From assembly GCF_004376175.1 (NCBI RefSeq), contig NZ_SNUY01000005.1, positions 60,001-92,000 of the forward strand: DNA of 32,000 bases. The letters run 5' to 3'. Below the pieces are notes generated by a model that worked only from the letters and a program-made list of their open reading frames with translations, was not told the DNA's origin and ran no database searches. Both the position numbers and the translations under genes were made by a program. Position 1 is the stretch's first letter; every line of letters begins with the position of its first letter. This stretch comes from Halalkalibacterium halodurans (GTDB taxonomy: Bacteria; Bacillota; Bacilli; Bacillales; Bacillaceae_D). Shown here piece by piece: positions 1 through 32,000 of this stretch.

Positions 1-91
1 CCTGCCACGAAGGCCAATAATAACTCTTGCATCGATTCCCCTGCCTTTCTAAGTGGAAACTTGGAGGATTGTCAAGCAACCCTTGTACTTA

Positions 92-571
92 CTATAACCA
101 GACTTCGAGAAAAAACCAGCCGATCATAAAAAGTTGAATCACGAGCTTTGCAATTGAGCTACTTAAAAACGCAAATAATGATGCCGTCCCAATTTGGAAT
201 GCCAACGGAACATCGCGCTTGATGATCCACTCAGTGATAAAGACTGCTAGGAAAGGAACAATGAATATGCCGAATGGCGGAATAATAAATGCCCCCACAA
301 TAACACCTATAATCGCAGCCCATCCTCCTGCCCTTGAGCCACCGTAACGTTTGACAAAATAACTGTTGGCGACCGCATCTGCGGCAAAAATAAGCACGGT
401 GAACAAGGCCATCCCAATCCAAAACATCGTGCTTAATGACCCACCAATTCCCCATATGTATAAAAGAAATCCAGCCCAAATGAGCAAAATCGAGGGGAGG
501 ATGGGAAAGATTAATCCGACAAAGCCAAGGATAAATAAAAGGACGATCACCGTCCAAAGGATAACATCCAT
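92..571 (-). CDS. Small polytopic membrane protein, DUF456-like
   Basis: 159-aa ORF that is almost entirely hydrophobic helices. AGGAGG Shine-Dalgarno about 7 nt upstream of the ATG (revcomp of 575-592). The family name rests on recalled similarity only. Confidence 0.6.
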   Translation of the reverse strand: MDVILWTVIVLLFILGFVGLIFPILPSILLIWAGFLLYIWGIGGSLSTMFWIGMALFTVLIFAADAVANSYFVKRYGGSRAGGWAAIIGVIVGAFIIPPFGIFIVPFLAVFITEWIIKRDVPLAFQIGTASLFAFLSSSIAKLVIQLFMIGWFFLEVWL

Positions 572-739
572 GTTTATACCTCCTCTTAAGATTTAACAAA
601 GCAACGAAAGGAGCTTGTGGGCGCCTTTCGCTAAACATCTCCGTTTATACTTACGGATTGAAAGCCTTCAGGTGACAGTATATTGAACATCTTAATAAAT
701 GCAGGATGGTTTCGATTCTTTTTCATATGAGTGTATGAA

Positions 740-767
740 AACTCCCTCTCAACATTGAGAGGGAGTT
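740..767 (-). terminator. Intrinsic terminator downstream of argS
   Basis: 12-bp perfect stem (740-751 pairs with 756-767) with a 4-nt loop. It lies 10 nt after the argS stop and is followed by a short T-run on the minus strand. Confidence 0.6.
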
Positions 768-776
768 AAAAATCAT

Positions 777-2447
777 TTACATCCGTTCTGGTGCCTCAAC
801 CCCAACAAGGGAAAGGGCATTTTTGAGCGTTACTTGCGTTGCTTTCATTAATGCGAGGCGCGCTTTGCTTTGCTCGTCGTTCTCTGGATTAATCACCTGC
901 TCGGCATTGTAAAAACTATGGAGGGTGGACGCAAGCTCATGCACATAATTGGTGATCCGATGTGGCATTTGCTTTTGTGCTGCTTCGGCGACCACTTCTG
1001 GGAACTCACCAATCTTCTTCAGCAAGTCGTATTCTTTTTCGCTAGCAATCGGTGACAAATCGGTGGATTCATCAAAGGATAGACCGAGTTCTTTCCCTTT
1101 GCGTAACATGCTACATACTCGTGCATGGGCATATTGTACGTAATAGACTGGGTTTTCATTCGATTTTGATACGGCTAAGTCCATATCAAAGTCTAAGTGG
1201 GAATCGGCACTGCGCATCGCAAAGAAATAACGGGTCGCATCAATCCCTACTTCCTCCATAAGATCACGAAGGGTGACGGCTTTTCCTGTCCGCTTGCTCA
1301 TTTTTACTTTTTCGCCGTTTTGGAACAGGCTGACCATTTGAATAATTTGAACATCTAACTGATCTTTTTCATAACCGAGCGCTTGGATCGCCGCCTTCAT
1401 CCGTGGGATGTAGCCATGATGGTCAGCCCCCCAAATGTTGATCAGCTTTTCAAAGCCTCGTAAAAATTTGTCTTCATGGTACGAAATGTCCGGTGTTAAA
1501 TACGTATAACTTCCATCATTCTTCACAAGTACCCGGTCTTTATCATCACCGTATTCTGTTGAACGGAACCAAAGGGCTCCGTCTTGCTCGTACGTCTTCC
1601 CTTTTTCCTTAAGGACATTCAATGTTTTTTCCACTTTGCCCGTTGTGTAAAGAGACGTTTCCGAATACCAGTTGTCAAACGGGACGCGGAATTCCTCTAA
1701 GTCAGACTTAATTTTCTCTAATTCGCGCTTTAAGCCGTACTCTCGGAAAAATGCAAGCCGCTTTTCAGACGACTCATGAACGAACTTATCTCCATGCGTC
1801 TCTGCAAGGTCTTTTCCAAATTGAATAATGTCTTCCCCATGGTACCCATCTTCAGGCATGTCTTTCTCCATGCCAAGTGCTTGGAAATAGCGCGCCTCTA
1901 ATGACAATGCGAGATTGTTTATTTGATTACCAGCATCGTTAATGTAATACTCACGTGATACATCATATCCTGCTTTAGCAAGAATGTTGCATAATGCGTC
2001 ACCCACCGCCGCACCACGGGCATGCCCCAAATGAAGATTTCCCGTCGGATTGGCAGAGACAAACTCAACCTGGACCTTCTTTCCTTTTCCTACATTCGTT
2101 TCGCCATATGCGCTCTCAGCGCGCAAAACGGTCGGAATCATTTCGCGTAAATAGGAATTATCGAGAAAGAAGTTAATAAAGCCTGGTCCTGCGATCTCTA
2201 TTTTTTCGATCGCTGCCCGCTTACGGTCTAGCTTAGCTGTCAGCTCTTCTGCAATAAGACGCGGGGCTTTCTTAGCGACTCTCGCAAGCTGCATTGCCAT
2301 GTTCGTGGCAAAGTCGCCATGGGCTTTCTCCTTTGGGGTTTCAAGAATTACTTCCGGTATCGTTTCATCGGTCGCCAACCCTGCTGCTTTTACCGCTACG
2401 ACAATTTCTTCTCTCAATTGCTGCTTCATCTGCTCCATTTTGTTCAT
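777..2447 (-). CDS. argS: Arginine--tRNA ligase
   Basis: 556 aa. Class I aaRS HIGH-type motif ([14 protein letters not shown]) and KMSKS motif (KMSKRTGK). Full-length ArgRS architecture. Its RBS GGAGGAGG lies inside the end of the upstream ORF. Confidence 0.97.
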
Positions 2448-2449
2448 GC

Positions 2450-2893
2450 TTATTCCTCCTCCAACGTCAAACGCACATCATGGATTCCTGTGTCTTGCCC
2501 TTGCAAAGAAAAATGATAACGAAGGTGAATGACACCTTTTTGTTTTCCTTGCGGCCATCGAACAATTACGCTCTCCGTCGTCGCCACTGATTCCCACGAA
2601 ATTTGTGGTGTCACATACCGCCCAGATGTTTGTATCCCGCGTAAAAATGATTGACGCATCAAAACATCACCTTGGCGAATCAAGACGAGCTCACGTCCAT
2701 CCCACTTCAATGTTGTTTGCACATTTTCTTGATCTGACAGCACATCCTGAAAACGAAGATAATCTTGTGTACCTTTATGATAAAGTTCCCCTTTTGTCGT
2801 GAACTCATAGTCTTCTATTTCTCCGTGACGGTCAATTTTCGTTTGAAACAAAATTCGCACATGGCGTTTCTCTTGTTTTTTCACTGCACGCAC
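2450..2893 (-). CDS. ywiB: DUF1934 beta-barrel protein (YwiB-like), coupled to argS
   Basis: 147-aa ORF whose stop lies 2 nt before the argS ATG, the same arrangement as B. subtilis ywiB-argS. The start is uncertain: GTG at 2893, or GTG at 2884 which is better spaced from the GAAAGG SD. Confidence 0.7.
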
Positions 2894-2907
2894 ACCTTTC
2901 TTTTACA

Positions 2908-2936
2908 AGTGTAGCGACTTTACATAACGGTTGCAA
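2908..2936 (-). promoter_or_regulatory. Candidate sigma-A promoter for ywiB-argS
   Basis: On the minus strand TTGCAA (2936-2931), a 17-nt spacer, then TACACT (2913-2908), just downstream of the speB terminator. Confidence 0.35.
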
Positions 2937-2942
2937 GATCCT

Positions 2943-2988
2943 TAAAAACGACGAGGCCCGATTCACCGGACGTTGTGAATCAGACCTC
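2943..2988 (-). terminator. Intrinsic terminator after speB
   Basis: 14-bp stem (2953-2966 with 2975-2988, two G-U pairs on the minus strand) starting 8 nt after the speB stop. A T-run (2948-2944) follows after 4 nt. Confidence 0.55.
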
Positions 2989-2995
2989 AAATAGA

Positions 2996-3865
2996 TTACA
3001 CCCAACCTAGCAACATTTCACGAACAAACTTACTTGCGGCTATTGGCGTTTTCTCAGAGGGATCATACGCTGGTGCGACCTCGACTAAATCCGCTCCGAT
3101 GACGTTCACATCGGAATGGGCAATCGCAACAATCGCCTCTAGAAGCTCCTTCGATGAAATCCCACCTGCTTCGGCCGTACCTGTCCCTGGGGCAAACGCC
3201 GGGTCAAGCACATCAATGTCGATTGTCACATAGACATTCCGTCCCGCTAACTTTGGCAACACTTCCTTTAGCGGCGTTGCCACCTCGAATTTGGCCATGT
3301 ACATACCGGAATCTTTCGCATATTGGAACTCTTCCCGCATCCCTGAACGAATGCCAAACGAATACACATTCTCAGGGCCAATTAACGAACACGCTTTACG
3401 GATCGGTGTTGAATGGGACAACGGCTCCCCTTCATACTCCTCACGAAGATCGGCGTGGGCATCGATATGAATGATCGCCATGTCTGGATAAATCTTATGC
3501 ATCGCTTTAAAAATCGGCCATGACACAAGGTGCTCACCGCCTAGACCGATCGGCATCTTTTGATCGGCGAGCAGCTTGTCCACATAGGATTCAATCATCT
3601 CTAAGCTACGTTGCGGATTCCCGAACGGAAGGAGCATATCCCCTGCATCAAAATACGCTACCTCTTCCAAGTGCTTATCCATATAAGGACTGTATTCCTC
3701 TAGCCCGAGAGAAGCTTCACGGATACGGTTTGGACCGAAACGCGAGCCTGGGCGGAACGACACCGTCCAGTCCATCGGCATTCCAAAAATAACCGCCTTG
3801 CTTTCCTCATAGTTTGAACGACTCATAATGAAAACTTTACCTGAATAGGCTTCATCAAATCTCAT
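2996..3865 (-). CDS. speB: Agmatinase (ureohydrolase family)
   Basis: 289 aa with arginase-family Mn-binding motifs (HIDAHADL, DIDVLDP, GGIS). It sits downstream of speE, as in the Bacillus speEB operon. Confidence 0.95.
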   Translation of the reverse strand: MRFDEAYSGKVFIMSRSNYEESKAVIFGMPMDWTVSFRPGSRFGPNRIREASLGLEEYSPYMDKHLEEVAYFDAGDMLLPFGNPQRSLEMIESYVDKLLADQKMPIGLGGEHLVSWPIFKAMHKIYPDMAIIHIDAHADLREEYEGEPLSHSTPIRKACSLIGPENVYSFGIRSGMREEFQYAKDSGMYMAKFEVATPLKEVLPKLAGRNVYVTIDIDVLDPAFAPGTGTAEAGGISSKELLEAIVAIAHSDVNVIGADLVEVAPAYDPSEKTPIAASKFVREMLLGWV

Positions 3866-3877
3866 GCTGCACCTTCC

Positions 3878-4705
3878 TTACTTGATCAAATCATCCACAA
3901 ATCGCGGCAAAGCAAAGGCGGCTTTATGGAGATCCTTTGTAAAGTACTTTGTCTCAATATCATAAAAACGGCTCGGCTCCACATGTAGTGGATCGTATGT
4001 TTTCGATCCAATTGTAAATGTCCAGAGTCCGCTCGGATAGGTTGGAATATTCGCTGTATACAAACGGGTGATTGGAAAAATCTCTTGCACATCAGCATAG
4101 ACTTTGCGGATCAGTTCACCATGGAACCACGGGTTATCGGTTTGCGCAACAAAAATCCCGTCTTCTTTTAAGGCTTTCGCAATTCCTTGATAAAACCCTT
4201 TTTCAAAAAGTTTAACTGCAGGCCCTACTGGTTCTGTAGAATCGACCATAATGACATCATAAGCACTTTCAGCCTTGGCAATATGCAAAAAGCCATCATC
4301 GACTTGAACATCGACACGCGGGTCATTAAGCGCCGTCGCAATGGAAGGCAAATACTTTTTCGAGTACTCAATGACCTTTCCGTCGATTTCTACAAGAGTC
4401 GCTTTTTCCACTGATGGGTGCTTCAACACTTCACGGATAACCCCCCCATCACCACCGCCTACGACAAGGACGTGTTTCGGGTTCGGATGGGTAAAGAGCG
4501 GAACATGAGCCACCATTTCATGATAAACGAACTCATCCTTTTCCGTAGTCATGACCATTCCATCGAGAACGAGCATGTTCCCGAACTCTTCTGTCTCAAT
4601 GACATCGAGCTGCTGAAAGTCGGTCTTTTCTGTATGTAGCGTCCGTTTAATTTTGGCCGTAATACCAAAATGTTCGGTCTGCTTTTCCGTATACCATAAT
4701 TCCAT
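3878..4705 (-). CDS. speE: Spermidine synthase
   Basis: 275 aa with the spermidine synthase signature [18 protein letters not shown] and the DSTEP motif. It lies 12 nt upstream of speB. Confidence 0.95.
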
Positions 4706-4938
4706 TTATTGTCACCTCGATTTTTCGTAGCGTTTCTATCATTAGTCTTACCTGAACATTCGTTCATACACATTGAAAGGATAACAATTGAAGTATATAA
4801 GAACAGCACAAAAAAGCAAGCGAAATTTCACCGTCATTTTACATACTTCTTTTTTTCGTCCTCACGTTTAAAAGTCGCCGATTCTACCAATCCTAAACGT
4901 ATCTATGAATTTATTTTTTCCTATTCGAGGTGACTCAT

Positions 4939-7002
4939 ATGGAAGTCGTCATTCAACAAAAAGCAAGAAAACGGTGGCGGTTGTTCAGACTTTGGCTCCG
5001 ACTTTTGCTCATCGTTCTTGTCCTTGGGGCTGGAAGTGCTGTTTCTCTATTATCATACATTAAAATGCAAGGTCCTCCGCCACTCCAAGTATCACAAACG
5101 ACCGTTTTATATGGACATGATATGTCTGTGATCGGGGAGCATCACCAGGGCCAACAACGATATTGGGTCGCCTTGGACGAGATTTCTCCTTATTTAAAAG
5201 AGGCTACGATTTCCATCGAGGATCGAAAGTTTTACCAGCATCATGGATTTGATCTTACTCGTATCGGCGGAGCTGTTGTTGCGAACCTACGCGCTGGCTC
5301 AATGGCTCAAGGAGCAAGCACGATCACGCAGCAATACGCACGGAACTTATACCTTGGTCATGATAAAACGTGGAATCGTAAAGCACAAGAAGCCCTTTAT
5401 GCCCTACGTCTAGAAATGCATTACACGAAAGATGATATTTTAGAAGGCTATTTAAATACAATCTACTACGGGCACGGCGCTTATGGTATCGAAGCTGCTG
5501 CTCAACATTTCTTCGGAAAAAAAGCAGCCGACTTGACGTTAGCCGAAGCTAGCATGCTAGCCGGTGTCCCTAAAGGGCCGAGCTACTACTCTCCGCTCGT
5601 AGACGAAGAGCGGGCAAAGGCACGGCAAGAGATCATCCTCCAATCCATGGTCGAGAACGGATATATTACGGCTCAAGAAGCAGAAGAGGCGATAAATGAA
5701 GCGCTCGATTACGTGACAGATGGTGGCATGCGCTCAGAAACGATCGGGCCTTATTTTCAAGATGTGGTCGAGGAACAGTTAGTGGAAGAGGTAGGGCTGG
5801 ATCCAGCATTATTAGAATCAGGCGGGTTGCACATTTACACCACACTCGACCCGCATATGCAGGAAGAAGCGGAACGTTGGGTGGAAGTGGAGATGCCAGA
5901 TTCCGATTTACAGGTAGCTCTCGTAGCCATTGATCCAAGCACAGGTGACGTTCGCGCCCTCGTTGGCGGGAAAAATTACGGGGAAAGCTCGTTTAACCGA
6001 GCAACGAAAGCTCGACGCTCCCCTGGTTCTTCCTTTAAGCCATTTCTATATTATGCTGCCCTGGAGCAAGGATTTACGCCTGCATCGACGCTTATTAGCG
6101 AGCCGACAACGTTCTCATACGATCAAGGGCGTTCTACCTATTCGCCCCGGAACTTTCAAGACCGGTACAAGGACGATTTTGTGACATTGCTGCAAGCTCT
6201 CGCCTTTTCCGATAATATTTTTGCCGTGAAAACCCATATGTTTTTAGGAACAGATGAGCTCGTGGAGACCGCTAGACGCTTTGGCATTGAGAGCCCGCTT
6301 CGCGACATCCCATCGCTTGCGCTCGGAACCTTGCCCGTCGGTGTCCTTGAACTGACCAAAAGCTACGTTCCTTTCGCCAACAATGGGTTTACGGTCGAAC
6401 CACGCTTCATTACAAAAGTAGTTGATCGAGACGGGGATGTTCTTTATGAGCAGATGCCGGAAACAGAGCAAACGTTAGATCCTAGACTAACCTTTATTAT
6501 GGCAGACTTAATGACCGCTATGTTCGATCCATCCCTTAACGACTATATGTCGGTAACGGGTAGCTCCGTCAACCGTCTTGTCAATCGCCCTGTTGCCGGT
6601 AAATCTGGATCTACATCGACCGATAGTTGGATGGTCGGGTTTACGCCTCAGCTCGTAACAGGGGTATGGATCGGTTATGACCAAAGTGAAACCCTTAACC
6701 ACGGAACAGAAGGCCAAGTGGCTAAACGGATTTGGGCCAACTTCACTGAACATGCATTAGAGAACGAGCTGATGCTACAATTTCGACAACCGCCAGGCGT
6801 CGTCTCTGTTAACATGAACCCATCTAACGGCTTTCTAGCAAATGATGTGTGCCCTAATGGCAGAAAAACCTTTTTCGTCGAAGGGACAGAGCCGACGGAA
6901 GGCTGCCCAGAAGAAGCGAGGGACAATGAAACCGATGCGATCGATGAAGAAAACCATGAAAAAGAGCGTTTTCTAGACCGCTTTATTTGCTGGTTCCATT
7001 GA
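4939..7002 (+). CDS. pbpG: Class A penicillin-binding protein (GT51 glycosyltransferase + transpeptidase), PbpG/YwhE-like
   Basis: The frame is open from GTG 4930, but ATG 4939 sits about 6 nt after the GAGGTGA SD. N-terminal TM anchor. GT51 motifs (EDRKFYQHHG, RKAQE). Transpeptidase SxxK (SSFK), SDN and KSGST motifs. It is divergent from speE, as pbpG is in B. subtilis. Confidence 0.9.
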   Translation: MEVVIQQKARKRWRLFRLWLRLLLIVLVLGAGSAVSLLSYIKMQGPPPLQVSQTTVLYGHDMSVIGEHHQGQQRYWVALDEISPYLKEATISIEDRKFYQHHGFDLTRIGGAVVANLRAGSMAQGASTITQQYARNLYLGHDKTWNRKAQEALYALRLEMHYTKDDILEGYLNTIYYGHGAYGIEAAAQHFFGKKAADLTLAEASMLAGVPKGPSYYSPLVDEERAKARQEIILQSMVENGYITAQEAEEAINEALDYVTDGGMRSETIGPYFQDVVEEQLVEEVGLDPALLESGGLHIYTTLDPHMQEEAERWVEVEMPDSDLQVALVAIDPSTGDVRALVGGKNYGESSFNRATKARRSPGSSFKPFLYYAALEQGFTPASTLISEPTTFSYDQGRSTYSPRNFQDRYKDDFVTLLQALAFSDNIFAVKTHMFLGTDELVETARRFGIESPLRDIPSLALGTLPVGVLELTKSYVPFANNGFTVEPRFITKVVDRDGDVLYEQMPETEQTLDPRLTFIMADLMTAMFDPSLNDYMSVTGSSVNRLVNRPVAGKSGSTSTDSWMVGFTPQLVTGVWIGYDQSETLNHGTEGQVAKRIWANFTEHALENELMLQFRQPPGVVSVNMNPSNGFLANDVCPNGRKTFFVEGTEPTEGCPEEARDNETDAIDEENHEKERFLDRFICWFH

Positions 7003-7011
7003 ATAGACAGC

Positions 7012-7046
7012 AAAAAACCGTGAGGAAAAGCTCCTCACGGTTTTTT
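7012..7046. terminator. Bidirectional intrinsic terminator after the PBP gene
   Basis: 9-bp stem ccgtgagga/tcctcacgg (7018-7026 with 7032-7040), flanked by A6 (7012-7017) and T6 (7041-7046). Confidence 0.7.
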
Positions 7047-7184
7047 GTGTCCTAGTATAAAGTGTCTTTATACTATTGATAAGTGTATATCGTTTTACAC
7101 CTTAGCTCAATAGGTCATCATAGTTTTCATAAATCGTTCAAAACTAACCGATATTTACTCTTTACAAATCGCTAAAGCTTTGAT

Positions 7185-7724
7185 CTACTTTTCGCCAAGC
7201 AATTTTTCCCGCAACTCTGGCTCGGACCGTTTCCACATGTCTTCATTAAAGGATTTTAAATACTCACCGAGAATACGTTTCGACCTTTCATCCATATCAT
7301 CGACGACAATTTTCCCTTTGATCGACTTATCCATTTTATTCACATGCTCTGGCATGCTTTTATAGCCTCGGCGGATTTCACGGTCAACCGTCATTTCACA
7401 TCCGGCAACGCCAGCGTAGTACGGACCTTCTTTTTTCGAATCAATGGTCACCCACACGAGCCAATACAATTTACCGTTTGGCACTTCTTCTTTATTTGGT
7501 AAAAATTTAATTCGCTTTTCGACCTCAGATCGAGCGTGAAGGGCCCCCAGATCCACAAACGCCCGCTCCTCTTCAGGGTCGACGAAAACAGGTGTCACAT
7601 TATCTAAGCTTAAAACACCTGCCCCATACCCTCCGTGACCGTCAGTTGAATCCCCACTTAGAATCGTAAAGCCGCTTGTTTTTTTCTTAAGGTTGTCATT
7701 ATTTAAAAGATCCACTTCGATCAT
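7185..7724 (-). CDS. ywhD: YwhD family protein (function unknown)
   Basis: Recognisable YwhD-like core (STDGHGGYGAG, PNGKLYWLVWVT, REIRRGYKSMPEHVNKMDKS). The start is ambiguous: GTG 7763 (ORF-track maximum, poor SD), ATG 7724, or GTG 7715 (9 nt after GAAGGG). Confidence 0.72.
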   Translation of the reverse strand: MIEVDLLNNDNLKKKTSGFTILSGDSTDGHGGYGAGVLSLDNVTPVFVDPEEERAFVDLGALHARSEVEKRIKFLPNKEEVPNGKLYWLVWVTIDSKKEGPYYAGVAGCEMTVDREIRRGYKSMPEHVNKMDKSIKGKIVVDDMDERSKRILGEYLKSFNEDMWKRSEPELREKLLGEK

Positions 7725-8029
7725 CCCTTCTTTTCCTAAAATCCCTATACGTAAAGTGTACACAATGAGGAAGTTGTATTTCCACCATCAAGTGAACATT
7801 TTTCATCTTCCGTTGCTCCTCTTTCTCATTTCGTTATAAATCGTGTAAACTAGAAACGAATAAAGTGAAACTTCATTCTATGAGGGCTTTACTTCATCTT
7901 CACTAATTGTTAGCCTAACTCACGCGATATGAACACACCGACTTGGGCGTGACGTTCTTTGTCTATGTTTATTTAACGTCAAGGGTAAGTCTTAGCGCCA
8001 GTTAAACAGAATAAAGCGAGGTGATTTCC

Positions 8030-8215
8030 ATGCCAATTGTCACAGTGAAATTTTTAGAAGGTCGATCGGATGAACAGAAGCGTGCACTTGTGGAGCGCGT
8101 CACCGAGGCGGTTGCCGAAACCATTCAAGCAAACCCCGAAAAGATTCACGTCGTATTAGAAGAAATGCGCAAAGATCATTATGGAGTGGCAGGAAAGCGG
8201 ATCAGCGATCAGTAA
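8030..8215 (+). CDS. ywhB: 4-oxalocrotonate tautomerase family enzyme
   Basis: ATG 8030 lies 6 nt after GAGGTGA and gives a 61-aa protein. It begins Met-Pro (PIVTVKF...), and this superfamily requires the catalytic Pro1. The longer GTG 8021 start would bury that Pro. Confidence 0.85.
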   Translation: MPIVTVKFLEGRSDEQKRALVERVTEAVAETIQANPEKIHVVLEEMRKDHYGVAGKRISDQ

Positions 8216-8250
8216 TTTACATTCTGACATACACGGAGGGAGGGTATCCA

Positions 8251-8709
8251 TTGGAAGATTACAGACAACTATTGCGGGAATTACAATTTACTTTAGATGA
8301 TATTTCGAGATTGTTTGCCCAAGAGTTAGCGATGGTCGAAAACCTCCCTCTCAACAAACGACAATTTCGGATCCTACTCCATATCATCTTTCGTGAAAAC
8401 GTAACAACATCAGAAATTGCTGTCCATTTTGGAATAACGAAAAGCGCTGTCAGTCAAGCGCTTTCTGTTTTGGAACAACATCAGTTTATCATCCGCTCCA
8501 TCAATGAAGAGAACAGGCGCGAAAATAGATTAGAGCTCGGACCCCAAGGAGAGCTTATTAAACAAAAGATAGAGGAAGCAGAGACAGTTTTAATTGAGCG
8601 TTACATAAGCAAACTCCCTTTTCAAGATATTGTCCACGTAAAAAACGTCTTAGAGCAATTTCGCGACATTATTCTTGATTTCAATCAACGAGGAGCAAAG
8701 CATAAATAA
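8251..8709 (+). CDS. MarR-family transcriptional regulator
   Basis: 152 aa. TTG start 7 nt after GGAGGGAGGG. Winged-HTH segment (TTSEIAVHFGITKSAVSQALSVLEQHQFIIRS...ENRRENRLELGPQG) typical of MarR. Positionally equivalent to B. subtilis ywhA. Confidence 0.85.
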   Translation: MEDYRQLLRELQFTLDDISRLFAQELAMVENLPLNKRQFRILLHIIFRENVTTSEIAVHFGITKSAVSQALSVLEQHQFIIRSINEENRRENRLELGPQGELIKQKIEEAETVLIERYISKLPFQDIVHVKNVLEQFRDIILDFNQRGAKHK

Positions 8710-8842
8710 TCCAATTGAAAAAGCGCACCCTAAAAGGAGGCGCTTGCTTTTTTCATGTGCCTGATCGGTTCAAAAACTTCGGATGATCAGAAAACCGATA
8801 AACCTAGGTTTTCATCAATTTCTTGAACTCAGGGGGAATTGA

Positions 8843-8871
8843 TTGACTTCTCCGCTTTCCCACATTAGGAT
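8843..8871 (+). promoter_or_regulatory. Candidate sigma-A promoter of the RND pump gene
   Basis: TTGACT (8843-8848), a 17-nt spacer, then TAGGAT (8866-8871). It is embedded among three ATTGAT repeats at 8838, 8873 and 8916. Confidence 0.35.
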
Positions 8872-8939
8872 AATTGATAGTTCATTTTATAAACAGTTAA
8901 ATTATTTACCTATGGATTGATAGAGAGGAGTAGCCTTAG

Positions 8940-11900
8940 ATGACCCAGTTTTCCATTAGGCGACCGGTCTTTACGATCGTCGGAATGATCATTTTCCTTC
9001 TCGTAGGAGGAATTTCATACGTAAACCTACCATTGCAGTTAACTCCTGATTTAAACCCACCCATTGGAGCAGTGACCGCTTCCTACCCTGGAGCTAGTGC
9101 CGAAGAGGTGTCCGAAAATGTCACGAGGATATTAGAGGACGAGCTTTCAACCACATCAGGCTTGAATAAAATAACCTCCCAGTCGATGGAGGGTAGCGCG
9201 ATCATCATTTTAGAATTTGGGTGGACGACAAACATTGATGATGTGGAAAACGACATTATTTCTACGATCAATCGCGCTGATCTCCCTGATGGAGCTAGCA
9301 ACCCTAGCTTCTTAAAATTTGATCCTTCGGCTTTCCCGATCATGGAGCTTGTCGTCACATCAGATACTGAGGCCATTTCCGATATTAGCGAGGCCCTTGA
9401 CGAACTCGAACGGGAAATTGGACGAGTTGAAGGCGTTGCTAGTGTTTCTTCCCACGGACGTTTAATGGAACGAGTAGAGGTTACCATTGATGACGAAGCA
9501 CTTGAAGAGGCTAATCTTACCCAACAGGATGTCGTCGATGTCATCGAGGCAAACGATATTTCATTGCCAGGGGGAACGATTAGTGATGGGGATCGCTCGT
9601 TAACGACGCGCACCATTCGGACGCTCGACGCAGTTGAAACGATTGAAGACCTCGTCCTTACCATCGATCCTCAGACTGGTGATGATGTGTTACTTTCTGA
9701 CGTTGCGGACGTATCGATTTCATTAGAAGATGAAACAGTGATTACACGGGCGAACAATGACCCTGCCGTGCAATTTAGCATTATGAAAGAAGATGCGGCC
9801 AATTCCGTCGATGTTTCTGTGGCTATTACAGAACGGTTGGACGAACTATTAGAGCAGGATCGCTTTGATAACGTTTCCGCTTTCGTTCTCTATGATGAGG
9901 GAGACTTCATTTTAGAGGCGATTAACAACGTTCTTGTCGCCCTCATCGCCGGTGCGACCATGGCCATGGTTGTCTTATTTTTGTTTTTACGAAATTTTAA
10001 AACCCCTTTAATTATCGGAATCGCTATCCCATTTTCTGTCATCGTGACGTTTGCCTTTCTTTATTTTACGAATGTTAGTTTGAACATTTTGAGCTTAGGT
10101 GGACTTGCATTAGGAATTGGAATGCTTGTGGACAACTCCATCGTCGTTATTGAAAATATTTATCGTCACCTTTCCATGGGAAAAGAGCCAAAGCAAGCGG
10201 CGCTTGAAGGAACGAGAGAGGTTCGCGGTGCGATTACGGCGTCCACATTAACGACAATTTCCGTCTTTGTCCCGATATTGTTTTTAACTGGACTCGTTGG
10301 TGAGCTGTTTATCCAGTTTGCTCTCACCGTTTCCCTAAGCCTATTTGCATCACTCCTTGTGGCGATTACGCTCGTCCCATTGATGGCGAGCCGCTTATTA
10401 CGAAAGTTCCAACAAAATGAAGAAGCCAAACGCCAGCAATCTCGTTTTATCCTAACGATCGAACGAAGCATTAAATGGGCACTTCGCCACCGTGCCATGG
10501 TGCTTATCGCTACACTGCTTTTGTTCGTTGGTGGACTCTACGGTCTTTCCACAGTTGGAGTGGATTTCCTTGAGGATATGGACGAAGGATTGATGGTCGT
10601 CGAGATTGAGCATGAACCGGGAACGAGCCTCGAACGGACACGTGAGACGGTAGAAGCAATAGAACAAAAGCTTGAAGATTATAGTGAAATTGAGAACTTT
10701 GTTAGCACATCCGGCGCTAGAGGCACAAATGTTGGCAGAAGGGATGGCAATAGCTATGAAGGACAAGTCCAAGCAACACTTGTGCCTAGTAGCGACCGTG
10801 ACCTTACAACGTTAGAATTTGTCGAATCGATTAAACGCGATGTAGAACGCGTTGACTCGGATGCAGAAATTAACGTATCGCCGCTCTCCCTCCAAGGATC
10901 GGAGCCAAACACACTAACCTTTTACTTGAGTGATTCGGATCCAGATCGTTTAGAGGAAGCGACAGAGGCACTCGAAGAGGAATTGCTTGAACGAAATGAA
11001 GTCACAAACCTAGAGCTGAGCATTGATGTCACAACGCCTGAATATCAACTCTTGATTGATGAAGAAGCCGCAAGAGAAAATGGGCTTGTTCCAGCACAAG
11101 TCGCCCAGTTTGTTTATGATGTCACCCTTGGGCAAACCGTTACAACTCTTGAAATCGACAATGACTTGTATGATCTATTTGTCCGTTACCATCCTGACGT
11201 ACTCGATAGTCTTGAAACGATGGAAGAGTTAACGATTCGAAACAACGAAGGGGTCTATGTACCTCTTGGCGATGTTGTGACAATTGAAGAAGGAGAAGGG
11301 CCAGCCACCATCAACCGAATCGAGCAGCGAGATGCGGTTGAGTTTACGGTAATGTATGATTCCTCTCTCTCCCTTGGCGACATCTCATCCATTGTGTTAG
11401 ACATTGTCGACGAGCAAAACTTCGAGGATACAACGGAGTTCGCCTTTACAGGAGATCAGGAAGCGCTTGAGACGGCCATGGCTGATTTGACAGGAGCGTT
11501 CATGCTAGCGGTCGTATTCGTCTTCCTTGTCATGGCAGCGCAATTTGAATCGTTCCGCTTCCCATTTGTCGTCATGTTCAGCTTACCCCTTGTCATGATC
11601 GGTGTTTCCCTTGCCTTACTCGTGACAGGGACGAGCTTCAGTGTCATGGCTGGCATCGGAATGATCATCTTAGCTGGAATTGTCGTCAACAACGCGATCG
11701 TCATTGTGGATTACATGAACCAATTGAAAGCGTCTGGTGCCACAAGCTATGAAGCGATCGTAGAAGCCGTTAAACAGCGGACACGGCCAGTCCTTATGAC
11801 GGCCCTTACAACCATTCTTGGTGTTCTCCCACTGGCATTAGCCCTCGGGGAAGGAACCGAGATGCAGCGCCCAATCGGGTTAACCGTCATTGGCGGTCTC

Positions 11901-12221
11901 ATTAGCGGAACGTTCTTAACCTTGTTCGTCATCCCGGTCATCTACAGCTTGTTTGACAAAGATACACGGCGATTAAATAAAACTTATATTACGCCAGACG
12001 GTGAGTTGATCCCAGCGCGATTGCTTCAAGAGCGCAAACAGCTTGAAGCTCCCGAACCGGAAGGAGAAGAAGTCTCTCAAGAACAACAAGAGTCCGTTAA
12101 CGAAGCACCCGAGAACCAAAAGGAGTCAAAATCGGAAGACGGGCTCTCAAAGGACGAACTCGTGTCATTGCTTGAACAACTGATCGAGCAGACAAAAGGA
12201 AGATCAAATAAAAAAGACTAG
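8940..12221 (+). CDS. RND-superfamily efflux transporter (AcrB/SwrC-like, HAE family)
   Basis: 1093 aa with 12-TM RND topology and two large, very acidic extracytoplasmic loops. Conserved TM4 region (GLALGIGMLVDNSIVVIENI) and its repeat (GMIILAGIVVNNAIVIVDY). AGAGGAG SD 9 nt upstream. No MFP or OMF partner gene. Confidence 0.93.
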   Translation: MTQFSIRRPVFTIVGMIIFLLVGGISYVNLPLQLTPDLNPPIGAVTASYPGASAEEVSENVTRILEDELSTTSGLNKITSQSMEGSAIIILEFGWTTNIDDVENDIISTINRADLPDGASNPSFLKFDPSAFPIMELVVTSDTEAISDISEALDELEREIGRVEGVASVSSHGRLMERVEVTIDDEALEEANLTQQDVVDVIEANDISLPGGTISDGDRSLTTRTIRTLDAVETIEDLVLTIDPQTGDDVLLSDVADVSISLEDETVITRANNDPAVQFSIMKEDAANSVDVSVAITERLDELLEQDRFDNVSAFVLYDEGDFILEAINNVLVALIAGATMAMVVLFLFLRNFKTPLIIGIAIPFSVIVTFAFLYFTNVSLNILSLGGLALGIGMLVDNSIVVIENIYRHLSMGKEPKQAALEGTREVRGAITASTLTTISVFVPILFLTGLVGELFIQFALTVSLSLFASLLVAITLVPLMASRLLRKFQQNEEAKRQQSRFILTIERSIKWALRHRAMVLIATLLLFVGGLYGLSTVGVDFLEDMDEGLMVVEIEHEPGTSLERTRETVEAIEQKLEDYSEIENFVSTSGARGTNVGRRDGNSYEGQVQATLVPSSDRDLTTLEFVESIKRDVERVDSDAEINVSPLSLQGSEPNTLTFYLSDSDPDRLEEATEALEEELLERNEVTNLELSIDVTTPEYQLLIDEEAARENGLVPAQVAQFVYDVTLGQTVTTLEIDNDLYDLFVRYHPDVLDSLETMEELTIRNNEGVYVPLGDVVTIEEGEGPATINRIEQRDAVEFTVMYDSSLSLGDISSIVLDIVDEQNFEDTTEFAFTGDQEALETAMADLTGAFMLAVVFVFLVMAAQFESFRFPFVVMFSLPLVMIGVSLALLVTGTSFSVMAGIGMIILAGIVVNNAIVIVDYMNQLKASGATSYEAIVEAVKQRTRPVLMTALTTILGVLPLALALGEGTEMQRPIGLTVIGGLISGTFLTLFVIPVIYSLFDKDTRRLNKTYITPDGELIPARLLQERKQLEAPEPEGEEVSQEQQESVNEAPENQKESKSEDGLSKDELVSLLEQLIEQTKGRSNKKD

Positions 12222-12266
12222 ACATTGGCCGAGACTTGGACAAAACGAGCCAAACGTAATCAAAAA

Positions 12267-12305
12267 GGTTCGGGTCATTTTATTTTGATGATCCGGCCTT
12301 TTTTC
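12267..12305 (+). terminator. Probable intrinsic terminator after the RND gene
   Basis: Imperfect stem of about 11 bp (12267-12278 with 12288-12298, one bulge and G-U pairs), followed by TTTTTTCTTTT. Confidence 0.4.
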
Positions 12306-12529
12306 TTTTGATTCATGGGATCTGGTTTGATTTTTCGCTCAGGTCCCCACTGTAGTTCTCAATCGATTTTCGCCAAACGAATGTGTGAACTTGCCCTTTA
12401 GTCCCATCAATAAAGATCAATCATCTTCTCTTCAGCGGAATTGAACGAAGCACTCACGAAGGCCTTGAAACTTTCCCCCCTGTGTTTTGTCCTAGCCTCT
12501 CTATCATGAAGCCTTTTTAGAGACATGAT

Positions 12530-12564
12530 AAAAAACCAGTGCATCCTGCGGAAGGAAACACTGG
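12530..12564 (-). terminator. Intrinsic terminator after ywgA
   Basis: On the minus strand: ccagtg(tt)tcct, loop, agga(tg)cactgg, then T6 (12535-12530). It starts 18 nt after the ywgA stop. Confidence 0.55.
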
Positions 12565-12581
12565 CTCTAGGTTTTGCTCAG

Positions 12582-13082
12582 TTAATGCTCCATACGGATT
12601 CGCTTAATAAACGAAGAAGCTTCTTCTATATCCTCATCTGTATAATTTTGCTTCGGTTTTAACGTCTTCACTTTTTCCTTCACTTCTTCTGGTGATAGGT
12701 CCTCAAAATAAAGCAAGGTCGACACAAGTTCAAGAAACCGTGAACTCTGCTCATTCATTTGTTCGATAATTCTTTTTCCTTCAAGGACGTCCGCTTCGTG
12801 GAGTTCCAGAAATTTTTTCCCTTCCTCCGATAAGGAGTACCGGTATTGATAGTAGTTCCCTTTGTCCTCTTTTAATTCCGTTACAAAGCCAAGGTTGCAA
12901 AGCTCCTCCACCCGCAACGTTAGTTCCTCAGAATAGGGCCCGTACATATGGAACTTGTAGCGCTCGGAAAAAGGCATTTCTACCTTTTTTGCGATGTATA
13001 CCATTTTCTGTAGTTTCTTTCGCCCAACGATTTCACCAGCATGCAGGAGCATGGCCATTAATTTTGCGTGATCTTTTAACAC
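12582..13082 (-). CDS. ywgA: YwgA-like protein: Panacea/SocA-like N-terminal motif plus winged-helix-like segment
   Basis: 166 aa. GTG start 5-6 nt after AAGGGGGA, only 12 nt after the ywfO stop. KLQKMVYIAKK...YKFHMYGPYSEEL resembles the DUF4065/Panacea core. GFVTELKEDKGNYYQYRYSLSEEGKKFL looks like a wHTH wing. Confidence 0.7.
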   Translation of the reverse strand: MLKDHAKLMAMLLHAGEIVGRKKLQKMVYIAKKVEMPFSERYKFHMYGPYSEELTLRVEELCNLGFVTELKEDKGNYYQYRYSLSEEGKKFLELHEADVLEGKRIIEQMNEQSSRFLELVSTLLYFEDLSPEEVKEKVKTLKPKQNYTDEDIEEASSFIKRIRMEH

Positions 13083-13094
13083 CCCAGTTCCCCC

Positions 13095-14393
13095 TTACTT
13101 AAATAACAACGACAAAATTTCTTGCTTAATCTCTTTATGGTCAGACTGGTCTGTCAGACAATCCATCGGGAAGTAAAGCTTATGATCCGTTCGTTTCTTT
13201 CCTGAAATCGCTTCGACAACATCCGATTCTCGTGAAAGCTCTCGTAGTTTTCCGTTTGGCATAATCAAATGAATCGGTAACCGTTCTTCCTCTTCACCAG
13301 GGCGGTAAAAATCATACGGTAAATCGGACGATGAATCCACGACTAAATAATATTCAGGATCGATTTCAGCTTGAGCAAAAAGCTGCTGGAGCCGAGGCCA
13401 ATCGTTCATTTGCAAGTTCGGGTTAAACTCTATGTATTTAAAGAGCTGCCTATTAATGAATCTTACACAAAGATCCGATAAAATTCGATCCTCTTCTTCC
13501 TGCCAAATTTGAAAATAATACATCGTTATCGACTCATCAAGCCGCAAATAATCGTCCAAGCTCATGTTTCCTTCAAATAGAGAATAAAAATGCTTCGGTT
13601 CCTGTTTAAATTTGTAGCCTTGCTCATATAAGTCCTTTACCCGCTTAAACACTTTACTTAAAATGACTTCCGCACTTCGGGTGACTGGATGGAAATAGAC
13701 TTGCCAATACATTTGGTAGCGGCTCATAATGTAATCTTCTACTGCATGCATCCCGCTCTGTTTAATGACGACTTGATCCTCCATAGGTCTCATGACACGT
13801 AAAATTCGCTCCATGTCGAAATGACCGTAGCTCACCCCGGTGTAGTAGGCATCCCTCTGCAAATAATCCATGCGATCAGCATCAATTTGGCTTGAGATGA
13901 TGCTAGTCACTAATTTGTTCGGGTACGTTTTTTCAATGACATCGGCCACTTTCTGTGGAAAATCATCCCCCATTTTTAGCAACACATTGTGGATTTCCGT
14001 ATCTCCTACGATCATCCGCCGCGTCCATTCCTCATGATCGGTATCAAATACTTTTTCGAACGAGTGGGAAAACGGTCCATGTCCGATGTCATGAAGAAGG
14101 GCAGCACATAACGTGAGGAGTCGCTCCTCCTCGTTCCAATAAGGACGGCCTTGAAACACTTCAATAATCCGCCGTGTAATTTCATAAACGCCTAACGAGT
14201 GATTAAATCGGGTGTGTTCTGCACCGTGAAACGTTAAGAACGTCGTCCCTAATTGCCGAACACGCCGAAGCCGTTGAAATTCCTTCGTGCCGATCAATGC
14301 CCAGATCAATTCATCCCGAACGTGAATATACCGATGCACAGGATCTTTGAACACCTTCTCTTCGTCTAACAAACCGTAGTAGGATTCGCTCAT
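13095..14393 (-). CDS. ywfO: HD-domain phosphohydrolase, dNTP triphosphohydrolase-like (COG1078, YwfO family)
   Basis: 432 aa with H...HD...D metal-site motifs (RFNHSLGVY, LLHDIGHGPFSH, DADRMDYLQRD) characteristic of the SAMHD1/EF1143-type HD fold. Same order as B. subtilis ywfO-ywgA. Confidence 0.9.
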   Translation of the reverse strand: MSESYYGLLDEEKVFKDPVHRYIHVRDELIWALIGTKEFQRLRRVRQLGTTFLTFHGAEHTRFNHSLGVYEITRRIIEVFQGRPYWNEEERLLTLCAALLHDIGHGPFSHSFEKVFDTDHEEWTRRMIVGDTEIHNVLLKMGDDFPQKVADVIEKTYPNKLVTSIISSQIDADRMDYLQRDAYYTGVSYGHFDMERILRVMRPMEDQVVIKQSGMHAVEDYIMSRYQMYWQVYFHPVTRSAEVILSKVFKRVKDLYEQGYKFKQEPKHFYSLFEGNMSLDDYLRLDESITMYYFQIWQEEEDRILSDLCVRFINRQLFKYIEFNPNLQMNDWPRLQQLFAQAEIDPEYYLVVDSSSDLPYDFYRPGEEEERLPIHLIMPNGKLRELSRESDVVEAISGKKRTDHKLYFPMDCLTDQSDHKEIKQEILSLLFK

Positions 14394-14428
14394 TCGCTTA
14401 ACTCTCCATTCATACCATTCATACAGCT

Positions 14429-14458
14429 ATTATAGCGAACTTGTCTGCTCGTTTCTAA
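14429..14458 (-). promoter_or_regulatory. Candidate sigma-A promoter of ywfO-ywgA
   Basis: On the minus strand TTAGAA (14458-14453), an 18-nt spacer, then TATAAT (14434-14429). It lies about 35 nt upstream of the ywfO ATG, with a GGAGAG SD. Confidence 0.4.
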
Positions 14459-14508
14459 CGTTGTTTTCGTCATTTCACTAAAGGATTGGTAAAAACCGTT
14501 CCATGTTT

Positions 14509-15555
14509 TTATGCAAAAAGCCACCAGAGCAATCGCTCGGATGGCTTTCTTGCATACGGCTGGATGACACCAACTCCCGCATAACGTGTGACAACCGATT
14601 TCACATCACCAACTGGTGTGACCGTATAGGGATAAGGAGGTCGATAATTGGTCGTGGAAGTGGTCGGCATGCTACCCGTGCTATTGATATAGCGGTTATT
14701 GGCAACATTCCAATAACCTGTTCGACTGCTATGCCAGAATCCTAACGGGTTGGTGGCATTCTCAAAAACGTTATGTTCAACGAGCATTTCCGCTCCCATC
14801 CGTGAATTAATGCCTGTTTCTAAAATGTTCTCAAAGTAATTGCTAAACAAGTGCGCCTTTCCAAAACGGTACGCAGGTACGCGAGAGTTTAAGTTTTTGA
14901 AGTAGTTATGGTGGAATGTTATGTTTCGGTCGTAGTTATCACTATCAGAGTTCCCCATGAGCATCGCTTTCCAGCCATCATGGACATAATTCCAAGAGAA
15001 GGTAATATTGTAAGCATCGCGCTTTACGTCAAACAAGCCGTCATAGTGGTCTTTATGAACGTTCAAGCTGGCATAAAGCTCGTTATGGTCAATCCAAATG
15101 TTCCGAGAGGGCCCTTCAATGCTAATCGCATCTTTATCACCTGTATGGACTTCATGGATCGTCAAGTTGCGAATGATGATATTATTCGCTCGCCATACTT
15201 TAATACCGATCCCATTTAATCGTCCATTTGTACCAACCCCTAAAATCGATACATTGGAAACATCCTTAATATCGATCTTACTATCAGACGTATTACTAGG
15301 TGTTATCGTACCGTTTACATAAATTGTTAACGGACGATTAGGGTTTTTGGACTTCAAAGCGTTTATTAATTCATTCCCTGTACGAACCGTCACTACATCT
15401 CCACCTGCACCACCAGTTGTTCCCCCATTTAACGTGGCAAAGCCTTGTAAGTTGAAATTTGGCGTATTCGCTTCTGCCGTTTGAAAGGATACACCGAGCC
15501 ATAACATAACCACAACACTGAAAGCAACTAGCTTGACGATGCTTGATCTCATCAT
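14509..15555 (-). CDS. Secreted pectate lyase, polysaccharide lyase family 1
   Basis: 348 aa. Signal peptide ending AEA|N. Parallel beta-helix PL1 motifs ([10 protein letters not shown] = vWiDH, catalytic RVPAYRFG, Ca-binding Asp residues). AAAGGAAGTGA SD. Confidence 0.92.
14512..14548 (-). terminator. Intrinsic terminator lying inside the last 13 codons of the pectate lyase ORF
   Basis: 14-bp stem (14517-14530 with 14535-14548; one G-U and one mismatch on the minus strand), a 4-nt loop and a T5 run (14519-14515). The TAA stop (14511-14509) lies after the T-run. Confidence 0.55.
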
Positions 15556-15785
15556 ACTCTCACTTCCTTTTTCAATATAGAGTTTGTCCTACCATGACCA
15601 CAAAATGGATCGCTAGCGAAAACAATCCGAGACCTGCCCCCTCCTTTCCTTTCACATGAGTGAATCCTACCATAGAAAGGAGGGAAAATAAGTATCACCA
15701 GCCCACTATTTTGAATTTTATAAATATTGTGAAAATACCCTGCGGTTTTTTATTTTTTCTTAGCTATTTTATCTATATAGCTATA

Positions 15786-15804
15786 GTGAAGCGCTTACAT
15801 TATA
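15786..15804 (-). promoter_or_regulatory. TATAAT -10 box fused to a cre-like element (TGTAAGCGCTTCAC) upstream of the pectate lyase gene
   Basis: The minus strand reads TATAATGTAAGCGCTTCAC. TATAAT is 15804-15799 and the cre-like 14-mer is 15799-15786. The left half TGTAAGCG is a perfect CcpA-cre half. The -35 is weak. Confidence 0.4.
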
Positions 15805-15976
15805 AGTCATATCTAAGCAAGTGATTATGTTTATAAAAAAACGCGGAGTAGGCTACTGGTCTAAAGAGGGATACGACTAGGACTGGCTATATATTGCTTC
15901 GCATGTAAAGTAGGTCCATTGCACCCTACTATAAAATATGCAATTAAACTCTCTTAAAATTAAACTCACTTAAATG

Positions 15977-16013
15977 GAAAAAAGCCTACCATTCCGTATA
16001 GGAATCGTAGGCT
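15977..16013 (-). terminator. Intrinsic terminator after the GltP-like gene
   Basis: Stem agcctac(c)attcc / ggaat(c)gtaggct (15983-16013) followed on the minus strand by T6. It starts 14 nt after the stop. Confidence 0.75.
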
Positions 16014-16026
16014 TGTAGTGTATACC

Positions 16027-17268
16027 TTAGGCGCTTGCTGACGTAGAGGCTGCTTTCGCTTTGCTTCTTTTCTCTGACTCATCAATTACAACAGCGCATG
16101 TAGCGTCTCCAGTAATGTTAATGGCTGTACGGGACATATCCAAGATTCGATCAACCGCAAGGACAAGGGCAATTCCCTCCACTGGTAAACCGATGGACTG
16201 CAAGACCATGGCTAGCATGATTAACCCAACGCCAGGAACGCCAGCTGTACCAATACTAGCGAGTGTCGCTGTTAAAACAACCGTGAGCAAATCACCCATC
16301 GAAAGCTGCTGAGCATAAACTTGAGCAATAAATACCGTCGCAACAGCTTGCATGATCGCCGTACCGTCCATGTTAATAGTGGCCCCTAACGGCTGAACAA
16401 AGCTAGAAACAGGCTTAGAGACACCGAGTTTTTCTTGTGCTGTTTTCATGGAGACAGGAAGGACAGCACTACTGCTTGATGTTCCGAAGGCTAACGCCAT
16501 TGCTGGGAAGAAGTTTCGCAAAAATTCGAGCGGGTTTCGCTTCGCAACAAATGCGAGGAAGCCACCATAGGTAATGACTGCATGCAGCAGCAACGCAAGT
16601 AACACGGCTATGACATACATGGCCATTGATCCTAATGCATCAAATCCTAGCTTACCGAGAGCTGAGGCGATTAAGCCAAATGCGCCGTATGGAGCTAACT
16701 TCATCGCAAGGCTCACAAGGTACATCATCACTTCGTTCCCCTGCTCCACGAGTTTTAAAATCCCGCTCGTCTTCTCTCCAAGTCTACCAAGGGCGAGACC
16801 GACTAACACAGCAAACGCAATAATTTGTAGCATTTGTCCTGAAGCTAACGCCTCAATTGGGTTTCTCGGAATAATGTTGAGGATCGTCTCCATGACAGGT
16901 GGTGCTTCCGTCGCTTCAAACTCCTCTTCGACTGTCCCCATTAGTCCAGGCTCTCCAGGTTGTAATACATAGGCAATCGATAGGCCGATGACGAGAGCAA
17001 TCATCGTCGTTAGCAAGTAAAAGCCGACGGTTTTCGACCCAAGTTTCCCTAACTTTTTCGGATCTCCTAGCCCTGCAGTTCCGAGAATAATCGAAAACAA
17101 AACAAGGGGAACGACGAGCATCATAATTAATCTAAGAAATAATTGCCCCACCGGTGTAAAGACGTACGTATCAATAGGTACAAATAAATCTGGTGCAAAT
17201 TTATTCATACCAAGCCCAACTAGAATCCCTAACACGAGGGCAATAATAATCTTCTTCGTTAAACTCAT
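16027..17268 (-). CDS. Dicarboxylate/amino acid:cation symporter (DAACS family, GltP/GltT-like)
   Basis: ATG 17268 lies 8 nt after GAGAGGAG; the GTG 17286 extension lacks an SD. About 413 aa with 8 TM plus re-entrant hairpins and DAACS motifs (SSSSAVLP, NMDGTA, DRILDMSRTAINITGD). Confidence 0.9.
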   Translation of the reverse strand: MSLTKKIIIALVLGILVGLGMNKFAPDLFVPIDTYVFTPVGQLFLRLIMMLVVPLVLFSIILGTAGLGDPKKLGKLGSKTVGFYLLTTMIALVIGLSIAYVLQPGEPGLMGTVEEEFEATEAPPVMETILNIIPRNPIEALASGQMLQIIAFAVLVGLALGRLGEKTSGILKLVEQGNEVMMYLVSLAMKLAPYGAFGLIASALGKLGFDALGSMAMYVIAVLLALLLHAVITYGGFLAFVAKRNPLEFLRNFFPAMALAFGTSSSSAVLPVSMKTAQEKLGVSKPVSSFVQPLGATINMDGTAIMQAVATVFIAQVYAQQLSMGDLLTVVLTATLASIGTAGVPGVGLIMLAMVLQSIGLPVEGIALVLAVDRILDMSRTAINITGDATCAVVIDESEKRSKAKAASTSASA

Positions 17269-17351
17269 ATCATCATCTCCTCTCACAACTGTACACTTTG
17301 CTGCACTACTGTATTAATGCAATAAATATGATAACACATGTTACATTTTAT

Positions 17352-17373
17352 CTTTATTTATTAATAAATAAAG
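17352..17373. promoter_or_regulatory. Perfect 22-bp palindrome CTTTATTTATT|AATAAATAAAG upstream of the GltP-like gene (possible operator)
   Basis: Exact 11+11 inverted repeat 84-105 nt upstream of the start codon. It abuts a TGtTATCAT extended -10-like element on the minus strand. Confidence 0.4.
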
Positions 17374-17665
17374 AGGCTTGTTAGATATTATGACATAAAA
17401 TTTTTGATAAAGAGTAGATTCATTGGATCGATATTGGCGAAAACCCTCTTCCTCTGCAATGTAAGCCTTGTCAAATAGCCTAACACGCGGGAATGATCGC
17501 GTCAACGACGCTTTTTTCAAAAAATACCCAACATCTCCTCAAACCCCATCTTTCTCCTTTTTTACCAATGGTATTTCAGATAAATAACGTGTTGCCTAGT
17601 CTAAGGTGGAAGCGTTCGTTTTCTTATCCTCCCACTCCTTGATAGAAGGTAGCCTTCCCTAAAGT

Positions 17666-17692
17666 ATAAAAAAGTGACCAATTAGGCCACTT
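17666..17692 (-). terminator. Intrinsic terminator overlapping the stop codon of the small Cys-rich protein gene
   Basis: On the minus strand aagtggcc-taat-tggtcactt (one G-U) followed by TTTTTAT. Confidence 0.5.
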
Positions 17693-17915
17693 ATTTCTTC
17701 AGCTTTTTCTTTATTTTTTCGATCAGTTGATCTTCATCTGGCGCAGCAACGGGGCGGTTGTTCACAAATGTGAATGACTTTTTACGACCTGGACCGCAAT
17801 AGGATTGGCAGCGTATATCAATGGTTGCATTTGGGTCTAATTTTTTCAGTTTTGGGATTAGTGTCTTGATGTTTGTCGCTTGACACTCATCACAAATACG
17901 AAATTCATTTGCCAA
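17691..17915 (-). CDS. Small Cys-containing protein, UPF0741/YwzC-like (DUF1450-like pattern)
   Basis: TTG 17915 lies 9 nt after AAGGAG, giving [11 protein letters not shown]...[21 protein letters not shown] recall the CxxC...CxxxC pattern and size (74 aa) from UPF0741 proteins of Bacillus. The ORF-track start 17939 (TTG) has no SD. Confidence 0.6.
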
Positions 17916-18040
17916 CGCTCCCCACTCCTTTCCCTTCAACCTATTTATTGTAAAAACGAACTTGTAGATGATAAAAGCACTAACTTACAGTATAACACGT
18001 TTTTACTGGAAGGCAATCGTCAAATTCGCAAGAAAAACTA

Positions 18041-18049
18041 TGCTATAAT
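18041..18049 (+). promoter_or_regulatory. Extended -10 promoter element (TGcTATAAT) for lipL
   Basis: TG at 18041-18042 and TATAAT at 18044-18049, about 33 nt upstream of the lipL ATG. The -35 is weak. Confidence 0.45.
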
Positions 18050-18081
18050 GAAGCGACGGTATCAAAGGGAGACTGACAATT

Positions 18082-18918
18082 ATGAGTTTATTGCTACAGC
18101 AACATTTATCTCAACCATGGCGATTCTTAGACCACACATCGTTTGGTCCGACATTTCAGGCGCTGCAATCATTTGCTTATGATGACACCCTTTGCACATC
18201 GATTGGAAAGAGTCAATCCCCACCAACTCTTAGAGCGTGGGTTCACCATAACACGGTCGTGCTTGGCATTCAGGACAGTCGCCTGCCTCAAATAAAAGCA
18301 GGTATTGAAGCGCTAAAAGGCTTCCAACACCATGTGATCGTTCGTAACTCTGGTGGTCTAGCGGTCGTACTCGATTCTGGTATTCTTAACCTCTCTCTCG
18401 TTCTTAAAGAGGAGAAGGGGTTCTCCATCGATGACGGATACGAATTAATGTATGAGCTTATCTGTTCCATGTTCCAGGATCATAGAGAACAAATCGAAGC
18501 GAGAGAAATCGTTGGTTCTTATTGCCCTGGAAGCTACGACTTAAGCATTGATGGTAAAAAATTTGCTGGTATCTCGCAGCGCCGAATTCGTGGCGGTGTG
18601 GCAGTGCAAATTTATTTATGTGTAAGCGGTAGCGGGGCAGAGCGCGCAAAAATGATCCGAACCTTTTATGACAAAGCAGTGGCCGGACAGCCGACTAAAT
18701 TTGTCTATCCTAGAATCAAACCGGAAACGATGGCCTCTTTATCCGAACTATTGGGCCAACCACACAACGTTTCAGATGTTTTGCTGAAGGCTCTAATGAC
18801 ACTGCAACAACATGGAGCTTCGCTGCTGACAGAATCTTTATCTGCTGACGAATGGCTGTTATATGAGCAGCATTTCGCGCGGATTAGCGAACGAAATGAG
18901 AAGTTGCTTGCGGAATAA
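18082..18918 (+). CDS. lipL: Octanoyl-[GcvH]:protein N-octanoyltransferase (lipoate-protein ligase family, LipL/YwfL)
   Basis: 278 aa. BPL/LplA/LipB catalytic-domain pattern ([49 protein letters not shown]). Same size and position as B. subtilis lipL next to pta. Confidence 0.82.
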
Positions 18919-18982
18919 GCTAAAAGGAGGACCGATCACTGGTTCCTCTCTTTTTAACGACTGACTCCCCTCATCAAAACAC

Positions 18983-19017
18983 AAAAAACCCTGAAGTGAT
19001 TTCCTCACTACAGGGTT
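18983..19017 (-). terminator. Intrinsic terminator after pta
   Basis: 13-bp stem (one A-A mismatch) aaccctgaagtga/tcactacagggtt with a 5-nt loop, followed on the minus strand by T6. Confidence 0.7.
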
Positions 19018-19045
19018 CCCTCTACAGCGCTCGATTACTACGCTC

Positions 19046-20038
19046 CTAGTTATTGTCGCCTTTTTGGTTAATGGCTTGTAACGCAGTAATTAAAGACAGC
19101 TTGTAAACATCGGATGCGTTGCAACCACGGGACAAGTCATTCACCGGTTGGTTCAAGCCTTGCAAAATTGGACCAATTGCTTCGTAACCACCTAATCGTT
19201 GTGCAATTTTATAGCCGATGTTTCCTGACTCTAAGCTTGGGAATACAAAGACATTAGCCTCCCCTTTCAATGGAGATTCAGGTGCTTTTTTTTGCGCCAC
19301 AGCTGGAACGAAAGCAGCATCAAATTGAAATTCGCCATCAATGACTAAATCTGAGCGAGCTTCTTGGGCAAGCTTTGTTGCCTCTGCCACTTTCTCTGTC
19401 TCGGGTGAGACGGCAGAGCCTTTTGTCGAGAAACTAAGCATGGCCACTTTAGGATCAATGTCGAACACTTTCGCTGTCTCAGCCGTAGCAACTGCAATTT
19501 CTGCTAAATCTTCGGCAGTTGGGGCAATGTTGATCGCACAATCAGCAAAGACGAGCTTTTGATCTTCCTTCACCATAATAAAAACACCAGATGTTCGTTT
19601 AATTCCTGGCTGTGTTTTAATGATTTGCAATGCTGGGCGGACCGTATCTCCGGTCGAATGGGCAGCCCCGCTTACAAGGCCGTCTGCTACGCCTGTATAT
19701 ACGAGCATTGTTCCAAAATAGTTAACATCTACTAGCTTTTCACGGGCTGTCTCTTCAGTTTCCTTCCCTTTCCGACGCTCCACGAACGCATGTACCATAT
19801 CGTCAAATGCCTCATACGATTTAGGGTCGATAATCTCAACAGATCCAAGGTCAATATTTAACTCAGATGCACGTGCCTGAATATCTGCAACATTCCCCAC
19901 AAGAATCGGCTTCACCACTTCATCTTTTGCTAAATTTGCTGCCGCCTCTAAAATCCGCTCATCCGTACCTTCAGGCAGCACAATAGTCGGTTGGTGACGC
20001 TTCACTTGTTCTTGAATGTTACGAAAGAGATCACTCAC
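19046..20038 (-). CDS. pta: Phosphate acetyltransferase
   Basis: GTG 20038 lies 7 nt after AGGAGGAA and yields MSDLFRNIQEQV..., which lines up with the B. subtilis Pta N-terminus. 330 aa, PTA_PTB family throughout. The TTG 20065 extension contains the SD. Confidence 0.93.
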   Translation of the reverse strand: MSDLFRNIQEQVKRHQPTIVLPEGTDERILEAAANLAKDEVVKPILVGNVADIQARASELNIDLGSVEIIDPKSYEAFDDMVHAFVERRKGKETEETAREKLVDVNYFGTMLVYTGVADGLVSGAAHSTGDTVRPALQIIKTQPGIKRTSGVFIMVKEDQKLVFADCAINIAPTAEDLAEIAVATAETAKVFDIDPKVAMLSFSTKGSAVSPETEKVAEATKLAQEARSDLVIDGEFQFDAAFVPAVAQKKAPESPLKGEANVFVFPSLESGNIGYKIAQRLGGYEAIGPILQGLNQPVNDLSRGCNASDVYKLSLITALQAINQKGDNN

Positions 20039-20153
20039 TTTACGATTCCTCCTAGGTTTGTTCAATTCCTCACAATAAAAAGCATACTCCTCTTTTTATA
20101 AAAAATAAACCGTTCGGTTAAAGTTCTTTAAAGTTTTATTTTTTATAAAATTC

Positions 20154-20176
20154 TGATCTAAAGCGCTTACAGATCA
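20154..20176 (-). promoter_or_regulatory. cre-like element TGTAAGCGCTTTAG nested in a TGATCT/AGATCA inverted repeat, pta / enoyl-CoA hydratase divergent region
   Basis: The minus strand reads TGATCTGTAAGCGCTTTAGATCA. 12 of 14 positions match TGWAANCGNTNWCA. A second, weaker cre-like site TTAAAGCGTTTCCA is at 20218-20231. Confidence 0.4.
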
Positions 20177-20330
20177 ATGTTTTTTACAAAATTTCATCAT
20201 TAAAACATTCCATCTAATTAAAGCGTTTCCAAAGGAATTTCGGAATATGTGTCGAACTTGTTTAAAATCATTGGTTTACACTTTAATCTAGACAGTACGT
20301 GTGCAAAAACAAAAGGAGCGTGTATGAAGT

Positions 20331-21071
20331 ATGACAAAATCATCTGTGCTATATGAAGTTACAAATGATGTGGCAACCATTACGTTAAATCGACCGGAAG
20401 TAAAAAATGCGATAAATAAAGAGATGCATCAAGAGCTCTTTTCTGCTTTTCAACAAGCCGATGGAGATGAAAACGTAAAAGTCATTGTCCTTCAAGGAAA
20501 TGGTGATGCTTTTTGTGCCGGTGCAGATCTAAAAAGCATTCCGCTAGAAGAACTTGAAGATTTTGATCACGGTACGTATTTGCGAGATACATACAATCGA
20601 CTCATTTTGCTTATTGACTCCATTCAAAAGCCAACCGTTGCCTATATTAACGGAACTGCTGTTGGGGCAGGGCTTAGCATCGCCCTTGCCTGTGATTTAC
20701 GTGTGGCTACCTATAATGCAAAGCTTGGACTCGGCTTTTTGAAGATTGGCTTAGTTCCTGATGCTGGCGCCTCTTACTTCTTGCCTCGGCTCGTTGGCTA
20801 TGGTAAAGCCTTAGAGCTAGCCCTTGGGAACCCTATTTCAGCTGAAGAAGCTTATCGCATCAATTTAATTCATCAAATCGGAGAGCCGGACAAATTAATC
20901 GAACAATTGCGGCATACATCAATTACTGCATTCGGCCTTATGAAACAAACGTTCAAGGCTAGCTTTGAACAAACGCTCCCTTCCATTCTGGAGCAGGAAG
21001 TATTTGCCCAAAGCGAAGCGGGTCAAACACGTGAACACCGACAAGCGATTCAACAATTTTTGCAACGATAA
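20331..21071 (+). CDS. Enoyl-CoA hydratase/isomerase (crotonase) family protein
   Basis: 246 aa with the crotonase oxyanion-hole motifs (FCAGADLK, GTAVGAGLSIALACDLRVA, LGLVPDAGASYFLPRLVG). Confidence 0.88.
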   Translation: MTKSSVLYEVTNDVATITLNRPEVKNAINKEMHQELFSAFQQADGDENVKVIVLQGNGDAFCAGADLKSIPLEELEDFDHGTYLRDTYNRLILLIDSIQKPTVAYINGTAVGAGLSIALACDLRVATYNAKLGLGFLKIGLVPDAGASYFLPRLVGYGKALELALGNPISAEEAYRINLIHQIGEPDKLIEQLRHTSITAFGLMKQTFKASFEQTLPSILEQEVFAQSEAGQTREHRQAIQQFLQR

Positions 21072-21118
21072 CCCACATATCCACAAGTTGTTCACATAAA
21101 TGCCTAAGTCTCGTCATT

Positions 21119-21146
21119 TTGGCACCCTTTTAAAATGTGGTATGAT
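21119..21146 (+). promoter_or_regulatory. Sigma-A promoter of hemQ with extended -10
   Basis: TTGGCA (21119-21124), a 16-nt spacer, then TGgTATGAT (21138-21146). It lies inside the ORF-track N-terminal extension of hemQ, which argues against that extension. Confidence 0.55.
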
Positions 21147-21186
21147 ATCGATGGGATTCGTGATTTTAAAAGGAGTGAATCATGCC

Positions 21187-21936
21187 ATGAATGAAGCAGC
21201 AAAAACGTTAGACGGCTGGTATTGTTTACATGATTTCCGCACGATTAATTGGGCGGAGCTAAAAACTTTATCAACAGAAGAACGTCAACAAATCATCAAC
21301 GAATTTTTAGATCTTATGGAAAAATGGAATGATACAGAGGCTCAAGGTGAAGGAAGCCATGCAGTTTATACGATCGTCGGTCAAAAGGCTGACGTGATGC
21401 TCATGATCTTGCGTCCGTCGATGGAAGAGTTAAATGAAATAGAAACTGCATTTAATAAATCACGCTTTGCTGAATTTACCGTTCCTGCCTATTCATATGT
21501 CTCTGTTGTCGAACTGAGCAATTATATGGCCGGAGATAGCGATGATGATCCGTATCAAAACCCGCACGTTCGGGCAAGACTCTACCCGCAATTACCGAAG
21601 GCAAAGCACGTTTGCTTCTATCCGATGGACAAGCGTCGTCAAGGTGATGACAACTGGTACATGCTTCCGATGGATCAGCGTCGCGAATTAATGAAAAGTC
21701 ACGGCATGATCGGTCGTAGCTATGCAGGAAAGGTGAAGCAAATCATCACTGGATCTGTCGGCTTTGATGACTGGGAATGGGGCGTTACCCTTTTTTCAGA
21801 TGACGTGCTTCAATTTAAAAAGCTTGTCTATGAAATGCGCTTTGACGAAGTCTCCGCCCGTTACGGCGAATTTGGCTCGTTTTTTGTTGGTAACCTTCTT
21901 ACAGCAGAAGGTATCCCCTCTTATTTTTATGTTTAA
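21187..21936 (+). CDS. hemQ: Coproheme decarboxylase (chlorite dismutase-like, HemQ/YwfI)
   Basis: From ATG 21187, 249 aa beginning [18 protein letters not shown]. Near-colinear with B. subtilis HemQ as I recall it ([43 protein letters not shown]). Confidence 0.92.
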
Positions 21937-21942
21937 TTTTAT

Positions 21943-21985
21943 GCGTCTGTTGGTTGGGTTTTCCCTGCCACAGGCGCTTTTTTAT
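21943..21985 (+). terminator. Intrinsic terminator after hemQ
   Basis: Stem gcgtctgt/acaggcgc (one G-U) at 21943-21950 and 21970-21977, then T6 (21978-21983). The loop is long at 19 nt. Confidence 0.5.
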
Positions 21986-22029
21986 TTTGTCTCATTTGCT
22001 CGTCCACCGTCAAAATCTGTTTTGTTTTG

Positions 22030-22058
22030 TCATAGGGCTCGTGCCTCGCACATATAGA
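22030..22058 (+). promoter_or_regulatory. Sigma-E-like sporulation promoter upstream of cwlJ-gerQ
   Basis: TCATAGG (22030-22036), a 14-nt spacer, then CATATAGA (22051-22058). The recalled SigE consensus is kmATAtt-N14-CATACAnT. Confidence 0.35.
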
Positions 22059-22133
22059 TTGGAGTAGCACCGTGCGTGTAGATCACTTTCGACACAACGC
22101 ACCGATATGGCAGAGTTAAGAGGAGGTGAGAAT

Positions 22134-22565
22134 TTGGCCGTCATTCGAACAACATCACGGGATATCGATCTGTTGGCACGCTTAATGAGAGCCGAGGCAG
22201 AAGGCGAAGGGGATCTCGGAATGTTAATGGCCGGGAATGTCATGGTCAATCGTGTCCGTGTCGGCTGTCTTGACTTTGCAGACATTAATACGGTCGAACG
22301 GATGGTCTTTCAGTCTCCTGGCGGATTTGAGGCGACACAAAAAGGGTATTTTTATCAACGGGCACGGGATAGAGATCGCCGCCTCGCACAACGAGTTGTG
22401 AACGGGGAACGCACCCATCCTGCCGAGTTTTCGCTTTGGTTTTTCCGTCCAGATGGTCCTTGTCCTGAGCAATGGTTCGGACAATGGAATTCCGGTCGGT
22501 ATAAAGCCCATTGCTTCTTTAACCCAACTTCGGCAGATTGTCCAGAAGTGTACGGTGTATTCTAG
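22134..22565 (+). CDS. cwlJ: Spore cortex-lytic enzyme CwlJ (Hydrolase_2/SleB-CwlJ family)
   Basis: TTG 22134 lies 7 nt after AGGAGGTGA and gives 143 aa beginning MAVIRTTSRDIDLLARLMRAEAEGEG. This is colinear with B. subtilis CwlJ (142 aa), including FSLWFFRP and HCFF motifs. Confidence 0.9.
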   Translation: MAVIRTTSRDIDLLARLMRAEAEGEGDLGMLMAGNVMVNRVRVGCLDFADINTVERMVFQSPGGFEATQKGYFYQRARDRDRRLAQRVVNGERTHPAEFSLWFFRPDGPCPEQWFGQWNSGRYKAHCFFNPTSADCPEVYGVF

Positions 22566-22610
22566 TTGCTGACGTTTTATGGAGAATGAACTTTGAAGGG
22601 GTGATTCATC

Positions 22611-23216
22611 GTGAGTCAAGACAACAACCAAACCGGGCAAGAGCCGGTCGAGGAATACGGAACAAACGAGGTGTCTACGTCTACGTTTCCGTCATCCATT
22701 CCTTATCAATATTCGTTTGCGCCTAACCAAGGATATCGACATAATCTACAACCGCAAACGGGATACGGACAGTTCGGCTCACAGCAAACGCATCCGGGAA
22801 TGCATGGTCAACAAACACCGCAAGGACAGCAACCAGGTTATTTTTCAGCCCAACAGTACCAATTCCAGCCGCCAGGCTTTACACAGCAGCAAGTCCCCCA
22901 ACAGCAACAACCGATGATGCAGCCAATGGCAATGCCCGATAGTTTACCATTAGAGCAATCGTACATTGAGAATATTCTTCGCTTAAACCGCGGAAAACAA
23001 GTGACCGTCTACATGACGTTTGAAAACAACCTGCAATGGAACGCGATGGTTTTTAATGGCCGTGTTGAAGAAGCCGGACGTGATCACATCATTTTAAGCG
23101 ATCCAGAGACTGGCCTCAACTATTTACTGCTCATGGTTTATCTTGATTACATTACGTTTGAAGAACCGATCGAATATAGGCCACTTTTTGGTCTCGCTAC
23201 TTACGCTCCACGTTAA
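22611..23216 (+). CDS. gerQ: Spore coat protein GerQ (YwdL)
   Basis: GTG start 6 nt after GAAGGGGTGA. Gln/Pro-rich N-terminal half and a conserved C-terminal domain (SYIENILRLNRGK...MTFEN...GRDHIILSDPETG..YLLLMVYLDYITFEE). Confidence 0.88.
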   Translation: MSQDNNQTGQEPVEEYGTNEVSTSTFPSSIPYQYSFAPNQGYRHNLQPQTGYGQFGSQQTHPGMHGQQTPQGQQPGYFSAQQYQFQPPGFTQQQVPQQQQPMMQPMAMPDSLPLEQSYIENILRLNRGKQVTVYMTFENNLQWNAMVFNGRVEEAGRDHIILSDPETGLNYLLLMVYLDYITFEEPIEYRPLFGLATYAPR

Positions 23217-23257
23217 GCATTGACCATCATGAGAGAAAGATTCATTTTTTGTCTATT

Positions 23258-23290
23258 AAAAAAGAAGCAGGCATTCCTGCTTCTTTTTTT
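23258..23290. terminator. Bidirectional intrinsic terminator between gerQ and ywdK
   Basis: Perfect 9-bp stem agaagcagg/cctgcttct (23263-23271 with 23276-23284) and a 4-nt loop, flanked by A6 and T6. Confidence 0.85.
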
Positions 23291-23300
23291 CATTCCTTTT

Positions 23301-23666
23301 CTACCGGACAACAGCAATCCCTAATAAAATCCATCCAGCAATGAACGCTAGCCCACCAATAGGGGTGATCGCTCCGAGTTTGGTAACTCCGGTTAACGCC
23401 ATCGCATAAAGACTTCCAGAGAACAACAGAATGCCGACAAAAAAGCTCCAACCTGCTGCCGATAATAAAGCAGAAGGCAACATCTTAAGCCCTACAAGAC
23501 CGACAACAAGGATCCCAATTCCGTGAATCATCTGATATTGCACGCCGGTTTGGTAGTTTTTCATCATTCGTTCACTTAAACGCGGCTCAAGCCCATGGGC
23601 TCCAAATGCACCAATGATGACCGAAAGCCCCATAACGATACTACCAAGTAATAAAAACAATTTCAT
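23301..23666 (-). CDS. ywdK: DUF423 family membrane protein (YwdK-like)
   Basis: 121 aa with four TM helices and the GAFGAHG motif typical of DUF423. Adjacent to gerQ as in B. subtilis. GGGAGGGAAA SD. Confidence 0.8.
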   Translation of the reverse strand: MKLFLLLGSIVMGLSVIIGAFGAHGLEPRLSERMMKNYQTGVQYQMIHGIGILVVGLVGLKMLPSALLSAAGWSFFVGILLFSGSLYAMALTGVTKLGAITPIGGLAFIAGWILLGIAVVR

Positions 23667-23798
23667 GTCATTTCCCTCCCTAAAAACTTCAGCATCTCAC
23701 CGATCTGTATCATTTGATCTGATGGAACAAAATCTAGACCTTACGTTGCAGAAATATGTATACTTAGGTCAAACAAACGGAAAAGGAGTGAAAACGAA

Positions 23799-24419
23799 TT
23801 GGACGAACTGATCGTACGCCCTTATACTCTTGCTGATTTCGACGGCTTATTAGAAGTGCAAAAAGAAGCATTTCCCCCGCCATTCCCAGAAGAACTATGG
23901 TGGAACCGTGCACAAATTGCTGCCCATGTAGAGTCCTTTCCCGAAGGAGCGAAGGTAGCGGTTATCCGAGACAAAATTGTCGGCTCCGCTACTTCGCTAT
24001 TGATTAAGTATGACGGTAAGCCTCACACGTGGGAAGAAGTGGCCGATAACGGATACATCCAAAGCAGTCATCAGCCTGATGGCGATAGCTTGTACGGGAT
24101 CGATTTGTGTGTTCGCCCCAGCTTTCGCGGAAAAGGCGTTGCCAGAGCGTTATATGAAGCTCGGAAACAACTCGTCCGTGAGCTTGGCCTCACTCGCTTT
24201 GTCGCGGGTTGCCGAATCCCTGGCTACCACCAAGTCGCTTCTCAAATGACAGTCGAAGATTACGTTCAAGCTGTTGTGGATGGAAAGCGTCACGACCTAG
24301 TTCTTACCTTTATGCTAAAACAAGGATTGCGGCCGTTGCAAATCCTCCCAAACTATTTAGAAGATGACGAATCTCTTCATTATGCCGTTCTTGTCGAATG
24401 GAAAAACCCTGACCTTTAG
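23799..24419 (+). CDS. GNAT-family N-acetyltransferase
   Basis: 206 aa. TTG start 10 nt after AAAGGAG. Acetyl-CoA pocket motif VRPSFRGKGVARALYE (R-x-x-G-x-G/A). The substrate is unknown. Confidence 0.8.
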   Translation: MDELIVRPYTLADFDGLLEVQKEAFPPPFPEELWWNRAQIAAHVESFPEGAKVAVIRDKIVGSATSLLIKYDGKPHTWEEVADNGYIQSSHQPDGDSLYGIDLCVRPSFRGKGVARALYEARKQLVRELGLTRFVAGCRIPGYHQVASQMTVEDYVQAVVDGKRHDLVLTFMLKQGLRPLQILPNYLEDDESLHYAVLVEWKNPDL

Positions 24420-24556
24420 AAAAGCGTAATGCACCCGCTTAAAAAACGTAGCACCTTATCCGTAGGGAGCCCTCGGGAAGGCCTTAAAGCTAAACTTGTT
24501 TTTGCCAAACTCTATCGCGAAGGCGATGTTTACAAAAGCCCTCCGTTGTGTAAATT

Positions 24557-24859
24557 CTAAAAATCAAGCAAGTTTCCTTTCTCTTCGTCTTGACGTTGAT
24601 CCGAATCTACTGTTTGAAAGGGTGTAGCTGCTTTTGACACAATTTGTTGCCCATGAATCGGTTGTTTGACAGAGACTGATGCAGGGATGCGCGGCGCTGA
24701 TACACCCTTTTCTACTCCTTCAAGAAATAAATCACAGTACCCTTTTAAAACGGCAGCGTGCTCCGTGAGCGCATTTTTCTGGTCAGCTTGAACTGCTGCC
24801 TTTAGTTGCTCTAATTGTTTTTCCATTAGCGTTAATACTTTTGTTGTGGATATTTCCAT
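24557..24859 (-). CDS. Hypothetical 100-aa protein (possibly YwdI-like by position)
   Basis: ATG 24859 lies 8 nt after AAAGGAG. Helical N-terminal half and a hydrophilic tail. No motif I recognise. Confidence 0.5.
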   Translation of the reverse strand: MEISTTKVLTLMEKQLEQLKAAVQADQKNALTEHAAVLKGYCDLFLEGVEKGVSAPRIPASVSVKQPIHGQQIVSKAATPFQTVDSDQRQDEEKGNLLDF

Positions 24860-24998
24860 CCGTACCACTCCTTTGTTTCTACCAATATCATATCATAGCT
24901 CGATTGCGATTCGCACATCGCTTCCCCTTAAAAATGCCATAAAGGAATCGAGCGTTTAACTTTCTCCTCTTTTTAGAAAGATAAACTTCATTAAAGGG

Positions 24999-25028
24999 GA
25001 AAAAAGCACCCGACCAGTGTCGGATGCT
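24999..25028 (-). terminator. Intrinsic terminator after the M14 carboxypeptidase gene
   Basis: On the minus strand agcatccgac-actg-gtcgggtgct (one G-U) followed by T6. It starts 9 nt after the stop. Confidence 0.7.
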
Positions 25029-25036
25029 TCCGTCGA

Positions 25037-26092
25037 TTATTCTCCTTCTTCCTCTCCGATCGGGCGTTGAAGGGGCAGTTCATCCCAAAAAGAAGTATCC
25101 GCCTCCAGAATCGAACCATCAGCAATGGCTTCCATCGCCGCAGTCATGGCAATCTCTGCCTGCTTAATTAAGTAACCATTGCTCTTCTGTCCGAGAACCG
25201 CTTCCTCTCGTGAATGATCAGTCATTCCCCGCATTTCAAAAAGGAGTGTAGAAAACCCATACGTTGACGCTAACCCATTTCGGGCAATCGTATTCGCTGT
25301 GCCACCATTATATCTTCCGATTAAGCCAAAGCCTCGCGCTTCCACTGCATCGTACACAACTTTTCCTAACTGTTTCGAACCTTCGACCACCTCGGGAGTG
25401 ACACTTGAATTGGTCGGGTAAAGCATCGACCCTGACACATAACGGCCATCAATCGCTTGTGATGTGCCTTGGTGATGAAAATCAATCAAATAATCAATGT
25501 CATACTTTTGCAATACATTTTCGTGTAAAGCCCTCGTTTCCGGTTGGGTTAAATCCGTATGATCACGATTTAAGTCGACTCCGTTGGCATTCGTTCGTGT
25601 CGAAAGCCCACCACCCACGTAATCTTCTAACTCAAAAAGCACGTCTGCCTCTGCCCCATCAGGATTTAAGCGAGGGACAAACAAAACGTTGACGCTATCT
25701 GCCAACTCGCGTACTTGGCGACTATTCGTGCTTAAATTTTTTATGACGTTTAAGGCCCCTTCTGTGACCATCTCTTCATTTCCATGCTGCTGGGTTAGAA
25801 AAACAATCGTTGGATTATCAGGGTTCGTACCAAACGTGACGAGAAACAAGTCCCGCCCCATAACCGATTGACCAATTGTCTCTAGCTCTAGCAAATCAGA
25901 GCGAGATGTCACATGTTCTAGAAAGGAGACCATTTCTTCATAGTTCTTGACTCGCTCCTTCTTAATCGTCTCGTTCCCATTATAGTTTGGGCCATTACCT
26001 ACAGCAAACGCTTGCTGTATTCCACTTGGAACGACAAACAGACTGAGAATAAGAAAAAGACCACTAATTGCCTTCATCCATGCTTTCGCCAC
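25037..26092 (-). CDS. Secreted zinc carboxypeptidase, peptidase family M14
   Basis: 351 aa. GTG start 8 nt after GGGAGGAA. Signal peptide ending AFA|V. M14 zinc motif HxxE (QQHGNEEM), NPDG and a downstream His (IDFHHQG). Confidence 0.85.
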   Translation of the reverse strand: MAKAWMKAISGLFLILSLFVVPSGIQQAFAVGNGPNYNGNETIKKERVKNYEEMVSFLEHVTSRSDLLELETIGQSVMGRDLFLVTFGTNPDNPTIVFLTQQHGNEEMVTEGALNVIKNLSTNSRQVRELADSVNVLFVPRLNPDGAEADVLFELEDYVGGGLSTRTNANGVDLNRDHTDLTQPETRALHENVLQKYDIDYLIDFHHQGTSQAIDGRYVSGSMLYPTNSSVTPEVVEGSKQLGKVVYDAVEARGFGLIGRYNGGTANTIARNGLASTYGFSTLLFEMRGMTDHSREEAVLGQKSNGYLIKQAEIAMTAAMEAIADGSILEADTSFWDELPLQRPIGEEEGE

Positions 26093-26352
26093 CGTCCATT
26101 CCTCCCTTGGTTTATGGTATATGAACGGTTACGACGTAAGAAGGAGAAACCCTTTGCCCTTCTTAAAAATTAAGTGAAAGGTACTAGCCTAACATATAGA
26201 ACGGCGTACCATCCTACCTGCACCTCTGTCATTTATTTGAATATGCGATTGGCTCGATCTAATGTTCCACTTTTGATCAACCCTGGTGAAAAAGCGAAAA
26301 ATAACACGTCCCAGACCGAACGTAAACATAGGATTGATCTTTTTTGAACGTG

Positions 26353-26390
26353 CAAAATCGTCCTTGATGGCAGATGCCTACAAGGACGAT
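26353..26390 (-). terminator. Terminator of the amt-NTase-exonuclease operon
   Basis: Perfect 10-bp stem atcgtccttg/caaggacgat (26357-26366 with 26381-26390) abutting the exonuclease stop. Followed on the minus strand by TTTTG. Confidence 0.55.
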
Positions 26391-27121
26391 TATTTACGCT
26401 GATGAGCCAAATGGACATAAATGTCTCTTAGCGTTTCAAAACCTGCCTCTTTCGCAGCAGCGATGGCCGCTATCCATAGCTTCGCTGTCATTAGGGAGTC
26501 TTCAAGAGCATGATGACGATTTTGTACAGGAATGGAATAATAGGCACAGCAATCATCAAGGGTGACCAGCTCTTGCGGTGCCACTATTTTCGTTAAAAAC
26601 GATGTATCAATCACTCGGTGCTCAAAAGGAAGCTTCATCGTTTGCCAAGTGACATGGGACATAAACGCTTTTTCATGACTGGCATGGTGGGCCACGAGCG
26701 TCGAATGACGAATGAACGCATAAAACGATTCAAGCACGCTCGTTAATGGAGGAGCAGCCTCCAGTTCTTCCACGCTCAAACCTGTTAATTCGAGGATGTT
26801 TTCAGGGGGAACTGTATCGGTATGGACGACAGAATAAAATGTTTCCTCCTCCTGAATCGTTAATCCAACAACTTTGACAGCACCAATCGACAAAATCCGA
26901 TCCCCTTGGTCTGGATAAAAGCCGCTTGTCTCCAAATCAAAAACGACGACGGGCAGCTTTTCTAACGGGAGATCCAATACGTCAGATCGCCTTATCTCCC
27001 GTTGCAGCTGTCTGACGTAAGACCATTGTTGAGCAGAGGAAGGTGCCTGAGCCGATGTATAGACATTCGGGCTCAATTTCGAGGATAACTGCTTCATTAG
27101 CTGTACCATTTGATTCATCAT
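26390..27121 (-). CDS. DnaQ-like 3'-5' exonuclease (DEDDh family)
   Basis: The ATG at 27121 overlaps the upstream TGA (ATGA). Exo I VVFDLETSG, Exo II-like LVAHHASHEKAF, Exo III HHALEDSLMTAKLW. A roughly 55-aa non-catalytic N-terminal leader precedes the domain. The ORF-track start 27187 would overlap the upstream gene by 70 nt. Confidence 0.85.
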   Translation of the reverse strand: MMNQMVQLMKQLSSKLSPNVYTSAQAPSSAQQWSYVRQLQREIRRSDVLDLPLEKLPVVVFDLETSGFYPDQGDRILSIGAVKVVGLTIQEEETFYSVVHTDTVPPENILELTGLSVEELEAAPPLTSVLESFYAFIRHSTLVAHHASHEKAFMSHVTWQTMKLPFEHRVIDTSFLTKIVAPQELVTLDDCCAYYSIPVQNRHHALEDSLMTAKLWIAAIAAAKEAGFETLRDIYVHLAHQRK

Positions 27122-28128
27122 AACGACCATTCCCTTTTCACAGCTTCCTCGACTGAACGGTATAATTTGTGCCCTGTGACCGTCCATGCTTTTAACTCAT
27201 TCCGTTCGTCTTTCGTTAACTGTGTGAGATCAAGATAATGAATTCGCTCATAATTGGGTACATCTTGCTGCCACTCCAATCGTTTGGACAGCAATTGCTC
27301 AAACATTCGCTTTGTTTCATAGACGTCCAAATAACGATCTCGAATCGCTTCATATCTGGCGACTGTTGGAGCCGCTGTAATCTGCTCTTTTAAGGCTAAT
27401 AGCCGTAGTGCGTTCACATACGGAAACAACGTTACTTGCTTAATATCGAACAGTCCTCTAGCTGTACCCTTTGATTCAACGAGCAACTGTCCGAACAGAC
27501 CGATCCCCTTTTTTAGTCGTTCGGTGTTTTGCATAAATCGTTTTAACAGCTGACGATTCGTTTCGATGCGCTGTAGCAAGTTCACCTTGACGTCTTCCAT
27601 TAAATTGGCATCCCCAACGAGAGGGCGCCCATCGAAAAACGTTAACAAATGGCGATAGGCTTCCCACGTGTTTTCTTTCATCCATCGTTGCTGCTGATCA
27701 TGCCAAGCCGCTTGACTGCAACACCAGCGCGGATGTGAAGCCATGACCAGCCCATCACACCGTTCATAGCCGACTTTGGCTAGCCCCTCCTCAATTTCAC
27801 GGCCTAGAGCTAAAAAATAAGCTTGATTGTCATCATGCTCCTCTAAGTAAAGAAGACCGTGATCTTGATCGCTCCAAATTGACTGTTCCATTCGGCCGGC
27901 ACTGCCCATCACAAAGAACACAAAGTGAGTAGGAGGTGCCCCCCACTCACTTTCGATTCGTTGTAGTGCTAGTGCAACGACTTGTTTGATGATCTCATCA
28001 TGACAATGGTTTAACGTCTGATGATCCTTTTTTGTAGAGCTAATCAAGGTCAGCCGATGTTGCAAAAGTTCACCATAACTGTCCGCTGCACGGATAATGC
28101 TCAGATCATCCGACCTTTTCTGAGCCAT
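27118..28128 (-). CDS. DUF294-type nucleotidyltransferase with DUF294_C substrate-binding domain (GlnD-NTase-like), no sensor domains
   Basis: 336 aa. Pol-beta-fold NTase signature FFVMGSAGRMEQSIWSDQDHGLLY, followed by a helical C-terminal half. The ATG lies 2 nt after the amt stop, with an AGGAG SD inside the amt 3' end. Confidence 0.82.
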   Translation of the reverse strand: MAQKRSDDLSIIRAADSYGELLQHRLTLISSTKKDHQTLNHCHDEIIKQVVALALQRIESEWGAPPTHFVFFVMGSAGRMEQSIWSDQDHGLLYLEEHDDNQAYFLALGREIEEGLAKVGYERCDGLVMASHPRWCCSQAAWHDQQQRWMKENTWEAYRHLLTFFDGRPLVGDANLMEDVKVNLLQRIETNRQLLKRFMQNTERLKKGIGLFGQLLVESKGTARGLFDIKQVTLFPYVNALRLLALKEQITAAPTVARYEAIRDRYLDVYETKRMFEQLLSKRLEWQQDVPNYERIHYLDLTQLTKDERNELKAWTVTGHKLYRSVEEAVKREWSL

Positions 28129-28130
28129 CT

Positions 28131-29396
28131 TTATGCTCCTGATTTTTCGGAACCTGGCATGCTTTCAGGATATCCGTAGCTTCCATGCTCACTTAAGTCA
28201 AGACCAATGATTTCTTCTTCTTCTGTTACACGAAGACCACCGAGTACAGACTTACATACAAGGAGTAGTACGTATGAAGCGATAAAAGCGAACACACCAC
28301 AAGCGACAACGCTCAACGTTTGAACGCCTAATTGTGCAAAACCACCGCCGTAGAACAAGCCCGCTTGACCACCGTTCATCTCTGCAAGCTCAGGAGTGGC
28401 AAAGAACCCTGTAGAAAGTGTCCCCCACACCCCGGCCACACCATGGACCGAGAGAGCAAAGATTGGGTCATCAATTTTCGCTTTATCGAAAAATTTCATG
28501 CTGAAGTAAACGATAAGTCCACCAACAATTCCGATGACAACTGCGGCCCACGGCGCAACGAACGCACATGACGCTGTGATCGCAACAAGACCAGCTAATG
28601 CTCCATTTAAGGTTGTCGGTACATCTGCTTTTCCTGATAGAGCCCATGCAATGAACATGGCAGCGACTGCACCTGCAGCGGCAGCAAGCTGAGTATTTAA
28701 CGCAACATAACCGAAGAATGCGTCGGCCACTTCTAGCGTACTACCTGCGTTGAAGCCGAACCAACCGACCCAAAGAAGCAATACACCCAATGCTGTATAC
28801 ACTTGGTTGTGACCTTGAATATCGTTCATCGAGCCATCTTTGTTGTATTTGCCTAAACGCGGCTTTAATAAGATCGTAGCTGCTAGAGCCCCCATCGCAC
28901 CCGTTAAGTGAACGACGGTCGATCCTGCAAAGTCTTGTTTTCCTAAGTCAGCAAGCCAGCCATCTCCCCAAATCCAGTGAGCGACAATTGGATAAACGAA
29001 TGCAGAAAACAAAACCGCAAACAGGATATAGACTGATAGCTTCGCACGCTCCGCAAATCCACCAAACGCAATCGTGAGCGCAATGGCAGCGAACATTAAT
29101 TGGAAAAAGAAATCGACCGAGCCGACTAGTCCCTCTTCAGCCGTTGAGTAATCGCCGAAGAAGAAATCAGAAAGACCGATAAAAGCGTTCCCCTCTCCGT
29201 AAGTGAACCCCCAGCCTACTGCCCAATAAACGAGGGATGCAATCCCAACTGTAAAAATCGTTTTTCCGGCAATATGACCAGCGTTCTTCATTCTTGTTGA
29301 GCCAGCTTCAAGTAAAATAAATCCACCTTGCATTAACAAAACAAGAACGGCACATAGCATAATCCACACGTTATCCATTAAAGCAATGGAATCCAT
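28131..29396 (-). CDS. amt: Ammonium transporter (Amt/AmtB/NrgA family)
   Basis: 421 aa with 11 TM. Amt signature regions (DFAGSTVVHLTGA, FGFNAGS, ALSVHGVAGVWG with the twin-His pore). GGGGAGGAG SD. Confidence 0.95.
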   Translation of the reverse strand: MDSIALMDNVWIMLCAVLVLLMQGGFILLEAGSTRMKNAGHIAGKTIFTVGIASLVYWAVGWGFTYGEGNAFIGLSDFFFGDYSTAEEGLVGSVDFFFQLMFAAIALTIAFGGFAERAKLSVYILFAVLFSAFVYPIVAHWIWGDGWLADLGKQDFAGSTVVHLTGAMGALAATILLKPRLGKYNKDGSMNDIQGHNQVYTALGVLLLWVGWFGFNAGSTLEVADAFFGYVALNTQLAAAAGAVAAMFIAWALSGKADVPTTLNGALAGLVAITASCAFVAPWAAVVIGIVGGLIVYFSMKFFDKAKIDDPIFALSVHGVAGVWGTLSTGFFATPELAEMNGGQAGLFYGGGFAQLGVQTLSVVACGVFAFIASYVLLLVCKSVLGGLRVTEEEEIIGLDLSEHGSYGYPESMPGSEKSGA

Positions 29397-29458
29397 ATAG
29401 CCTCTCCTCCCCTTTGTTACTGTAAGTTTTTCTAATATGAACAGTTGATGTACTCCTT

Positions 29459-29512
29459 ATTATAAGGTCTAAATATTCTGAATCTACAACCATGTCAGAT
29501 AATCAGACATGG
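29459..29512 (-). promoter_or_regulatory. amt promoter: TATAAT -10 plus a TnrA/GlnR-type box centred near -49
   Basis: 23-bp palindrome CCATGTCAGATAATCAGACATGG (29490-29512; 10 of 11 pairs). Its 17-mer core TGTCAGATAATCAGACA matches TGTNAN7TNACA except for one position. Exactly 25 nt separate it from a minus-strand TATAAT (29464-29459). Confidence 0.45.
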
Positions 29513-29533
29513 TATTTTGTGCCTATATCTGAC

Positions 29534-29547
29534 ATTAAGCGCTTACA
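29534..29547. promoter_or_regulatory. cre-like element TGTAAGCGCTTAAT in the amt / orf113 divergent region
   Basis: The minus strand reads TGTAAGCGCTTAAT, matching 12 of 14 positions of TGWAANCGNTNWCA. It contains the 10-bp palindrome TAAGCGCTTA. Confidence 0.3.
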
Positions 29548-29641
29548 GTTTGATTGTGACAGTCATTGACGTACCAATTGTTTTCAGTCGAAAAAAATGG
29601 ACAAACAAGCTAAAATAGAGGAGGAGAGGGAGTGAAAAACA

Positions 29642-29983
29642 ATGTTCATTGATGTCTTTGTCCCTTATTCATTCGTGTTGCGGATACGTCAACAGCACTC
29701 CACCGAGATGGCAACCGTTTCGTTAACGCTGATCGAGCGAACATTTGGCAAGAAAAATGGCCGCTGGACACAAACGACGACATCCCTTGTCTCAACGGGA
29801 AAAGCATTCTCAATCGACGAGCTAGATCTTCCACAAAGCTGGCAGCTAGAGCTAGCATCAAACGAAGGAAGATTCGAAATAGATCAGCCGATTCGACGAG
29901 ATTGGTTTGACGAATATAAGTACGCTTCACCAGAACGACTTTGGGAACTTTGTAAGAAGCTCTATCCAGCCCTTAGCCTGTAA
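29642..29983 (+). CDS. Hypothetical 113-aa protein (no recognisable family)
   Basis: Very strong SD (GAGGAGGAGAGGGAG) 9 nt before the ATG and its own terminator. Soluble and Trp-rich. Not a PII protein. Confidence 0.5.
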   Translation: MFIDVFVPYSFVLRIRQQHSTEMATVSLTLIERTFGKKNGRWTQTTTSLVSTGKAFSIDELDLPQSWQLELASNEGRFEIDQPIRRDWFDEYKYASPERLWELCKKLYPALSL

Positions 29984-29984
29984 G

Positions 29985-30017
29985 ACAGTTGCCCTTGTTT
30001 GGGGTAGCTGTTTTTTG
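29985..30017 (+). terminator. Intrinsic terminator after orf113
   Basis: 10-bp stem (two G-U pairs) acagttgccc/ggg(g)tagctgt with a 7-nt loop, then T6 (30011-30016). Confidence 0.65.
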
Positions 30018-30113
30018 TTTCATTCGAGTTAAACTCTAGCGATGGGCGTATGGCACCTCCCATAACGAAGCGCATATATTGAAAGAGACTCTTACATCAA
30101 GGAAGGAGATACT

Positions 30114-31553
30114 ATGGCGATCATTAAGGGAAGTGACTATCTCGAGAGAATTAATAAGCTCCAGAATGAAGTATGGATTGGCGGAGAAAAAGTGACAGGG
30201 GCCATTTCAGAGCATCCTGCCTTTAAAGGCATTATGAAAAGCAAAGCTGCCTTGTATGACCTCTATCACCATTCGGATAAAAAGGATTTGCTCACATGTT
30301 GGGATGAAAAAACAAACGAGTATCATTCTTTTTCCTATTCTCAACCAAAAACAAAAGAGCAGCTTCGCAATCGCCGACAAGCGACACAACTTCTCGCACG
30401 AGAGAGCGGTGGAACAATGGGGCGATCTCCCGATTACATTAATACAGCCATCATGTCTCTCGGTAGTGGAGGAGTTGGAATGCCCAAACCTTACGGAGAC
30501 AACGCGCGAAAAATATTTGAAGAAGCAAGGGAAAAAGACTTCTCCTTTACCCACACGTTTATTAATCCTCAAGTGAATCGCTCTAAGCACTACGTGGAGT
30601 ATTCTAATGAAAAAATTATAGGTGCAAAGGTGATTGACGAAACGGAAGAAGGCGCCATCATCCATGGGGCACGACTCTTAGCGACCCAAGGGGGAATTAC
30701 CGATCAACTCCTCGTCCTGCCTGCCGGGGGTAATTTTATCGAGCCTTCGTTTGTGTATGGATTTGCTATTCCTTCCAACACTCCTGGCTTAAAGTTTCTT
30801 TGTCGTGAATCGTACGCACACGGTAAAACAAGCAGCTATGATTACCCATTAACGAGTCATTTTGAAGAAGGGGACGCCGTTGTTGTGTTCGATCATGTTC
30901 TCGTTCCTTGGGAGCGAATATTCATCTACAGCGACCCGTCCCAAGTTCAGACGATGTATGATGAAACGAACATGAACGTATTACTGCTCTATCAAGCAGT
31001 CAGCCGACAAGCGGTTAAGTCTGAATGGCTTCTTGGACTAAGCGAATGGATGGTGCGAACGATAAATGTTGTTGAACACCAACACATTCATGAAAAAATG
31101 AGCGAAATGATTATAAGTCTTGAGATCATGAATTCCCTTCTGATTGCAGCAGAAGAAGAGGCTCAGCCAAATAAGCACGGGACGATGATTCCAGACATTC
31201 GCAAATTGGGGGCCGCCTGCAGCTATTATCAAAAAACGTATCCTCGCCTCGTCGATGCACTGCAACAAATCGGTGCTAGCGGGTTTATCTCCTTACCGTC
31301 TGAAGCCGATTTCCATTCATCCATTAAGGAAGATCTCCATCAATATTTGCAAGCAGCCAATGAAGATGCCTATGAGCGGGTGCGCATGTTTCGCCTTGCG
31401 TGGGATTTAACAATGAGCCCGTTTGGATCGAGACAAACGCAATACGAACGTTTTTTCTTCGGTGATCAAGTTCGACTATCTAGTTCTCTTTATATGAACT
31501 ATCCAAAAGAACCATTCGTACAGCAAGTGCAATCGTTTTTAAAAAAACGTTGA
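30114..31553 (+). CDS. 4-hydroxyphenylacetate 3-monooxygenase oxygenase-component family (HpaB-type FADH2-dependent aromatic hydroxylase)
   Basis: 479 aa. N-terminus and length are typical of the HpaB/PheA1 family (GSDYLERINKLQNEVWIGGEKV, GRSPDYINT, FTHTFINPQVNRS). AGGAGA SD. No flavin reductase partner in the window. Confidence 0.85.
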   Translation: MAIIKGSDYLERINKLQNEVWIGGEKVTGAISEHPAFKGIMKSKAALYDLYHHSDKKDLLTCWDEKTNEYHSFSYSQPKTKEQLRNRRQATQLLARESGGTMGRSPDYINTAIMSLGSGGVGMPKPYGDNARKIFEEAREKDFSFTHTFINPQVNRSKHYVEYSNEKIIGAKVIDETEEGAIIHGARLLATQGGITDQLLVLPAGGNFIEPSFVYGFAIPSNTPGLKFLCRESYAHGKTSSYDYPLTSHFEEGDAVVVFDHVLVPWERIFIYSDPSQVQTMYDETNMNVLLLYQAVSRQAVKSEWLLGLSEWMVRTINVVEHQHIHEKMSEMIISLEIMNSLLIAAEEEAQPNKHGTMIPDIRKLGAACSYYQKTYPRLVDALQQIGASGFISLPSEADFHSSIKEDLHQYLQAANEDAYERVRMFRLAWDLTMSPFGSRQTQYERFFFGDQVRLSSSLYMNYPKEPFVQQVQSFLKKR

Positions 31554-31578
31554 GGAGACGTCTCTGACATCTCCTCGT

Positions 31579-32000
31579 TCACACTCCATTGTTATCTTGC
31601 TTTGAAAACCACTTAATCAGAAATGGTAGGCAAAGGAAAAGGGCAAGCACTCGCGCCATCTGTAAGGTCGCTACCATCGCTGGCTCCATTTGCAAGGCCG
31701 TAGCCGTTGAAGCCATTTCCGCTGCTCCAGCCGGGACAATGCTAAGTAAACTCATGTACCATTCTAGTGGTGTCATCCACGTAAATAAACCTGCCAATCC
31801 AAGACTCATAATGAAATATAGCAACAACGTAATGGCGCTAATAAACCCCATTCGCTTCAATTCACCAAAGGTTTCTCGATCAAATCGAGCACCAATTACC
31901 GCTCCCATCACTCCTTGAGCCACACCTTGCACATAGCCCGGAAGAATGATCTGAGGAAACAGTGTGTGGACAAGAAAGCCAAGACCGATCGCAAAGAAGA
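31579..32000 (-). CDS. AbrB-family (putative ammonia-monooxygenase-like, PF05145-type) membrane protein, C-terminal part; the gene continues beyond the window
   Basis: The frame stays open and hydrophobic from 31932 up to position 32000 (...FFAIGLGFLVHTLFPQIILPGYVQGVAQGVMGAVIGARF...). The GxxIGxxF motif and TM pattern resemble AbrB-duplication membrane proteins. Confidence 0.6.
   Translation of the reverse strand, partial: FFAIGLGFLVHTLFPQIILPGYVQGVAQGVMGAVIGARFDRETFGELKRMGFISAITLLLYFIMSLGLAGLFTWMTPLEWYMSLLSIVPAGAAEMASTATALQMEPAMVATLQMARVLALFLCLPFLIKWFSKQDNNGV

Follow-up and report, generated by a model that had tools for sequence, protein, structure and literature searches.

The window analysed here, a 32,000-nucleotide stretch of the Halalkalibacterium halodurans genome, carries genes for an ammonium transporter (amt), a DUF294 nucleotidyltransferase (NTase; ORF2), and a DEDDh exonuclease (ORF3) as one translationally coupled minus-strand cassette (Table 1). 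It is tentatively proposed that this cassette is a reversible protein-nucleotidylylation switch that is coupled to the co-encoded transporter and occupies the slot that belongs to GlnK in B. subtilis. The coupling of the three genes is tight. The stop codon of amt (TAA, 28133-28131) is followed 2 nt later by the ATG of ORF2 (28128), whose AGGAG motif lies 7 nt upstream, within the final amt codons, and the TGA of ORF2 (27120-27118) shares the tetranucleotide ATGA (27121-27118) with the ATG of ORF3, a start/stop overlap of 4 nt. A longer mechanical ORF that starts at 27187 was rejected for ORF3; homologues begin with MNxM, and the true start is therefore 27121 or 27118. The hairpin that follows ORF3 has an 11-bp stem with 3 inner pairs and only a short U run, and none of 200 shuffled sequences was equally stable. 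All of these sequence features agree with the original prediction, and the gene layout suggests that amt, the NTase gene, and the exonuclease gene are co-transcribed. A scan of the locus for Rfam elements gave no match.

Table 1. Coordinates of the amt cassette and of its promoter region, as positions in the window.
Feature	Position	Strand	Evidence or remarks
amt, ammonium transporter, 421 aa	28131..29396	(-)	PF00909, E 5e-119; TIGR00836, 419 bits
ORF2, short-form DUF294 nucleotidyltransferase, 336 aa (NTase core and helical DUF294_C)	27118..28128	(-)	Pfam
ORF3, DEDDh (DnaQ-like) 3'-5' exonuclease, 243 aa	26390..27121	(-)	PF00929, 2.6e-24; NF005836, 376.7 bits
Terminator-like hairpin directly 3' of ORF3 stop	26356..26391	(-)	dG -25.1 kcal/mol, z -6.05
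Hairpin within ORF2, then U-rich stretch	27922..27953	(-)	Terminator-like
TnrA/GlnR-type box, one mismatch, TGTCTGATTATCTGACA	29493..29509	(-)	Orthologues have exact boxes at similar offset
Second TnrA-type box, one mismatch, TGTCAGATATAGGCACA	29518..29534	(-)	Uncertain significance; one-mismatch matches occur at chance frequency window-wide
Third TnrA/GlnR-type box, one mismatch	29421..29437		-41 from amt ATG; strand not assigned
Putative -10 hexamer TATAAT, with poor -35 (TTGTAG)	29459..29464	(-)	Inferred by reading the sequence

The order amt, DUF294, exonuclease on the same strand was found in all 80 Bacillaceae loci and in 5 of 5 further loci that included Paenibacillus, which makes 85 of 85 for the short-form DUF294 loci analysed besides the window (Bacillaceae and Paenibacillaceae). 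The DUF294 proteins of these loci share only 33-53% identity, yet the gene order is constant, and the three genes do form one conserved cassette that tracks amt, as had been predicted. It is present across Bacillaceae, Geobacillus-type thermophiles, Paenibacillus (including nitrogen-fixing species), and Brevibacillus. Additionally, the C-terminal tail of Amt, GLRVTEEEEIIGLDLSEHGSYGYPE, is near-invariant among the cassette-linked Amt proteins sampled, with conservative substitutions only; this motif resembles the C-terminal region of E. coli AmtB and may not be specific to cassette-linked Amt proteins, which counts against it as the target of the NTase.

Validated queries for PII genes gave 0 matches at E <= 1 in the window and 95 loci (1.48 Mb), and no PII gene was found within ±8 kb of the 85 short-form loci. 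The expectation that a PII-like ORF is absent from the window and from the vicinity of amt was thus borne out. The premise that amt is almost universally paired with glnK was overstated for Bacilli, given that the B. cereus group, staphylococci, and lactobacilli encode amtB without glnK (PMC3412718). In a published table, neither B. halodurans C-125 nor the other single-amtB genomes flagged for this operon have glnK, and the amtB-DUF294-dnaQ operon is itself a table footnote in that 2012 paper (PMC3412718). The operon had therefore not gone unnoticed, and mutant phenotypes have been published for the proteobacterial pair (PMC9927547).

The module is not confined to amt. Long-form DUF294 proteins, which carry cNMP, CBS, PAS, or Cache sensor domains, have an exonuclease gene beside them in 9 of 10 loci and an SSS-family symporter gene immediately before them in the same orientation in 7 of the 10; the long-form pairs of Cytobacillus and Hymenobacter have no adjacent transporter. 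One protein is a CBS-DUF294-RNase_T fusion, and in three architectures a PHP phosphoesterase is fused to the DUF294 chain in place of the exonuclease. The pair also lies behind acetate and sugar symporter genes in other bacteria, Proteobacteria among them, and the original statement that such pairs recur next to actP/acs in Proteobacteria proved correct in the loci inspected. The pair is therefore not nitrogen-specific. It appears to be a general module coupled to transporters and not a nitrogen-sensing analogue of PII, and it is probably an on/off switch for transporters. The original interpretation is thus supported in part. In P. putida, deletion of pp_0353, which encodes the exonuclease, impairs growth on pyruvate, as does deletion of actP-I, whereas growth on pyruvate is not impaired by deletion of pp_0354, which encodes the NTase (PMC9927547). 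Such phenotypes are what one would expect of a transporter that is inhibited by the NTase and set free by the exonuclease, although the authors of that study favour mRNA degradation.

Nitrogen control of the H. halodurans cassette had been predicted from a TnrA-type box upstream of amt. The first box begins 113 nt upstream of the amt ATG, with its centre ~49 nt before the inferred start of transcription, and -49 is the typical position at TnrA-activated promoters as known from B. subtilis nrgAB. The window holds one-mismatch boxes only, which are not rarer than chance (17 found versus 13.3 expected window-wide), and a consensus promoter scan of the window did not call the TATAAT at 29459..29464. 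However, two of the one-mismatch boxes lie at offsets where most orthologous loci have an exact TGTNAN7TNACA. About 67 of 80 orthologous loci have exact boxes ahead of amt, at -105 to -125 and in many cases with a second at -35 to -50. The box of the window is thus weaker than had been stated. In P. polymyxa, GlnR binds the amtB promoter (PMC9948412), and the TnrA/GlnR-family genes beside most of the orthologous cassettes likewise speak for nitrogen control.

HMM searches confirmed the predicted domains of both enzymes. ORF2 matches PF03445 (E 3.6e-33; 114.8 bits versus a gathering threshold of 21) and PF10335 (E 5.2e-22; 78.7 bits versus 22.5), as do all 37 aligned relatives, and ORF3 matches PF00929. 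Pfam places only the two DUF294 domains in the 336 aa of ORF2, with neither the cNMP-binding nor the CBS domains of the long proteobacterial members, as foreseen; the short form has no recognisable sensor domain, which counts against a nitrogen-sensing switch. Its catalytic residues are G75-S76 ... S86-D87-Q88-D89 and D/E125, with G75, S76, D87, and D89 invariant and either D or E at position 125 (37 of 37 sequences). When the AF2 model of ORF2 (pLDDT 93.7) was compared with the PDB using Foldseek, the only significant matches were protein AMPylases, namely GlnE AT-C (3k7d, E 9e-8) and GlnE AT-N (1v4a, E 2e-6), both with TMq in the range 0.57-0.63, and DrrA (E 4e-6, TM 0.62). TUTases, aminoglycoside NTases, and CD-NTases all gave E > 0.09, and MNT-HEPN structures were marginal (E about 1-2). 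A sequence search of the PDB with ORF2 returned no match; the likeness to GlnE and DrrA exists at the level of the fold only (TM about 0.6), and it is at this level that the predicted kinship to the GlnD/GlnE NTases is supported. Further, the Pfam GlnE family (PF03710) matches ORF2 below threshold (E 0.027; 14.3 bits versus 24), and sub-threshold GlnE matches occur in 13 of the 37 family members. Anantharaman et al. grouped DUF294_C with the helical domain of GlnD/GlnE (PMC3710099). An assignment of ORF2 as an anti-phage NTase (CBASS and similar) was rejected, as no PADLOC defence-system model matched it.

The same reversible nucleotidylylation could be directed at glutamine synthetase (GS) or at an adjoining TnrA/GlnR-family regulator instead of Amt, although this is improbable. 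GS is the substrate of the two GlnE domains that head the structural matches; 61 of 80 loci have a TnrA/GlnR-family gene beside the cassette (directly downstream of the exonuclease gene in 55, with a bona fide tnrA directly upstream of the cassette in 7); the cassette of Oceanobacillus caeni comes immediately after glnA-asnB; and AmtB-GlnK is where TnrA is held in B. subtilis (cited as background in PMC3412718). Against this, no regulator gene adjoins the cassette in H. halodurans itself, and the homologous module lies behind acetate and sugar symporters, where GS and TnrA are irrelevant. The GS version would amount to GlnE-like adenylylation in a lineage thought to lack such modification; to our knowledge, the Bacillus-type GS has no adenylylation loop, which counts against it as the target.

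Equally improbable, in our estimation, is that the NTase makes a small nucleotide signal (a linear or cyclic oligonucleotide) that is degraded by the exonuclease and received by the transporter or its regulator. DUF294 is the output domain that follows cNMP, CBS, PAS, or Cache sensors, which is how second-messenger enzymes are typically built; second-messenger systems as a rule pair a synthase with a hydrolase; and DEDDh enzymes such as oligoribonuclease degrade dinucleotides. However, CD-NTase structures match ORF2 poorly (E > 0.2, TM about 0.2), the C-terminal helical domain is a substrate-binding module of the GlnD/GlnE type, Amt has no evident receptor domain, and the NTase has no PADLOC match.

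ORF3 exceeds the cutoff of 261 bits for NF005836, an NCBIfam equivalog named "hypothetical protein", and PADLOC matches it to generic DEDDh models only. Residues D62, E64, and H203 ... D208 are invariant, and an N-terminal extension of ~55 aa is conserved. The Exo II carboxylate is Glu instead of the usual Asp; Bacillaceae have Glu at this position, and Paenibacillus and the partners of long-form proteins have Asp. ORF3 was rejected as a Pol III epsilon or PolC proofreading orthologue, with scores far below the respective cutoffs (dnaQ_proteo, 84.9 versus 222.7 bits; PolC, 92 versus 873). It does resemble the proofreading domains of PolC and DnaQ, and the linkage might be devoid of regulatory meaning, with a DNA-repair-type exonuclease and an unrelated NTase riding a nitrogen-regulated promoter. 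This is very hard to reconcile with those low scores, with synteny in 85 of 85 loci across families, with translational coupling, with the joining of the two enzymes in one fusion protein, and with the recurrence of the same pair beside other transporters across phyla.

Activity on RNA, with the NTase adding 3' tails that the exonuclease trims so as to control the stability of the transporter mRNA or another RNA post-transcriptionally, is rated slightly below the GS/TnrA and nucleotide-signal alternatives. Poly(A) and poly(U) polymerases are themselves pol-beta NTases, DEDDh proteins are bona fide 3'-5' exonucleases, a conserved hairpin lies within ORF2, and the authors of the P. putida study speculated on mRNA degradation (PMC9927547). 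Yet ORF2 matches the structures of TUTases and poly(A) polymerases weakly (E >= 0.1, TM about 0.2), a search for an RNA-binding domain found none, and the locus lacks an Rfam element.

If the cassette is instead a reversible protein-nucleotidylylation switch, the NTase, which shares the build of the GlnE, GlnD, and DrrA catalytic module, would use an NTP to place one or a few nucleotides on a hydroxyl side chain, probably of tyrosine, in a protein that gates ammonium uptake. As the most likely target, our guess is the co-encoded Amt, modified on its cytoplasmic face or in its C-terminal tail. With rising nitrogen inside the cell, the modification would close off uptake and so prevent futile NH4+/NH3 cycling, and the DEDDh exonuclease would restore transport by hydrolysing the phosphodiester, either in Tyr-O-P-5'-NMP or in a short oligonucleotide chain trimmed 3'->5'. 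The pair would thereby do at Amt what GlnK does in B. subtilis, and the cassette would be a sensor-less, Amt-linked version of a widespread module in which a secondary transporter is followed by a DUF294 NTase and a DEDDh exonuclease. The RNase_T fusion, the PHP replacements, and the sensors of the long forms are all consistent with such a writer/eraser logic. A wider claim is more doubtful: that DUF294 and its DEDDh partner constitute a widespread, unrecognised switch that (oligo)nucleotidylylates Amt, ActP/SSS transporters, or a bound protein, that the exonuclease is the first DEDDh protein de-nucleotidylylase, and that the switch replaced PII/GlnK in many Bacillales. We know of no DEDDh enzyme that removes nucleotides from proteins, and the literature yielded neither a characterised DUF294-exonuclease pair, as the original prediction had supposed, nor a biochemical activity for either partner.

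Several known systems share parts of this proposed logic. With the proteobacterial GlnD (PII uridylyltransferase/uridylyl-removing enzyme) and GlnE (GS adenylyltransferase), the cassette shares the pol-beta NTase core (G-S-x-G-R-x-E ... S-D-x-D), the helical, HEPN-derived substrate-binding domain that follows it, a genetic tie to ammonium uptake and assimilation, and a writer, a phosphoesterase eraser, and, in long-form DUF294 proteins, ligand sensors, which are ACT domains in GlnD and cNMP, CBS, PAS, or Cache domains in the long forms. In contrast, ORF2 has no HD domain, no ACT domain, and no duplicated NTase (AT-N/AT-C); a DEDDh exonuclease encoded by its own gene is the eraser, a role that falls to a PHP domain in some relatives, and the cassette has no PII or GS partner gene and, in the short form, no sensor domain. 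The amtB-glnK (nrgAB) operon of B. subtilis and most prokaryotes likewise has amt first and coupled downstream gene(s), and it has TnrA/GlnR-type boxes upstream, as do most orthologous loci and, in one-mismatch versions only, the window; the downstream slot of the cassette, in contrast, holds two enzymes, which also follow non-nitrogen transporters, and not a trimeric PII plug.

Long-form relatives of the pair include PA3233/PA3232 of P. aeruginosa and pp_0354/pp_0353 of P. putida, in which a COG2905-type cNMP-CBS-NTase with 25-31% identity has a DEDDh partner in an overlapping or adjacent gene directly behind a secondary transporter, with which the pair is co-regulated (about 16-fold on propionate; MxtR/ErdR target). 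They differ in their cNMP and CBS sensors, in a transporter that is ActP or another SSS member and not Amt, and in two-component regulation in place of TnrA/GlnR. Further precedents are DrrA/SidM-SidD, in which the mark left by a GlnE-like AMPylase (DrrA, TM 0.62) is removed by a separate hydrolase, and MNT-HEPN, in which MNT antitoxins add short AMP chains to tyrosine; chains of this type could be trimmed by a 3'-5' exonuclease. However, the former is a host-targeting effector system and the latter a toxin-antitoxin system, and a DEDDh partner is lacking from both.

That PII controls AmtB is a textbook paradigm, yet many Firmicutes have amt without PII. The cassette is a concrete, testable candidate for the means by which such organisms prevent futile ammonium cycling, and the pair could bring to light a type of transporter regulation not seen before and a novel activity of DEDDh "exonucleases". 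As the same pair lies behind acetate and sugar symporters in Proteobacteria, a function solved in one system would assign a role to a large DUF family (about 2,700 clusters at 50% identity).

Finally, the terminator-like hairpin inside ORF2 (27953-27922) had not been part of the original prediction. Its stability is kept at synonymous sites in most orthologues, and it may act as an attenuator within the operon or as a site of processing.

The operon layout originally predicted for amt, ORF2, and ORF3 was borne out by the sequence: the amt stop lies 2 nt from the ORF2 start, which is preceded by AGGAG 7 nt upstream, the TGA of ORF2 and the ATG of ORF3 overlap as ATGA, and a hairpin, missed by a consensus scanner because its loop is long, directly follows the ORF3 stop. 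Beyond this terminator lies a gene for an M14 carboxypeptidase. Alignment with homologs placed the ORF3 start at MMNQM/MNxM and not at the ATG further upstream from which the mechanical ORF was drawn. Domain searches unambiguously identified ORF2, which has 100% identity to an NCBI entry from Halalkalibacterium (Bacillus) halodurans, as a DUF294 nucleotidyltransferase (NTase) and ORF3 as a DEDDh exonuclease, as had been proposed; no CBS or cNMP domain was detected in ORF2 by domain search. ORF3 scored 376.7 bits against NF005836, an equivalog named "hypothetical protein" (cutoff 261), and came nowhere near the cutoffs of the DnaQ and PolC equivalogs. Catalytic residues are intact in both ORF2 (GS ... 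SDQD plus D/E125) and ORF3 (D62, E64, H203, and D208), and the Exo II carboxylate of the exonuclease is supplied by Glu in Bacillaceae but by Asp in Paenibacillus. A scan for Rfam elements at E <= 1 returned none in positions 26000-30200, and PADLOC gave no defense-system assignment.

Coordinates of the cassette and associated features in the window and in fetched relative loci (L-numbers; coordinates are those within each locus)
Feature	Sequence	Position	Strand	Remarks
amt	Window	29396-28131	minus	421 aa; Ammonium_transp match, E 5e-119
ORF2	Window	28128-27118	minus	336 aa; matches DUF294 and DUF294_C
ORF3	Window	27121-26390	minus	243 aa; matches RNase_T and NCBIfam NF005836
Amt C-terminal tail	Window	28134-28210		GLRV(T/S)EEEEI.GLD.SEHG.YGYPE
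Hairpin directly 3' of ORF3 stop	Window	26391-26356	minus	dG -25.1 kcal/mol, z -6.05
Hairpin inside ORF2	Window	27953-27922	minus	Terminator-like, 14 bp, dG -25.7 kcal/mol; then U-rich Phe codons
M14 carboxypeptidase gene	Window	25037-26092		
Sodium:dicarboxylate symporter gene	Window	16027-17286	minus	Glutamate-type
Exact TGTNAN7TNACA boxes	Window	17379-17395; 17469-17485		The only two in the window
Downstream TnrA/GlnR-family MerR gene (example)	L001	9749-10099	same as exonuclease	
TnrA/GlnR-family MerR gene adjoining cassette	L095	6768-7067		
tnrA upstream of amt	L050, L060, L069-L071, L075, L080			
glnA-asnB-amt-DUF294-exo-purA-purB	L094	255-9420		Co-directional run
Small ORF or response regulator	L083	6908-7426		
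Small ORF or response regulator	L087	5460-6041		
Small ORF or response regulator	L090	5441-5965		
Small ORF or response regulator	L092	5426-6294		

The cassette is a real, strongly conserved, and uncharacterized feature. Scanning a single genome for each species yielded 316 relatives of ORF2, and in all 80 of the loci fetched (the best 80 of 316) genes for Amt (69-91% identity), the DUF294 protein (41-53%), and the exonuclease (43-74%) follow one another in a common order and strand, with overlapping or short gene junctions throughout. Five more loci, from two Paenibacillus species, B. methanolicus, Oceanobacillus caeni, and Fictibacillus, also carry the cassette, with the Paenibacillus DUF294 protein being ~33% identical. 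A homolog search from a divergent short-form protein (P0164) returned Bacillaceae only, with no short-form amt-linked member found outside Bacillales; as far as these sequences go, the sensor-less, amt-linked form appears restricted to that order. Among the cassette-linked Amt proteins sampled, which range from Bacillaceae to Paenibacillaceae, the C-terminal tail is near-invariant and varies only by conservative substitutions, while the partner NTase falls to 33% identity. In O. caeni the cassette is held within a co-directional run that also includes glnA, asnB, purA, and purB. One Bacillaceae MAG has two copies of the cassette (L008 and L009), in one of which amt and the exonuclease gene are split into several frames, possibly through pseudogenization or assembly error.

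The absence of PII (the GlnK-type regulator) noted originally held on a larger scale: three PII queries, validated against PF00543, gave no match at E <= 1 in the window and 95 loci (1.48 Mb total), and B. halodurans C-125 is tabulated as having one amtB and tnrA but neither glnK nor glnR (Groot Kormelink et al., 2012; PMC3412718). In the same survey, genomes flagged for the DUF294 operon are blank for glnK where amtB is single, with glnK present only alongside extra amtB copies. Many Bacilli in that table have amtB without glnK, and the premise that amt is almost universally paired with glnK is therefore too strong for Bacilli. For Paenibacillus polymyxa WLY78, a published table gives the name "glnK2" to the gene co-transcribed with amtB (PMC9948412, Table 1); for strain E681 the 2012 survey found no glnK and did find a DUF294-dnaQ operon (PMC3412718), and the WLY78 "glnK2" may be a mislabeled DUF294 gene.

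The proposed TnrA-type box upstream of amt was the weakest part of the original observation. Upstream of amt the window has one-mismatch boxes only, a class that is not enriched in it (17 found versus 13.3 expected). Those at -113 and -41 relative to the amt ATG nevertheless coincide with the positions of exact boxes in orthologous loci, ~67 of the 80 of which carry exact TGTNAN7TNACA boxes upstream of amt, typically within -105 to -125, with a second one within -35 to -50. GlnR binds the amtB promoter in P. polymyxa (PMC9948412). A linkage observed here for the first time is that of the cassette to TnrA/GlnR-family genes: in 55 of the 80 loci the exonuclease gene is directly followed, on the same strand, by a MerR gene of this family, and in seven loci of Neobacillus/Mesobacillus type the gene immediately upstream of amt is a bona fide tnrA (176.6 bits, cutoff 140). 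Relaxed tblastn and blastn searches downstream of ORF3 in the window revealed no TnrA/GlnR-like gene or degraded remnant. Elsewhere in the window, the sodium:dicarboxylate symporter gene has two exact boxes upstream, and on this sequence basis is likely a member of the TnrA regulon in H. halodurans.

The DUF294 family as a whole is large (2,764 clusters at 50% identity in a full HMMER search) and its architectures comprise short forms, cNMP-CBS-DUF294 long forms, Cache/PAS/CBS forms, and one single-chain fusion of CBS, DUF294, DUF294_C, and RNase_T (P0223). In three proteins of the order PHP-Cache-PAS-CBS-DUF294 (P0217, P0233, and P0240), an N-terminal PHP phosphoesterase occupies the place of the exonuclease partner. 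Inspection covered ten long-form loci, located on plasmids and chromids. Nine include the exonuclease, and in seven (P. aeruginosa, Ruegeria, Skermanella, two Paracoccus species, Agrobacterium, and Salinivibrio) the gene directly upstream on the same strand encodes a symporter of the SSS family: ActP (with DUF485), a DUF4212-associated SSS protein, or a Na+/sugar symporter. A secondary transporter followed by the DUF294 protein and then the exonuclease is therefore the general layout, with transporter adjacency extending across phyla, and Amt fills the transporter position in Bacillales. In alphaproteobacterial loci a conserved small ORF (165-193 aa, without a Pfam match), joined in Paracoccus by a single-domain response regulator, lies between the DUF294 and exonuclease genes; both could be adaptors or targets. 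The exonuclease of these loci is much longer (479-659 aa), with RNase_T at its C-terminus.

A confident AlphaFold2 model of the NTase, built on 37 sequences (pLDDT 93.7, pTM 0.91), had only four significant matches in the PDB, all with TM ~0.6. Two of these are chains of 3k7d, a GlnE adenylylation domain entry (E 9e-8 and 2.6e-7); the deadenylylation domain of GlnE matched at E 2e-6 and DrrA, a Rab-AMPylase, at 4e-6. For RNA uridylyltransferases, aminoglycoside NTases, and CD-NTases, E was above 0.09 throughout. Since DUF294_C has also been placed with the helical domain of GlnD/GlnE (Anantharaman et al., 2013; PMC3710099), the modeled NTase looks like a minimal GlnE/GlnD-type module. This likeness to GlnE is at the level of fold, whereas at the level of sequence the NTase lies below the family threshold: among sub-threshold Pfam matches of the family, GlnE (PF03710) occurs most often (13 of 37 members), and searches for PDB relatives by sequence, with ORF2 alone or a family profile, returned noise only. 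Membership in the GlnE and GlnD families was rejected on these sequence grounds.

The best available reading is the writer/eraser idea of the original prediction, in the form of reversible protein nucleotidylylation linked to the transporter encoded with the pair: the NTase would be the writer, probably inhibitory, the DEDDh enzyme the eraser, and Amt itself the most likely target. The nitrogen specificity first attached to this idea did not stand, as coupling of the module extends to transporters generally. The same chemistry might instead be aimed at GS or TnrA. Two further alternatives, that the NTase synthesizes a nucleotide second messenger which the exonuclease degrades, or that it tails RNA 3' ends which the exonuclease trims, are both disfavored by the AMPylase-like fold and the HEPN-type substrate domain. 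Nor is the pair new to the literature: the amt-DUF294-dnaQ operon was noticed in a 2012 footnote (PMC3412718) and the proteobacterial homologs in mutant work of 2022 (PMC9927547), with no biochemical function assigned to DUF294 or its exonuclease partner in the literature searched. The P. aeruginosa PA3232-PA3235 cluster is co-induced ~16-fold on propionate (PMC9765439). In P. putida, pp_0354 (DUF294) and pp_0353 (exonuclease) form an ErdR-controlled operon; deletion of pp_0353, like that of actP-I, impaired growth on pyruvate, deletion of pp_0354 was without effect, and the authors called the mechanism unclear (PMC9927547). These phenotypes are compatible with, and short of proof for, the logic of a nucleotidylylation switch.

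A second hairpin, terminator-like, lies inside ORF2. The homologous 48 nt in 78 loci have a mean folding energy of -18.2 kcal/mol versus -10.6 for synonymous recodings of the same peptide (mean z -2.45; z under -1 in 87% of loci). Across 77 aligned sequences (A3), the named helix pairs in 82.8% of cells versus 45-59% in shifted registers, with pair-preserving double changes in some cases (for example UGG..ACU to CAG..GCU). RNAalifold on the hairpin alignment returned only 3 pairs and did not recover the helix, such that its support consists of the named-structure count and the recoding test. The hairpin is absent in the Neobacillus/Mesobacillus clade. Where present, it could act as an internal attenuator or as a site of processing; in the former role it may lower expression of both enzymes relative to Amt.
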